From the NCBI GenBank assembly GCA_965248695.1, contig CBDFKD010000002.1:3872001-3936000 (forward strand): a stretch of 64,000 bases of DNA, read 5' to 3'. This DNA is from Acidobacteriota bacterium. Lineage in GTDB: Bacteria; Acidobacteriota; UBA890; WLXD01. Made by a program: the position numbers and the translations under genes. A model generated the notes under the pieces. That model saw nothing but the letters and a program-made list of their open reading frames with translations. It ran no database searches and had not been told where the DNA came from. This document shows positions 1 through 64,000 of the stretch, piece after piece (positions within the stretch are counted from its first letter, which is position 1; every line of letters begins with the position of its first letter).

Positions 1-1
1 G

Positions 2-499
2 ATCGTGCCGGGCTGGTACGGCGTGGCGCAGGTGAAGTGGCTCAATCAGATCCACGTGCAAACGGACCGATTCATGGGCAAGTTCATGGCTCGTGAGTAC
101 GTCACGCTGACCGCCGAGCAGGTGGGCGAGAGCGTCAAGTACACCGAGACGTCGATCACTCGCATTCAGCTGAAGTCGGCGATCGCGAAAGTCACCCGCG
201 GCGCGGGCCATCACACGATTCACGGCTTCGCGCTCAACGACGGCACGCCGCTGCGTTCGGTCGAGGTGAAGGTCGACGATGGTCCCTGGCGGCCGGCTAC
301 CCTCGATGAGCGCAACACGAAGTACTCATGGAAGCTCTTCTCGGTTCGCTGGGAAGGCGCCACGCCCGGAGAGCACACGATCGTGTCGCGCGCTACGGAT
401 GTGAACGGCACGGTGCAACCGGTGCTGGGAGATCTGGCCGAGAAGCGCACTAGCTGGGAGAACAACGCCCAGTTCGCCCGCACCGTGATGATCTCCTGA
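2..499 (+). CDS. Sulfite oxidase / SoxC-like molybdopterin oxidoreductase, C-terminal part (runs in from before the window)
   Basis: IVPGWYGVAQVKWL motif followed by a Moco dimerisation-type domain (VEVKVDDGPW...W...GEHTIVSRATD..G..QP); frame is open from the window edge. Confidence 0.8.
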   Translation: MVPGWYGVAQVKWLNQIHVQTDRFMGKFMAREYVTLTAEQVGESVKYTETSITRIQLKSAIAKVTRGAGHHTIHGFALNDGTPLRSVEVKVDDGPWRPATLDERNTKYSWKLFSVRWEGATPGEHTIVSRATDVNGTVQPVLGDLAEKRTSWENNAQFARTVMIS

Positions 500-595
500 T
501 GCCGAGATTTCGGAACACCGCGTTCGGCAGGCCTACGCGGTAACCGCGCTGCTGTCGTGCCTTTCGACTCAACCCTGACGCTTGGTGGAGTTCCG

Positions 596-1015
596 TCACC
601 GAGCGTCCCGGAACGGATCCGCGATGCAAACGCCGTCGAAGTTCTGCCCGTGGCTCAGATCCTCGGTGAGGACCTCGTCGCACCGAAGAGACCGCGCAGC
701 CTCGATGATTGCGGCGTCCCATAGCGATATCTTCCACCGCTGACAGGCTCGAATGGCGCGCAACAGCAGCGGCGCCGTCATCTCTTGGATTGGGAATCGC
801 ATCCACCCCTGAACGAACACTGTCGCCGCATCGTGGGACAGGCGGCACCCCCCTAGGGGATGCGTCGCACGCGCGTAGAACTCCTTGAGCACCTGGACTG
901 ACAAGCACAGATCGCGCGCTCGTAGAACCTCTTGCGCCCTACAACGCTTGGCGTCCTCATTAGCCCGGATGCTGGTCGCGTAGAGGAGAATGTTGGTATC
1001 AACGAAACGCATCAC
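596..1015 (-). CDS. PIN-domain (VapC-like) toxin
   Basis: FVDTNILLY, QVLKEF, SLWDAAI, LTEDLSHGQ and terminal DPF are typical PIN motifs; overlaps the end of the upstream antitoxin. Confidence 0.88.
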   Translation of the reverse strand: MMRFVDTNILLYATSIRANEDAKRCRAQEVLRARDLCLSVQVLKEFYARATHPLGGCRLSHDAATVFVQGWMRFPIQEMTAPLLLRAIRACQRWKISLWDAAIIEAARSLRCDEVLTEDLSHGQNFDGVCIADPFRDAR

Positions 1016-1253
1016 GGTCGTGTAGTTGCTCGCGCGTCATGCGCTTGGAGGTGTCGATCCCTCCTCCTTCACGATCAAGCTTGGCGAACATCTGTTCCTG
1101 TAGCTGGAAGAGTCTGTCGAACTCGTCCTCGTCATGCGCCAGTCCTTCCAGGAACCCGCGCACGAGGGCGCTTACGGAGGTGCTTTTCCGTGCTGCGGCG
1201 ACGCGGGCGGCGCGGTAGACGTCATCTGGGACGGCCAAGGTTATGTTTTTCAC
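999..1253 (-). CDS. Ribbon-helix-helix-type antitoxin, 84 aa
   Basis: GTG at 1253 opens VKNITLAVPDDVYRAARVAAARKSTSVSALVRGFL...MTREQLHDR (the tail of track ORF 999..2114); directly upstream of the PIN gene. Confidence 0.8.
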   Translation of the reverse strand: MKNITLAVPDDVYRAARVAAARKSTSVSALVRGFLEGLAHDEDEFDRLFQLQEQMFAKLDREGGGIDTSKRMTREQLHDRDAFR

Positions 1254-1267
1254 AGTTACACAGTCTA
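1251..1267 (-). promoter_or_regulatory. Candidate -10 box and short direct repeat for a leaderless or near-leaderless TA transcript
   Basis: Minus strand reads TAGACT-gtgtaact-GTG; ACTGTG occurs twice; no Shine-Dalgarno seen. Confidence 0.35.
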
Positions 1268-1415
1268 CGATCACCGCTTTGCCCCCGACAAGCTGCTCAG
1301 CCATCCTTTCTTTGGCAGCGCGCACGTGTTTGTCCCGCGGCAGCCTGGCGGCAGATCTGCCACAATCGCCTCGGCCGCTGAACGATCCGTTGCACCAACA
1401 CGAGGCGCCGTCACA

Positions 1416-2819
1416 ATGAGACGACCCTGGGCCGTGGTTTTCTTGACGCTGCTGGTGACCACGCCGCTGGTGCAAGCATCCGGCGCGTCGTCGCGATCGA
1501 GCCAGAGCGACCTCGCACTGGAGCTGCTGCGCGAGCTGGTGGAGATTCGCTCCAGCGAGGCGTTTCCGGAGAACACCGCGCGGCTGCTGGAAGGCCTGGC
1601 CAAGCGTCTGGTCGCGGCGGGCTTCGCGGAGGACGAGATCACTTTCGTCGACGCCGGTCGATCCAATCTTGTGGTCCGGTACCCGGGCACTGGCAACCGC
1701 GCGCCGCTGCTGACCATGGCCCACGTGGATGTCGTCGACGCCGATCCGGAATCGTGGCAGGCCGATCCGTTCACCCTGGCCGAGATCGACGGCTACTACT
1801 ACGGCCGCGGAACCACCGACAACAAGGCCGGCGTGGTGGCGCTGGTGGCCAACTTCATCCGCCTGCGGCAGGAGGGCTACGAGCCGGATCGCGATCTCAT
1901 CATGGTGCTCACCGGCAACGAAGAGAGCACCATGGCCGGGATCGAGCACCTGGCTCAACAACGCCGCGAGTTGCTCGACGCCGAGCTTGCCCTGAACACC
2001 GACTCCGGTGGTGGGGTGTTCGATACCAACGGTGAGCCCTCGACCTTCATGATCCAGATGGCAGAGAAGCGTTATCAGACGTTCGAGCTGGAGGCGACGA
2101 ATCCGGGCGGTCACAGCTCACTGCCGCGCCCCGACAATGCGATCTACGATCTCGCCGGTGCGCTCGTGAAGTTGCAGCATTACCAGTTCCCGATCGACGT
2201 CACCGAGATCGCTCGCGAGGGCTTCCGTGTCGCTGGTGAGCGCACGGCTGGCGATGAAGGCGAGCTGCTCCGCGCGGCCGGAACGGAGAACCCGGATCCC
2301 GATGCCCTGCGCCGGCTCGCTGCCGCCGATCCGTGGGCAAACTCGACCATGCGCACCACCTGTGTTGCCACCATGCTGGCGGCGGGCGTGGCCGAGAACG
2401 CCCTGGCGCGTGCCGCCAAGGCGACGGTCAACTGCCGCATTCTTCCCGGGGTAGAGCCGACTCAGGTCATGGCGACGCTGCGGGAGGTGATTGCCGACGA
2501 GTCGATCGACATCCGACCGGTGCAGAGCGGTGGACAGGTAGCCAGCCCACCATCGCCACTTCGCGACGACGTCGTGGAGCCGGTGCGGGAGCTGGTGGAC
2601 GCGATTTGGCCAGGTGCGGTGGTGGCCCCGGAGCAGGCCACCTATGCCACCGACGGCCTGCACGTGCGCAACATAGGTATACCGGTATACGGCGTGTCGG
2701 GGCTATTCGGAGATTTCGGCGATAGCCGTGCCCACGGGCTCGACGAGCGCGTACGCGTCGACGCGTTCCACGACTCGATCGAGTTCTGGTACCGATTGCT
2801 CAAGCGCTTCAGTAGCTGA
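1416..2819 (+). CDS. Secreted M20/M25/M40 family metallopeptidase
   Basis: Signal peptide MRRPWAVVFLTLL; AHVDVV, GRGTTDNK, GNEE, GGHSS and AHGLDER metal/catalytic motifs; start moved from 1134 to ATG 1416. Confidence 0.9.
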   Translation: MRRPWAVVFLTLLVTTPLVQASGASSRSSQSDLALELLRELVEIRSSEAFPENTARLLEGLAKRLVAAGFAEDEITFVDAGRSNLVVRYPGTGNRAPLLTMAHVDVVDADPESWQADPFTLAEIDGYYYGRGTTDNKAGVVALVANFIRLRQEGYEPDRDLIMVLTGNEESTMAGIEHLAQQRRELLDAELALNTDSGGGVFDTNGEPSTFMIQMAEKRYQTFELEATNPGGHSSLPRPDNAIYDLAGALVKLQHYQFPIDVTEIAREGFRVAGERTAGDEGELLRAAGTENPDPDALRRLAAADPWANSTMRTTCVATMLAAGVAENALARAAKATVNCRILPGVEPTQVMATLREVIADESIDIRPVQSGGQVASPPSPLRDDVVEPVRELVDAIWPGAVVAPEQATYATDGLHVRNIGIPVYGVSGLFGDFGDSRAHGLDERVRVDAFHDSIEFWYRLLKRFSS

Positions 2820-2892
2820 GGTGGACCCTGCCGAGCTCCTGTGCCCACGATGCTCGGGGCGAACGGAGCCGACCGATAAGCGGGAGGTAACG

Positions 2893-3849
2893 ATGAGTGT
2901 CAGAACGGCGAGCTGCGCGGTGTTGTCGGCCTTGGTACTTGCGGCCGGGCTCGGCGCAGCGGCAGATGCGCGCGCATCGCAGGAGCCCCTTTTCGTGGTC
3001 CCCGAGATCCAGATACACCGGATGCATTCGGAGCACGTCGACCAGGAGTTCGAGATCCACGTCGGGGTGCCGGTTAGTCGCCGCGACGGCTCGGAGCGTT
3101 TTCCGGTGCTCTATATGACCGATTCGCAGGGCGGGCTGTCGTTCGCTGAAGACACGCGCCTCATGCAGACTCTCGGGGATCTAAAGAGCTTCATCATGGT
3201 CGGCATCGGCTACCCCGGCGAGAACCTGCTCAGCGGCATGCGTGTGCGTTGGCGAGATCTCACGCAGGCGGAGTACTCCGGCGAGCCCATCCCGGACGTC
3301 TGGGACGCCGTGGTGCCAGGTGTGCTGGCGGCGACCGACAAGGAATCGGGGGGCGCACCAGAGTTCCTGCGCTTTCTCCGCGATGAGCTGGTTCCTTTCA
3401 TCGATGCGAACTACCCGACTGTTCCGGGCGACCGCGGCTACTGGGGCGACTCACTCGGTGGTCTGTTTGGCCTCTACGCGATGTTTACCGAGCCGGATGT
3501 CTTCAACCGCTACATCATCGGTAGCCCGTCGATCTGGTGGAACGACGAGCTCCTCCTGCAGCAGGCGGAGGAGTTCATCGCCCACAACGACGAGCTTCAC
3601 GCCAAGGTGTTCATGGCGGTCGGAGGCCTGGAGGAGCTTGCCGGCGAAGACGCCGCCTTCCGGATGGTTACCAACGTCGGCCGGTTGGAGCGCATGCTGC
3701 TCGACGCGGATCTCGAAGGCCTCGAGCTCTCGACGCACGTTTTCGGCGACGAGACGCACCTAACGGTCTTTCCACTCAACTACCACCGCGGCGTACAGAT
3801 GGTCTACGGTCGTGGGCGGAACATCTTCGAAGCTCTTAGCGAGCAGTAA
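2893..3849 (+). CDS. Secreted alpha/beta hydrolase (IroE/Fes-like putative esterase)
   Basis: GGAGG SD before ATG 2893; signal peptide; FPVLYMTD, GDSLGG nucleophile elbow, SPSIWW, ETH. Confidence 0.85.
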   Translation: MSVRTASCAVLSALVLAAGLGAAADARASQEPLFVVPEIQIHRMHSEHVDQEFEIHVGVPVSRRDGSERFPVLYMTDSQGGLSFAEDTRLMQTLGDLKSFIMVGIGYPGENLLSGMRVRWRDLTQAEYSGEPIPDVWDAVVPGVLAATDKESGGAPEFLRFLRDELVPFIDANYPTVPGDRGYWGDSLGGLFGLYAMFTEPDVFNRYIIGSPSIWWNDELLLQQAEEFIAHNDELHAKVFMAVGGLEELAGEDAAFRMVTNVGRLERMLLDADLEGLELSTHVFGDETHLTVFPLNYHRGVQMVYGRGRNIFEALSEQ

Positions 3850-3863
3850 ACAGGAGAACAGCA

Positions 3864-5864
3864 ATGTCGAAGACCGATCGTGAGCTCGGGATGGACCGGG
3901 AGATCAGCCGACGCGATTTCCTCAACGGCACAAGCGTTGCCATCGGCGGTGCCAGCGCAGTTGGCGCCACCGGCCTGGCGGCATCGACGGCCCGTGCCAG
4001 CGAGTCGGCCGGCGCGCCTGGCCTGACTGCCGAGGAGCCGGGAGAGTACTACCCACCGCGGCTCATGGGAATGCGCGGCAGCCATGAGGGCTCTTTCGAG
4101 GTAGCGCACGAGATGCGCTACGGCAAGACCTGGGACAACGCCGAGAACACCGGCGAGAGCTACGACCTGATCGTCGTCGGTGCCGGGCTCAGCGGGCTGG
4201 CCGCAGCGTACTTCTTCCGTAAGGCGCTGCCAGAGGCGAAGATCCTCCTGCTCGACAACCACGACGATTTCGGCGGTCACGCCAAGCGCAACGAGTTCAC
4301 CCTCGACGGCCGGCGCATCATCGGCTACGGCGGCACGATGATGATCCACGGCAAGAACAGTTATACGTACGAAGGCAAGTCGCTGCTGGAGGACATCGGC
4401 ATCGACGGTCCGCGTTTTCTGCGCAAGACCGAGCCCGATCGTAGCCTCTACAGTCGCATGGGCCTGGGCTCGGCCACCTTCTTCGACCGCGAGACCTTCG
4501 GTGCCGACCAGCTGGTGATCGGTCGGCCGAGGCGCAGCACGGAGCCCGACGAAGGCGGCACGCTCACCTGGGAGGAGTTCCTCGCCAAGACGCCGATGAC
4601 CGAGGCCGTCAAGAAGGACATGCTGCGCCTCTACGAGGACAAGCGCGACTACCTGCCCGGCTTGACGCCGGGGGAGAAGAAGGAGCGTTTGCGCCGGATC
4701 AGCTATCAGGACTACCTGCTCGAAGTGGTGAAAGCCGATCCGGGAGTCCTTCCGTACTTCATGCGGCTATCGCTCGGTGGCTCCAACGGCGCTGCTGGAA
4801 TCGACTCGTACAGCGCCTGGGGCGCGCTGCGGAGCGGCCGGTACCCGGCGCTGGACGGCCTGGGGCTCGAGCGCCCGTTGCGCAGCTGGCTGCCCGACGA
4901 CGACTTCGGCGAGAGCATCCACTTCCCGGATGGCAACGCCGGCGTCGCCCGCCTGATGGTCCGCTGGCTCAACCCGGCGGCACTTCCCGGCACCACGATG
5001 GAGGACTCGGTCACGCAGCCGGTGCGCTACGACAAGGTCGATGATCCAGCCAGCGCGGTGCGGATTCGCCTCAACAGCACGGTGGTGAACGTCGAGCACG
5101 TCGGCGAACGGCGATCCGCCAGCGAGGTCGAGGTGACGTACGTCCGCGACGGCAAGGCGTACCGAGCTCGCGGCAGCACCTGCGTGATGGCCTGCTACAA
5201 CGCCATGATCCCCTACCTGTGTCCGGAGTTTCCGGAGGAGCAGAAGGCAGCGCTGAAGATGGCGGTCCGCCAGCCGCTCGTCTACACCAACGTTCTGCTG
5301 CGCAACTGGAAGGCCTGGGCCGATCTGGGGATCCAGAGCTTCTACGCGCCGAGCGGATATCACACCAACACCAGTCTCGACTACGCCATCAGCCTCGGCG
5401 ACTACGTGTGCGCGCGCACCCCGGACGAACCGATGGTGCTGCATCTGAAGCGTGTGCCGATCGCTCCCGGGATGCCGGCGCGCGATCAGTTCCGCGCTGG
5501 TCGCGAAGACCTGCAGTCGACGCCGTTCGAGGTCTTCGAGCGCAACATCCGCGACGACCTCGGCCGCGCCCTGGCCGACGGTGGCTTCGACTCCGCCCGC
5601 GACATCGCGGCAATCACCGTCAATCGCTGGCCGCACGGATATGCCGGCGGTGCCAACGACCTGTACGACCCGGACTGGGGCTACGACGAGGTTCCCTGGG
5701 TTGTCGGGCGTCAGCGGTTCGGCCGCATCACGGTGGCCAACTCCGACGCCGCCGCAACCTGCCTGACCCACGCCGCCATCGATCAGGGGCACCGAGCGGT
5801 GCAGGAGCTTCTCGGCGACGTTCTGCGGCCGGAGTTCCAGTATCCCTGGGCCGAGCGCACCTGA
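3864..5864 (+). CDS. Tat-exported FAD-dependent oxidoreductase, spermidine dehydrogenase (SpdH)-like
   Basis: ISRRDFLNG Tat motif; YYPP.L.GMRGSHEGSFE; VVGAGLSGL; DNHDDFGGHAKRNEF; HFPDGNA; ITVNRWPHGYA. Confidence 0.82.
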   Translation: MSKTDRELGMDREISRRDFLNGTSVAIGGASAVGATGLAASTARASESAGAPGLTAEEPGEYYPPRLMGMRGSHEGSFEVAHEMRYGKTWDNAENTGESYDLIVVGAGLSGLAAAYFFRKALPEAKILLLDNHDDFGGHAKRNEFTLDGRRIIGYGGTMMIHGKNSYTYEGKSLLEDIGIDGPRFLRKTEPDRSLYSRMGLGSATFFDRETFGADQLVIGRPRRSTEPDEGGTLTWEEFLAKTPMTEAVKKDMLRLYEDKRDYLPGLTPGEKKERLRRISYQDYLLEVVKADPGVLPYFMRLSLGGSNGAAGIDSYSAWGALRSGRYPALDGLGLERPLRSWLPDDDFGESIHFPDGNAGVARLMVRWLNPAALPGTTMEDSVTQPVRYDKVDDPASAVRIRLNSTVVNVEHVGERRSASEVEVTYVRDGKAYRARGSTCVMACYNAMIPYLCPEFPEEQKAALKMAVRQPLVYTNVLLRNWKAWADLGIQSFYAPSGYHTNTSLDYAISLGDYVCARTPDEPMVLHLKRVPIAPGMPARDQFRAGREDLQSTPFEVFERNIRDDLGRALADGGFDSARDIAAITVNRWPHGYAGGANDLYDPDWGYDEVPWVVGRQRFGRITVANSDAAATCLTHAAIDQGHRAVQELLGDVLRPEFQYPWAERT

Positions 5865-5866
5865 GC

Positions 5867-7876
5867 GTGACCGCGGTCAAACTGGTCGTTGTCGCTGCCC
5901 TGGCGGGCGCACTCCCCCAGCAGGCCGGCGGCCCTGACGTTGCAGCGAGCCTGACCGTCGAGCCGTCGGAGGTGCGCCTCAAGGTTGGCGAGACCCGCTC
6001 CCTGCAGGTGATCGTCACCGACTCAGGCGGCGAACCGGTTCCGGAGGCCGGCGTGGTGTTCCTGTCGCTGGCGCCGCGCAGCCTCAGCGTCGACGCCGAT
6101 GGTGTGCTGAGCGCCGTTCAGCCCGGTATCCATACGGTTCTCATCCGCTTACCGCTGATAGCGGTAGCCGCCGATGGTGCTGAGCTCCCGCCGCTGGAGG
6201 CCCGCGTTTCCGTCATGGTGCCGAGCCCGGCGATCACCGCGGTCGAGTTCGTCGGCCCGCCGACACGCTTCTACGAGGACACCACGGTCCGGCTCGACAC
6301 GTCCGTCATGGATGCGTCCGGGATGCTCGTCGATGCCGACGTGGAATTGCGTAGCAGCAACCCGCAGGTCGCCGAGGCGGGTCGGTTCGGGAGAGTGAAG
6401 CTGCTGGCGCCGGGAAACGTGACCATCACAGCCAGCGTGAGCGATGTTGTGGAGGGGGCAAGCGGGACGCTTGCCATCGAGGTGGAGACCAACCCGACGG
6501 AATCGGTTCGCCTGCGGGCCTCGGCGCTGGAGGCTCGAACCGGCGACGTCATCCATTTCGCAGCAGAGGCGCTCGATGCCGCCGGCGATCCGGTGCTGGC
6601 TCCGGTGGAGTACGTGTTCAGCGCTCGCACAACCGAGCATGAGCGCGGCGATCCCGGATCCGGGATCATGGCTCCTGACGGGCGCTTCGTCGCCGATCTG
6701 CCGGGCGAGTACACCATCATGGCGATCTCGGGGGCGCACCACGCACAGCAGCAGGTCACTGTTCGGCCGCGTGAAGCCAAGCGTGAGATCGAGCTCGTTG
6801 GTCAGGGCCGGGTGACCGATCGAGGCACCTCCGATCTGTGGGTGTGGGAGGGCACCGACGGACGCGACTACGCCATCACCGGCACCTGGGGGGCTGACGG
6901 CCAGGCCTTCATGTGGGACGTCACCGACCCGAGCGCCATCACCAGGATCGACTCGGTACGGATCGACGCCCGCACGGTCAACGACGTCAAGGTCTCAGAG
7001 GACGGCCGCGTCGCCGTGCTCACCCGCGAAGGCGCATCGAATCGTCGCAACGGAATCGTGATCCTCGACGTCTCCTCCCCGCAGGACGGCATGCGTATCC
7101 TGTCGAGCTACGACCAGCACCTCACCGGCGGCGTACACAACGCGTTCGTCTACGACGATCACGTCTACGCGGTCGGCGCGGGTCAGTACTATGAGATCAT
7201 CAATATCGAGGACCCACGCAACCCCTACCGGGTAGCGCGCTTCGAGCTCGATACGCCAGGGCACGCAATCCACGACGTCTGGGTCGAGGACGGCATCGCC
7301 TATTCCTCCAACTGGGACGATGGCGTCGTCGCCGTCGATGTCGGTGGGGGCGGCCAGGGAGGCTCGCCGCGCAACCCGGTGATGCTTGGCAGCACCACGC
7401 ACCCGAGTGGCTGGAACCACGCGGCGTTGCCGTTCCACAGCAAGTCCGCGAACCGGTTCTACATGATTGCCGGTGACGAGGCGGTGATGCGTGGCGGTCA
7501 GCCGGGGAGCCCCGACGAGCGCGAACGGCAGCGCGGCTGGGTCCACTTCGTCGAGTGGGACGACTGGGGTGAGCCGCGAGAGGTGGCCCGCTACAAGGTC
7601 CCTGAGGGCGGCAGCCACAATCTCTGGGTGCACGACGAGGTTCTCTATATCGCGTACATCCAGGGCGGACTACGGGCGGTGGATATCTCCGGCGAGTTGA
7701 TGGGCGACCTGTACCGACAGGGACGCGAGATCGGCTACTTCCTGCCGTTCGACCCCGAGGGCTACTTCCCCAACGCGGTGTTCAGCTGGGGCCCTCAGTA
7801 TCACAAGGGCAACGTCTTCTTCACCGACTTCTACTCCGGCCTCTGGGCCGTGCGGCTGGGGTCGAAGGCGGAATAG
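5867..7876 (+). CDS. Secreted Ig-like (Big_2) plus LVIVD-repeat beta-propeller protein
   Basis: GTG just after the upstream stop; signal-like N-terminus; SSNPQVA Ig motif; repeats IVILDVSSP, IINIEDP, VVAVDV, LRAVDIS with HN/HD blade motifs. Confidence 0.78.
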   Translation: MTAVKLVVVAALAGALPQQAGGPDVAASLTVEPSEVRLKVGETRSLQVIVTDSGGEPVPEAGVVFLSLAPRSLSVDADGVLSAVQPGIHTVLIRLPLIAVAADGAELPPLEARVSVMVPSPAITAVEFVGPPTRFYEDTTVRLDTSVMDASGMLVDADVELRSSNPQVAEAGRFGRVKLLAPGNVTITASVSDVVEGASGTLAIEVETNPTESVRLRASALEARTGDVIHFAAEALDAAGDPVLAPVEYVFSARTTEHERGDPGSGIMAPDGRFVADLPGEYTIMAISGAHHAQQQVTVRPREAKREIELVGQGRVTDRGTSDLWVWEGTDGRDYAITGTWGADGQAFMWDVTDPSAITRIDSVRIDARTVNDVKVSEDGRVAVLTREGASNRRNGIVILDVSSPQDGMRILSSYDQHLTGGVHNAFVYDDHVYAVGAGQYYEIINIEDPRNPYRVARFELDTPGHAIHDVWVEDGIAYSSNWDDGVVAVDVGGGGQGGSPRNPVMLGSTTHPSGWNHAALPFHSKSANRFYMIAGDEAVMRGGQPGSPDERERQRGWVHFVEWDDWGEPREVARYKVPEGGSHNLWVHDEVLYIAYIQGGLRAVDISGELMGDLYRQGREIGYFLPFDPEGYFPNAVFSWGPQYHKGNVFFTDFYSGLWAVRLGSKAE

Positions 7877-8032
7877 GACGCCGGATCGACCCATACGGTC
7901 TCCGGACCCAACCCACGCGCCTACCCGCTTCCGTGGAAAGAACTCCGGCAATGCGGTATGAAATGGGAGCACTCCGGTTGTGTCCCAGGACATCCTCGGT
8001 CGTCGCGGGGCGCTGCGAACAGGAGGTTCCCC

Positions 8033-8776
8033 ATGAAATCTGTCCTTTTGCCGGTCGCTTTCGCCACCGCCTTGCTCACCGGCTGCGCGCCGGCAACCGA
8101 GTCATCGGCCCCCGAGCCGGAGCCTGCCATTGACCCGGCGGCAACCATCGGCGTGACCTACCCGGGCCGCGACGTTCCCAGGCCCGAGGTCGTGTTCGAG
8201 AACGAATACGTGATCGTCCAGCAGCTGCTCACCCAACCCGGGGTGTGGAGCGGCGTGCACGGTCACGCCGGCAACCAGTTCGGAGTCAGCTTCGGCGCCG
8301 GCGTGACGCAGACCGTCACCGACAGCGAAGAAACGACGACAACTCGCGCAGCGGACGAGTTCTTCTGGATCGCGGCGGTGGAATCCCATAACCACCGGCA
8401 GACCAGCGAGGAGCCACGCTACGTGTACGTGGTAACGATCAAGCGCTCCCCCAGCTATGTGATGGGCACCGACCCCGCGGCCGTGACGTTCGAGGGTTAC
8501 CCGAATGATGCGGGCGAGCTCGTGATCGACAACGAGATGGCGATCGTCCGGCGCTTCGACACCGAGCCCGAGTACTGGACGGGCCTCCACAGCCACGACG
8601 GCAACGAGATGGCGATCATGCTCACCGACGCGACCGTGATGTACGAGGTAGGTGAGGAACGGCGCGAGGTCTCTTTCGCGGCGCGCGACACCATCTGGAC
8701 GGACGCTGGCGTCGAGCACGACCACGGCAACACCGGGGACTCGACGATGAGCTTCTACGTGATCAAGCTGCGGTAG
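8033..8776 (+). CDS. Bicupin lipoprotein
   Basis: AGGAGG SD; lipobox LTGC; two cupin-like repeats (FENE...GVHGH...HNH and IDNE...GLHSH...HDH). Confidence 0.75.
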   Translation: MKSVLLPVAFATALLTGCAPATESSAPEPEPAIDPAATIGVTYPGRDVPRPEVVFENEYVIVQQLLTQPGVWSGVHGHAGNQFGVSFGAGVTQTVTDSEETTTTRAADEFFWIAAVESHNHRQTSEEPRYVYVVTIKRSPSYVMGTDPAAVTFEGYPNDAGELVIDNEMAIVRRFDTEPEYWTGLHSHDGNEMAIMLTDATVMYEVGEERREVSFAARDTIWTDAGVEHDHGNTGDSTMSFYVIKLR

Positions 8777-8881
8777 GACGCGGCACAGAGCTACCAGGAG
8801 CGTGGGCGCCTCGATCATTGGCGGCATGGCCGCGCCTGCCTGCGGTCCCACCCAAGTCGAGGTCCGCGCTACACTCCGCCG

Positions 8882-10234
8882 ATGCAGTCTTTCGTTTGCC
8901 TTTGCGTTCTGCTCGGACTCGGGCACCTGGTGCGCACGCGCTGGCGGGCCCTACAGACGCTCTACCTCCCTTCCTGCGTCATCGGTGGGTTGCTGGGGTT
9001 GGCTATCTTGCAAACTGGCCGCGTCGCCGGCTATCCGCTTCCCGACGCGTGGACGGCAGGATGGAGCGCGCTGCCCGGGCTGCTGATCAACGTAGTCTTC
9101 GCCTGCCTGTTCCTCGGCGTGACCCTCCCCAGCTTGTCGACGTTGTGGCGCACCGCAGGTCTGCAGCTCGCCTACGGGCAGCTCGTCGCCTGGGGGCAGT
9201 ACGTGGTCGGCATCGGCCTGGTGCTGGCGATTCTGGGTCCGATGTTCGGCCTCCCGGACCTGTTCGGTGGCATCCTGCCGGTGGGCTTCGAGGGCGGCCA
9301 CGGTACCGCCGGCGGTTTGGCCCCGGTGTTCACCGACCTGGGCTGGGACGAGGGCAGGGACTTCGCGCTCGCTGCGGCAACCGGCGGCATCCTCGGGGCG
9401 ATCATCGTCGGCATGGGCCTGGTGAACTGGGCGGTCCGTCGCGGTTACACCGAGGTCAAGCGACCGTCCGCCGACCTGAGTGCCGATGAAGCCGCCGGAT
9501 TCCTGCCCACCACGGAGCGCCCGATCGCGGGTCGGTTAACGGTCAACACCGACGCCGTCGAATCGTTGAGCCTCCACCTGGTGATCGTCGGGGTGGCCAT
9601 CCTGTTCGGCATGCTCCTGAAGGAAGGCCTGCTGATCGTGGAGTCGGCGATTCCGGGGATGGCGCAGTATCGGCTGCTGGCGAGCTTCCCGCTGTTCCCG
9701 CTGTGCATGATGGGTGGTCTCCTCATCCAGTGGTGGGAGGACAACTACGATCGCCACGACCTCATCGATCTCGGCCTGATGCGCCGGATCCAGAACTCCG
9801 CGCTCGATTTCCTCGTCATTGCCGCAATCGCCACCATCCGGCTGGAGGTGGTCGCCACCGGACTGACCCCACTACTGATCCTGATCTTCGCCGGCATCCT
9901 ATGGAACGTGTTCTGTGTGATGTTCCTGGCGCGACGCGTATTCAAGGACGCCTGGTTCGAGCGCAGCATCGCCGAGATGGGGCAGTCGATGGGGGTCACG
10001 GCGACCGGGCTCCTGTTGCTCCGCGTCGTGGATCCCGACTACGAGTCGTCGGCGGCCAAGGCCTTCGCTGGCAAGCAGTTGCTGCACGAGCCCATCATGG
10101 GTGGCGGCCTTTGGACCGGCGCCGCCATCCCGCTGATCGGTGTGCTCGGGGGATTGCCGGTACTGGGCATCTGCGTCGCCGCCATGGCATTCTGGCTCGC
10201 CGTGCTCTTCGGGCCGCGGCTAGTCGGTCGTTAG
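8882..10234 (+). CDS. Sodium/glutamate symporter (GltS/ESS family)
   Basis: LPSCVIGG, GFEGGHGTAGG and GQSMGVTATGLLLLRVVDP motifs; multi-pass hydrophobic protein. Confidence 0.88.
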   Translation: MQSFVCLCVLLGLGHLVRTRWRALQTLYLPSCVIGGLLGLAILQTGRVAGYPLPDAWTAGWSALPGLLINVVFACLFLGVTLPSLSTLWRTAGLQLAYGQLVAWGQYVVGIGLVLAILGPMFGLPDLFGGILPVGFEGGHGTAGGLAPVFTDLGWDEGRDFALAAATGGILGAIIVGMGLVNWAVRRGYTEVKRPSADLSADEAAGFLPTTERPIAGRLTVNTDAVESLSLHLVIVGVAILFGMLLKEGLLIVESAIPGMAQYRLLASFPLFPLCMMGGLLIQWWEDNYDRHDLIDLGLMRRIQNSALDFLVIAAIATIRLEVVATGLTPLLILIFAGILWNVFCVMFLARRVFKDAWFERSIAEMGQSMGVTATGLLLLRVVDPDYESSAAKAFAGKQLLHEPIMGGGLWTGAAIPLIGVLGGLPVLGICVAAMAFWLAVLFGPRLVGR

Positions 10235-10275
10235 ACGAGCCTGGCGGCGCCGTCGGCCACCTGTCAGGAGCGTAA

Positions 10276-12768
10276 ATGATGCCTTCCCAAAAGCGTACGA
10301 GCCCCGGTTCCGCTCGATCCACCTTCGGCCTGTTTGCGATTCGTGCCGCGATCGTCGGTACCGTGAGCGTGCTGATCGTTGCCTTAGGTACCCGCGCCGA
10401 CGCGCAGTGGACCAATCGCTACCCGCGTCTGGCCGGCTACTCGCACCACGTATACGCCGAAGGGTACGAGCTCCCGCTGGTGACGCGCGGCCCGGTCGAC
10501 GCGGTGCAGTCGCCGGTCGACGACCGCATCGTGCTCGCGTCGCGCGGCTGGCTGTGGATGCTCGAGGGTGTTGTCGCACGACGACTGACGAGCGGCAGCA
10601 CCTTTGACTCTCGGCCGGCGTGGTCGCCCGATGGCACGCGCATCGCGTTCGTGCGCGACGACACGCTCGATACCTCGATCTGGGAGCTGGTGGTCGCCAC
10701 CGGCGAGCAGCGATCGCTGGTGCAGACGTCGGCGCTCGATCTCGATCCCGCCTATACCTCCGATGGCACGGGGCTGATGTACTCGTCGGCCTCGGAGGGT
10801 GATCTCGATATCTGGCTCGCAGCTATCTCCGGCGGAGCGTCGGAGCGACTTACTGCCGAGGCGGGCCTCGAGCTCCGGCCACAGCCGCACGGCGACGGCT
10901 ATGTGTACATGGCCAAGACGCGCGCCGGCGCCGACGAGATCCGCGCCGCTGGTGCTAACGGTGAGCGTTCGGTCTGGACCGAGCGCATCGCCTCGCAAAC
11001 GCGCCCCGCACTGAGTCCCGACGGCCGGGTGGTGGCGCTCGGTGCCCCGACGGCCGACGGCTGGCGCCTCGAGCTCCTCGACCTGGCGCAACCCGGGGCA
11101 CGCATCGGTCTCACCGCCACCGGCCGATTGCCGATCACCCCGAGCTGGACCCGCGATGGCGCCGCGGTGCTGTTCAGTGAGGCCGACCTACGCCAGACGA
11201 TGCGCCTCTATCGTGTGGACCGGAACGGTGGTGAGCCTTCCGAGGTAGAGATCAACACCTGGGATTGGGGTGTGCCTACAGGCCGACTACGAGTGCGGAC
11301 GCGCCTCCTCGGTGGGCACGGCTTTGCGGCGGCGCGTCTGAACGTGCGCTCGGCCGATGGGCGCGGCCACGTTCCAGAGACCGGCATGGTGCGGTTCGAC
11401 GGCCAGAACGGCAGGACGTACTTCTACTCGCCGGGCGAGATTGAGATCGAAATGCCCGCCGGGCCCGCGTTGGTTACCGCCGTCCAGGGCCTGGCTACGC
11501 CTCCGGGCACGCTGGAAACGACCGTGGAGGCCGGCAAGACGACCGTCGTCGAGGTGGAGCTCGCACCGGTCTGGGATGCGTCGGCGGCTGGCTGGTACTC
11601 GGGCGATCATCATTTCCATCTGAACTACGGCGGTTCGTATCGTCTGCGTCCCGACGACCTGGTGGATGCCGGCCGCGGCGAAGCGGTCGACGTCCTCACG
11701 CCGTTGACCGCCAATCTGCACAATCGATTCGAGGACCGCGAATGGTGGGGCTGGGAGCGCCCGAGCTCGCCGCTGATCGCCTTCGGACAGGAGATCCGTT
11801 CGCATTTCCTCGGCCACGTGGCGATCACCGGCCATCGTGAGATGTTCTGGCCCTGGATCTGGGGCCCCGGCTACCAGGTTTACGGAGCCGACGATCGACC
11901 GAACGTCGATCCCCTACAGCACGGGCGCGCCGGCGGCGCGGTCGGCTACTACGTGCATCCCGTGTCGAGCAGCGATCCGTTTGGCGAAGGGGGGCTGGGG
12001 AGCATCCCGGTGGACATCATCCCGGATGCGCTGGCCGGTGACCTCGACGCCCTCGAAGTGGCGTGTCTGTGGAGCGATGAGATCGGCACCTCCGAGCTCT
12101 GGTACCGGTTCCTGAACCTGGGCATTCCGGTAGCGCCGAGTGCCGGTACCGACGTGATGACGAACCTCTACCGCACGATGGCGGTGGCCACGACCCGTGT
12201 CTACGTGCGCACCGGCGCCCAGCCCGACCTGGAGACCTATCTCGACGGCCTCCGCGCTGGACACTCCTTCGTTACCACCGGCCCGATGCTGTTGCTGCGC
12301 GTTGGCGAGGAGGGCGCCGAGCCGGGCGAGATCACGACATCCGGTTCGACGAGCTTCGAGATCAACCTGCACAGCGCCGTTCCCGTGGATCGACTCGAGC
12401 TCGTCGTCAACGGACAGGTAGTCTGGTCGGAGGTCGGTTTGATGGAGGCAGGTAGCTCGCGAGTTGCCGGGGAGATTGCGCTGCCTGTCGGGGGCTGGGT
12501 TGCCGCCCGCGCCGTTGGTACCTCGAGCGCCGCACCTGGCTGGCCGATGATGGGCAGCTACGCGTTTGCTCACACCGCCCCCGTATGGATCGGCGAGCTC
12601 GGGAGCACCGAACCTGGCGCACGACGAGCGGCGGCCGCCGATCTGCAGCGTGCCCTGGTCAATGCTCGTAGACGCCTGGATCGCGCCTACGCGGGCACAC
12701 AGATCCCGCGGTTGTGGCAGCGGTTCGACGCAGCCCGCGAGCAGTTGGACGCCCTTCTTCAGCAGTGA
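10276..12768 (+). CDS. Secreted TolB/PD40 beta-propeller fused to a CehA/McbA-like (PHP-fold) metallohydrolase
   Basis: PAWSPDG, PALSPDG and PSWTRDG repeats; GWYSGDHHFH, GQE...GH, YVHP, AGTD, G.SFVTTGP and AHTAPVWI. Confidence 0.82.
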   Translation: MMPSQKRTSPGSARSTFGLFAIRAAIVGTVSVLIVALGTRADAQWTNRYPRLAGYSHHVYAEGYELPLVTRGPVDAVQSPVDDRIVLASRGWLWMLEGVVARRLTSGSTFDSRPAWSPDGTRIAFVRDDTLDTSIWELVVATGEQRSLVQTSALDLDPAYTSDGTGLMYSSASEGDLDIWLAAISGGASERLTAEAGLELRPQPHGDGYVYMAKTRAGADEIRAAGANGERSVWTERIASQTRPALSPDGRVVALGAPTADGWRLELLDLAQPGARIGLTATGRLPITPSWTRDGAAVLFSEADLRQTMRLYRVDRNGGEPSEVEINTWDWGVPTGRLRVRTRLLGGHGFAAARLNVRSADGRGHVPETGMVRFDGQNGRTYFYSPGEIEIEMPAGPALVTAVQGLATPPGTLETTVEAGKTTVVEVELAPVWDASAAGWYSGDHHFHLNYGGSYRLRPDDLVDAGRGEAVDVLTPLTANLHNRFEDREWWGWERPSSPLIAFGQEIRSHFLGHVAITGHREMFWPWIWGPGYQVYGADDRPNVDPLQHGRAGGAVGYYVHPVSSSDPFGEGGLGSIPVDIIPDALAGDLDALEVACLWSDEIGTSELWYRFLNLGIPVAPSAGTDVMTNLYRTMAVATTRVYVRTGAQPDLETYLDGLRAGHSFVTTGPMLLLRVGEEGAEPGEITTSGSTSFEINLHSAVPVDRLELVVNGQVVWSEVGLMEAGSSRVAGEIALPVGGWVAARAVGTSSAAPGWPMMGSYAFAHTAPVWIGELGSTEPGARRAAAADLQRALVNARRRLDRAYAGTQIPRLWQRFDAAREQLDALLQQ

Positions 12769-12882
12769 TGCCGCCTCGCGACATCGCTCAGACGTGGGGG
12801 CCACGTGTGGAGGTTGACTGGGTTCGGGGGCTCGCGAAGAATGCAGCGACCCGTCCGCCGCGAAACTGACCAGGAGAGCATC

Positions 12883-13324
12883 TTGAACAAGTCCACCGCC
12901 ACGGTGTCGTTAGTGATCAGCCTTGCGATCCTCGGTTCGGCCTCTCCGGTCTTTGCGCAGGCCGGCAGAATCTACGCGGTTGATGTCGTTTCGAGCGAGG
13001 GCACGGAGTTTCAGGACTGCGTCCGGTTCAACGACGATGGCTCGCTCGACATTGACGCGCTACCGCTCGAAATGACCTGGAGGCGGCTAAAACGAGACAA
13101 GTAAGAAGAACAGTTTCCAGGCGGTGAACGCTGTCGATCGGGAGAACGGCACGAGTAGCCAGTTCAACATCGCCTACTCCGGCAAGGCGACCAACAAGAA
13201 GATCACGGCGGACGCGATCAACGAATTTGGCGGTGAGACCTTCAGCATTACGGGCAAGAAGGTCAAGGAATGTCCGGTCGTACGCCGGTTGACGGGCCGC
13301 AACCCTTGGGGGATCGGCTTCTGA
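12883..13324 (+). pseudogene. Small secreted protein split by a frameshift near 13100 (pseudogene or read error)
   Basis: AGGAG SD plus TTG 12883 gives the signal peptide MNKSTATVSLVISLAILGSASPVFAQ; frame stops at 13102-13104 but the next frame continues KKNSFQAVNAVD... to 13324. Confidence 0.65.
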
Positions 13325-13352
13325 CGCCGTCGACGGACGGGTACGAGGGGCG

Positions 13353-15428
13353 ATGAACACGCGACGAGATTTCTTGGCAGCGGCGACGTCGATAGCGGGC
13401 GGCCGCCTACTGGGCGCTGGCGCCGGCGCAGCGGAGATGCTCGCTGCGGTGGTCCCCGCACCACCCTGGGTCGACAAGCTCAGCCAACCGCGATTCGGCG
13501 CCCGCTCGTTACTCGAGTTCATCTCGATGCGCGACGGCGTACGCCTTGCCGCTCGCATGGTCATGCCCGATGGCGCCGGCGCCGATGAGCGCTTCCCGGC
13601 GCTGCTCAACTACTCGCCGTATCGCGAAACCGAATCGGACCAGCTCGGGAGGTTCGGATACTTCGCCGAGCGCGGCTACGTCGGGGTCCAGGTTGATGTC
13701 CGGGGTACCGGGACCAGCACCGGGCTCACGACTCCCAACGAGTACTCGGAGCAGGAGCGTGAGGACGCCCTCGATGTCATCGAGTGGCTGGCGTCGCGGG
13801 AGTGGAGCAACGGCAACGTCGGCATGTTCGGTTCTTCGTACGGTGGCTTCAACTCCACACAGATCGCCATGCTGCACCCCCCGGCCCTGAAGGCGATCGT
13901 GCCGATGCACGCCACCGACGACGTGTTCACCGACGACATCGTCTACTACGACGGGGCGCTGCAGTTCGATTCGATCGGCCGCTGGCCGTTCTCGATGATC
14001 GCTTCCATGGGAATCCCGGCGTGGCCCGACTACGACCCCGATTCCGAGGAGGCGCGCTATCGGGTCGAACATGAGCCGTGGATCTTCGACATGCTGCGCC
14101 ACCAGCGCAACGAGGCGTTCTGGCAGCGGATGTCGCTACGGCCCGACTACGACGCCATCGAGGTCCCGACGATGATGATCGGCGGCTGGCTCGACGCCTA
14201 CACCGACAGCATTCCGCGCATGCTGGAGCGCATGTCGGCACCGACGCGGGCGATCATCGGGCAGTGGACCCACGCGGTCGGCAAGCCCGGGCCGCCGTAC
14301 AACGTCAAGCCCGAGATGCTGCGCTGGTGGGACCACTGGCTCAAGGACAACGACACCGGGATGATGGACGAGCCGTCGTTGGCGATGTATGTCAACGAGT
14401 CGTACAAGCCGAGCCTGGAGATCAAGACCATTCCGGGCGGCTGGCGGTCTACGGAATGGCCGCCGAAGGGCATCGAGAGCATCGAGTTGTACCCGCAACC
14501 GCTGGGGGTTCTGGCGCATGAGCGCCGGCTCGACCACGAGTCGGAGCTCGAGTACAAGCCCACGGTCGGCATGACGAACCGCTACCGCTGCCCGCACAAC
14601 GCCGCCGAGCTGCCGATCGATCAGCGTGCCGACGACGCCTACTCGATGACGTTCGACACCGATCCTCTGGACACGAGCCTCGAGATTCTCGGGTTTCCGC
14701 AGGCGGTCCTGCACGTCTCGGCGAGCGCCCCGCAGGCGAACTGGATCGTGCGGCTGTGCGATGTGGCTCCGGACGGCACCTCGACGCTGGTGTCAAAGGG
14801 CATCCTCAACGGTGCCCATCGTGACTCCCACGTCGATCCGGCGCCGCTGACGCCGGACGAGGTCTACGAGCTCGAGTTCAACCTCAAGGTGATCTCCTGG
14901 GTGTTTCCACCCGGACACAGAGTGCGGGTCGCGATCGCCAACGCCGACTTCCCGAACCTCTGGCCCACTCCGTATCCGATGAGCACGAAGCTGTTCGTGG
15001 ACGCCGATCGTCCGTCACGCGTTGTGCTCCCAGTTGTGCCCGTGGGCACTGCGTCGCGTCCCTACGAGCCTCCCGCGCTCGAGGACCGGACAGACGCCGG
15101 TGGACCGAGTCCACAGGATCAGTGGGAGGTGACGCGCGACGAGATGGATCAGACCGTGACGGTGTTCCGCGAGACGATTCAGTCGTGGGGCGACATGGAG
15201 CGACGTTGGTGCACCGCCAGCGACCGCGATCCGGCGCGCGCGACGATCCGCGCCGAGGGCAGCTCCGAGGTCGAGCGCGATGGTCGGACGATCCTGTGCA
15301 ACTCCTGGATGATGCTCGAAAGCTCCGCCGACGCCTTTACGATCAGCGTTCGACGCGAGCTCCGGGTTAACGGCGAGCTGCAGTTCGAGAAGGAGTGGGC
15401 GGACACCATTCCCAGGAACCTCGTTTGA
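13353..15428 (+). CDS. Tat-exported CocE/NonD family hydrolase
   Basis: TRRDFL; MRDGVRLAA; DVRGTGTS.G; GMFGSSYGG nucleophile; GGWLDAY; IGQWTH. Confidence 0.9.
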   Translation: MNTRRDFLAAATSIAGGRLLGAGAGAAEMLAAVVPAPPWVDKLSQPRFGARSLLEFISMRDGVRLAARMVMPDGAGADERFPALLNYSPYRETESDQLGRFGYFAERGYVGVQVDVRGTGTSTGLTTPNEYSEQEREDALDVIEWLASREWSNGNVGMFGSSYGGFNSTQIAMLHPPALKAIVPMHATDDVFTDDIVYYDGALQFDSIGRWPFSMIASMGIPAWPDYDPDSEEARYRVEHEPWIFDMLRHQRNEAFWQRMSLRPDYDAIEVPTMMIGGWLDAYTDSIPRMLERMSAPTRAIIGQWTHAVGKPGPPYNVKPEMLRWWDHWLKDNDTGMMDEPSLAMYVNESYKPSLEIKTIPGGWRSTEWPPKGIESIELYPQPLGVLAHERRLDHESELEYKPTVGMTNRYRCPHNAAELPIDQRADDAYSMTFDTDPLDTSLEILGFPQAVLHVSASAPQANWIVRLCDVAPDGTSTLVSKGILNGAHRDSHVDPAPLTPDEVYELEFNLKVISWVFPPGHRVRVAIANADFPNLWPTPYPMSTKLFVDADRPSRVVLPVVPVGTASRPYEPPALEDRTDAGGPSPQDQWEVTRDEMDQTVTVFRETIQSWGDMERRWCTASDRDPARATIRAEGSSEVERDGRTILCNSWMMLESSADAFTISVRRELRVNGELQFEKEWADTIPRNLV

Positions 15429-16396
15429 GGGCCGTTGTCTGCAAGGAGTTCGGTCCGCCCGAGAATCTCGTGGTCGAGACGGTCGAGGATCCGGTTGCGG
15501 GCGACGGCGAGGTCGTGGTCGACGTCCGTGCCGTGGCGGTCACTTTCCCGGATACGCTCATCATCCAGGATCTCTACCAGTTCAAGGGATCGGTACCCTT
15601 CATTCCGGGCACCGAGGCGGCGGGGGTGGTGAGCGCTGTCGGCTCCGGCGTCAGCGGTGTAGATGTCGGCGATGACGTGGTCGGCTGGGGGTTTACCGGT
15701 GGATTCGCCGAGCGCGCCGCCTTCCCGGCCGCCGACGTGCGGTCGATGCCGACCGGTTTGGAGTACGCCGAAGCCACTGGTTTCGGCTACGCATACGGCA
15801 CCAGCTACTACGGTCTGAAGTTTCGTGGTGACTTACAGCCGGGGGAGACCCTGCTCGTTCTCGGCGCTGCTGGAAGCCTGGGTCTGGCGACGATTGAGCT
15901 CGGCAAATTGCTCGGCGCCCGCGTTATCGCTGCCGCCTCGACCGCCGAAAAACTGGCCTTATGCCGTGAGCGCGGCGCCGACGAGACCATCAACTACGAC
16001 CAGGAAGACCTGAAGGCGCGCGCCAAGGAGCTCACCGGCGGCGAGGGCGTGGACGTGGTCTTCGATGCCGTCGGCGGTGACTACGCTGAGGCGGCGTATC
16101 GGGTGACGAAATGGCGCGGCCGGTTCCTGGTCATTGGCTTCACCGCCGGTATCCCACGGATCCCCCTGAACCTGGCCCTGCTCAAGGGCAGCTCCATCGT
16201 CGGCGTCTTCTGGGGTGCGGCGCGCACCAAGGAGCCGGAGCTCTTCAAGACCATGTCGCGCGAGCTCGACGACTACGCCGCTGCCGGCGATCTGCGACCG
16301 CTGGTCTCACGCCGCTGCGCGCTCGAAGAGGTGCCGCAGGCGCTGCGCGATATCCTCGATCGAAAGGCTGTAGGCAAGATCGTCGCGGAGCCGTAG
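15425..16396 (+). CDS. NADPH:quinone oxidoreductase family (medium-chain dehydrogenase/reductase)
   Basis: TTG start overlaps the upstream TGA; PFIPGTEAAG, VLGAAGSLG, GVDVVFDAVGG, GKIV. Confidence 0.88.
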   Translation: MRAVVCKEFGPPENLVVETVEDPVAGDGEVVVDVRAVAVTFPDTLIIQDLYQFKGSVPFIPGTEAAGVVSAVGSGVSGVDVGDDVVGWGFTGGFAERAAFPAADVRSMPTGLEYAEATGFGYAYGTSYYGLKFRGDLQPGETLLVLGAAGSLGLATIELGKLLGARVIAAASTAEKLALCRERGADETINYDQEDLKARAKELTGGEGVDVVFDAVGGDYAEAAYRVTKWRGRFLVIGFTAGIPRIPLNLALLKGSSIVGVFWGAARTKEPELFKTMSRELDDYAAAGDLRPLVSRRCALEEVPQALRDILDRKAVGKIVAEP

Positions 16397-16503
16397 TCCC
16401 TGTGACAGGTCACTAGCAGGGCTGTCAGCACCCGTGGCCGTCGCACGAGTCCGATCTGAAGAAGTCCGGCCCCACTTCCGCCCTTTGAGTCTGAGCGCGT
16501 TGG

Positions 16504-16908
16504 GTGCACGCCTTCCGCAGCGACAGTCGGGACCATTCCCTGTGCCACGCATGGCTCGGGCGGGTACTCAACGGCGACTCGCGCTACAGCATGTCGACGC
16601 AGGTCCTCAGCAGCGTCGTGCGGGTTACGACGCACCCGAAAGTGTTCGCTCAGCCGAGCGAGCCGAGCGAAGTCCTCGGCTTCTGCGACGTGCTGCTGTC
16701 ACAACCGCATTGCGTCGTCGTGCAGCCCCGATCCCACCACTGGAGCATCTTCCGGCACCTGTGCGAGCAGGCGGACGCGCGCGGCAACCTGGTGCCGGAC
16801 GCCTGGCTGGCGGCCCTGGCCATCGAGTCCGGCTGCGAGTGGCTGACGCTCGATCGGGACTACGCCCGCTTCCCCGAGCTGAAGTGGAGCGTCCCGTCGG
16901 GGAGCTGA
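16504..16908 (+). pseudogene. N-terminally truncated VapC/PIN toxin without antitoxin
   Basis: VHAFR...VVRVTTHPKVF...GNLVPDAWLAALAIESGCEWLTLDRDYARFPELKW matches VapC, but the first DxNxL strand is missing (in-frame TGA at 16492) and there is no room for an antitoxin upstream. Confidence 0.7.
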
Positions 16909-16926
16909 TCCGTCCAGGCGCGCCAA

Positions 16927-17925
16927 TCAGTGATCGAGCAGCGTCTCCACATGCGCTGCAGCCGCTAGCGCCAGCCCGTCGACGTTGTAGCCGCCTTCCA
17001 GCAGCGACACCACGCGTCCGTCGCAGTAGTGGTCGGCCATGTCCATGACTGTGCGGGTCATGCGCACGAAGGCGTCGTCGGTGACGTCGAAGCAGCCCAG
17101 CAGATCGTCCATGCGGCTGTCGAACCCGGCCGAGACGATGATGAAGTCGGGCTTGAAGGCCTCGACCTTCGGCATCAACTTCTGGTCCCAGCTGCCCAGC
17201 ATGTCGCGGTCGCTGCAGCCGCAGTCCAGGTGCACGTTGATGTTCAGATCGCCACCGTCGCCGTCGCCCATCAGCGACGGATCACCGGTGCCCGGGTACG
17301 CGTACCAATCGTGGGTGGAGAAGAACAGCACGCTCGGGTCACCGTAGAAGGCGTTCTGGGTGCCGTTGCCGTGGTGGTAGTCCCAATCGATGATGAGCAC
17401 GTTGTCGAACCCGTGCGCTTGCTGGGCGTACTTGGCGGCGATCGCGGCATTGCTGTAGAAGCAGAAGCCCTCCTCCATGCCGGTGTTGTTGGCGTGATGT
17501 CCCGGTGGTCGGGCGGCGCAGAAGACGTTGCGCAGCTTGCCGGTGGCAACCGCATCGACGGATGCGAGGGCTCCGGCCACCGCCAGCTCCGCGACGGGGC
17601 CAGTAACGTCGATTTCCACTACCGAGTCGACGTGTGCGGTGGTGTGGTGATCTCGGATGTGGGGCATCGGGTCGTCGTGCAATGCGACGTCGACGAGCTT
17701 GTCGCGCAAGCCACGCGAATCCAGCATCGCCATGATCTTCTCGAGCCGCAGCGGGCGCTCTGGATGAACGCCCCCTCCACGCGTGTCGAGTACGTGGTCC
17801 AGGTAGCGGGCGTCGTAGACCAGGCCGGTGCCGGTGGCACGGGCTGCCAGCGTCGGTCCAGTGGGGACTGTGTTCATCGCCATCAGGCTTGCTCCGGCAA
17901 AACAGAATTCGCGTCGACTTCGCAT
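16927..17925 (-). CDS. Tat-exported histone deacetylase-family amidohydrolase
   Basis: GGAGGA SD before ATG 17925; SRREFC Tat motif; HPERP.R, RPPGHHA, GFC, DWDYHHGNGTQ, SAGFD, LEGGY. Confidence 0.9.
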   Translation of the reverse strand: MRSRREFCFAGASLMAMNTVPTGPTLAARATGTGLVYDARYLDHVLDTRGGGVHPERPLRLEKIMAMLDSRGLRDKLVDVALHDDPMPHIRDHHTTAHVDSVVEIDVTGPVAELAVAGALASVDAVATGKLRNVFCAARPPGHHANNTGMEEGFCFYSNAAIAAKYAQQAHGFDNVLIIDWDYHHGNGTQNAFYGDPSVLFFSTHDWYAYPGTGDPSLMGDGDGGDLNINVHLDCGCSDRDMLGSWDQKLMPKVEAFKPDFIIVSAGFDSRMDDLLGCFDVTDDAFVRMTRTVMDMADHYCDGRVVSLLEGGYNVDGLALAAAAHVETLLDH

Positions 17926-18100
17926 GTCGGTCCTCCATCGTGGGCCCCACGCTATCCTCCGGAGCCGGCGTCGGCAACGAAAACTCCATTCGGCGGCCCG
18001 CCGTTGCACCGACGCCAGGCGCGGCGATCCGCATTCGTCCACGTAGGGGCTCGTCCATCGCTTCGTTGCCACCTGCAGTGGCGCAACAGACAATGGCGCC

Positions 18101-19549
18101 ATGCTGAAGCCCGACGTCGCCCTCCCGGTCAACCGGGGGGCTGCCAACCCGGTCTTGTCCTCATCGACGTTCCTCGCTCGTACGGCCATTGTCCTGGCGA
18201 TCTCGGGCGTCGGATTTGCTCAGGCAGCTTTGCCGCCGCCAGCGATGTCGCACCGGTCAGGCCAGGAACAGCCGTTCTTCGCCTGGTCCGATCTCCGGTT
18301 CCCGATCTCCGAGTACGCCGAGCGGCGCAATCGACTGGCGGCGCGACTGGAAGCCGCGGGTGGCGGGGTGTTCCTGGCGCCGTCGCGGCCCGGAAGATCC
18401 GGCGGCGATACGTTCCGGCAACTCGAGGATTTCCTTTACTTCACCGGGCTGGAGTTGCCTGACTCGATGCTGGCGATCGACGCCAGCGGTAATACGACGC
18501 TCTTCGTTCCGGCGACCGACGCGCGTTTCGAGAGCCCGTCGCGCACCAACGACTTCCCGGGTCGGGCGCTGGCCACCGACCCCGAGATTCCGCGGCGCAG
18601 CGGCATCGACCACATCGCGCCCTTCGAGGATTTCCCCGCGGCGCTCGAAGCATGGGCGCAGACGGGCAGCCTCTGGATCGATCCCGGTCGGACGGGCGCC
18701 CTCGCTCGGCAGCCGGCTCAGGCGGTCGCTACCACCTCCACAGTACAGATCCTGGTTGAATACGTGCTGGACCGCGCGCCAGACGCGCAGCTGCGCAACG
18801 CCTTCCCGGAGATCGCGCGGCTGCGCATGGTCAAGTCGCAGCGTGAGATCGAGGCGCTGGAGCGGGCGGTTCAGGTCACAGCCGTGGCTATCCGTCACGT
18901 GGCCGGCGAGGTTCGTACCGGTGTCGACGAACGCACGCTGGTCGGCGCGTTCGAGGCCGCCTGCCGCCGCGGCGGCGCGCAGCGCATGCCGTTCACGCCG
19001 ATCATCAAGTCGGGACCCAACTCGCTGTGGCCGTGGCGTGTTCTCGCCTCGCATTACGAGCGCCGCAATCGCCGTATGCAGGCGGGAGATCTGGTGATCA
19101 TCAACGTCGCCTGCGAGGTCGACTACTACACTAGCGATGTCGGTCGCACGTTCCCCGTCTCGGGTCGATTCAGCCCGCAGCAGCGCGAGATTCTCGAGAT
19201 GGAGGTCGCCGTCGCCGACGCCATCATCGCCGCCGTGCGCCCGGGGACGACTCTGGCGCAGCTACAGCGCATCGCCGAGCTGGAGATCCCGGCAGACCAC
19301 CTCCGCTATATGCAGACCGGCGTGTTTTTCGGCCACCACGTCGGGCTGTCGATCGGCGACCCGGCGATGGAGGAGGATCCGCTGGCGCCGGGCATGGTGT
19401 TCACCGTGGAGCCCTGGTACTACAACCACGATCTCGAGATCGCCGTGTTCACCGAGGACGTGGTTCTGGTGACCGACGACGGCAGCCGCGTGCTCAGCGC
19501 CAGCTTGCCGCGCTCGCCCGAGGGGCTCGAGCGGCTCGTCGGCGGGTAA
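18101..19549 (+). CDS. Aminopeptidase P (M24B) family protein, probably exported; start uncertain
   Basis: EYAERR, FRQ..DFLYFTG, RMVKS..EI, SDVGRTFPVSGRF, GHHVGL, TVEP, EDVVLVT. Confidence 0.85.
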   Translation: MLKPDVALPVNRGAANPVLSSSTFLARTAIVLAISGVGFAQAALPPPAMSHRSGQEQPFFAWSDLRFPISEYAERRNRLAARLEAAGGGVFLAPSRPGRSGGDTFRQLEDFLYFTGLELPDSMLAIDASGNTTLFVPATDARFESPSRTNDFPGRALATDPEIPRRSGIDHIAPFEDFPAALEAWAQTGSLWIDPGRTGALARQPAQAVATTSTVQILVEYVLDRAPDAQLRNAFPEIARLRMVKSQREIEALERAVQVTAVAIRHVAGEVRTGVDERTLVGAFEAACRRGGAQRMPFTPIIKSGPNSLWPWRVLASHYERRNRRMQAGDLVIINVACEVDYYTSDVGRTFPVSGRFSPQQREILEMEVAVADAIIAAVRPGTTLAQLQRIAELEIPADHLRYMQTGVFFGHHVGLSIGDPAMEEDPLAPGMVFTVEPWYYNHDLEIAVFTEDVVLVTDDGSRVLSASLPRSPEGLERLVGG

Positions 19550-19581
19550 ACGCTGGCGCCAAGCGGTGCCCGGTGCGTCGT

Positions 19582-20748
19582 TCAGACGCAGCGCTCGAGA
19601 ATCGCCATGTCGTCATCGAAGGACTCCGGACCAAGGGGCCCGAACGAGAAGCGGATCAACGTACCGAGGGGTCCGTCGCTGCCGCGCCGAGCCATGTCGC
19701 ACAGACGGCCGGGGAGGATCCCGGCCCGGTGCTCGAACAACCGCTCGTTGAACGCGTCTCCGGTCATGTCGCCAGGCAGCCGCGCCCAGTGGTAGAAGCC
19801 GCCGGTTCCGGTGTAGAGCTCGAAACCGAGACGGTTCAGGCCGTCGGCGTAGCGCCGGCGCTGTTGGGTGTAGAACGTCGCGATGGCCGCACGCGCTTGG
19901 CGCACTCGATCGAGTCGTAGCAACTCAGCGACGTAGAGCTGCGACGCTCGCGACACTCCACCCATGCCGAACGACGAGTAGTTGCGGAAGATCTCGATGT
20001 AATCCCGGGCCGCGACGACCCAGCCGACCCGCATGCCGGGCACCTGGAGTCCCTTGGTCGCGGCGCCGACCACGAACAGGTCGGTGGCGTCGATATCGTC
20101 GATGTGGCGCAGGGCGCTTTCCGGTTCAGGGTCGCCGTAGAACTCGTAGGCCTCGTCGATCAACGCTCCGGACCCGGGCTGCGAATAGCACTCTACGAGT
20201 TGCTTCAACTCACCTCCGACCGTCGCGACTCCGGTCGGGTTGCATGGGTTGCTCTTGACGAGCAGCGTGCGGTCACCGATCGGATGATCGGCCAGGGTCG
20301 GTCGAAAACGATTCCCCTCGTTGCTCGGGATCAGCACGTGATCGCGGCCGAGCACTCGCAGCAGGTCGTAGTACGGCGTGTACTCGGTCTCCTCGACGCA
20401 CACCGTCACGTCCTCGAGCAAGAACGCGAGGATGGCGAAGATCGCCGGGCGTCCGCCAGCAAACACGGCGACGTGGTCCGCCGAGATGCCTGCGTCGTAG
20501 AACTCGTTGTAGTAGTTGGCGATGGCGTCGCGGAGCGGTGGCTGTCCGTCCGCCTTCGGGTACATTCGATCGTCCGCCGAGATCGTGATCGTGTCGGGGA
20601 GGTCGGGACCGCCGGGCACCGGCGTTGTTATCGGAAAACCCTGTGCCCACGGGTGGGTGCCGACCTCACCCATGTAGGTGTCCGTCGCATCGGCGAAACG
20701 GAACAGGGTCTCGTAGACCCCCATCGGGGGAAAGGTGCGGAGGATCAC
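19582..20748 (-). CDS. PLP-dependent aminotransferase, class I/II
   Basis: SNPCNPTG, DEAYE and ATKGLQVPGMRVGW (PLP lysine) motifs; IRFSFG. Confidence 0.9.
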   Translation of the reverse strand: MILRTFPPMGVYETLFRFADATDTYMGEVGTHPWAQGFPITTPVPGGPDLPDTITISADDRMYPKADGQPPLRDAIANYYNEFYDAGISADHVAVFAGGRPAIFAILAFLLEDVTVCVEETEYTPYYDLLRVLGRDHVLIPSNEGNRFRPTLADHPIGDRTLLVKSNPCNPTGVATVGGELKQLVECYSQPGSGALIDEAYEFYGDPEPESALRHIDDIDATDLFVVGAATKGLQVPGMRVGWVVAARDYIEIFRNYSSFGMGGVSRASQLYVAELLRLDRVRQARAAIATFYTQQRRRYADGLNRLGFELYTGTGGFYHWARLPGDMTGDAFNERLFEHRAGILPGRLCDMARRGSDGPLGTLIRFSFGPLGPESFDDDMAILERCV

Positions 20749-20855
20749 GGGCGGAACATATCACCGCAGCGGCACGTTCCGGGAACGACTGAGCGGCGCG
20801 TCGATCGCTCGTGATCCGCGTCCATTCCGGCCAGCGCCGCGACTACTATCGGTGT

Positions 20856-21414
20856 TCGCCAACCGCGGCGACGCTACACGCGATGCACTACCACGCGGTC
20901 AATGTGGCCGAAGTTCAGACGGCTCTGGCCAGCCGACAGCGCGCCTCGCTCGATGTGATCCTGACACCCACCCTGCTGGGCGATCGTCAGCTCACCGCCG
21001 AGGAGATCCAGCGCGAGCTCGACAACAACGCCCAGGGAGTCCTCGGGTATGTGGTTCGCTGGGTGGGGCAGGGCGTCGGGTGCTCCAAGGTGCCCGACAT
21101 CGACGACGTCGGCCTTGATGGAGGATCGTGCCACGCTGCGCATCTCCAGCCAGCACATCGCCAACTGGCTGCATCATGGCATCGTCGAAGCCGATCAAGT
21201 GATGGCGACTCTCGCGCGCATGGCGGCGGTCGTCGACGGGCAGAACGCCGCGGATCCGATCTACCTGCCGATGGCGCCGGACTTCGATGACAGCCTCGAG
21301 TTTCAGACTGCCGTCGACCTGATCTTCAAGGGGCGCCAGGAGCCAAACGGTTACACCGAGACGGTGCTCCATTCGCGTCGCCGCCAGGTCAAGGCCCGAC
21401 TCAACCCGGCGTGA
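20856..21414 (+). pseudogene. glcB: Malate synthase G, C-terminal remnant with an added frameshift near 21115
   Basis: [43 protein letters not shown] / [21 protein letters not shown] and PNGYTE..LH are GlcB C-terminal motifs; most of the N-terminal protein is absent. Confidence 0.88.
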
Positions 21415-21424
21415 TCTTGACGCT

Positions 21425-24400
21425 TTAGAAGTCCGCGGCCCTCGTCAGCAAACCACGTATCGAGGCTTCGGAGAGCTCGAGCGCGCGCAGCTGGTCCGCC
21501 GTCGGGTGTGTTGTCGAGCCGTCGATGCGCGACGCCAGCCCGGCTAGCTCGCGTTGGGCGCGTGCGATCTGCTCGTCGAGGGCCGTGGCGTCGGGCGATT
21601 CTTCCAGCCGCGGGCGGAGTATCCGCCGGGCCTCGTAGATCTCGCCGGTCAGGTCGTGCGCGCGGATCAGCGCGTCCTGGCGTGCAGCGAGATCCGCACC
21701 CGATACGTCGAGGCCCGACGCCAGGGCTACCTCGATCTTGATCGTCGTCGCCAGGGTACCGACGTGCAGCAATGCCTGATAGGTGCCTGGTAGCACGCGG
21801 GGGGCGGGAGGTGGTGCCGGCAGCTCGAGCCGAGTCGCATCGTCGGGAGGAAATGCCGGCTCGATGCGCAGATCCCATTCTACGCTGTGCAGCCCGGCGC
21901 TCCCCGGTCCCGAAAGGGCCCGAATTCGACTCCCGTCAAGGGCGGTGATTTCGAGCCGAGCGGTCCGTACACCACCGAACTCCGGAACCGCGACGGGCAG
22001 GCGATACCGCAATACCGCGCTGGACGGCGGATTGGGGGCCCAGAACTCGGCGGCTCCGGCGTAGGTGTTCCTCGGGAGGTCGTTGAACAACTTCGCCGGT
22101 TTCACCGGGAAGAGATACCGGCGGCCAGCAGCGCGTGCCACGGCGAGCTTCTCCAGCACGGCGATGTCGTCGAGGATCCAGACGCTACGGCCGTGGGTAC
22201 CGATGATCAGGTCGTTGTCGCGCGGGTGCACGATGATGTCGTCGACCGGCACCGTCGGCAGGTTGTTCTTCAGCCGCTCCCAAGAGACGCCGCGATCGAG
22301 CGAGAAGTAGAGCCCGAGCTCGTTGCCGAGGAACAGCAGGTCCTCGTTGCGTGGATGCTCGGCGACGACGTTGACCGACCAGTCGGGAAGGCCGGCAACG
22401 ATCGAGCGCCATGTGTCGCCGCCGTCGTCGCTGGCGTACACGTAGGCCGCCATGTCGTCCTGCTGGTGGCCGTCGAAGGTAGCGTAGACGCGGCCCTGGG
22501 CGTGCCGCGAAGCGAGCAGGCGGCTGCTACTCGTGAATTCCGGCAATCCGGGGAACGTCTCGGTGAGATCGGTCCAGCTGGCGCCGCCGTCGACGGTGCG
22601 TTGTACGTTGCCGTCGTCGGTGCCGGCGTAGATCACGCGCGGGTTCACCGGCGACTCCGAGACCGTCGTCATGTTGCCGTATGTCGAGACGCCGTCGTTG
22701 AGCGACAGCACGCCCTCGACCGGGTGCATCCCCATGAGAGTCTCGGTCTGGCGATCGATGGCCTTGCTGAGATCGGGGCTGATCGCCTCCCAACTCTGCC
22801 CCTGATCGGGCGATCGGAACAGCACGTTGCCGGCGGCGTAGAGGGTGTCCGGGTCATGCTCGGAGATGATCAGCGGGCTGTCCCAGTTCCAGCGATAGTC
22901 CTCCGCCGCGTCGACCCCACCGTTTGCGGCTGGTGTCTCAATACGGATCGACTGGCGCTCCATCGTCGCCATGTTGAAGCGCATTAGGGCGCCGTTCTGC
23001 GTCTCGGTGATGATCACCTGGTGGTCGCGCGGGTCGATGCGGGCGTACATCCCGTCGCCGCTCACCAGCTTGATCCAGTCGCTGTTGCGGATACCGCGTG
23101 GATCGCGGCTGGCGCTCGGGCCACCCCAGACGCCGTTGTCCTGCAGCCCGCCGTATACCCAGTACGGGTCGCGCATATCCGCACCGATCTCGTAGAACTG
23201 GCCGATCGGCAGGTTGTCGAGGAAGCGCCAGGTCTCGGCGCGGTCGGCACTGACGAACACGCCGCCGTCGTGGCCTAGTAGCACGTTGTCGGAATCGCTC
23301 GGGTCGATCCACATGGCGTGCAGGTCGGGGTGGATGCCGGTCGCCTCCGTCCGCTCGAAGGTCACGCCGCCGTCGTCGGAAACCAGCAAGCCGCCGCCGA
23401 GCAGGTAGACGCGGCGGGCGTCATTGGGGTCGATGCGGACCTGGCTGAAGTACATTGGCCGCGGATTCACCTCGTTGAGCTGATCCCACGAGTCGCCGCC
23501 GTTCGATGACCGGTAGATGCCGCCGTCGGGCGCGGTCGCCTCCACCGTCGCGATGATGAGGTTGCCATCGCGTTGAAAAATATCCAGCCCGATGCGGCCC
23601 AGGTCGCCACTCGGCAGCCCGGCGGCCAATTCGGTCCACGAATCGCCGCCGTCGCGGGTCCGATAGAGGCCGCTACCAGGACCGCCGCCAATGAAGCAGC
23701 ACGCCGTGCGGCGTCGCTGGTAGGTGGCGGCGATCACCGTGGCGGGATCATCCGGGTCCATTGCCAGGTCGGTGACGCCGGTGTCGGCGTCGATGTACAG
23801 CACCTTGTCCCACGAATCGCCACCGTCGCGAGTGCGAAATACGCCGCGCTCCTCGCTCGGGCCCCAGAGGCTGCCGCCGGCAGCGACGAAGACGGTGTCA
23901 GGGTCGCTCGGATGAACCAGGATGCGGCCGATGTGCCGGGTTTCGGTGAGCCCACGATGGCTCCAGGTGTCGCCACCGTCGGTCGACCTGTAGACCCCCG
24001 CGCCCCAGGGCGAGCTCTGCCGGTTGTTGGCCTCGCCGGTGCCGATCCACACGATATCCGGATCAGACGGCGCTACCGTAACGTCGCCGATCGAGTTGAC
24101 GTCTTCGTCCTCGAACTGGGCCTTCCAGGTGGTGCCGCGGTTGGTCGTCTTCCACAAATTGCCGGAGGCCACACCGACGTAGTAGGTGTCCGCGTCCACG
24201 GCGGCGAAATCAGCGATGCGGCCACCCATCGTCGCCGGCCCGATCGGGCGCCAGCGTAGTTGCGTAAGGTCCGAAGCGGGTGTCTCGACGGTATCCGCGA
24301 CCTGTGCAGGCGTCGGTAGTGCCGCTGCCGGGCTGCTCGCCGCCGCCACCATCGCGGCGGTGCCGCTCAGCAAGCCGGTCAGCAAGCCGGCGAGCGTGAC

Positions 24401-24475
24401 AACGGTCGACGTGCCGTGGGCGGCGTCGGCACGGCGGGCAGGTCTGGAGGATCGCGTCTTCGATCGCAGATGCAT
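21425..24475 (-). CDS. Secreted VPS10/sortilin-like (BNR/Asp-box) beta-propeller glycosyl hydrolase-like protein
   Basis: WRPIGPA..GGRI; many S/TxDGGxxW Asp-boxes; GGLQDNG; GTHGRS.WILDD. Confidence 0.85.
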   Translation of the reverse strand: MHLRSKTRSSRPARRADAAHGTSTVVTLAGLLTGLLSGTAAMVAAASSPAAALPTPAQVADTVETPASDLTQLRWRPIGPATMGGRIADFAAVDADTYYVGVASGNLWKTTNRGTTWKAQFEDEDVNSIGDVTVAPSDPDIVWIGTGEANNRQSSPWGAGVYRSTDGGDTWSHRGLTETRHIGRILVHPSDPDTVFVAAGGSLWGPSEERGVFRTRDGGDSWDKVLYIDADTGVTDLAMDPDDPATVIAATYQRRRTACCFIGGGPGSGLYRTRDGGDSWTELAAGLPSGDLGRIGLDIFQRDGNLIIATVEATAPDGGIYRSSNGGDSWDQLNEVNPRPMYFSQVRIDPNDARRVYLLGGGLLVSDDGGVTFERTEATGIHPDLHAMWIDPSDSDNVLLGHDGGVFVSADRAETWRFLDNLPIGQFYEIGADMRDPYWVYGGLQDNGVWGGPSASRDPRGIRNSDWIKLVSGDGMYARIDPRDHQVIITETQNGALMRFNMATMERQSIRIETPAANGGVDAAEDYRWNWDSPLIISEHDPDTLYAAGNVLFRSPDQGQSWEAISPDLSKAIDRQTETLMGMHPVEGVLSLNDGVSTYGNMTTVSESPVNPRVIYAGTDDGNVQRTVDGGASWTDLTETFPGLPEFTSSSRLLASRHAQGRVYATFDGHQQDDMAAYVYASDDGGDTWRSIVAGLPDWSVNVVAEHPRNEDLLFLGNELGLYFSLDRGVSWERLKNNLPTVPVDDIIVHPRDNDLIIGTHGRSVWILDDIAVLEKLAVARAAGRRYLFPVKPAKLFNDLPRNTYAGAAEFWAPNPPSSAVLRYRLPVAVPEFGGVRTARLEITALDGSRIRALSGPGSAGLHSVEWDLRIEPAFPPDDATRLELPAPPPAPRVLPGTYQALLHVGTLATTIKIEVALASGLDVSGADLAARQDALIRAHDLTGEIYEARRILRPRLEESPDATALDEQIARAQRELAGLASRIDGSTTHPTADQLRALELSEASIRGLLTRAADF

Positions 24476-24480
24476 CGCAC

Positions 24481-25302
24481 TCAGTCCTTGAGCTCGGCGG
24501 CGCGTTCGGTCGCCTTGACCACTGCCTTGATGAGCGTCACGCGCAGGCCGCCGTCTTCAAGCTCCAGGAGCCCATCGATGGTGCATCCGGCCGGGGTGGT
24601 GACCTCGTCCTTCAACAGCGCCGGGTGATTGCCGGATTCCAACACCATGCCGGCCGCCCCGAGCGTGGCTTGGGCCGCCAACTTGGTCGCAATATCTCGC
24701 GGTAGGCCGACTTTGACTCCCGCTTCGGCGAGCGACTCGATGACCACGTAGATGAACGCCGGTCCGCTGGCCGAGAGTCCGGTCACCGCGTCCATGTGCT
24801 TCTCGTCGAGCACGACGGTCCGCCCGACGGCGTCGAAGAGCGCCTGTGCCAACGCCAGGTGGTCGTCGGTGGCGTGGGTTCCGGCGCATAGGCCGGTCAT
24901 TGCGTCGCCAATTGCTGCTGGCGTGCCGGACATGGCACGGACTACGGGAACTTCCTCGAATGCCTCTTCGATCAGGCTCGTCGGCACCGAGGCGGCAACC
25001 GAGATCAGCAGCTTGCGCTCGATGACCGGTGCAATCTGCTCGCATACTGCACGGACGTTCGCCGGCTTCACGCACAGCAGCACCAGATCGGCATCTTCAA
25101 CCGCGCTCAAGTTGTCGGTCGACACCTGTACGCCGTAGATCGCCGCTCGCAGCTTCGCGTTGGTCTCGTGGTGCACGGTGGCGCGGACGTTGTCCGCTGC
25201 CACTAGGTCCTTGTCGAGGAAAGCCCGTAGCAGGATGCCGCCGAGCTTCCCGAGTCCGATGACGGCAATGCGATGCTCTTGCGTCGTTTCGTTCATCTCC
25301 AT
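24481..25302 (-). CDS. proC: Pyrroline-5-carboxylate reductase
   Basis: IGLGKLG, LCVKP, ISVAA, TGLSASGPAF, VTTPAGCTIDGL. Confidence 0.92.
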   Translation of the reverse strand: MEMNETTQEHRIAVIGLGKLGGILLRAFLDKDLVAADNVRATVHHETNAKLRAAIYGVQVSTDNLSAVEDADLVLLCVKPANVRAVCEQIAPVIERKLLISVAASVPTSLIEEAFEEVPVVRAMSGTPAAIGDAMTGLCAGTHATDDHLALAQALFDAVGRTVVLDEKHMDAVTGLSASGPAFIYVVIESLAEAGVKVGLPRDIATKLAAQATLGAAGMVLESGNHPALLKDEVTTPAGCTIDGLLELEDGGLRVTLIKAVVKATERAAELKD

Positions 25303-25444
25303 CCTCCGCGGCTGAGACTACCAGCAACGAAGGGTCAACTGCGGCCTGACCACGGCAGCTCCCTCAGCCGAGCGTGTTTCAATCGATCGACCTGTCTGCC
25401 ATGGCTGGAGCGCGCTCGAGGTGCGCTCCACGTTTCCCGAGCGG

Positions 25445-27763
25445 ATGCTATTTGTGACTGACTTGAAACGGTGCTCGCGGCTGATCTGCGCGCCGATCCT
25501 TGTCGCTGGGTGCGGGCTGCTGTTGGCCACCAACAGCGTGCTGGCGTCCACTCACGACGAGCCCGCGCCGGCGCCTAGCCCGACGCCGCAACAGCGCCAG
25601 ATCCCCGTGCGAATGATCGGCGGTCAGGCGCCGATTGAGCGGCAGACCGACAAGAACGCAACCGCGACGTGGACCGAGGAGGCGCCGATCCTCGACGGGC
25701 GCCTGGATGAGGCGGTCTGGGCGACGGCTGTGGTTATCAGCGACTTCCGGCAGCGAGAGCCGCAGGAAGGTGGGGAGCCTACCGAGCTCACTGAAGCCAG
25801 GGTTCTGTACGACGACGACAACCTGTATTTCGGCTTCGTGCTGCACGACAGCAACCCCGACGGCATCCGCGCCACGCAGCTGCGCAGAGACAGCATCAGC
25901 ATCGGCAGCTTCGGAAGCCGCTTGATCGACTCCGACGAATCGGACGATACCGTTGCCGTGATCCTCGATACGTTCAGCGACCAGCGCAACGCGTTCCTGT
26001 TCGCAGTCAACGCGCTGGGCACCAAGTTCGACGCCACCGTTCGCGGCGAGAGCCTGGTCAATGCCAACTGGGACGAGCGCTGGGACTCCGCGGCACAGAT
26101 CACGGAGCGCGGCTGGGAGGCCGAGATCGCGATCCCCTGGTCGATCCTGCGGTACACGACTTCCGGAGCCGGATGGGGAATGGACATTCGGCGCGACATT
26201 AGGCGCAAGAACGAAGAGGTCGTGTGGGCCAACTACTCGCGCGACTTCGAGTTCATCGCAGTCTCGCGTGCCGGCCGGCTGGTGGGCCTCCGAGGTCTCC
26301 GCCTGAGAGAGCGCTTTCGGATCAAGCCATACGTCACCGGAACCTGGGACTCGTTCGAGCGCCGTCCGATCCCGTTCGAGGACACGCGCTCGGATTGGGG
26401 AATCGAGGACTTCAAGATCAAGCTGACCTCGACGCTGACCTCGCAGCTCACATACAACACGGATTTCGCGCAGGTCGAGGTCGACGACCAGCGGGTCAAC
26501 CTGACGCGTGACGCGCTCTTTTTTCAGGAGAAGCGCGAGTTCTTCCTCGAGGCCGCCAACAACTTCGCCTTCGGTCCTACACGCCGCGGCGCTTTCGGAC
26601 CGCCGATCCTGCGTATGTTCCACTCGCGCAACATCGGACTGGACGACTCCGGTCGCCCATTGCCGATCGATTACGGCGCCAAGATCACTGGCAAGATCGG
26701 TGGCGGCAACGTCGGCTTGTTGAACGTGCAGACGAACGACTCGGCATTCGGGGAGGGGAGCAACTACTCAGTGGCGCGCTGGCGCCAGGACGTCCTGGCG
26801 CGCTCGAGCATCGGAGTAATCGGTATCAATGTTGAAGGGCAGGGCGACGACTTCAACCGTGTGTACGGCGCTGACGCAAGCTTCCAGTTCGGCAACTTGA
26901 ACCTGGCGGGTTTCGCGGCACAGTCGGAAGGTGGCTTCGAGGAGCGCTCGTTGGCTTGGCGTGGTCGTTTCGACTACAACAGCGATCTGTTCGAGGTGGT
27001 CGCCGACGTTACCCACATCGACCCGGAGTTCCGCAACGACCTTGGCTTCATCCTGCGTCGTAACATCCTCTACCAGCGCTACGACGCCCAGCTGAAGCCA
27101 CGACCGGCCGGAATCCCGTGGCTGCGGCAGCTGCCGTTCGTGGCGCACCACCAGACGTTCCACGATCTCGATGGCCGGCTGATCTCGCGCCGACAGTTCG
27201 TCGACACGAGGCCGCTGCTGGAGTCGGGTGACAGCTTCATCATCAGCTACGAGCGCAATTTCGAGCGCCTCGACTTCCCGTTCCAGATCCACCCCGACGT
27301 CGCCATACCACCGGGCGAGTACACCTTCGGGCAGCTATTCTTCGGATTCTTCTCCAACGCCTCGCGGCGGGTGAGCTTGAACGGGTTTCTGGAGATGGGT
27401 GACTTCTACGACGGCGACCGCATCTCGGCAACGCCGCAGATGGCGATTCGCTTCAGCGAGAACTTCACCCTGCGCCCGGAGTTCAGCTACAACAAGGTGA
27501 ACGTGTCGACCGGGTCGTTCACCAGCAACATCGCGCGCGTGCGTGCCGAGGTATCGTTCTCCGACCGAGTGCTCACCGATGCGCTGGCGCAGTACAACAC
27601 GGTCAGCGACGAGTTCGAGATGTTCGCGCGGCTCCGCTACATCTATCGGATCGGCGACGATTTCTACCTCGTCTACCGGCAGGCACGGCGCTATAACGGC
27701 GGGTTCGTGGGCCCGATCGACCAGTCGCTGATCGCCAAGCTGACGTTCTCCTTCGGCTTCTAG
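25445..27763 (+). CDS. CBM9-like / DUF5916 outer-membrane protein
   Basis: Signal peptide; P.LDG.LDE..W, GWEAEIAIPW, NTDFAQVEVD, FFQEKREFFLE, SRNIGL; ends in LTFSFGF, typical of an OM beta-barrel. Confidence 0.8.
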   Translation: MLFVTDLKRCSRLICAPILVAGCGLLLATNSVLASTHDEPAPAPSPTPQQRQIPVRMIGGQAPIERQTDKNATATWTEEAPILDGRLDEAVWATAVVISDFRQREPQEGGEPTELTEARVLYDDDNLYFGFVLHDSNPDGIRATQLRRDSISIGSFGSRLIDSDESDDTVAVILDTFSDQRNAFLFAVNALGTKFDATVRGESLVNANWDERWDSAAQITERGWEAEIAIPWSILRYTTSGAGWGMDIRRDIRRKNEEVVWANYSRDFEFIAVSRAGRLVGLRGLRLRERFRIKPYVTGTWDSFERRPIPFEDTRSDWGIEDFKIKLTSTLTSQLTYNTDFAQVEVDDQRVNLTRDALFFQEKREFFLEAANNFAFGPTRRGAFGPPILRMFHSRNIGLDDSGRPLPIDYGAKITGKIGGGNVGLLNVQTNDSAFGEGSNYSVARWRQDVLARSSIGVIGINVEGQGDDFNRVYGADASFQFGNLNLAGFAAQSEGGFEERSLAWRGRFDYNSDLFEVVADVTHIDPEFRNDLGFILRRNILYQRYDAQLKPRPAGIPWLRQLPFVAHHQTFHDLDGRLISRRQFVDTRPLLESGDSFIISYERNFERLDFPFQIHPDVAIPPGEYTFGQLFFGFFSNASRRVSLNGFLEMGDFYDGDRISATPQMAIRFSENFTLRPEFSYNKVNVSTGSFTSNIARVRAEVSFSDRVLTDALAQYNTVSDEFEMFARLRYIYRIGDDFYLVYRQARRYNGGFVGPIDQSLIAKLTFSFGF

Positions 27764-27788
27764 TGGCCGGTCACAGGCCACTATTTGT
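27761..27788 (+). terminator. Candidate intrinsic terminator
   Basis: TAGTGGCC-N7-GGCCACTA perfect 8-bp stem followed by TTTGT, starting at the stop codon. Confidence 0.5.
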
Positions 27789-27914
27789 CGGGCGTAGCAC
27801 TAGTTCCGCGTCGAGGACGCCAGGCCGGCGAACAGCGGTTGGCCCTGTCTGGCCGCCTGACCTGCTATATCTCCTGCTCGAGAAAACCTCGCCATTTCTT
27901 GCCGGAGTAAGCCC

Positions 27915-29279
27915 ATGAGCGCCGCTGACTTGTATCCGATCTGCCGACGGCAGTCTTTCGCGCTCGTCGGAGCGTTGCTGGGATTGCTGGTGGGGCCCGC
28001 CACGGCCGGCGCGCAGGGGCCGGTGGCTCTGGTCGCGGACCGGCTGATTGACGGCCGAGGCTCCGATGCCCGCACCGGAGTCGTGGTGGTGGTGGAAGGC
28101 GAACGGATCACTGCGGTCGGGGGCCGCGAGGTGATCCCCGCCGGTGCCCGCCTGTTGGAGCTGCCCGGCGCGACGCTCATGCCCGGGATGATCAACAATC
28201 ACGAGCATCCCCTGATGTATGGCGACGACTATCAGAACGCCCATCTGCAGGGCTCTTCGGCCTACAAGGCTCTGATGGGGCTGGCGGCGGTGCAGCGGTA
28301 TCTGCTGGCCGGCTGGACCGGCGTGCGGGTCATGGGCGACGCCGATGTCTTCTACGCCAATCAGGATCTCCGGCGGGCGATCGAAGAGGGGATCTTCATC
28401 GGACCTCGAATGGCCGGCGCCGGGCACTACATCTCGATCACCGGCGGAGGCGGCGACGTCAACTTCCTATCTCCCGAGCAGCCGGTAGTGGCCGATGGTC
28501 TGGTGGTCGACGGGCCCGAGGAGGTCCGCAAGGCGGTGCGGCGGGAAGTGAAGTACGGCTCGGACTGGATCAAGCTGCTCGTCACAGGCGCCTACCAGTC
28601 GGTCGGCGACGACCCGCGGAACGTCGCCTTCAGCCCTGAAGAGCTGCGCGCCGCGGTCCAGGAGGCGGGTCGGCTGGGCGTTCCGGTTGCCGCCCATGCG
28701 CACGCCACCGACGGCATCAAGCAGGCCGTACGCGCCGGTGTACGCTCGATCGAGCACGGCACGTTTCTCGACGACGAGGCGATCGCGCTCATGGTCGAGC
28801 GGGGCACCTTCCTGGTGCCGACGATCTACATTGGCGACTACTACGAGGGCACCGACCTGCTGCTGGCACAGGAGAAGAACGACCAATACACGGAGAACGA
28901 TCGCCCCGTATTTCTAGCCGCCCTTGGCCGGGCGCACGCGGCGGGTGTGAGGATCGCCGTTGGTATCGACCTCGGCGGCATCTCTGTTCCGGCGGAGGTT
29001 TTCGCCCGCGAGTTTGCCGTGCTGACCGAAGCGGGCCTCTCACCGATGGACGCGATTCAGGCCGGTACCCGCGTTGGCGCGGAGCTCCTGGGCTGGGACG
29101 ATCTCGGGACGATCGAGCCCGGCAAGCTCGCCGACATCATCGCCGTGCCGGGAAATCCACTCGACGACTTGAGCGCTCTGGAACGCGTATCTTTCGTTAT
29201 GCTGGGCGGCAGGGTGGTCAAGCGTCTGGATTCGTCGGCGTCGCTTGCCGGGATTCTGCCGGGGCGCGAAAGTCAGTAA
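27915..29279 (+). CDS. Secreted metal-dependent amidohydrolase (Xaa-Pro dipeptidase-like)
   Basis: PGMINNHEH, DWIK, AAHAH, SIEHG, GTIEPGKLADIIAV.GNPL. Confidence 0.88.
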   Translation: MSAADLYPICRRQSFALVGALLGLLVGPATAGAQGPVALVADRLIDGRGSDARTGVVVVVEGERITAVGGREVIPAGARLLELPGATLMPGMINNHEHPLMYGDDYQNAHLQGSSAYKALMGLAAVQRYLLAGWTGVRVMGDADVFYANQDLRRAIEEGIFIGPRMAGAGHYISITGGGGDVNFLSPEQPVVADGLVVDGPEEVRKAVRREVKYGSDWIKLLVTGAYQSVGDDPRNVAFSPEELRAAVQEAGRLGVPVAAHAHATDGIKQAVRAGVRSIEHGTFLDDEAIALMVERGTFLVPTIYIGDYYEGTDLLLAQEKNDQYTENDRPVFLAALGRAHAAGVRIAVGIDLGGISVPAEVFAREFAVLTEAGLSPMDAIQAGTRVGAELLGWDDLGTIEPGKLADIIAVPGNPLDDLSALERVSFVMLGGRVVKRLDSSASLAGILPGRESQ

Positions 29280-29312
29280 GAGTCGCCCCGGCCCACAACC
29301 TCCGGGGGACTG

Positions 29313-29832
29313 ATGGCGATCTTCGCTCGGCCGTAAGACAGCGGCGTGCACGGCGCTCGTACTCGCACTCACGCTGACGCTGCTCGCCCAGCAGGCATGG
29401 GCATTTCGCATTTACTGGACTGGCAACAACAGCGCCCAGGAGTCTGCAGCGGCAACGACGCTGGACCTCGGCGTCGATCACACCGGCAACAACGTTGGCA
29501 CGGCGTGGGTCGTCGAGGTCAAGAAACCGGGCCCGGGCGTGATCATCTTCAACGCTGAGTGCGCGGTGGACGGTAGCAACAGCGACTGGGTCGAGATCGA
29601 CATCCTCGTTGACGGCGTCGCCGTGGGGCCGAGCGCCAGCGACAACGCCTTCTGCACCGGTCACACCACAGGCAGCGGTTTCGCAGATACCTGGGTGAGC
29701 GCGAGCACCGTTGTCCCGATGGATTTCGAGCCGGGGAATCACACGATCGAGGTACTGGCGTTCCTCGGCAACGCCGGCACAAGTTGGCGAATCGATGACC
29801 TGTCGTTAACGGTCATGCTTCAGAAGAGGTAG
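29313..29832 (+). pseudogene. Secreted beta-rich protein of about 172 aa with a +1 frameshift right after the start codon
   Basis: GGGGGA SD, then ATG-G-CGA; removing one G gives MRSSLGRKTAACTALVLALTLTLLAQQAWA (signal peptide), open through track ORF 29539..29832. Confidence 0.65.
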
Positions 29833-29978
29833 GCCCGCGACCGGCCGCTCCAGTAGTCGGGCGAGGTCCGATTGACCGGGCCCGCCCGGAGCGGCTTTGG
29901 TCCCGGCGCCCGATCCCACCGTACCTCCGCCAACCGCCGGGCATGGCGCGCTCGGGCGCTCGAGTTACGTAAATGATG

Positions 29979-31478
29979 TCAATCCGCCAGCAAGCTCATT
30001 ACCCGGTTCCTGGATAGCAGCATCCCGACAGCCGCGATTGCGGTGGCCGCGGCGATGCCGAGATAGACGGCCAAGATGCCGAACGGCTCGGCGAGGGCTC
30101 CGATCTGCCCGGATACCCAGACGCCGACGCCGACGAACGCGATCCACACGCCCATCATCGTGCTCGAGAGCCTTTCCGGCGCCTCGCGGCTGACGAATCC
30201 CTGACCGGTCGGGAGCACAGCCATCTGTCCGAACGTGATTACCCAGTAGTAGGCCAGCGGCCAGAAGAGACTCGTCTTGACCGTGAGATCGCCTTCACGG
30301 GCTGGGAGTGTCATCGACATGATCAGAAACGCGGTCGATGTGAGGAAGAGCCCGATGGCGATCTTGGTCGGTGCGTCCAGCTTGCGACCGCGGCCCTCGA
30401 GGCGGCTCCATATGGCCAGCATGATCGGTCCGACGATGATCACGAAGAGTGCCTGTGCCGAGTGGATCCACAGCGTCGGGATCTCGAACCCGGCGATGAC
30501 ACGGTCGCTGGTGTTCTGCACGTACAGGCTGAACGAGCCGCCCCACTGCTCGAAGGCGGCGATGAATACGAAGTACGCCAGGCACAGCGAGCAGATTGCC
30601 GTGACTCGACGGCGCTCGCCGCGCGTGAGCGCAAATAGGGGTCGACCGCCGCCGGGCTGTCTCGAAGCTTCCGGAACCTTCGAGACCGGCAGCTGGACGC
30701 GGGTCAGCACAATCGCCGACAGGGCCATCATCACGCCCGTCGATGCCAGGCCCTCCACCCAGCCCATGCGGCTCGCGATGGTGCCGGAAATCAGTGCACC
30801 GATGATGAAGCCGAGCATGGCGGCCATGAACAACAGCGTGTATCCGCCCTCGCGCTTGGCGCTCGACCCCTCGTACAGAGGTCCGACCATCGCGGCCAGC
30901 GTCGGGACCTGGAGTCCGTACCCGATGATGAACACCAACAGGGAGCCATAGAACGCCAGCGTCATCGCTCCGTACGCAGCCTCGACGGCCGATTGCAGCG
31001 CGGCAGCGCCGGCGGCGCTGGTGGCCAGGCTGGCGACTGCCTCCGCGATGCGCCCGGACTGTGCCTCGTCGAGAGTCAGTCGCGCGATTGGAACCTCGGC
31101 GTCCAGCAGCACTTGCCGGACCGGCGCGTCGTAGAACGAGCCGACGAGCGCCGGGATCGTGCCGACGCCGGCAAGGACGAAGATGGGGACGGTCTGTAGC
31201 CACATGCCCAGGATCGCAGCCCGACGCTTGCCGATGAACGCGTCGGCGATCCAGCCGCCGATCAACGGCGAGGACTGGACCAGGCCGGTGAACAGCCCGT
31301 ACAGGCGTACGGCCTCGGCGCCGGTCCACCCATATCCGTAGTCTCGCGGCGTCGCGGTGATGAATAGCACCAGATGGCCGATCAAGCCGGCGTAGGCGGC
31401 GACATGCCACAGCGATACGTGCGCCAACGTGTAGATCTGGCGCGGATGATCGAAGAAACCGTCGGTACGCGGCATCAT
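29979..31478 (-). CDS. POT/PTR family proton-dependent oligopeptide transporter (copy 1)
   Basis: FFDHPR, GGWIADAFIGKRR, REGGYTLLFM, FEQWGG, TDR.IAGFEIP..W, APER. Confidence 0.85.
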   Translation of the reverse strand: MMPRTDGFFDHPRQIYTLAHVSLWHVAAYAGLIGHLVLFITATPRDYGYGWTGAEAVRLYGLFTGLVQSSPLIGGWIADAFIGKRRAAILGMWLQTVPIFVLAGVGTIPALVGSFYDAPVRQVLLDAEVPIARLTLDEAQSGRIAEAVASLATSAAGAAALQSAVEAAYGAMTLAFYGSLLVFIIGYGLQVPTLAAMVGPLYEGSSAKREGGYTLLFMAAMLGFIIGALISGTIASRMGWVEGLASTGVMMALSAIVLTRVQLPVSKVPEASRQPGGGRPLFALTRGERRRVTAICSLCLAYFVFIAAFEQWGGSFSLYVQNTSDRVIAGFEIPTLWIHSAQALFVIIVGPIMLAIWSRLEGRGRKLDAPTKIAIGLFLTSTAFLIMSMTLPAREGDLTVKTSLFWPLAYYWVITFGQMAVLPTGQGFVSREAPERLSSTMMGVWIAFVGVGVWVSGQIGALAEPFGILAVYLGIAAATAIAAVGMLLSRNRVMSLLAD

Positions 31479-31582
31479 TGCCCAGGCTAGCGGACAGGGC
31501 TTCAGAGCCGCGATACTGTGCCATGGAACTGGGTCCGAGTTGGCGAACACGACGAGGTACAACGTTGAGCAGGGAACGAGCA

Positions 31583-32923
31583 ATGGGGGTTCGAGCGGCG
31601 ATCCTGGTAGCCGGGCTCGCGCTCATGGGTGCGCATGTCGGACATCCCGCGACCGTGGCACCGACCGACTGGCCCCAGTGGCGCGGCCCCGCGGGCACGC
31701 GGGTCGCCGACGGGATCGCGCTACCGGTGTCCTGGAGTGATGACGAGAACGTCGCCTGGAAGGTGCCCCTGCGCGGCCTGGGGGTCTCCTCGCCGATCGT
31801 CTGGGGCGATCAGGTGTTCGTTACCTATCAGGTCGGGCGTGTACCGCGTCGGGGCGGCTCGCATCCGACGCTGTCACGGGGCGACGCCGGTAGCGGCGAC
31901 CTCTTGATGAGAGAAGCCTCGGGGGAAGTCGGTAGCCGTGTTTCCTTCGTCGTGGCGTCGTTCCATCGGCACGACGGGCGGCTGCTATGGGAGCGCCAGA
32001 TCGATGCCGGGGGGCGCCTGTTCCCAGTGCACGACAAGCACAACCTGGCGAGCCCTAGTCCGGTGACCGACGGTGAGCGCGTGTACGCCTGGTTCGGCAC
32101 CGGACAGATCGTTGCCTTGAGCATGAGCGGCGAGCAGGTCTGGCAGCGAGCCCTCGCCGAAGGTGGCGATAGCTTCAACATCGGCTGGGGGCACGCTAGC
32201 TCTCCGACGCTCTATGGCGACTCGCTCATCCTGCAGTGCGACCACGGTCCGAGCGCCTACCTGCTGTGGCTCGAGGCGCACACGGGCGAGGAGCAGCGTC
32301 GGGTGCGGCGTTCCTCATCGACCACGTCGTACAGCACGCCCTCCGTTGTCCCGGGGCCCGATGGCGACGAGCTCATCGTCAACGCCAGCCAGCGATTGGA
32401 AGCCTACGATCCGACCAGCGGCGAGCTGCTCTGGCACACGGGCGCCAACAACAGCTTTCCGATCGGCGTGCCGACATACGCCGACGGCGTCCTGTACACC
32501 AGCCGCGGCCACCGAAGCGGCCCCTATATGGCGATTCGGACGGGCGGCCGCGGCGATATCACCGACAGCCACGTGCTCTGGCGTGTTGCCACCGGGGCGC
32601 CGTATGTGTCGTCGGTGCTGCTGTACCGCGGACGTGTCTACATGTCGAACGGCAGCGGCATCGTCAGTGCCGTCGAGGCGGCAACCGGCGAGCGCATCTG
32701 GCAAGAGCGAGTCGGCGGGGTTTTCTCCGCCTCGCCGGTAGCGGGCGACGGCAAGGTATATTTCGTCAGTGAGGCGGGCGAGACGGTCGTGGTGGCCGCG
32801 GGCGAAGCTCCGCGCGTGCTGAGCCGAAATCCGCTCGACGCGCGCGTCATTGCGTCACCCGCGATCTCCAATGGCCAGATCTTCATTCGCGCCGACCGAC
32901 ACTTGATCGCGGTCGGCAACTGA
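31583..32923 (+). CDS. Secreted PQQ-binding-like beta-propeller repeat protein
   Basis: DWPQWRGP, NVAWK, SSPIVWGD, ASPSPVTDG, YSTP, SASPVAGDG. Confidence 0.85.
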   Translation: MGVRAAILVAGLALMGAHVGHPATVAPTDWPQWRGPAGTRVADGIALPVSWSDDENVAWKVPLRGLGVSSPIVWGDQVFVTYQVGRVPRRGGSHPTLSRGDAGSGDLLMREASGEVGSRVSFVVASFHRHDGRLLWERQIDAGGRLFPVHDKHNLASPSPVTDGERVYAWFGTGQIVALSMSGEQVWQRALAEGGDSFNIGWGHASSPTLYGDSLILQCDHGPSAYLLWLEAHTGEEQRRVRRSSSTTSYSTPSVVPGPDGDELIVNASQRLEAYDPTSGELLWHTGANNSFPIGVPTYADGVLYTSRGHRSGPYMAIRTGGRGDITDSHVLWRVATGAPYVSSVLLYRGRVYMSNGSGIVSAVEAATGERIWQERVGGVFSASPVAGDGKVYFVSEAGETVVVAAGEAPRVLSRNPLDARVIASPAISNGQIFIRADRHLIAVGN

Positions 32924-33023
32924 CCGCGATCGGCGGCCGATCGCCCTCGCGTATCCGGCTTTTTCCCGCCGCGCGGCCCGTGTAATGTCTGCTGCCGTCA
33001 TTCCCTCGACTCGTGAGAAAGCC

Positions 33024-33364
33024 ATGTCGAACGAGCTGCGTGTTCCTGAACAGATCGCTCCACTCCATTTCCACAACGCGGCCCCGACGCCGTTCTTCGA
33101 GTGTCATTAGCGGTGTGCCAGGGCGGCAATCCGGTCGGTACCATCACGACCGGCGCCTGGTCACCGTACCTGGGTCACGGCACCGGCTACGTCCGGTTCA
33201 AGGAACCCGGTGGTTGGCTCGGCGCCACGGTGTCGGTGTCGGACGACGACGGGCAGATGCACGATGCCGAGGTGGTGGCGTTGCCGTTCTACGACCCTGA
33301 AAAGAAGATCTCCCGGGGGCTCGACACGAGAGTCCCGGCCGGACCGATTGCGGCCGAGGCCTAG
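33024..33364 (+). pseudogene. Aminomethyltransferase paralogue with a large internal deletion
   Basis: ATG 33024 gives MSNELRVPEQ...APTPFFECH* (compare ARTPFFPC in the neighbouring gene), joined directly to C-terminal GAWSPYLGHGTG...LPFYDPEKKISRGLD. Confidence 0.78.
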
Positions 33365-33451
33365 CCGGCCGACCTTTGCGTACGACGTTCGCCGCTTGCA
33401 CCGTCGGGGACGCGTGCAGGCGCGGCCGACAACCATGAGCAGTGAGGAATC

Positions 33452-34639
33452 ATGAACGACCAGGACCGTGCCACCCGAGCCGACCCGCAGCACCTCGAAC
33501 CTGATATCAAGGTGATGGAATGGGGGTTCGCGCGCACGCCGTTCTTCCCGTGCACTTCCACCCCGGACACCGTCTACAGCGTCTACAGCGGCCGTCTCGC
33601 CATCGAGGCGATGGGCGACGATCCGGTAGCCAACTACTGGAAGCTACGGCGCGAGGCGGTGCTGTACGACGTGCCGGAGCACCCGATCGAGATTTCCGGG
33701 CCCGATGCAGAACGCCTGCTGAACCGGGTGTTCGTGCGCGATATTTCCAAGCTGAGGCCGGGACGCGCTAGCTACGGCATCGCCTGTTACCCCGATGGCG
33801 GCATCATGATGGACGGCGTGCTCATGCGACTCGCCGAGGATCGGTTCTGGTATGTCCTGGCGAACGGCGAGTTCTTCAGCTGGGTGATGGCACTTGGCCT
33901 CGAGATGGACGTGACCGTCAGCGACCCGGACTCGTGGGTGCTGCAGGTGCAGGGCCCGCGATCGCTCGAGGTGCTGGATACTGCGTGCGACGGTGGCGCG
34001 CCGGATCCATTCAAGTTCTTCGCCGTCACCGAGTGCACCATGGGCGGACAGCCGCTTTGGCTATCGCGCACTGGCTGGACGGGTGAGCTCGGCTGGGAGG
34101 TGTACACGATCGAGCCCGACGTCGATGGGCCGGCTTTGTGGAACCACATCCTCGAGGCCGGCAAGTCGTTCGACATGGTCGGTACGGCAATGGACTCGAT
34201 GGAGAGCCGCCGCATCGAGGCCGGCATTCTCAGCAACGGCAACGACATGACCCCGGCGCACAACCCGTTCCAGGCCGGCCTCGGCAAGTTCGTCGATATG
34301 GATAAGGAAGACTTCATCGGCAAGCAGGCGCTCGAGACTGCCGATCGAGGCTTGTTGCTCTATGGCATCAAGAGCTTGCAGGCAGCACCCTCCGGGGAGA
34401 TGGCGGTCGAGGGTCGGCGGGTCGGTCGGGTAATGGTCGGTGCCTGGTCGCCCTATCTGCAGCACGGCATAGGCTTCGCGATGTTCGACGAGCCGGGGGA
34501 ATGGCCTGGCACACAGGTCGAGGTGCAGGATCCGCAGGGCGCTTTCCAGGTCGGGGAGATCGTCATGCTGCCGTTCTATGACGCCGACAAGCAGATCCCG
34601 CGCGGTCTCGACCGGAGTATTCCGGAGGTACCGAGCTAG
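33452..34639 (+). CDS. GcvT/DmdA-like aminomethyltransferase (THF-dependent demethylase)
   Basis: YWKLR.EAVLYDVPE.PIEISGPDA, LQVQGP, SRTGWTGELGWE, RRIEAG, LPFYD. Confidence 0.88.
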   Translation: MNDQDRATRADPQHLEPDIKVMEWGFARTPFFPCTSTPDTVYSVYSGRLAIEAMGDDPVANYWKLRREAVLYDVPEHPIEISGPDAERLLNRVFVRDISKLRPGRASYGIACYPDGGIMMDGVLMRLAEDRFWYVLANGEFFSWVMALGLEMDVTVSDPDSWVLQVQGPRSLEVLDTACDGGAPDPFKFFAVTECTMGGQPLWLSRTGWTGELGWEVYTIEPDVDGPALWNHILEAGKSFDMVGTAMDSMESRRIEAGILSNGNDMTPAHNPFQAGLGKFVDMDKEDFIGKQALETADRGLLLYGIKSLQAAPSGEMAVEGRRVGRVMVGAWSPYLQHGIGFAMFDEPGEWPGTQVEVQDPQGAFQVGEIVMLPFYDADKQIPRGLDRSIPEVPS

Positions 34640-36144
34640 TCGGGTTCCACCCCCTCGTCCAGCAGTGCCATCAGGGGTTTCTTGACGGCGAACATCGCCA
34701 CCGCAACGAGTCCGCAGCCGACGGCGATCCCGCCGAACACCGCCAGTTCCCCGATCGATTGCGCCAACGCTCCCACCTGACCCGAGAGCCAGATCCCGAT
34801 CCCGCCGAGAAGCAGCCAGAGACCCATCATCGTGCCTGCCAGCCGCTCCGGTGCCTCGGCGCTGATGAACCCCAGCCCGATCGGAATGACCGCCAGCTGC
34901 CCGACGGTGACGATCCAGTAGTAGATCAGGGGCCAGAACAGATGCGTCTGCGTGCCAGGATTCAGTGCATGCTGAGACGCGGCGAAGGCCATACAGACGA
35001 AAGCGAGCGCGGTCATCAGCATTCCGATGGCCATCTTGCTCGGCGCCGAAACAGCTCCCCGTCGGTTCGAGGCCAGCTTCCACGTCCAGATCATGACCGG
35101 CCCCAACAGGATCACGAACAGCGACTGGGCGGAGTGGATCCACAGGGTCGGAACCTCGAACCCCCCAACCGTGCGGTCGGTCTTGTTTTCGACATAGAGG
35201 CTGAACAAGCCGCCCCATTGATCGAAGGCCACGAGGAAGAACAGGTAGCACATCGACAGCACCGCGATCGCGAGCACGCGATTCCGCTCAGGAGGCGTGA
35301 GCGCGAGCGAAAACGACTTTCGTTCGGCGGTCTCCGTCAAGGCTGGCCCCCCGTTCGACTCGAACGAAGCAACCAGCCGTAGCAACGCGGCGAACGCGGC
35401 AGCGGCCATGAAGGCCGTCGACAGCAGGGCCGCTCGCCAGCCAAATCGGGTCAAGAGGCCGCCGGCGATGAGCGCGCCGACGATGAACCCGAGGTTGAGC
35501 GCCATGAAAAACAGCGTGTACCCGGTTTCTCGTCGCGCCGGCTCGTCGGCGTACAGTACGCCGACGAGTGCGTACAGGCTGGGCATCAGCAGGCTATAGC
35601 TCCAGGCGAACAGCGCGATGCTCAGATAGAACGCGACGGTTGTGAGTCGGTAGGCCCGCCGAACCGCAAGCCGCAACGTCTCGTTCGCTTCGGCGGCGCC
35701 CAGCACCCGCTCCAGTCGTGCGTCCTCCTCCGAGCCCAGGCTGATTCTTCCAAGCGATACGTCGGCCTCGATGAGCACCTCCCGAACCGGGGCGTCGTAT
35801 ACGAAGCCCACAAGCTCGGGAATCGAGCTCGCGGCGCTGAACAACAGGATGGCGATCGTTCCGCCGGCCAGTCCCAGAATCGCGGCCCGTCGTTTACCGG
35901 TGAAGACGTCCGCGACCCAGCCGCCGATCATCGGCGCCAGGTGCACCACACCGCCAAAAAGGCCGTAGAGGCGGATCGCTTCGGCGCCCGACCAACCGAA
36001 ACCGTAGTCAAGCGGCGGGGTGGTCAGGAACAGGACGAGGTGTCCGATGATGCCGGCGTAGGCCGCGACGTACCACAGAGCGATGAACGACAAGACGAAG
36101 AGGACGCGCGGGTGGCCATAGAAAACCGTCTTGTCAGCGGTCAC
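34636..36144 (-). CDS. POT/PTR family transporter (copy 2), coupled to the selenoprotein gene
   Basis: FYGHPR, GGWVADVFTGKRR, RETGYTLFFMALNLG, FDQWGG; its GTG shares base 36144 with the upstream TAG. Confidence 0.85.
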   Translation of the reverse strand: MTADKTVFYGHPRVLFVLSFIALWYVAAYAGIIGHLVLFLTTPPLDYGFGWSGAEAIRLYGLFGGVVHLAPMIGGWVADVFTGKRRAAILGLAGGTIAILLFSAASSIPELVGFVYDAPVREVLIEADVSLGRISLGSEEDARLERVLGAAEANETLRLAVRRAYRLTTVAFYLSIALFAWSYSLLMPSLYALVGVLYADEPARRETGYTLFFMALNLGFIVGALIAGGLLTRFGWRAALLSTAFMAAAAFAALLRLVASFESNGGPALTETAERKSFSLALTPPERNRVLAIAVLSMCYLFFLVAFDQWGGLFSLYVENKTDRTVGGFEVPTLWIHSAQSLFVILLGPVMIWTWKLASNRRGAVSAPSKMAIGMLMTALAFVCMAFAASQHALNPGTQTHLFWPLIYYWIVTVGQLAVIPIGLGFISAEAPERLAGTMMGLWLLLGGIGIWLSGQVGALAQSIGELAVFGGIAVGCGLVAVAMFAVKKPLMALLDEGVEPD

Positions 36145-37061
36145 TAACCGGAGGCCTGACCCGTTGACCCCGGCGTCTCACCGACGCACACGGCGCACGA
36201 CGGGTCGTTGGACTCGGCGAGAGCGCGATCTTCCTCGCTCTGGTACTGCGGGGTGTCGTGGCGTGGCAACCGCTGGTCGGCGCCGCGCTCGGCGGTTTCC
36301 TTCCACGCCTCGTCGTCGGTCCACTTGAACGGCAGCGTGACCGTGCCCGGTTCGCTCAGCGCCGTCAGGCCGGCGAGCGCGCTGGTGAGGATCTCGCGTT
36401 GCAGCTCCGGCTCACCCGGTTTTCCGGCGGTGTGCCCGAGTGGGTAGTCGAGGAAGGCGATGCGTGGCGGCCTGGTGGCCTGGATGATGTCGAGCGCGCT
36501 CGCCATGCACAGCGTGGAGATCCCGGCCGCCTCGATCTCCCGTGCGATCAGTCCGACGGACTGATGGCAAACCGGTCAGACGGGCACCAGCAGCGCCACG
36601 TCGACCTGGTTGGCGACGAGGCGCCGGGCCAGTTCGGGCGCGACCTCATCGCGTGCCCTTCGTGACGAGTAGATGCCGCCCATGAAGGTGTACGCGTTGT
36701 CGGCCAGCGCGCCGACAACGCCGTCCTCCACCAACCCTCGTAGCGTATCGATCGGGAAGACCACGTTCGGATCACGGCGCGCCGGGTCGAGATCGTAGGA
36801 AAAGTGTGTGGCGCGGAGATCCGCCGTGTCGACGTCCGTCGGAATCGTGCGGAACGAGACGTCGTCCTTGTAGTGGAAGGCGCGCTGGCCGGCAATGTAG
36901 ACGCCGCCGGAGGCGATCAATCCGAGGCGGCACTCCGACAGCGGCTTCTCGAGCGGTTGCCAGGGTGGAGGGTCTTCGACGCGGGTCCACTCGTAGATGC
37001 CGTAGCCGAGGGCAGCGTATTTCTCCCCGATGCGTGTTATGTACTCGATCGGCTCACTCAT
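36144..37061 (-). CDS. Selenoprotein, glycine/sarcosine/betaine/D-proline reductase B family (PrdB-like), 305 aa with Sec at TGA 36578-36576
   Basis: Track ORFs 36576..37325 and 36144..36506 are in one frame; read-through gives LLVPV-U-PVCHQSVGLIAREIEAAGISTL; family motifs KPLSECRLGLIASGG, D.SFR.IP, DPNVVFPID, PPR...YPLG; SECIS-like hairpin follows the TGA. Confidence 0.88.
36543..36569 (-). promoter_or_regulatory. Bacterial SECIS-like stem-loop
   Basis: mRNA reads UGA ccgguu UGC c AUCAGUCC GUC GGACUGAU c GCA: perfect 8-bp stem plus 3-bp lower stem; the loop begins with G, 18 nt after the UGA. Confidence 0.78.
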
Positions 37062-37149
37062 CCGCGCGGCTCCAAGGCGGAGGACCGAAGCGTCACATGA
37101 AACGCGCCGCAAACCCCGCCGGTCGACGACTGCCCAGCGAGCGTATCGC

Positions 37150-38976
37150 ATGAAGCGCGTGAGAGGGGCAGTGTTGTTTGTCGCCACATTGGTGTTGTGC
37201 CCGAGCCACGGCCTGGCATCGTCGCCGGCGGTGACCGCGAGATCATCGGCACAGCGACACTCCGTGGTGGTCGCCAGGAACGTCGAGGCGGCGATGCGGG
37301 ATGGCACCGTACTGCGCGCCGACATCTACCGTCCCGATGCGCCGGGACGATTCCCGGCGCTGTTGCGCCGTACGCCGTACTCCAAGAACAGCGACGGATC
37401 GGCAGCGCGCTTTCGGCGGTTGAGTACGCACGGTTATGTCGTTGTGGTGCAGGATACCCGGGGTCGCTACGCCTCGGACGGAGTCGCGGTGCCGCACGAC
37501 GAGGCGACGGATGGTTACGACAGCATCGAATGGGTGGCGGCGTTGCCGTACGTCGACGGCAAGGTCGGCATGTACGGTGGCAGCTACCTGGCGACGACCC
37601 AGCTGATGGCCGCATCGCTGGCGCCGCCACACCTGACCGCGATCGCGCCGAGCTCGTCGTACTCGAGCCGCCACGACATGGTCTTTCAGGGTGGCGCCTT
37701 CTACCTGTCGGACGGGATGTACTGGAACCTGGGGCAAGCGGCGGACGTCCGTCGCCGGGCGGCCGGCGCGTCGTTCGAGGATCGCGACGGTCCGATCGGA
37801 TTGACCGGCGAAGAGCGTCGCAAGGTGCGCGAGGAGCTCCTCTGGCAGGTACCGCTGGCGTCGATGGGGGCGCTGGGCATCAAGGATCTCGCGCCCGGCT
37901 ATTTCCAGATGCTCGCTCACCCGAGCTACGACACGTTCTGGGAAACCTACGACATCGCCCGTCGCCATGGCAGCTTCGAGACTCCGGCCCTGCATGTTAC
38001 CGGCTGGTACGACACCCTGCTGCGCGGGACGCTGGAGAACTTCAGTGGGTTGCGTGCCAACGCCCGGACTCTGCGGGCCCGGGACGGTCAGCGGCTCGTG
38101 GTTGGCCCCTGGACCCATTCGGGGCCGACAATCGAGAGCACCAGCATCGGCGAGGTCGAGTTCGGTCCGGACGCCGGGATCGACTATGAGCAGCTGCTGC
38201 TGCGCTGGTACGACCATTGGCTCCGCGACGGTGATGCATCGGTTGTGGACGCGGCGCCGGTACGCATCTTCGTGATGGGGACCAATCGCTGGCGCGACGA
38301 AGCCGAATGGCCGCTGTCGCGGGCACGACCAGCGCGCTACTATCTTCACAGCGGCGGCGATGCGGCCGAGCGCGCTGATGACGGAGTGTTGAGCACCGAA
38401 CCCCCGGCTGAGGAGCCTCCGGATCGGTATGTCTACGATCCCTCCGATCCGGTGCCCACCGGTGCCGCCGGCGGATATTCGCGCGCGCCGGCGGACGCCT
38501 CGGCGATCGAGACGCGACCCGACGTGCTCGTATACACCAGCGCCGCGCTCGAACAGGATCTCGAGGTGACCGGCTATATCGAGCTTGTGCTCTGGATATC
38601 GTCATCGGCGCCGGATACCGACTTCACTGGCAAGCTCATCGACGTGGCCCCCGATGGGACCGCGCGGACGCTCACCGACGGTATCGCCCGGGCTCGTTAT
38701 CGCGATGGCAAGACGAGCCCGGAGCTGCTCTCGCCGGGCGTACCGGCGCGGCTGGCTATCGACCTGCTTGCCACCAGCAACGTTTTTCTCCGCGGCCACC
38801 GGATCCGGCTGGAGATCTCCAGCAGCAACTTTCCGCGATTCGATCGCAACCCCAATACCGGTGCTCCGTTTGGCACCGACGGCGAGTTGCGAAGCGCGAC
38901 GCAGAGCGTTTTTCACGATAGACAGCGAGCGTCCTACCTGCAGCTGCCGGTAGTGCCTAGCGACGAGTCCGGCTAG
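37150..38976 (+). CDS. Secreted CocE/NonD family hydrolase
   Basis: Signal peptide from ATG 37150; MRDGTVLRADIYRP, RTPY, QDTRGRYASDG, GMYGGSY, GWYD, GPWTH, SSSNFPRFDRNPNTG. Confidence 0.92.
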   Translation: MKRVRGAVLFVATLVLCPSHGLASSPAVTARSSAQRHSVVVARNVEAAMRDGTVLRADIYRPDAPGRFPALLRRTPYSKNSDGSAARFRRLSTHGYVVVVQDTRGRYASDGVAVPHDEATDGYDSIEWVAALPYVDGKVGMYGGSYLATTQLMAASLAPPHLTAIAPSSSYSSRHDMVFQGGAFYLSDGMYWNLGQAADVRRRAAGASFEDRDGPIGLTGEERRKVREELLWQVPLASMGALGIKDLAPGYFQMLAHPSYDTFWETYDIARRHGSFETPALHVTGWYDTLLRGTLENFSGLRANARTLRARDGQRLVVGPWTHSGPTIESTSIGEVEFGPDAGIDYEQLLLRWYDHWLRDGDASVVDAAPVRIFVMGTNRWRDEAEWPLSRARPARYYLHSGGDAAERADDGVLSTEPPAEEPPDRYVYDPSDPVPTGAAGGYSRAPADASAIETRPDVLVYTSAALEQDLEVTGYIELVLWISSSAPDTDFTGKLIDVAPDGTARTLTDGIARARYRDGKTSPELLSPGVPARLAIDLLATSNVFLRGHRIRLEISSSNFPRFDRNPNTGAPFGTDGELRSATQSVFHDRQRASYLQLPVVPSDESG

Positions 38977-39022
38977 TGTTTCGGGCAGGGTCGGCCCAAC
39001 TGATTCCGGAGATGCGGAAACG

Positions 39023-40751
39023 ATGACAAGCCAGATGAGGCGGGGCGGAGGGCACGGCGTTCGAGGGTTCGCGTTGCTTGGGGTCGTGCTTGCCGCGGTC
39101 ATGGGTGCCGGCCCAGCTCAGACGTACGACGTCATCGTCCGCAACGGCCGTGTCCTGGACGGTTCCGGCAACCCCTTCTTCTATGCTGACGTCGGCATCC
39201 GCGGCGACGAGATCGTCGCGCTCGGTGACCTCGAAGGGGCGACCGCCGCGCGCGTCGTCGATGCCAGCGGCCACTATGTGACGCCTGGGTTCATCGGCCT
39301 TCACGAACACGTCGACAACGACATTCTCGCCGGCGCCAACCGGGTGACCAACTAACACGACGCAGGGCTTTACCACCCTGGTGATCAACGCCGACGGTCT
39401 GTTCGGCGGCATCTGGCCGCTGCGCGAGCAGCGTGAAGCGTTCGAGCGCATCGGCCATGCGCCCAATCTGGTGCCGCTCGTGGGACACGGTGTGGTGCGT
39501 CGTCTGGTGATGGGCGAGGAGCCCCACGAGGTGATGCGTCATGCCACGGGCGATGAGCTCGAGCGCATGCGGGCGCTGGTTCGCGAGGGGATGGAAGATG
39601 GCGCCTTCGGGCTGAGCACGGGGCTGGAGTACAACCCGATGCGCTACAGCTCCGAGGAGGAGCTGCAGGAGTTGGCCAAGGTGGTTGCCGAGTACGGCGG
39701 CCATTTCCAGGCCCACATGCGCAGCCAGGGGCGCTATTCGAAGTGGCTGCTGCCGAGCCACATGGATCACCCGACCCAGCGCCACGTCGACTGGCTCGAC
39801 GCCATCATGGAGGTTATCAACGTCGGTCGCGTGGCCGGCCTCCCGGTCATGCTCGACCACATCCACCCGAAGGGCCCGCGCGAGTGGGGTCTCAGCAAGG
39901 CGACGACGCAGCTGATCGACGGGGCATGGCAGGCCGGCCATCCGGTCTATATCAACATGCATTCCTACGAGGGCTACTCCGCCTATGTGACGCTGGTGCC
40001 ACGCTGGGCGCTGGCGCGCGAAGAGGTACCGGGGCAGAGCGCCTCCGACGATTTCCCGCCCGTGGACTACACCGACATGCTCGGCAACCTGCAGGAGCGG
40101 CTGCTCGACCCCGAGCTGAGAGAGATGATCCGCGCCGATGCCGAGTACGAGGCTATCCGGCAGGGCGGCGCCGACAACCTGATCATCGTCGACTTTCCCG
40201 ACGCGAGCTTCGTTGGCAAGACACTCGCCGAGGTTGTGGAGGAGCGCGGCGGCGACTTCTTCGAGACCGTCATCTGGCTGCAGATGAACGGTCTGGATCA
40301 GCCGGGCGGCGTGCTGTGGATGGCCAAGGCCGTCGGCATGATCGACATCGAGGAATGGATGCGGCAGGACTACACCGCCGTGTCACTCGACCGCGGCTCC
40401 GACGATGGCAGCCGCACCAGCAAGTCCACCCATCCGGGCGAGTACGGTACCTCGGGGCGCCTGTTGCGAGAGTTCGTGTTCAATCGAGGCACCATCACGC
40501 TGCCGCACGCCATCCGCTCGATGACCGGGCTCTCGGCTCAGATTCTCCGGCTCAGCGATCGAGGCCGCATCGCGGTGGGTCAGAAGGCAGACGTCGTGGT
40601 GTTCGATCCCGAGACGGTGCGCAGCGATGCCACCTACCTGAACCCCTACGTCTATCAGCAGGGCATGAGCTGGGTCTTGGTAAACGGCAGCTTCGTGGTC
40701 GATGAAGGTGAGCCAACCGTGGAGCTGCCGGGAGCGGTGCTCGAGCGATAG
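39023..40751 (+). pseudogene. Secreted N-acyl-D-amino-acid deacylase family protein with a +1 frameshift at 39354 (pseudogene or read error)
   Basis: YDVIVRNGRVLDGSG, PGFIGLHEH, then AAC TA(A)C ACG ACG CAG restores NYTTQGFTT; GAFGLSTGLEY, HP..YGT, DRGRIAVGQKADVVVFDP. Confidence 0.85.
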
Positions 40752-40760
40752 GCTCGAACG

Positions 40761-43382
40761 CTACTCGGAGCGCAGCACCTCAACTGGATCGAGGCGCATC
40801 GCCCGCGCGGCCGGCAGGGCACAGGCCAGGGTCGCAGTCGCCAGCATGAGCAATCCCACTCCAGCGAGCGTTGCCAGGTCTGCTGGCGCGACCTCGAACA
40901 ACAGGCTTGCCGCGGCTCGGCCGGCGACCAGGGCTCCACCGATTCCGAGCGTCAGGCCTGTCACCGCGAGTCGCAAGCCATCGCCCAGCACCATGCGACG
41001 TACGTCACCGGCGTTGGCGCCGAGCGCGATCCGCACGCCGATCTCTCGACGACGCTCGCGAACGGCAAACTCGAGCACGCCGTAGGTGCCGATTGCTGCC
41101 AGGACCAGCGCGATGAGCGCGAAGCTCGACATCATGCGCAGGAAGAAGCGTGGCTTGTCGACCGAGTCTACGAGCGCCTGGGTACCGGTCACCAGCACGT
41201 CGACCGGCACCGCGGGGTCGAGCCCTCGGATGACCCGCCGCACCTCCGGCGCAACATCAGTTGGCGGCCCGGCGGTGCGCATGATCACTGACATGTAGCC
41301 CCAGCCGCGATGGGCTGCCGATGGATAGAACAGGTCCATGCTGCCGCGGCGGTCATCTTGTCCGATGAGCTTCAAATCCTCGATCATGCCAACGACGGTC
41401 AGCCACGGACGGTCGGAGTCGAGGCGAAATCGGCGTCCGACCGCGCTGGTGCCGTTGAACAGGAATCGTGCCAGCGCGCGGTCGACGATAACCTTGTCGC
41501 CGTCGAGGCCATCGGCATCGGTGAAGTTCCGGCCGACCACGATGGGTACACCGAGCGTGGGGAAGAATTCCTCATCCACCGTGGCGCTCGGTAGGTAGTC
41601 CTGTGGTAGTGGCCGGGGCTCGCGGCCGTCTGCCTGCGGCCGCAGCCCGAAGCTGATCGCGGGTTCCGGCGGGACGCCGTTGGCCAGCGAGGCGGAGACC
41701 ACGCCGGGCAGGCTGTGCAACTCGTCTCGCAGCGCCCGGAAGAAGTGCCCTCGTGCAACAGGATCCCCATAGCTGTGCCCCGGTAGCTCGATCGATACCT
41801 GCAGCAGGTTGCGGGCATCGTAGCCCGGGTCTACCGCCGTCAGGCGTACGAAGCTCCGAATCAACAGCCCCGCGACGACCAGCAGCGTGACGGACATCGC
41901 GATCTGCGCCACGACGAGGCTGCCTCGTAACCTGGTCGAGCTGCGTTCGGCCGAGGACCAGCGTGTCGACCGGCCGGCGAGCCCACCACCGGTCGCCCGC
42001 CAGCCGGGTAGGACGCCCAACACCACGCCGACGATGGTCGTTACCCCGAGTGCGAACGCCAGCGCACGCTGGTCGACCGCGACATTCCCTACCAGGAAGG
42101 ACGTGATTTCCGAAGGCAGCAGCCCGGCGATCGCCTGCACGAGGCCGAACGCCAGCACCACGGCGGCGGCTCCGCCGAGCCCCACCAACACGAGCGTCTC
42201 GGTGAGCTCCTGTCGAATCAGGCGTGCGCGCGAGGCGCCCAGTGCGGCACGCACGACGATGTCGGCTGCACGGCGACTGGCGCGGGCGAGCAACAGGTTG
42301 ATTGCGTTGAGCATGGCGACGCCGAGCAGCACGGAGACCGCGGCGGTCATCATCCAAAGGGCTCGCGTCACGTCGGCGTTGGCGCGGAACGAATCCAATG
42401 GTGCGGCGCGCAGTGACCAGCCGGCTGGATCCGGGTCGACCCCCTGGAGCCCATCGCCGATGGCAGCAAGCCGTAGCTCCAACTGATCGATGGATTGCCC
42501 GTCGGGTATCGCGGCGACTATGCGAATCCGATTGAGCCGGTCGCCGCCGACGATCGCGTCGGATGCGAGCGGCACCCAGGCGTCGGTTCGCAGGGTCGGC
42601 GGGAAACGGAAACCTGCCGGCATCACACCGACCACGGTGTGCGGTTGCTGGTCGAGAACGATCACGCGACCGAGCACGTCGGGATCGCCGCCGAGCCGGG
42701 CGCGCCAGAACTCGTGGCTCAAGACGCACACTCGCTCGCGGTCGGGAACCGCGTCCAGCTCGCTGAACCCCCGTCCGCGCTCCGGCGTTACGCCGAGCAT
42801 TCGCAACCAGTTGGTCGACACGGCGTGACCGGCGACTTGGTACGGATCATCGGCACCGGTGTGGACGAGCATCACCTGTGCGCGAAGTGTGATCTCCGCA
42901 TAGCTCGAGGTCGTTCGCTGCCAGGCGAAGGCGCGCTCCGGGCTTGTCCAGTCGGTGGAGCGCCCGTCTTCCTGGTCCACCGGCAACAGCGAAACCAGCC
43001 GATCGGGCGCCGCATAGGGTAGCGGTCGCAGCAACACCGCGTCGGTTACCGAGAACACCGCGACGTTGGCGCCGACGCCGAGTGCGATCGTTAGCACCAC
43101 CGCGGTGCTCAAGCCTGGGGCCTGGCGAAGCGCGCGCACCCCGCCGCGAAGATCGTGCGCTACCGATCCCAGCCAGCGAAGTAGTCTGATTCGCGGCTCT
43201 TCTTCGGCGATCTGATGCAGCGAGCTCCGAACTCGCGACACATTGCCGAAACGACGCCTGGCCTCGCCCATCGCCGCCCGCTCCGACCACCCGAGCTCGA
43301 CGAGCGCCTCGGCGCGCTCGCGAAGATGATGGCGGATCTCCTCGTCGATCCCGTGGTCCAGCAAGGGGTCTCGGGGTCGCAT
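40761..43382 (-). CDS. ADOP family duplicated orphan ABC permease (MacB/FtsX-like)
   Basis: EEIRHHL.ER...EARRRFG prefix domain; TIALGVGAN.AVFS; VRAALGASR.RL; REIGVRIALGA; DPVEVLRSE. Confidence 0.9.
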   Translation of the reverse strand: MRPRDPLLDHGIDEEIRHHLRERAEALVELGWSERAAMGEARRRFGNVSRVRSSLHQIAEEEPRIRLLRWLGSVAHDLRGGVRALRQAPGLSTAVVLTIALGVGANVAVFSVTDAVLLRPLPYAAPDRLVSLLPVDQEDGRSTDWTSPERAFAWQRTTSSYAEITLRAQVMLVHTGADDPYQVAGHAVSTNWLRMLGVTPERGRGFSELDAVPDRERVCVLSHEFWRARLGGDPDVLGRVIVLDQQPHTVVGVMPAGFRFPPTLRTDAWVPLASDAIVGGDRLNRIRIVAAIPDGQSIDQLELRLAAIGDGLQGVDPDPAGWSLRAAPLDSFRANADVTRALWMMTAAVSVLLGVAMLNAINLLLARASRRAADIVVRAALGASRARLIRQELTETLVLVGLGGAAAVVLAFGLVQAIAGLLPSEITSFLVGNVAVDQRALAFALGVTTIVGVVLGVLPGWRATGGGLAGRSTRWSSAERSSTRLRGSLVVAQIAMSVTLLVVAGLLIRSFVRLTAVDPGYDARNLLQVSIELPGHSYGDPVARGHFFRALRDELHSLPGVVSASLANGVPPEPAISFGLRPQADGREPRPLPQDYLPSATVDEEFFPTLGVPIVVGRNFTDADGLDGDKVIVDRALARFLFNGTSAVGRRFRLDSDRPWLTVVGMIEDLKLIGQDDRRGSMDLFYPSAAHRGWGYMSVIMRTAGPPTDVAPEVRRVIRGLDPAVPVDVLVTGTQALVDSVDKPRFFLRMMSSFALIALVLAAIGTYGVLEFAVRERRREIGVRIALGANAGDVRRMVLGDGLRLAVTGLTLGIGGALVAGRAAASLLFEVAPADLATLAGVGLLMLATATLACALPAARAMRLDPVEVLRSE

Positions 43383-43386
43383 GACG

Positions 43387-43725
43387 TTACCCCGCCGCGC
43401 CGCTCAGCTTGTCGACTGCCGCGACGTAATCCGTCCAGCGGCGCTGGCGTATCTGCAGCTCCTGGCGTCCTGTTTCCGAGAGCGAATAGTACTTAGCTCG
43501 GCGTCCCCTCGGCGAGACTCCCCAAGAGGCGCCGATGAGACCGCGGCGCTGCATTCGGTGCAATGCCGGGTACAGGCTGCCCTCTTCGATTGCCAGGGCC
43601 TCGTCCGTTGTTTCGTAGATCCACTCTAGGATCTCGAACCCATGCATGCACTCGTGGTTACCAAGTGTCTTCAGGATGAGGAATTCCAGCGTCCCCTGAA
43701 CGAGATCGAGAGAACCGGGAGCCAT
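43387..43725 (-). CDS. PadR family transcriptional regulator (acidobacterial type)
   Basis: GGAGG SD; QGTLEFLILKTL, HGFEI, EEGSLYPALHR, RRAKYYSL. Confidence 0.92.
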   Translation of the reverse strand: MAPGSLDLVQGTLEFLILKTLGNHECMHGFEILEWIYETTDEALAIEEGSLYPALHRMQRRGLIGASWGVSPRGRRAKYYSLSETGRQELQIRQRRWTDYVAAVDKLSGAAG

Positions 43726-43741
43726 GCTGCCCTCCAACTAG

Positions 43742-43790
43742 CCTAGATAATCTAGGACAAGAATAGGCGGCTTGACCTAGACGGTCAAGG
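43742..43790 (-). promoter_or_regulatory. Sigma70-type promoter of padR-ADOP with two palindromic operators
   Basis: TTGACC (43788-43783), 17 nt, TATTCT (43765-43760); perfect palindrome CCTAGAT-A-ATCTAGG at 43742-43756 and variant CCTAGA-CGG-TCAAGG at 43776-43790. Confidence 0.75.
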
Positions 43791-43809
43791 TCAGTCCCGT
43801 AAGCCTGTT

Positions 43810-44826
43810 TCACGAGCTCGTGCGTGCGGCCGTTTCCCAGCAGCCGGTCTCGGCGGATCGGAACAGCGCCTCGATGAGGCGCATGTTCTGCAGCGACATC
43901 TCCAGCGGGTAGGGGACGTCGCTGTCCTCGAGCACGGCGCGCGAGAACTCGTCGCCCTGAATGCGGTACTGGTCGCAGGTGTCGAATTCGACGGTCTCGA
44001 TGCCGGAGCCGAACCGGTCGCCGTCGGTGTCGACGAGCAATCGGCACGGTCTGTCGTTGGGAGCGTTGAAGGGGATCTCGAGCTCCAGTCGGCCCCGGTC
44101 ACCGAACACCGCTACCCGTTGGTGTGGCAGCAGCCTCGTGCTGCAGGTTCCGACGGCGTGCCCGGAAGGGAAATCGAGCATCATCGAGGTGACGATGTCG
44201 ACGGTGGACTCGGGATCGCGTTCGATCAGCCCCATGACGCGCCGCGGCTCCTCGCCGAAGATCATCCGGGACGTCACCAACAGGTAGCAGCCGATGTCCA
44301 TCAGCGCTCCGCCGCCGGCCTCAGCCAGGTTGCGGATGTTGCTGGGGTCGTCGTTGAAGTAGCTGAAGTAGCCGGTGTAGGAGCGCACCGCGCCCAGTTG
44401 GCCGGAACGGCAGATCTCCATGGCGCGCAGCCATTGCGGGTAGGTTCGCACCATGAAGGCCTCCTGCATCTTCACTCCGGTACGGTTGCGCGCCGCGATC
44501 AGATCTTCGGCCTCGGCGGCGCTCATGCCGATGGGCTTCTCGCACAGGACGTGCTTGCCTTGCTCGGCGGCGGCAATCGACCACTCTCGATGCAGATGGT
44601 TCGGCAGCGGGATGTAGACCGCATCGATGTCGGGGTCTTCCAGGAGCTCGGCGTACGAGCCGTACGACGTCGGGATACCGAGCGCCTGCGCTGCCGCCGC
44701 CGACTTCGCCGACTCGCGCGAAGCGATAGCCGCGATCTCCGAGAGCTCGCCGCCCTGCATCGCAGGGATCACCTTTTCGGTGGCGATCTTGGCCACCCCG
44801 AGTACGCCCCAACGCACCTTGTCCAT
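43810..44826 (-). CDS. Gfo/Idh/MocA family oxidoreductase
   Basis: MDKVRWGVLG, DAVYIPLPNHLH, GKHVLCEKP, GGALMDIGCY. Confidence 0.92.
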   Translation of the reverse strand: MDKVRWGVLGVAKIATEKVIPAMQGGELSEIAAIASRESAKSAAAAQALGIPTSYGSYAELLEDPDIDAVYIPLPNHLHREWSIAAAEQGKHVLCEKPIGMSAAEAEDLIAARNRTGVKMQEAFMVRTYPQWLRAMEICRSGQLGAVRSYTGYFSYFNDDPSNIRNLAEAGGGALMDIGCYLLVTSRMIFGEEPRRVMGLIERDPESTVDIVTSMMLDFPSGHAVGTCSTRLLPHQRVAVFGDRGRLELEIPFNAPNDRPCRLLVDTDGDRFGSGIETVEFDTCDQYRIQGDEFSRAVLEDSDVPYPLEMSLQNMRLIEALFRSAETGCWETAARTSS

Positions 44827-44936
44827 TCGTTCTCCCGATGCCCCATCGTGCCGGCCGTGCCGAGCTCGTTGGCCGGGCGCCGCCCATGGTAGTAGCCTGC
44901 GGCGCGGACCCGCCACCTTTCCGGAGAGACCACGAG

Positions 44937-45515
44937 ATGCTGACGAAGCTACCGATTCCGAGGAACACGCAGGTTGCCATCGCCGTGGCGCTGGGGCTCG
45001 CTCTCGCTGCCCCCGCGACCGGGCCCGCCAGCGCGTTGGCTGCCAACAACGCCCCAGAAGCTGCCGGGAGCGCCGTCGCGGCAGCGCCGACCGGACAGCA
45101 CCCGACGCTGCCCTCGAAGCTGGTACTGACGCTGGAGGCCGCCACGCGGGTCGCTGATGCCGCCGAGTCGGAGGCGCGCCGTAACGGCTGGGCGGTGTCC
45201 ATTGCCGTAGTGGACGATGGCGGCCACCTGCTGCTGTTTCGTCGCTCAGACGGCGCCGTGCTCGTGGCGACCGATATCGCCATGCGCAAGGCACGTACGG
45301 CGGCCTACTTCCAAGGACCGACGGTGGATCTCGAAGAGGAAGTCTCGGGTGGCCGTACGGCGCTGTTACCCATCGACGATTTCATGCCCCTGCAGGGAGG
45401 TGTGCCGCTGATGGTCGATGGCCAGCAGGTCGGTGCCGTGGGCAGTGGCGTCACCGGCGCGCAGGATGAGCAATGTGCGCTTGCCGGTGCCGCCGAGCTG
45501 GCGGGAGGCAGCTAG
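44937..45515 (+). CDS. Secreted GlcG/HbpS family heme-binding protein
   Basis: Signal peptide; VSIAVVDDGGHL, KARTAA, QGGVPL..DG..VGAVG(-)SG, QDEQCA; one residue shorter than the usual GAVGVSG. Confidence 0.82.
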   Translation: MLTKLPIPRNTQVAIAVALGLALAAPATGPASALAANNAPEAAGSAVAAAPTGQHPTLPSKLVLTLEAATRVADAAESEARRNGWAVSIAVVDDGGHLLLFRRSDGAVLVATDIAMRKARTAAYFQGPTVDLEEEVSGGRTALLPIDDFMPLQGGVPLMVDGQQVGAVGSGVTGAQDEQCALAGAAELAGGS

Positions 45516-45530
45516 GACAACCGCCAGGCG

Positions 45531-47183
45531 TCAGGCCTGATCTGCGTCCGCCTCCCACTGTTCACGCAGCACGAACTTCTGCACCTTGCCCGACGGGGTG
45601 AGCGGAAACCCCTCGACTCGGATCCAGACCGTGGGCGTTTTCTGTGGCGAAAGATGCTCGCGGCAGTACGCCCGCAGATCGTCGTCGCTGGCCGCGCTGG
45701 CAGGGTCCACGTCACGCACGAAGGCGCCGATCACCTCGCCCCACTTGGCGTCGGGCAGGCCGACGACGGCTACATCCGCGACCGCGGGATGTTCGAATAG
45801 CAACTCCTCGATCTCGCGCGGAAAGATGTTCTCGCCGCCGCGGATGATCATGTCCTTGAGCCGGCCGGTGATTCTGGTGTAGCCGCGCTCGTCCATCGAT
45901 ACGAGGTCGCCGGTGTGCAGCCATCCATCCTCGTCGATGGTCTCGGCAGTCTTATCCGGCATCTCGAAGTAGCCCATCATCACCAGGTAGCCGCGCGTAC
46001 ACAGCTCGCCCTCGACCCCGATCGGCTGGATCTCACCGGTTGCTGGATCGACCACCTTGATCTCGGTTTGCGGCAGCGCCGGACCTAGCGTGTTGGCCTT
46101 GTCCTCGGTGGTGTCGTCGTGACGCATCAGCGTGATTCCCGGCGATGCCTCGGTCTGGCCATAGATGATCTGGAAATCCACGCCGAGCGTTTCCTCGATG
46201 CGGCGCACAAGCTCAGTCGGTACCGTCGCTCCACCCGAACAGACGGTATGGATCGTGGACAGATCGACTTCGGAGAAGTTCGGGTGCTCCATCGCTGCGA
46301 TCAGCATTGTCGGCACCCCGAGCATGTGTGTGGCGCGCTCGCTCTCGACCAACTCGAGCATCCGGCCGGGGTCGAATTGCACCGTGCTGACCAGCGTGGC
46401 GTTAGTCTGCGCCGGCGCCAGCACGCCGATTACGCAACCGGCGGTGTGGAAGAACGGCATCGGGTTGAGGTAGACGGACCCGGACTCGACGCGCAGGCGC
46501 TCGCCAATGAGACGGGCATTGTTGGTGATGCCTCGATGGTGCAGGTAGGCGCCCTTGGGAAAGCCGGTCGTGCCCGACGTGTACTGGATCTGAACCGGGT
46601 CGTCGGGTAGCACCTCGGGCAGCTCGGTGTTGTGGTCGACCCCGGCGAGGAACGAGTCGAAATCCTCGAATTGCAGCATCTCGCGCAGGTCGGGGAGATT
46701 GCCGGCAACCTGGCTGACCGTCTCGTGCATGGGATTGCCGCGGAACTCGCCGGTGTAAAAGACCCCGGCGGAGCGCGACTGACGGAGCACGTATTCGAGC
46801 TCTTTGGCCTGGTAGGAAGGGTTGACGGTTACCAGCACCACCCCCGCCAGCCCGGCGCCGTACTCCAGGAGCACCCATTCCGCGATATTCGGCGCCCACA
46901 CCGCCAGCCGCTCGCCCTTCTCGAAGCGCACCGCGAGCCCGCGGGCGACGCTCTCGGCGTCGCGCAGTAGCTCGGCGTAGGTCCAGCGGCGGCACCCGTC
47001 GGCAGCTCCTTCGACGAAGGCCACGGTGTCGGGTGCCTCTGCTGCGGCGCGCCGCAGCACCGAACCGACCGTCGTTTCGAGGACCTCCGAGCTGGTATCG
47101 GCCGCGACATAACTCGACGTCAGGGGGCCGTCTTCGGCTTCGATGAAGTCGGCGCTGCTCTTCGATGTGGAAAGTACCGTCAT
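45531..47183 (-). CDS. AMP-binding acyl-CoA synthetase
   Basis: QYTSGTTGFPKG, YGQTE, GWLHTGD, GRLKDMIIRGGENIFPREIE, SGKVQK. Confidence 0.93.
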   Translation of the reverse strand: MTVLSTSKSSADFIEAEDGPLTSSYVAADTSSEVLETTVGSVLRRAAAEAPDTVAFVEGAADGCRRWTYAELLRDAESVARGLAVRFEKGERLAVWAPNIAEWVLLEYGAGLAGVVLVTVNPSYQAKELEYVLRQSRSAGVFYTGEFRGNPMHETVSQVAGNLPDLREMLQFEDFDSFLAGVDHNTELPEVLPDDPVQIQYTSGTTGFPKGAYLHHRGITNNARLIGERLRVESGSVYLNPMPFFHTAGCVIGVLAPAQTNATLVSTVQFDPGRMLELVESERATHMLGVPTMLIAAMEHPNFSEVDLSTIHTVCSGGATVPTELVRRIEETLGVDFQIIYGQTEASPGITLMRHDDTTEDKANTLGPALPQTEIKVVDPATGEIQPIGVEGELCTRGYLVMMGYFEMPDKTAETIDEDGWLHTGDLVSMDERGYTRITGRLKDMIIRGGENIFPREIEELLFEHPAVADVAVVGLPDAKWGEVIGAFVRDVDPASAASDDDLRAYCREHLSPQKTPTVWIRVEGFPLTPSGKVQKFVLREQWEADADQA

Positions 47184-47207
47184 CCATATGCCCCGTGCAC
47201 GTCGTTC

Positions 47208-48694
47208 CTAGGCCAGCACTTCGTCGATCACTTTGCCGTGCACATCGGTGAGACGCATATCGCGGCCGTTGAATCGGTAGGTCAGATCCTCGAAGTCGAG
47301 CCCCAGGACATGCAGAATCGTGGCGTGTAGCTCGTACATCGACTTACGATTCTCGACAGCGGCGTAGCCGTACTGGTCGGTGGCGCCGACCACCGTGCCA
47401 CCCTTGATGCCGCCGCCGGCGAGCCAGACGCTGAAGCCCTTGTTGTTGTGGTCGCGTCCGTCCAGACGCTCCGAGATCGGCAGCCGGCCGAACTCGCCGT
47501 GCCAGACGATGAGCGCATCGTCCCACATGCCGTGGCTCTTGAGGTCCTTGATAAGGCCGGCGATCGGCTTGTCGGTCTCGCCGCAGTGCATCTCATGGTT
47601 GGCGCGCAGGTCGAAGTGCGCGTCCCAGCTGGGCTGGAAGTTGCCGCCGCCCGAGAAGATCTGCACATAGCGCACGCCGCGCTGCACCAGCCGCCGGGCC
47701 ATCAACGCCTGCCGACCGAAGTAATCGGTGGGCTCCTCGTCGATGCCGTACAGACGCCGGGTGGCTTCCGACTCGGAACGGATGTCGATGGCCTCCGGTG
47801 CGCGGTCCTGCATGCGATAGGCGAGCTCATACGAATAGGTGCGTGCCGAGAGCTCGGTGTCGAGGGGATTCTTGTCGGCGTAGCGCTCGTTCATCGCATG
47901 CAGCATACGCAGCCACCGTTGTTGCTCGTCGCGCGTGCGGTCGGCGTCCGGCTTCAGGTCGACGATCGGTACCGGACCGTCGCGGAGCTGGGTTCCCTGG
48001 TAGGCGGCAGGGAGGTAGCCGCTGTGCCAGTTCGGCGGGCCGTTGATCGGGCCGCCGCGGTAGTCGGTCATGACGATAAACCCCGGCAGATCCTGGCTCT
48101 CGCTGCCCAGCCCGTAGGTAACCTAGCTGCCGACGCTGGGGTGGCCGGCGAGGATGCTGCCGGTGTTCATCTGAAACAGTGCCGGACCGTGCGCTGGGCT
48201 GATGCCGTACATGGAGCGGATGAGCGCGATGTCGTCGACGTGCTCGGCGACGTGCGGGAACAGCGACGACACCTCCATGCCGCAGTCGCCGTGCTGCTTG
48301 AACTCCCAGGGTGACGGCATCAGCCCGCCCGGTGTGCCCATCACCGTAGTCACCTCGCGCCGACCCCCTCCATGGTCTCGCCCTGGTACTCGAGCAGTGC
48401 CGGCTTGGGGTCGAATGTGTCGATGTGGCTGCAGCCGCCATAGCAGAAGATCGAGATGACGAACTTGGCGCGCGGTGTCAGCGGCGGCGTCTTGGGCGCC
48501 AGAGGGCTGTCCAGCTGTTGAGCGTGCGCCGCCGGGGTCAGGACGCCGTCCTGTTGCAGCATGTCGAGAAAGGCGAGCCCCGCTACGCCGCCGCCGAGGC
48601 GTCCGAGCAGCTCGCGGCGCGAGTAGATCTGCTTTTCCTGATGACCGCAGCCGTGATGATGATGGTGGCTGCCATGACGTCGTCGTCGGGTCAT
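47208..48694 (-). pseudogene. Tat-exported DUF1501 protein interrupted by a frameshift near 48357 and an in-frame TAG at 48125-48123
   Basis: SRRELL, GGCSHIDTFDPKP, PSVGS*VTYGLG (usually W), ARRLVQRGVRYVQ, WDAH, GEFGRLP, GRDHN, RLTDVHG. Confidence 0.85.
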
Positions 48695-51306
48695 GGTCGG
48701 TACAGGAACTCGTTGAGGTTGAAGACCAGATGGCAGAAATCGACCAGGCCGTCGGGGTTCTCGCGGATGAACTCTACGGCGTTGGCGAGCTCGGCGGGCT
48801 CGGCCGGTCGCCCTAATGCGATCTGGATGGCTCGATCGGCCAGCGCGTCGATGTGGTCACCGACCTCGGCCCGCAGGCGCTCGGCGAACCTGGTCGCTTG
48901 GAACGCCACCATCGGGTTGTTCATCAGGATCAACACCTGCGGCGCGATGGTGGTGCGATTGCGGCGGTCGATCGAGTTGATCAGGTTGGGCTGGTCGAAG
49001 GCCTCGAACATCGGATAGCGAATGCTGCGCTTGGAGAACACGTAGAGGCTGCGTCGCCAGGTGGAGGGATCAGTGTCCGGTAGCCCGGCCCAGTCGCGCT
49101 CCGAGCTTGCCTCGAACAGGTCGGGGTCGATGAACGGGAAGATCGCCGGCCCGCCCACAGTGCGATCGAGAGTTCCGGCGGTTGCCAGGATCGCGTCGCG
49201 GATGACCTCCGCCTCGAGGCGGACGCGCGGCATGCGCCACAGGTACAGGTTTTCCGGGTCGATCTCCACATTGCTCGGCTCGTCGGCGCTCGACATCCGG
49301 TAGGCGCGCGAGGTCAGCATGAGACGATGCATCGACTTCATGCTCCAGTCGCGCTCGATGAACTCCAGCGCCAACCAGTCGAGTAGCTCCGGATGCGTCG
49401 GCACGATGCCCATCTTGCCGAAGTTGCTGGGTGTGCGAACGATCCCCTCGCCGAAGTGGTGCTGCCAGAGTCGGTTGACCATGACTCGGGCCGGTAGCGG
49501 GTTGTCGGGATGCGTCAGCCATTCGGCGAACCCGAGTCGACGCCAGCTACTGTCGGCTTCTTCAGGGGCTTCCGCGAAGGGCCACTCGCCGTTCCATGCC
49601 ACGGTCAGCACGCCGGGGGCCATCTCTGAGCCCTTGGCTTGGGGGCTGCCACGATGCAAGAAGTAGGACGGCTCGGGCGTGCGCCCTTCCTCGCCGATGA
49701 CGCGCGCCGCCGGCAGGCGCTTCGGTTTGCTGGCCTCGAGGCGATCGATCTCTGCACGCACGGCCGAGTGTGCCAGGGCGACGTTGTGTGGCATCAACTC
49801 GACCACGTCGTCGGTGGTGATGATCCCCCGAAAGGCGTCGACCCCGAGACTGCGCGTCATCTGCGCTGCGTTGAGCCGCTGGCCCTCGGTGCGCTCGTCT
49901 TCCGGTGTGGACCAGGCCTCCTGAAGGTATTCGGGTAGCTTGACGATCTCGCGCGTGACGAGGACCCGGTGAAACGGCTCTTCGAGCGCTGCCTTGGCCG
50001 TCAGCAGCGGCGCGATCAGCTGCTCGAGTCGCTTGCGCTCCGCCCTGTTGGCCTCGATCTTCGGCGCCGGCGCGAGCGGATACGACGCCCGCACGGTCGG
50101 GTGGAAGATCGCCTGCATGCGGTAGTAATCCCTCTGCGCGATAGGGTCGAACTTGTGGTCGTGGCAGCGTGCGCAGCCCACCGTGACGCCCATGAAGGTG
50201 AGCGAGGTCACGGTGATGAGGTCGTCGAGCTCGTCGAGACGCTGGATCTCGCCGGGGCCGTCGTCCGCCTCGATGATCGCTGCCTCCGGGCCGACGCGCA
50301 GGAAGCCGGTGGCGACCATCGCCTCCTCGGACCCGAGTGCGTACTCGTCGCCGGCGAGCTGCTCCTTGACGAAGACGTCGTAGGGCTTGTCGCTGTTGAA
50401 CGCGTCCACCAGGTAGTCGCGGTAGCGGTACATGTAGGGGCGATCGCTGTCGAACTCGAAGCCGCCGGAATCGGCGTAGCGCGCCAGGTCCATCCAGTGG
50501 CGTGCCCAGCGCTCGCCGTAGTGGGGCGAGGCCAGCAGCCGATCGACGAGATGATCCCAAGCGTTCGGAGCATCGTCGGTGACGAACGCGTCGATCTCCT
50601 CGGGCGTTGGCGGCAAGCCGAGGACATCGAGATAGGCGCGGCGCACCAGGGTGCGGCGGTCGGCCGGGGCAGCCGGCGTGAGGCCGCGGGACTCCATCGC
50701 CGCCAGCAGGAAGGCGTCGATCGGGTTGTCGGCCCAGACCGGGTCACCGACCGCGGGCATCTCATGGCGGCGTGGCTTGACGAATGCCCAGTAGGCGCGT
50801 TCTTCGTCGGTGAACGGGCGATTCTCGAGGCGCTCGAGATCCTCCGGGCTGGCGCCGGCTGCCGGCGCGGCCTCGGGCACCGCCGCGAGCGAGCCGCCCG
50901 ACTCGATCCAGACGCGCACCAGCTCGAGCTCTGCGTCAGAGAGCTTCGTTCCCATCATCGGCATGAACGGCCGAGCAGTGCGGGCCACGGCGCTGAAGAG
51001 CCGGCTTCCCCCCGGATCGTGGGGCACTACCACCCGTCCGTTGTCGCCGCCGGCGAGGAGTCCTGCATCGGAGCGCAGATCCAGCCCACCGGCGAGGTCC
51101 GCACCGTCGCCATGGCAGCGGAAGCAACGATCCGCGAACAGCGAGTAGACCTGTTGCGCGGTGGCCTCGCCGGCCGCGATCGTGCGGCTGTCCTGATCCG
51201 CCGTACCGTTCGGGAGCTGGGCGATTGCGGTCCCATGCCCGAGGGCGGCCGTCACCGCCATCGTGACCAGGAACCCGGTCTGCCTACAAGAACGGTAGAG
51301 CCGCAT
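48691..51306 (-). CDS. Planctomycete cytochrome c + DUF1549 + DUF1553 (PSD1/PSCyt2) protein
   Basis: CFRCHG; NPIDAF; [19 protein letters not shown]; [12 protein letters not shown]; [15 protein letters not shown]; [10 protein letters not shown]; NLNEFLY. Confidence 0.9.
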
Positions 51307-51608
51307 GAAGCCCTCAGTATGGGACGGTTCGCACCGACGCCACATGCTCGCGTGTGCGTTATCTGGAGTCAATCGAAGCTGGCTCGGCGGACCGGCCCGG
51401 GTCACGCCGGGCACGCGCGGTTGCGCGCCACGCCGGGCCGGGAGTACAAAGCAGCCCGACAGGCGGGATATCGCGGCGTGTGATGGCGCCGCGCACCCGG
51501 TCCCGCGACCATGCGGATCGGGACCCGGTCGAGCAACCACGTGGGCGGTCGCTGAACATTGGCCGTGCGCCTTACCGGATAGACGCCGTGTGGAATACCG
51601 GACTCCTG

Positions 51609-53234
51609 ATGCTTCTGATCGCCGGCCTGGGGGCAGCGCAGCCTACCGGGCAGACGACAGCCGATCTGATCCTGCGCAACGGCAAGGTGATCACCGTGGA
51701 TACGGCTGGGACGGTCGCCGAAGCGCTGGCGGTCGAGGGAAACCGCATCGTTGCGGTCGGATCCGATGAAGCGATCGGTGCGATGGCCGGATCGGATACC
51801 CAAATCATCGACCTAGGGGGTCGCGTCCTGCTGCCCGGATTCATCGACGCGCACAACCATGTCGAGGGAAGCTCGCATGGCGACGCGTTCCGGCTGCCGG
51901 TGGCGATCCCACCGCTCGAGACGGCGCAGGATGTGCTCGACACGGTGCAGGCGCGGGCGGCCGAGTTGCCGCCCGGTACCTGGATCGAGGGACAGGGCAC
52001 CTACTACCAGCCGATGCCGACGCGCGAGCAGCTCGACGAGGCGGTCCCGGACCACCCGGTACTGATTCGCTGGAGCGCCCACGACGTGGTCGTCAACAGC
52101 AAGGCGATGCAGGTATCCGGGATCACACGCGATACGGTCGCGCCGCCTGGCGGCGTCATCGAGAAGTATGCGAACGGGGAGCCCAGCGGGATCTTCCGCG
52201 ATGCCCGCGAGCTCCTCGACACCCCGATCCCGACCTACGAGGACACCCTGCGGGTGATCCCGCCGACTCTGACGAAGCTGTGGCTGGAGCAGGGCGTCAC
52301 TAGCGTCTACACGATGGACAGCCTCGAGGGCGTGCGCGCCTATCAGGAGCTGCGCGATGCCGGTAAGTTGCCGCCCGTCCGGCTTTCCATCTCGTTCTTC
52401 CTGCGCAGCTTCGACCTCGACGCGCTGCTGGCCACCGGCCTGCGCACCGGCTTCGGCGACGAGTGGTTGAAGATCGGCGGTATCAAGATCCTGTTCGATG
52501 GAGTGTGGGGCACCACGGCAGCGACCTACGCACCGGCGTACGGCACCACCGACAACTTCGGCAACCTGAGCCGCTCGCCCGAGCAGCTGCGCGAGGAGGT
52601 CGAGAAGGCGCATGCTGCTGGCTGGCAGGTCTGGATCCATTGCAACGGTGACCGGGCCCAGAACCTCGCCCTCGACGCGTTCGAGGCGGCGCTGGAGAAG
52701 CATCCACGCGAGGACCACCGGCATCGGATCGAGCACTTCGCCAACTTCATGGTCGACGACAAGATCCTCGACCGCATGGAACAGCTTGACGTCATCCCTG
52801 TACCGCAAGCGTCGTTCATCTGGCGAACGACCAATGAGCTGTTGCAGCAGCCGGGGCGACCGCGCCTCTACATCCTCAAGACGCTCATCGACCGCGGCTT
52901 TCGTCCCCCTGGCAATGCCGACTCGGTGGGTACCCAGCCGTTCTCGATCAACCCGATGTTCTCGTTCACGCGGGCGGTGCTGCGCACTAGCAAGTTCGGC
53001 ACCGAGGTCGATCCGGAGGAAGCCATCTCGGTGATGGATGCCATCAAGATGCACACCATCTGGGCGGCGTATTCGGGCTTCGAGGAGGACATCAAGGGCA
53101 GCCTGGAGGTTGGGAAGCTCGCCGATATGGTGGTCTTGAGCGACGATCCACGCAGCGTGTCACCGGATCAGCTGATGTCGATCAAGGCCGACCTGACGAT
53201 CGTCGATGGCAAGGTGGTGTACGAGCGGCGCTGA
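51609..53234 (+). CDS. Secreted amidohydrolase 3 (YtcJ-like); start uncertain
   Basis: ADLILRNGKVIT, PGFIDAHNH, KILFDG, IHCNGDRA, RIEH, GSLEVGKLADMVVL. Confidence 0.88.
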   Translation: MLLIAGLGAAQPTGQTTADLILRNGKVITVDTAGTVAEALAVEGNRIVAVGSDEAIGAMAGSDTQIIDLGGRVLLPGFIDAHNHVEGSSHGDAFRLPVAIPPLETAQDVLDTVQARAAELPPGTWIEGQGTYYQPMPTREQLDEAVPDHPVLIRWSAHDVVVNSKAMQVSGITRDTVAPPGGVIEKYANGEPSGIFRDARELLDTPIPTYEDTLRVIPPTLTKLWLEQGVTSVYTMDSLEGVRAYQELRDAGKLPPVRLSISFFLRSFDLDALLATGLRTGFGDEWLKIGGIKILFDGVWGTTAATYAPAYGTTDNFGNLSRSPEQLREEVEKAHAAGWQVWIHCNGDRAQNLALDAFEAALEKHPREDHRHRIEHFANFMVDDKILDRMEQLDVIPVPQASFIWRTTNELLQQPGRPRLYILKTLIDRGFRPPGNADSVGTQPFSINPMFSFTRAVLRTSKFGTEVDPEEAISVMDAIKMHTIWAAYSGFEEDIKGSLEVGKLADMVVLSDDPRSVSPDQLMSIKADLTIVDGKVVYERR

Positions 53235-53276
53235 TGGCACCGGATTCGCGAGCCCTCCACCAGGCAGATGCCCCGG

Positions 53277-53387
53277 TTATTGGCGGCGCTTGGTGCCAGT
53301 CGACCGAATCCAGCCGACCACGGTGGCGCAGACGGCCAGATAGACCACTGCGACGGAGACGTAGAAGACGAACCCCCACCAGCTCAT
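53277..53387 (-). CDS. 36-aa single-pass membrane protein (not in the ORF track)
   Basis: MSWWGFVFYVSVAVVYLAVCATVVGWIRSTGTKRRQ*; ATGA overlap with the symporter stop; GAGG upstream. Confidence 0.65.
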   Translation of the reverse strand: MSWWGFVFYVSVAVVYLAVCATVVGWIRSTGTKRRQ

Positions 53388-54823
53388 CCGGCCTCGACCT
53401 CTTCAGGGCGAAACACGCCGCTGGACGGCCAGTTCCGGGTCACGGCGTGAGCAGCGAACAGCACCACCAGATTGGCGATCACCGCGGCCACGACCGGTGG
53501 GATCCCGAACGGTTCGCCGAGGACTCGCGGACCCCAGACGAAGATCGTCGTCGCGCCGGCGACAATCGCCGGTAGAGCGGCGCGGGGGGCCACGCGCCGG
53601 TCCCGCGGCCCGCCCCACATCAACGCCACCACCAGCGGCGGAACGATGGTGGGGGCCCACAGGGCGTAGGTGTAGAGCAGTAGCTCGAACACGTCCGGGA
53701 GGCTCAGGGCAGCGGCGACTCCGGCGGCCCCGATGACCAGCGTGCTCACCCGTGCCGCCCACAGCATGCTTGCGTCGCTGGCGTCGCGCCGCAGGAACAT
53801 GCCGTAGATGTCGCGCGTGAAGATCACCGAGGCGTTGTTGAGGATCGAATCGCCGGTCGACATCACTGCCGCCAGCAGCGCCGCGAACACGAGGCCCTTC
53901 AAGCCGATCGGCAGGAAGTCGCGCACGATGGTGGTGAGCACGAGGTCGGGCTCCGTATCGCCGAGCAGCACGACACCGGATAGCCCCAGGGCGATCACGA
54001 CGATGGTGTAGAAGCCGTAGTAGCCACCGAAGAGCGTCACGCCCCAGCGCGTGTCAGAGGGGCTCCTGGTGGAGACGAAGCGTTGCACGAAGTACGGCGC
54101 CAGCAGCTCCCCGAGCAGGAAGGCCACGAAGATCGCGATGATCTGCGAGGTGGGCCAGGTTCCCGTGGGGCTCAGCATGGCCGGATCGAGCTGTGCCGTC
54201 AGCGCTTCGACGCCGCCTGCGGCTCGAACTGCCACCACCGCTGCGGTGGTGATACCGAAGGCGAGCACGATGAACTGCAGCAGGTCGGTATAGATCACCG
54301 CCCAGATACCACCGAAGCCGGTGTACAACACGGTCAGCAACGAGCCTGCGATCGTCAGCGGCACCAGCGGCAGGCCGGTAATGCTCTGCAGGATGCGCCC
54401 CATCGCCAGCAGCTGCACGCCGAACAGCGTGACGCTGTAGAGGAACGAGAACACCCCGGTGATCGCACGCCCGGCGCGGCCGTAGTAGAAGCCCATCGCG
54501 CCGCCGACGGTGTACAGCTTGCCGATGGCGCGTATCCGCGGCGCCAGGAGCGACCCTGAGAGGAGTTGCTGCAGCACGAAGCCGATGGTCGTCGTGAAGA
54601 CGACGATGCCGGCGAGATAGGTCTGCGAAGCGCGCCCCACGGTTGCGGCCCCGCCGGTCGAGGTAGCCGCCATGGTTGCGAACAGCAGGACGACCGGCAG
54701 ACGCCGTCCGGCGACCGCGTAGTCGGCGAACTTTCTCGTCTGTCGCATGGCGACGTAGCCCAGGCCGAGGACGACAACGAAGTACAGCATGAGGATCGTA
54801 AGGTCGATGCCACCCAGGCTCAC
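53384..54823 (-). CDS. Sodium:solute symporter (SSS) family
   Basis: DYAVAGR, YT.FGG.WAVIYTD..QF, QRF, AALLAAVMSTGDS. Confidence 0.92.
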   Translation of the reverse strand: MSLGGIDLTILMLYFVVVLGLGYVAMRQTRKFADYAVAGRRLPVVLLFATMAATSTGGAATVGRASQTYLAGIVVFTTTIGFVLQQLLSGSLLAPRIRAIGKLYTVGGAMGFYYGRAGRAITGVFSFLYSVTLFGVQLLAMGRILQSITGLPLVPLTIAGSLLTVLYTGFGGIWAVIYTDLLQFIVLAFGITTAAVVAVRAAGGVEALTAQLDPAMLSPTGTWPTSQIIAIFVAFLLGELLAPYFVQRFVSTRSPSDTRWGVTLFGGYYGFYTIVVIALGLSGVVLLGDTEPDLVLTTIVRDFLPIGLKGLVFAALLAAVMSTGDSILNNASVIFTRDIYGMFLRRDASDASMLWAARVSTLVIGAAGVAAALSLPDVFELLLYTYALWAPTIVPPLVVALMWGGPRDRRVAPRAALPAIVAGATTIFVWGPRVLGEPFGIPPVVAAVIANLVVLFAAHAVTRNWPSSGVFRPEEVEAG

Positions 54824-55203
54824 GAGCGTCGCTCGTCGGCGGGCGCGGTTGCGCGGAGGGCGATCAGGCCCATGCCGGCGATCACCAGCACCAGCCCACC
54901 GAGCTCACGTCCCTCTTCGACCTCGGAGCCCATCATCTCCCACGATTCGAAGAGGGCCGGGAGCGACGCGCCCACCACCTTCGGCAGGAGAGTGCCGGCC
55001 CACACGAGGGCGACGCTGCCCACGAGCGCTGCCGCGCCGGTGGTCGCAAGATCTCGCAGGGCGGCGAGTGCCACCAGCATCGCAGCCAGATAGATCGCCA
55101 GCCAGGCCCAGGGGTCCGGGTCGTTGATCTGCACGATCGCCGACAGCGCGTAAACCGCTGCCATCGTCCAGAGTGCGATGCGATTTCGGCGATTCTCGGT
55201 CAT
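54820..55203 (-). CDS. Transmembrane 220 (TMEM220-like) family protein
   Basis: VQINDPDP..W..IY and EEGRELGGL motifs; four hydrophobic segments. Confidence 0.75.
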   Translation of the reverse strand: MTENRRNRIALWTMAAVYALSAIVQINDPDPWAWLAIYLAAMLVALAALRDLATTGAAALVGSVALVWAGTLLPKVVGASLPALFESWEMMGSEVEEGRELGGLVLVIAGMGLIALRATAPADERRS

Positions 55204-55209
55204 ATGCAG

Positions 55210-56583
55210 CTACTGCTGTGGGCCGCCGTCCCAGTTCTGCACGCTCGAAACGTCGGGCATGCCCCAGGCGGCGCCGCTCCAGCCCTGAAACCCCTCCATG
55301 CGGAAGGCCCAGAATCCGGTGGTCATGTCGCTGATGACGATCAGCCCGTCGGCGTTGCGCACATCGGCCCCGAAGGCCCCGTTGTCGGTCGGGTACACGT
55401 CGGCGTTCTCGGGCCCGATGTAGGTGTCATAGAAGCCCACGGTCACCGGGTTGAACGGGTCCATGATGCTGAATACCTGCAGACCGTCCATGTAGCCGGA
55501 GACGAATACGAACGGCCAGCGAATCTCGTGGTTGTGCACCAGGTACTTCCAGTCGGCGGTCCATGCGGAGATCGGCACCGAGATATTCCTGACCTCACCC
55601 GTCAGCCCCGGCTCGAGATCGAAGATACGCAGTGGCGCGTAACGGTACTCGCTCTCGGCGACCACATAGCTGCCGTCTGGCGTCGGCGTGAACGTGTGGC
55701 CTCCGATGACTCCCTCGATTCCGGTCAACGAGACCAGCAGTGCCGGGTTCTCGAGATCGGTCACGTCGTACACGTAGTAACCGCCAGTGCCGGCGCCGTA
55801 GAAGCGATCCTGCTGGCTGTCGACGTGGTAACCGACATACATGTCGTGATAGCTCGAAAAGGGATCCGGTGAGGGCCCGGCCGGCACCTTGGCCACGAGC
55901 GCATCGGCCATCTTCCCCTCGACCACGTGGCCGAGATCGTAGACGTGTACCGACGAGTCCTCGGTGGTGGCGAACAACAGCACCCGGCCGTTGGTGTGCC
56001 GGTAGATAAAGATGTTGTGGAAGCCGCGTGGCTGGTCGGGAGCTCGGATCCGCGCTATTTCGCGCACCGTTGCTGGATCGGGAAGACCTGTGACGTCGAG
56101 AACGACGGCACCGAGATCGGTGTTCGGGCCACCCTGGCCGAACTGCAGGGACTGCACGACGTAGTAGCGGTTGTCCCATTTGAAGTACTTCACATCCATA
56201 CCGCCGGTATCGAGATGCAGGTCCTGATCTTCGATGCGCCAGCGATAGAGGACCTCGGGGTGCTCGGGGTTGGCGATGCTGATGATGTCGGTGCCCTTCT
56301 CCCCGACGTCTCCGTAGACCATGCGGGCGACGTAGGCGTAGGGGCGCGACAGCTCCTGTTCGAGCTCGATGTCGGCGACGCTGATGCGCGGTCCGAGCGG
56401 CAAATGCGACACGACGTGGACGTTGTCGCTGCCGCGTTTCAGCGGCGTCCACTGCTGGCCTCCGGGTCTCATGGCCGACGCCGATGCCGACGGCAGCGCG
56501 GCGCTCAACGCCAGGCCGGAGCAGGCGATCATCGCGCCGATCAATCCGAGTCGCCAGGCGCGCTCGGTGGTCATGGTGGGCAT
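55210..56583 (-). CDS. Secreted LVIVD-repeat beta-propeller protein
   Basis: Signal peptide; IISIANPEHP, VVLDVT, GFHN, YHD, VYDVTD, GHT, HNHE, GAFG. Confidence 0.75.
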   Translation of the reverse strand: MPTMTTERAWRLGLIGAMIACSGLALSAALPSASASAMRPGGQQWTPLKRGSDNVHVVSHLPLGPRISVADIELEQELSRPYAYVARMVYGDVGEKGTDIISIANPEHPEVLYRWRIEDQDLHLDTGGMDVKYFKWDNRYYVVQSLQFGQGGPNTDLGAVVLDVTGLPDPATVREIARIRAPDQPRGFHNIFIYRHTNGRVLLFATTEDSSVHVYDLGHVVEGKMADALVAKVPAGPSPDPFSSYHDMYVGYHVDSQQDRFYGAGTGGYYVYDVTDLENPALLVSLTGIEGVIGGHTFTPTPDGSYVVAESEYRYAPLRIFDLEPGLTGEVRNISVPISAWTADWKYLVHNHEIRWPFVFVSGYMDGLQVFSIMDPFNPVTVGFYDTYIGPENADVYPTDNGAFGADVRNADGLIVISDMTTGFWAFRMEGFQGWSGAAWGMPDVSSVQNWDGGPQQ

Positions 56584-56763
56584 CGCAGTCCACTTCCAGG
56601 ACGTCTTGACGAGCCCGACCCACGTGCCGGTCGGGCATCCGTTGTCGGACGGAACCGAGAGGCTACTCGCGCGTGGCGTGAAAGTCACCGCCCGCCTCAC
56701 CGCCGCCGGCGAAGTCTGGCAGACTCCGAGCAGCTCTGATCCGTATCACTCGGGGACCACACC

Positions 56764-57708
56764 ATGATCAAGCGCTTTCCAGGCCGGGCCGCAGTTACCC
56801 TGTTCTTGCTGACCGCCACCTTTGCTCCCTTCGCCGTGGGCTCATCAATGCTCGACGAAATGAAGATCGATGTGGGCGGCTTGGTGTTCGATGCGCTGGT
56901 GGCGGGACCCGAAGATGGACCCGTGGTGTTCATGTTGCACGGCTTCCCGCAGGCGGCGTTCGAGTGGCGTCACCAGTTGCCGGTGCTCGCGTCGATGGGT
57001 TTCCGCGTCATTGCGCCGAACCAGCGCGGTTACTCGCCGGGCGCGCGGCCCGAAGGTGTGGATGCCTACACCATCCCGAACCTGGTTGCCGATGTCGTCG
57101 GCCTGGCCGACGCGGTGGGCGCCGACACGTTCCACGTCGTCGGTCACGACTGGGGCGCGGCAGTGGCGTGGTTCGTGGGGTTGATGCAACCGGAGCGCGT
57201 GCTGTCGCTGGTACCCATCTCGGTGCCGCATCCGTATGCCTTCGGACAGGTGCTGGCGGACCCCGAAGGGCAGCAGGCGCAGATGTCCGGTTACATGGAG
57301 GTGTTTCGTTCCGAGGGGGCGGAAGACATGTTCTTGGCCAACGATGCCGCCATGCTGCGGGGTATCTACGGCGGTGCCGGGCTGTCGCCTGACGAGGTCC
57401 AGGAATACGTCGACGTGCTCGGTACTCGTGAGGCGATCGGGGCGGCGCTGAACTGGTACCGCGCCATGAACCTGCAGGCCGGCGCCGGGGAGGTCACGCC
57501 GATCTCCATGCCGACGATGTACGTGTGGAGCACTGACGACATGGCGCTTGGTCGTGAGGGTGCAGAGCTCACGGCCGACTTCGTGGAGGGGCCGTATCGG
57601 TTCGAGGTCATCGAAGGTGTGAGTCACTGGGTGCCGGAGGAGGCCGCCGAGCGCCTCAACGAGCTGCTGCAGGAACACTTTGCGCCGTTTGCCGCCAGCG
57701 ACTCGTGA
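56764..57708 (+). CDS. Alpha/beta hydrolase, epoxide hydrolase-like
   Basis: LHGFPQ, PNQRGYS, VGHDWGA, ALNWYRA, SHWVPEE. Confidence 0.88.
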   Translation: MIKRFPGRAAVTLFLLTATFAPFAVGSSMLDEMKIDVGGLVFDALVAGPEDGPVVFMLHGFPQAAFEWRHQLPVLASMGFRVIAPNQRGYSPGARPEGVDAYTIPNLVADVVGLADAVGADTFHVVGHDWGAAVAWFVGLMQPERVLSLVPISVPHPYAFGQVLADPEGQQAQMSGYMEVFRSEGAEDMFLANDAAMLRGIYGGAGLSPDEVQEYVDVLGTREAIGAALNWYRAMNLQAGAGEVTPISMPTMYVWSTDDMALGREGAELTADFVEGPYRFEVIEGVSHWVPEEAAERLNELLQEHFAPFAASDS

Positions 57709-57719
57709 ACGGCCGCAAC

Positions 57720-59435
57720 ATGAAGCGTCGCTTGGCGCTGCTCCTGACCGTGGCGCTGGCCATCACCAGCAGCGGCCCGTCGATCGCTGCTGAGGGCTAC
57801 GACCTGCTACTGGTCGGTGGACGGGTCCTCGACGGCACCGGCAACCCATGGCGCTACGCCGACGTCGGTATCGAGGACGGGCGCATTGTTGCGGTAGGGA
57901 GGCTCCGTGATGCGGCTGCCGATCGCGTAGTCGACATCGCGGGCAGCATCGTCGCCCCCGGCTTCATCGACATGCACTCGCATGCCGACGGTCCCGGCGG
58001 GGAGCGGAGCGGGCTACGGGCCGCCGATCCACACAAGCGCAGCGCGCCGAACCTGGTCAGCCAGGGCATCACCACGGTGGTAGTCAATCAGGACGGCGGC
58101 AGCCCCCTGTCGATTGCCGGCCAGCGGGCGACCCTGGAAGAGCTCGGCATCGGTCCCAACGCCATCCTGCTGGTGGGGCACAATAGCATTCGCCGTGAAG
58201 TGCTTGGTCCCGAGTTTCGACGCCTGGCGACCGATGCCGAGGTACAGCGCATGGCTGCCATGGTGCGCCGGGGGGTCGCCGAAGGCGCCTACGGCCTGTC
58301 AGCGGGGCTGGAATACGTACCAGGGCGCTGGAGCGACACTGCCGAGGTACGGAGCTTGGTGTCGACGCTGGCGGACACGGGTGGGGTGTACATCGTCCAC
58401 GAGCGTGCCTCCGGCGCCGACCCCATGTGGTACCTGCCGAGTCAGCACGAGCCCGGTCCGCCGACGATGCTCGACAACATCGTCGAGACGATCGATATCG
58501 CCGAGTCAACCGGTGTGCCCACCGTCGCCACGCATATCAAGGTCAAAGGTGCCGACTACTGGGGCTCGAGCGGCGCGATCATCAACCTGATGCGAACCGC
58601 GCGCGCGCGTGGTGTCGAGGTGTGGCTGGACCAGTACCCGTACGCAACCACCGGAAGCGACGGCAGCACCGTGCTGATCCCGCCCTGGGCGCTGGGCTAC
58701 GACCGCTGGGGCGAGGGAGGCGGCGAGTCCCGCGCCGACCCGGACTTTGCCGCCGCCTTGCGCAACGTTCTCGACGACGATGCCCTGCGGGTCGACCTGG
58801 TACGCGATATCCGCCGTGAGATCGCCCGTCGCGGTGGCGCCGAGCAGATCTTCATCTTCGAATACTCGGACCCGACGCAGGTGGGAAAGTCGCTCGCGCA
58901 GCTCGCCCGCGAGCGGGGGCTCGAACCGATCGAGGCGGCAATCGTGCTGCAGCTCGAAGGGTTCCCGTCGCGCCCGGGCGGGGCCCGCCTGCGCGGTTTC
59001 TCGCTCGCCGAGGTCGATGTCGAGGCCCTGTCGGCCGAGCCCTACACGCTCACCGCCTCCGATGCCGGCATCGCTGTGGTCGATGAGGAGCTTCCGGTCC
59101 ATGCCCGCTACTACGGGACCTTCCCGCGCAAGATCCGTCGTTATGCCATCGAGCTGGGCAAGCTGAGCGTGGCCGAGGCGGTACGCACGTCGACATCGCT
59201 ACCGGCGCAGGTCCTCCGGCTCAACGATCGCGGCCTGGTGCGCGAGGGCCTGGTAGCGGATCTCGTGGTCTTCGATCTCGACAGGATTCGTGATCGGGCG
59301 ACGTTCAGTGAGCCGCACCAGTTCTCCGAGGGCGTCGAGTGGGTGCTGGTTGGTGGGGAGCCGGTTGTCGAGGCAGGTCGGCTGACCGGGGCGCTTCCGG
59401 GCCGCGTGATCACGCTCGCCGATAGTGCGTTCTAG
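57720..59435 (+). CDS. Secreted N-acyl-D-amino-acid deacylase family protein
   Basis: Signal peptide; GRVLDGTG, PGFIDMHSH, QGITT, GAYGLSAGLEY, DQYPY, H.R.YGTFPR, DRG..REG..ADLVVFD. Confidence 0.9.
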   Translation: MKRRLALLLTVALAITSSGPSIAAEGYDLLLVGGRVLDGTGNPWRYADVGIEDGRIVAVGRLRDAAADRVVDIAGSIVAPGFIDMHSHADGPGGERSGLRAADPHKRSAPNLVSQGITTVVVNQDGGSPLSIAGQRATLEELGIGPNAILLVGHNSIRREVLGPEFRRLATDAEVQRMAAMVRRGVAEGAYGLSAGLEYVPGRWSDTAEVRSLVSTLADTGGVYIVHERASGADPMWYLPSQHEPGPPTMLDNIVETIDIAESTGVPTVATHIKVKGADYWGSSGAIINLMRTARARGVEVWLDQYPYATTGSDGSTVLIPPWALGYDRWGEGGGESRADPDFAAALRNVLDDDALRVDLVRDIRREIARRGGAEQIFIFEYSDPTQVGKSLAQLARERGLEPIEAAIVLQLEGFPSRPGGARLRGFSLAEVDVEALSAEPYTLTASDAGIAVVDEELPVHARYYGTFPRKIRRYAIELGKLSVAEAVRTSTSLPAQVLRLNDRGLVREGLVADLVVFDLDRIRDRATFSEPHQFSEGVEWVLVGGEPVVEAGRLTGALPGRVITLADSAF

Positions 59436-59444
59436 CACGGCCAG

Positions 59445-59510
59445 CTAGCGCGGCATGACCGGCAGGACGATGTGGCTCGGGTGCTCGGGCGTATGGTGCA
59501 CCACCATCGT
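59445..59510 (-). pseudogene. About 20-codon C-terminal remnant of a CocE/NonD-type hydrolase
   Basis: VVHHTPEHPSHIVLPVMPR* resembles VFHDRQRASYLQLPVVP and FVDADRPSRVVLPVVP in the two intact CocE genes of this window. Confidence 0.55.
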
Positions 59511-59545
59511 GCCGGCACGGTAGCCGATCGCGAGGCAGCCGTCCC

Positions 59546-59597
59546 TTGACGGGCGGGGAGTAATGGCCATATCCTGCAATTGAGACGCGATCTCAAT
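59546..59597 (+). promoter_or_regulatory. Promoter with a Fur-box-like 19-bp palindrome upstream of the iron permease
   Basis: TTGACG (59546), 18 nt, TATCCT (59570); ATTGAGA-CGCGA-TCTCAAT at 59579-59597. Confidence 0.7.
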
Positions 59598-59687
59598 AGT
59601 GACCCGTTCTCGATAGCGAATCGCAACAGAAGCCAAAACGCGGCCGGAATCGACTCGCCGCCAGGCTCGTAGGCGGGCAGGACGCGA

Positions 59688-60449
59688 ATGCTGAGTTCCT
59701 ATGTCATTACCCTCCGGGAAGGCCTCGAGGCCTTTCTGATCATTGCGATCAGCCTTGCGTACCTGCGCAAGAGCGGGCGGGCGAAACTGGTGCCTGCCAT
59801 CTACTGGGGCGTTGCAGCATCAGTGGTCGTCAGCATCATCGCCGGGGTGCTGTTTGCTCGTGCCGCAAACCAGGCCCTCTGGGAAGGGGTCCTGGCGCTG
59901 ACGGCAGCGGTGATGGTGGCCTCGTTGACCGTCCACATGTGGCGCACTGCGCGGCATTTGAAGGGCGATATCGAACAGCATCTGGGCGACGCGGCCCGCA
60001 CCCAGGGCCGCGGTGCGCTGCTAGGCGTGTTCCTCTTCACCCTCTTCATGATCACCCGCGAGGGCATGGAGACGGCGTTGCTCATGAACGTGCTGTTCCG
60101 TCAGATCCAGTCGATACCCGTGATCGCCGGAGCTTTCGCCGGTCTTCTCACAGCCGCGGGTGTTGCCTGGCTGTGGTCGCGCTACGGCCATCGCGTCAAC
60201 CTGGGCCTGTTTTTCCAGGTCACCGCCGTGTTCCTCCTGGTGTTCGTGGCGCAACTGGTGATCTACGGATTTCATGAGCTTACGGAAGCGAACGTCTTGC
60301 CTTACAGCGAGCCGTTGCACTGGGCGACCGAGCCCTATGGCCCCGACGGCCGCTACGGTCAGTACATCACCTACATGCTGGTGGCCATGCCGCTCGCCTG
60401 GCTGACGTACGCCTCCCTGCGGCACCGCCGAACGACGCCGACGGTCTGA
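59688..60449 (+). CDS. FTR1/EfeU family high-affinity iron permease
   Basis: Two RExxE motifs (REGLE, REGME); about seven hydrophobic segments; HEL.EA. Confidence 0.92.
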   Translation: MLSSYVITLREGLEAFLIIAISLAYLRKSGRAKLVPAIYWGVAASVVVSIIAGVLFARAANQALWEGVLALTAAVMVASLTVHMWRTARHLKGDIEQHLGDAARTQGRGALLGVFLFTLFMITREGMETALLMNVLFRQIQSIPVIAGAFAGLLTAAGVAWLWSRYGHRVNLGLFFQVTAVFLLVFVAQLVIYGFHELTEANVLPYSEPLHWATEPYGPDGRYGQYITYMLVAMPLAWLTYASLRHRRTTPTV

Positions 60450-60605
60450 TTCACGGGCCCTGCTCGGGTAAGCCACTGCCGAGCCTGCCGGCCGAGACGG
60501 GCACCTCGGAGTTACGGTGAACGTGGGTCGTTAAGGAGCAGTAGCTCTCCCGCCGACGCCGGGTCGCTAGAATAGCCGTTTCGGGCTCGAGCTCCGCGCC
60601 GGGCC

Positions 60606-61700
60606 GTGCAATCGGAGGGCGAGGTGGATCGGCGGCTGTTCGTTCGCTGGGGATTTGCCGCGCTGCTGTTGATCAGCGTCGCGCAGCTGGGCTGGTGGAT
60701 GCTGGATCAGTGGTGGTTCACGGCCGACGTGCGCGCTCAGATCTTGGAACTCCACCAGGAGCGCCTCGCGATCGCTGCCACGCTGCTCGAGGCTGGCGTC
60801 CCGGCGGCGGAGGTCGAGCGTCTCATCGATGACGTTAGCGTTCGCGACGGTCTGGCCGAGCTCGACGACGCGGTGCTGACGCGCCTCGACGCCGAGCGCC
60901 GAAGCCGTCTGAACCGTTATTTCTGGGAGGGCGCGTTCTTCCTCGCTGTGCTGCTGACGGCGCTGTCGGTGATTGCGCGGGTGTTGCGCCAGGAAGCGCT
61001 GCTGCGCCGCCGTCAGGACAACTTTCTGGCGGCGGTGAGCCACGAGCTCAAGAGCCCGCTCGCTGCAGCACGCGTGGCCGCCGATACCCTGGCGCTCCGC
61101 GACCTGGATCAGCAGGGAAGAAAGCAGAACGTCGATCGTGTCTTGCGCGGATTGGGGCGTCTACAGGCGATGGTCGACAACTTGCTGGAGAGCGCGCGCA
61201 TCGAAGCGGGAGCGGTCTCTTTGGTGCCGGGGCGCCTGCCGCTCGGCCCGACCCTAGGGCCCGTCCTGACGAGCATCGCCGAAAGGGCCACCGCGCGGGG
61301 AATTGCGTTCGAGGTGCGAATTCCGGATGGGCTCGACATCGTCGCCGACGAGACGGCATTTCGCATGGTGGTGAGCAATTTGCTCGAGAACGCGCTCGAA
61401 GCGGTCCGTGATACCGCGGTGGATCCGGCCGTGAGGCTAACCGCGCGCTCCACAGCCGCCGCGGTCATCGTGCAGGTGGACGACAACGGTTGCGGATTCG
61501 AGCCGGGCGCCGCGGAGCGCATGTTCGACAAGTTCTATCGACCGGGCGACGAGCTCCGGCGCTCAGGACGAGGCGCTGGCCTGGGGCTCCACATCGTGCG
61601 CGCCCTGATGCGCTCGTCGGGCGGGCGTGTGGAGGCGCGTTCCGAGGGTCCCGGCGAGGGCGCCGAGTTCCGCACCTATTGGCCCCCGGTGGCCGGATGA
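60606..61700 (+). CDS. Membrane sensor histidine kinase
   Basis: Two TM segments; VSHELKSPL H-box; NLLENA, DNGCG, FDKFYR, GAGLGL. Confidence 0.93.
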   Translation: MQSEGEVDRRLFVRWGFAALLLISVAQLGWWMLDQWWFTADVRAQILELHQERLAIAATLLEAGVPAAEVERLIDDVSVRDGLAELDDAVLTRLDAERRSRLNRYFWEGAFFLAVLLTALSVIARVLRQEALLRRRQDNFLAAVSHELKSPLAAARVAADTLALRDLDQQGRKQNVDRVLRGLGRLQAMVDNLLESARIEAGAVSLVPGRLPLGPTLGPVLTSIAERATARGIAFEVRIPDGLDIVADETAFRMVVSNLLENALEAVRDTAVDPAVRLTARSTAAAVIVQVDDNGCGFEPGAAERMFDKFYRPGDELRRSGRGAGLGLHIVRALMRSSGGRVEARSEGPGEGAEFRTYWPPVAG

Positions 61701-62428
61701 GCGCGTCTCTGTTGCGCATCCTCGTGGTAGAGGATGACGCTGACCTGGGAGCCGGAGTGCGCGACAACCTCGTCGCCGAGGGATATCGCGTGCGTCTGGC
61801 CGAGACCGGTGATGGCGGGCTGGATATGGCGCTGCGGGAGGACTTCGACCTCGTCATCCTCGACGTCATGCTGCCCGGCATGGACGGATTCACCGTCTGC
61901 CGCGAATTGCGCCACCGCGGATGCGAGGTTCCGATTCTGTTCCTCACTGCACGTGCGGACTCCGAGGACCGCGTGCGAGGACTGGAAGAGGGCGGTGACG
62001 ACTACCTCCCCAAGCCGTTCGACCTGCGCGAGCTGCTGGCGCGGGTCGCGGCGATCTTGCGACGCGCCCAGTGGTACTCGGGTGAGGGCGGCGACGCGCC
62101 CCTGTGCTTCGGTGGCAACGAGGTCGACCTACGGCGATACCGGGCCGTCGACCGTCAGGGTCGGACGCACGCCATGACGCACAAGGAGGCACAAGTACTC
62201 AAGGTTCTGGCCGAGCGCGAGGGCGAGGTGGTGTCTCGCGACGAGATCCTCAATCGGGTGTGGGGCTATGGGGCGTTTCCGTCGGCCCGCACGATCGACA
62301 ACTTCATCGTCCGGCTACGACGGCGTTTCGAGATCGACCCCGGCAGTCCCGCCCACATTCACACGGTGCACGGGGCCGGCTACCGCTTCACTCTCCAGCC
62401 GCAGGATCGACCGACGGCAGCGCCGTAG
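61697..62428 (+). CDS. OmpR-family response regulator
   Basis: ATGA overlap with the kinase; ILVVEDD, LDVMLPGMDG, LTAR, DDYLPKPF, RTIDNFIVRLRR, TVHGAGYRF. Confidence 0.93.
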   Translation: MSASLLRILVVEDDADLGAGVRDNLVAEGYRVRLAETGDGGLDMALREDFDLVILDVMLPGMDGFTVCRELRHRGCEVPILFLTARADSEDRVRGLEEGGDDYLPKPFDLRELLARVAAILRRAQWYSGEGGDAPLCFGGNEVDLRRYRAVDRQGRTHAMTHKEAQVLKVLAEREGEVVSRDEILNRVWGYGAFPSARTIDNFIVRLRRRFEIDPGSPAHIHTVHGAGYRFTLQPQDRPTAAP

Positions 62429-62435
62429 CAGGCGG

Positions 62436-62603
62436 TTACTCCGGAGTGCGGCGGTCCTGTCCCGAACGCCGGTCTTCGCGGCTCCGGCGGTCGCTTTCTC
62501 GGCGGTCTGGAAAGTCGATGGAGATGTCGGCCTTGCGACGCCCTGCGCGCCGTCGATCCGCGGCTCGCCGGTCCGACGCGGCTCTTCGTTTCTTGTCGTC
62601 CAT
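62436..62603 (-). CDS. 55-aa Arg-rich DRR-repeat peptide (not in the ORF track)
   Basis: MDDKKRRAASDRRAADRRRAGRRKADISIDFPDRRESDRRSREDRRSGQDRRTPE*; six DRR units. Confidence 0.6.
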   Translation of the reverse strand: MDDKKRRAASDRRAADRRRAGRRKADISIDFPDRRESDRRSREDRRSGQDRRTPE

Positions 62604-62768
62604 GTCGTGCTCTGCTCGTGCCCGTTGTGTGCCGGGTCCGAATGAACGGCAGGAGCGTGCCGTTGACGCGAGGGTAACTCCAAATAGCGGCCACGTCGCC
62701 GGCGTGACCGAGCCGACCTTCGCTTCCGTATTCGTGGCAAAGACCGTCGATCGGGCGGCCGTGCGCAG

Positions 62769-63140
62769 CTACGGCCCGTCGATGACGTCGAGCAAGGTGG
62801 CGAATTCAACCGCGGCGGTGAGTCCGTCATAGACGCGAGTCACGCGTCCCCGCACCGTTTGACCGGGAATCGTGCGCGAATGGGCGTTGCCCTGGCCGCT
62901 CGGTTCGTCGGACCTCTTTCGAACCGACAACTCGACGCCGGGGGCGGTGAAGCGGACCACACAAGTGTCGTGAACAGCCATCGCGGACTCGAGGTTCACC
63001 AGCATGCCGCCGCGTCCCAGAGTCACCGTGGTCCCGTGTATCACCTCGGGCGAGTCGTCGGGCACGATCTCGATCGGGATCGTCGCTTCGACACGGCGGT
63101 GGGCCCGCCTCCCGGTGAACTGTCGTGCAGGCTGGCTCAT
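62769..63140 (-). CDS. Stand-alone PilZ-domain protein
   Basis: RRAHRR (RxxxR), degenerate second motif TLGRGG, then VRGRVTRV...AVEF. Confidence 0.65.
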   Translation of the reverse strand: MSQPARQFTGRRAHRRVEATIPIEIVPDDSPEVIHGTTVTLGRGGMLVNLESAMAVHDTCVVRFTAPGVELSVRKRSDEPSGQGNAHSRTIPGQTVRGRVTRVYDGLTAAVEFATLLDVIDGP

Positions 63141-63240
63141 GTTGACAACCCCTGGCAATCAGGAAGCGTTCATGGAGTCATCTAAGCAAGTGCTGGCCCG
63201 AGGTCTTTCCGAGGTACGCCAAGAATTTTCTGATGAGGGC

Positions 63241-63296
63241 AGCAGGCCGTGGCGGAACCCGCAACCAGGCCCGCCACACTTTCACCACGGCCTGCT
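63241..63296. repeat. Perfect 12-bp inverted repeat, possible miniature IS-end (MITE-like) relic
   Basis: AGCAGGCCGTGG (63241-63252) ... CCACGGCCTGCT (63285-63296), followed by AG to form CTAG. Confidence 0.55.
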
Positions 63297-63394
63297 AGGG
63301 TTAGAGGAGGCAGAGATCACTGGGCAGAGGAGCCGGTTCGCACGGGTGACCGTTCAACCTGCTACACCGGTCTTTTGGATCGAGGAGAACCGTG

Positions 63395-64000
63395 ATGATC
63401 CGTAGACGCGTTACGCCAGCTGCTGCGCTGGTGCTTCTTTCGGCGCTGCTTGTCGCCCGTCCGCCTCAGGCCATTGGGCAGTCGACGGTCATGCGGTCCG
63501 CCTACCACGACTATCGGGTGGTCGCCGTGGCCCAGGGTCTCGAACACCCGTGGTCGATTGCCTTCCTGCCCGGAGGCGACACGCTGGTCACCGAGCGCGC
63601 CGGCCGTCTGCGCGTCATTCGGAATGGAACGTTGCTCTCCGATCCTGTCGCCGGGGTCCCGGAGGTGCTCTATCAGGGACAGGGCGGGCTGATGGAAGTG
63701 CTTCCACACCCCGACTTCGCATCCAACCGTCTGCTGTACCTGAGCTACTCCAAGCCCGTCGGGGACGGTACCGAGGCCACCAGCGCCGTCATCCGCGGTC
63801 GCTTCGAAAACGATCGGCTGACCGACGTCGAGGAGATCTTCGAGGCAGTCAGCCGGGGCCGCGGCCACTACGGTTGCAAGCTGGCGTTCGATGCCGACGG
63901 CTACCTGTTCATCACCGTCGGCGACCGCCAGGTGCCGTCGCGCGGGGATCTCGAGGCGCACCCGGCCCAGGACGTCTCCAACCACCATGGCACGACGAAC
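63395..64000 (+). CDS. PQQ-dependent glucose/sorbosone dehydrogenase family (YliI-like), truncated by the window end
   Basis: GAGGAG SD; signal peptide MIRRRVTPAAALVLL; GLEHPWSIAFLPGG..LVTER.GRL, GQGGL..V..HPDF, HYG.KLAF, GDR. Confidence 0.88.
   Translation, partial: MIRRRVTPAAALVLLSALLVARPPQAIGQSTVMRSAYHDYRVVAVAQGLEHPWSIAFLPGGDTLVTERAGRLRVIRNGTLLSDPVAGVPEVLYQGQGGLMEVLPHPDFASNRLLYLSYSKPVGDGTEATSAVIRGRFENDRLTDVEEIFEAVSRGRGHYGCKLAFDADGYLFITVGDRQVPSRGDLEAHPAQDVSNHHGTTN

Follow-up and report, generated by a model that had tools for sequence, protein, structure and literature searches.

Within the 64-kb window (the whole stretch of DNA analysed here), two minus-strand open reading frames (ORFs) are separated by a single TGA. 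Does this codon specify selenocysteine (Sec) and join the two ORFs into one gene and, if so, what would a PrdB-like reductase subunit do in a genome in which no reductase partner was found? Translation table 11 splits the gene into ORFs 36576..37325 and 36144..36506, both in the same frame, and an earlier note had read this pair, with its single intervening TGA, as a hidden selenoprotein. Sequence reading confirmed the arrangement: one 305-codon frame (37061..36144) runs from an ATG at 37061..37059 to a TAG at 36146..36144 on the minus strand with one internal stop, and read-through places that stop in the context ...LLVPV-U-PVC-HQSVGLIA (Table 1). The start agrees with that of the closest homologue, MSEPIEYITRIGEKY. 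The gene is present in the genome in a single copy, with one TGA inside.

Table 1. Coordinates of the selenoprotein gene, its motifs and its downstream neighbour
Feature	Coordinates	Strand	Remarks
PrdB-like selenoprotein gene	36144..37061	-	305 codons plus TAG stop, single in-frame TGA; translated with TGA = U
GGAG, ribosome-binding-site-like motif	37070..37073	-	8 nt 5' of the ATG; from sequence reading
UGA codon 162, read as selenocysteine	36576..36578	-	homologue column TGA/TGC; contigs of two studies agree
U-P-V-C redox motif, Sec162...Cys165	36567..36578	-	between strand 155-159 and helix 163-178
SECIS element	36544..36568	-	8-bp stem, loop and two lower pairs across a 1x1 internal loop
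C-terminal C289-A-V-C292 motif	36186..36197	-	in the tail that PrdB lacks; function putative
POT/PTR2-family peptide transporter gene	34636..36144	-	downstream; Pfam PF00854, 108.3 bits

In the 80 closest loci, all of them from other species, the codon at this column is TGA in 78 and TGC in two. Full-length database homologues carry Cys there, with Thr in two, and neither Trp nor Arg, the residues that the earlier note had set against Sec, occurs at the column in either set. A search for relatives gave 25 matches in 19 of 41 genomes (the window's own included), each with exactly one TGA; in this analysis PrdB-like relatives were found in Acidobacteriota, Binatia, Entotheonella, Chloroflexi, Gammaproteobacteria and others. 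P163, C165, H166 and Q167 are invariant across 94 sequences, and the same set has 17 invariant columns downstream of residue 162, which indicates that the sequence 3' of the TGA is conserved as protein. When contigs from two studies were compared at the locus, the TGA was retained and no difference was listed at 36576..36578; one contig, which may itself be the source assembly, matches the stretch from end to end with 0 differences, and the contig from a different study spans it with 50. In RNA run X13, three short pieces matched, all less than 90% alike, a result that speaks neither for nor against expression. That the locus is a pseudogene or a sequencing error, or holds two separate genes sharing a frame by chance, is so improbable that it can be set aside: table 11 does yield two ORFs, the second of which could begin with the ATG at 36506, but the TGA holds its column in those 78 species-level loci and in all 25 relatives, the stretch from it to that ATG shows conservation at the protein level and runs uninterrupted through the Cys forms, and the contigs of two studies agree on it.

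Bacterial SECIS elements usually present a G/U-containing apical loop some 16 to 37 nt from the UGA, as in the bSECISearch description. At this locus the 8-bp stem pairs 36565..36558 with 36554..36547 around a GUC loop at 36557..36555, giving the hairpin AUCAGUCC-GUC-GGACUGAU at 36565..36547. Counted from the UGA, the stem starts 11 nt on and the loop 19 nt on; the hairpin that the earlier note had placed 18 nt downstream is thus present, 18 being the number of bases that separate the loop from the UGA. When folded by itself, the 76-nt stretch does not stand out (z = -1.05, with 28 of 200 shuffles folding at least equally well), so the lone fold proves nothing. The alignment is far more telling. 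Across 79 sequences (75 distinct), a 10-pair helix of 750 cells is 99.5% paired, and three of its pairs change on both sides (28 cells): U-A to C-G in 23 sequences, G-C to A-U in three and U-A to A-U in two. None of 500 shuffles reached the observed covariation score, and every slid register of the helix paired in at most 44.4% of cells. The loop is GUN across the related loci, with the G and U conserved, and the hairpin is missing in both Cys-form (TGC) loci. An Rfam search of 36300..36800 at an E-value threshold returned two chance-level matches and no SECIS family.

The genome also carries the machinery for Sec insertion, the presence of which the earlier note had left to be checked. We found selA (521.8 bits), selD (319.1) and selB (330.4), all above their curated cut-offs, and ARAGORN identified a tRNA-SeC with anticodon tca. 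The UGA would be recoded by SelB together with Sec-tRNA(Sec), docked on a hairpin that falls within the coding sequence, and Sec is presumably inserted at codon 162. The overlap of the hairpin with the coding sequence would also account for the near-frozen HQSVGL(I/V)A peptide of the Sec forms. With the Sec/Cys column, the covarying hairpin and the sel genes in hand, the hidden-selenoprotein reading stands, and this is very probably a genuine Sec gene of a known, partner-less PrdB-like family. Gene callers cut this gene into two, and many family entries in databases are stubs of 167 to 173 aa that end exactly at ...LLVPV; correct annotation therefore requires read-through.

What kind of protein does the joined frame encode? 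The PrdB equivalog model, NCBIfam TIGR04483, aligns over positions 14-235 of its 238 (222 positions) with 172.2 bits against a cut-off of 300. Pfam PF07355 scores 41.2 bits, over its cut-off of 22, and the TIGR01918 subfamily model scores 56.7 bits, under its cut-off of 65.45. Judged from these matches, the protein is a member of the PrdB/GrdB superfamily and not a GrdB. In an AlphaFold2 model (pLDDT 92.6), strand 155-159 leads into helix 163-178. The protein is thus predicted to be Rossmann-like alpha/beta, with Sec162-x-x-Cys165 joining the beta strand and the start of the helix. A CxxC placed between a beta strand and a helix N-terminus is the classical geometry of a redox motif. Invariant polar residues also lie outside the motif (Y55, Q59, H63, D67, H86, the MGGIYS block, R134 and R200). 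A PDB sequence search gave 0 matches at E <= 1, and Foldseek against the PDB with the model gave none at E <= 0.001. A LacI/SDR-type relative was considered and rejected, since the best VIA-align Z of 8.1 (rmsd 6.6, 142 aligned) heads a flat list that reflects a generic arrangement. With no specific solved structure resembling the model, the fold is uninformative on substrate. The C-terminal tail, in which AlphaFold2 confidence drops from 81 to 63, is of interest for a second CxxC: within the last 45 residues, this motif occurs in 64 of 78 Sec forms and in 0 of 16 Cys forms, a link that may merely reflect the Cys forms being a separate clade.

The most literal reading of the family match is a true D-proline reductase B subunit whose PrdA-type pyruvoyl partner is encoded elsewhere or has diverged too far to be recognised. 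The PrdB equivalog is the best NCBIfam match and the UxxC motif is in place. Moreover, the gene is adjoined in this genome by one for an X-Pro dipeptidyl peptidase, and the GTG start of the peptide transporter shares one base with the TAG stop of the selenoprotein gene (TAGTG), so that peptidase and translationally coupled transporter could together supply proline. We nevertheless consider this explanation very unlikely. The score lies far under the equivalog cut-off, and a C-terminal extension of about 55 residues is absent from PrdB. The earlier note had reported no PrdA, GrdA or GrdE in the 64 kb, and the partners were not found genome-wide either: searches of the genome (96.4% complete) for PrdA/GrdE and GrdA gave no PF09338, PF04723 or TIGR04480 match, with a sensitivity that is unvalidated because the same searches matched in 0 of 14 control genomes. 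The best genome match to PrdC has 43.6 bits, far under its cut-off of 490. The organism carries haem-copper oxidase subunit I, which counts against a D-proline reductase and fits the view of a respiring organism taken earlier. With no match to a pyruvoyl subunit (PrdA/GrdE) in the genome, D-proline is probably not the substrate of the PrdB-like selenoprotein. Where PrdA is absent, calling the family "proline reductase" probably misleads.

The neighbours of the gene are shared little or not at all by the related loci. With tblastn against the 80 related loci, both POT transporters were found in none, which makes the pairing of selenoprotein and POT transporter lineage-specific, and the S15 peptidase, GCV_T and amidohydrolase neighbours matched only in L024, the closest locus; the peptidase is thus common to that locus alone. 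Pfam tallies of immediate neighbours, made after the ORFs had passed a GC3 filter, were led upstream by PNTB (6/67) and acyl-CoA dehydrogenase (5/67) and downstream by Peptidase_M17 (3/62). By tallies and tblastn alike, no neighbour gene is conserved across the family at the related loci, and so no pathway is indicated.

It seems reasonable to infer, with the earlier note, that the Sec-dependent reaction is a different one and uncharacterised. If homology with PrdB and GrdB is a guide, the selenolate of Sec162 would attack the substrate, Cys165 would then resolve the adduct, giving a selenenylsulfide, and this would be re-reduced by a dithiol, either thioredoxin or the protein's own C-terminal C289-x-x-C292; within the 64-kb window, in agreement with the earlier note, no thioredoxin gene (PF00085) was matched. 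For PrdB itself (Kabisch et al. 1999, as cited in PMC10298544 and PMC13188914), the chemistry proposed is that a selenolate attacks and a thiol then resolves the product to a selenenylsulfide. By analogy, a U-x-x-C selenol/thiol redox cycle is probably the working mode of the protein here, and the chances that attack, resolution and re-reduction proceed as drawn are about even. The C-terminal CxxC may act as the internal dithiol.

Such a cycle could also serve a general thiol/selenol oxidoreductase, engaged in disulfide, peroxide or sulfoxide defence and not in cleavage of a carbon-heteroatom bond, an alternative that we rate as unlikely, though far from negligible. The predicted position of UxxC at a helix N-terminus has the classical redox geometry, the second CxxC, that of the tail, is reminiscent of resolving or relay cysteines, and PrdB is placed among thiol-dependent redox selenoproteins in passages of the selenoprotein surveys cited below. 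Against this, no peroxiredoxin or thioredoxin is among the best 25 of the 69 upstream and 76 downstream families at 81 loci, the many invariant polar residues outside the motif point to a pocket specific for a small molecule, and the sole characterised relatives cleave C-N bonds.

The boldest reading, speculative and unlikely, is that the PrdA-less clade is a self-contained selenoenzyme that would cleave a carbon-heteroatom bond with no pyruvoyl partner; its selenolate might, for instance, directly displace a good leaving group on a small carboxylate. The selenenylsulfide would be recycled via a mobile C-terminal CxxC relay, present in Sec forms and in no Cys form examined, and in this lineage the enzyme would share an operon with a peptide transporter. 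Our literature search on PrdB-like selenoproteins and on PrdB without PrdA found no paper, and likewise none assigning a reaction to the PrdB-like family; its match to a GrdB-like operon for fluoroacetate in Synergistota was discarded as not stand-alone. The window contributes one further family member and no decisive clue to substrate.

How does the gene compare with known systems? Its hairpin is like the fdhF-type bacterial SECIS, to which SelB binds directly after the UGA, in lying in the coding sequence, in its GUN loop 18 nt from the UGA and in having a stem kept by covariation. It is unlike that type in its very short 3-nt loop, in the lack of a bulged U in the upper stem and of an Rfam match. 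As to the protein, the glycine, sarcosine and betaine reductase subunits GrdB, GrdF and GrdH (TIGR01917, TIGR01918, NF040794, NF040795) share the UxxC motif, and the C-terminal half of the GrdB proteins, which are about 430 residues long in all, aligns with residues 76-237 here. In contrast to GrdB, the protein lacks the N-terminal half and falls under every cut-off, and no GrdA or GrdE was found in the genome. PrdB of Clostridium sticklandii and Clostridioides difficile (TIGR04483) is closer, being homologous over its whole length with Sec in UxxC. It differs in score (172 vs 300 bits), in being shorter than the protein here by approximately 27 residues at the N-terminus and 55 at the C-terminus, the added parts including a conserved TPQYQxEEDR block and the CxxC tail, and in that no PrdA or PrdC was found in this genome, whose host is an aerobe.

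The closest counterpart is a family long on record. Passages of three surveys (Zhang, Fomenko & Gladyshev 2005, PMC1088965; Zhang et al. 2006, PMC1794560; Zhang & Gladyshev 2008, PMC2398784) list "proline reductase PrdB" (PF07355, UxxC) as a selenoprotein family from 2005 onward. There it accounts for 42 Sec sequences in the Sargasso Sea, where it is the third most abundant family, and for 235 Sec and 110 Cys sequences in GOS, and its listed hosts include non-Stickland bacteria, Anaeromyxobacter and Geobacter among them. The earlier note therefore overrated the novelty of the gene, the partner-less PrdB-like family having been catalogued, according to these passages, since 2005. The same passages hold no discussion of a missing PrdA or of a C-terminal CxxC. 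On their account the family is among the commonest ocean-survey selenoproteins, and the relatives found here are spread across many phyla. To assign its reaction would close a gap of long standing. By its domain, motif and host range, all of them shared, the protein would belong to the same clade as the survey family. As far as those passages describe it, that family has PF07355, UxxC, Sec and Cys forms and non-Stickland hosts, just as the protein here does, and nothing essential differs: the gene encodes a genuine PrdB-like selenoprotein of the partner-less kind, and it is not new.

The earlier note had described two ORFs that share a frame and are separated by one TGA. This is borne out: the PrdB-like gene is a single 305-codon frame interrupted only at codon 162, which Table 11 cuts into ORFs 36576..37325 and 36144..36506, and it is present in a single copy in its own genome. 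Searching 5.8 billion proteins yielded 430 matches. Those spanning >90% of the query are about 290 to 315 residues long (one of 347) and carry Cys at the TGA column (CPVCHQ), with Thr in two. Many other database entries, of 167 to 173 residues and 60 to 82% identical, stop exactly at ...LLVPV and are Sec forms cut short by gene callers. Scanning a single genome for each species confirmed 560 relatives; in the best 80 of these loci the column, which the earlier note had proposed to inspect for Cys or Sec, reads TGA in 78 and TGC in 2. Matches occurred in 19 of 41 genomes (the window's own plus 40 relatives), and each of the 25 matches has a single TGA, among them the orthologues in three of four congeners (81 to 94% identity). 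Past the TGA, P163, C165, H166, Q167, A173, R174, G180, A189, P198, P199, R200, G209, G213, W247, W253, R267 and D278 are invariant in the family alignment of 94 sequences.

Features of the PrdB-like locus and its neighbors (window coordinates)
Feature	Position	Strand	Remark
PrdB-like gene	ATG 37061 to TAG 36146..36144	minus	single 305-codon frame, one internal stop
GGAG	8 nt upstream of ATG 37061	minus	read from sequence
In-frame TGA, codon 162	36578..36576	minus	context ...DVALLVPV-U-PVC-HQSVGLIA...
SECIS	36544-36568	minus	overlaps codons 166-172
C-terminal C289-A-V-C292	36197..36186	minus	CxxC in last 45 residues
POT-family transporter coupled to the PrdB-like gene	34636-36144	minus	family match
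Second POT-family transporter	29979-31583	minus	family match
S15 X-Pro dipeptidyl peptidase, divergent upstream of the PrdB-like gene	37030-38976	plus	family match
Amidohydrolases (two)	27915-29279 and 39381-40751	plus	family match

One contig, possibly the source assembly itself, spans the whole stretch with no differences; another, from a different study, spans it with 50. No difference is listed at 36576..36578, and the listed ones adjoining it (36570, 36573, 36555) are synonymous third positions. A pseudogene or sequencing error is therefore excluded by the TGA/Cys column, the TGA of the relatives, the conserved downstream protein and the agreement of the contigs. In the sequencing runs X1 and X5, the summed depth of contigs climbs from roughly 4-8 to roughly 450-500 across 36547-36577 (UxxC/SECIS) alone, where contigs of many other organisms align, which suggests that relatives of the family are common in these metagenome samples.

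The perfect 8-bp hairpin reported past the TGA is also present. AUCAGUCC-GUC-GGACUGAU starts 11 nt past the UGA, with loop GUC; the 18 nt given earlier counts the bases between UGA and loop. Folded as a single sequence, the region is unremarkable (z = -1.05), yet an alignment of a 66-nt stretch spanning the TGA, taken from the window and 78 TGA loci (79 sequences, 75 distinct), shows a conserved, covarying helix. Over 10 pairs, 99.5% of 750 cells are paired, against at most 44.4% in slid registers. Both-sided changes occur at three pairs, U-A to C-G (23 sequences), G-C to A-U (3) and U-A to A-U (2), and the covariation score was reached by none of 500 shuffles. Several of the compensating changes are silent in both codons (CAG/CAA with CUG/UUG), and a silent His codon change (CAU/CAC) covaries with an Ile/Val codon change (AUC/GUC); here RNA pairing dictates the amino acid. 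Such a pattern is the signature of RNA constraint over coding sequence, and the SECIS is under selection. Because this constraint overlaps its codons, HQSVGL(I/V)A hardly varies among Sec forms; the two Cys-form loci lack the hairpin and have HQATAIVA or HQAAAIVA at this place. In the aligned TGA loci the loop is always GUN, and no Rfam family matches the hairpin.

The sel genes, which the earlier note had suggested looking for, are all present in the host genome (5.89 Mb, 2 contigs, 96.4% complete). Profile searches found selA (521.8 bits), selB (330.4 bits, or 354.3 counting a C-terminal piece) and selD (319.1 bits), and ARAGORN called a SeC tRNA with anticodon tca. TGA column, SECIS covariation and sel genes thus support the selenoprotein reading. 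The selD match of about 305 residues (G000:C2:1557914-1558828, locus L003) sits inside a 794-residue open frame, so that SelD is possibly part of a fusion protein.

The PrdB equivalog TIGR04483 is the top NCBIfam match, at 172.2 bits (cut-off 300) over model positions 14-235 of 238. Models for GrdB, GrdF and GrdH reach 56-63 bits, each below its cut-off, and Pfam GRDB (PF07355; 41.2 bits) ends just before Sec. Compared with PrdB, the protein is ~27 residues longer at the N-terminus and ~55 at the C-terminus, where the extension bears a conserved W..WK...D.R..R..TPQYQxEEDR block. The AlphaFold2 model from the 94 sequences is confident (pLDDT 92.6, pTM 0.92) and shows an alpha/beta fold. Strand 155-159 runs into U162-P-V-C165 where helix 163-178 begins, a predicted placement with standard redox CxxC geometry. 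No solved structure was related by sequence search, and none specifically by fold search. A CxxC lies within the last 45 residues in 64 of the 78 Sec forms and in none of the 16 Cys forms. It may serve as an internal relay dithiol; equally, it may be only a clade marker, since the Cys forms are more distant. The phylum also has a second, shorter PrdB-like class, 36-46% identical and matching only about residues 21-250, with one TGA per gene and 2-3 copies in some genomes (relatives G008, G009, G011, G013, G014, G018, G021, G023, G024, G026, G031 and G040).

The reported lack of PrdA, GrdA and GrdE in the window extends to the whole genome in profile searches: PF09338 (GrdE/PrdA), PF04723 (GrdA) and TIGR04480 (PrdA) had no match, although these models were also silent in 14 control genomes and their sensitivity is unvalidated. 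The PrdC model TIGR04481, likewise silent in the controls and unvalidated, reached 43.6 bits against 490. Thioredoxin genes, absent from the window as described, occur elsewhere in the genome, and haem-copper oxidase subunit I is present, in keeping with the respiring gene set noted before. One base is shared by the gene's stop codon and the start codon of a POT/PTR2 peptide transporter gene. With the second POT transporter, the peptidase and the two amidohydrolases nearby (a GCV_T protein is also close), the cluster looks like a peptide-utilisation neighborhood. In tblastn against the 80 loci, S15 peptidase, GCV_T and amidohydrolase matched only in the closest, L024, and POT transporters in none, the coupled one being missing at the same place in L024; the neighborhood, though suggestive, is lineage-specific. 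Pfam tallies of related loci gave no recurrent partner among immediate neighbors (upstream, PNTB 6/67 and acyl-CoA dehydrogenase 5/67 were the most frequent; downstream, Peptidase_M17 3/62). Among the families listed in these tallies there is no peroxiredoxin next to members of this subfamily.

The gene is thus intact, its UGA column alternates with Cys, and its product is a full-length PrdB homologue without a pyruvoyl partner. By analogy with the PrdB/GrdB chemistry of selenolate attack and thiol resolution outlined in PMC10298544, the Sec162 selenolate would attack the substrate, Cys165 would resolve the adduct to a selenenylsulfide, and a dithiol would restore the selenol. Schiff-base activation of an amino acid would be unavailable without PrdA/GrdE, which makes D-proline an improbable substrate. 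The actual one may be a compound that can react without carbonyl activation, or just a disulfide or a peroxide.

The gene is useful for annotation but would not surprise a specialist. Zhang, Fomenko and Gladyshev (2005; PMC1088965) listed 42 Sec sequences of a UXXC "proline reductase PrdB", third in abundance among Sargasso Sea selenoprotein families, and Zhang and Gladyshev (2008; PMC2398784) gave 235 selenoproteins and 110 Cys homologues of the same family (pfam07355, UxxC) in GOS. A 2006 genome survey (PMC1794560) listed "proline reductase" for Anaeromyxobacter and for Geobacter, neither of them a Stickland fermenter, and later reviews (PMC5029168, PMC9312934, PMC13188914) retain the label; in the portions of this literature available, we found no discussion of PrdA absence for the family. 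As a genuine selenoprotein gene, the PrdB-like gene adds a new member to this known family: its PF07355 domain, its UxxC motif and the occurrence of both Sec and Cys forms among its relatives agree with the surveyed "proline reductase PrdB".
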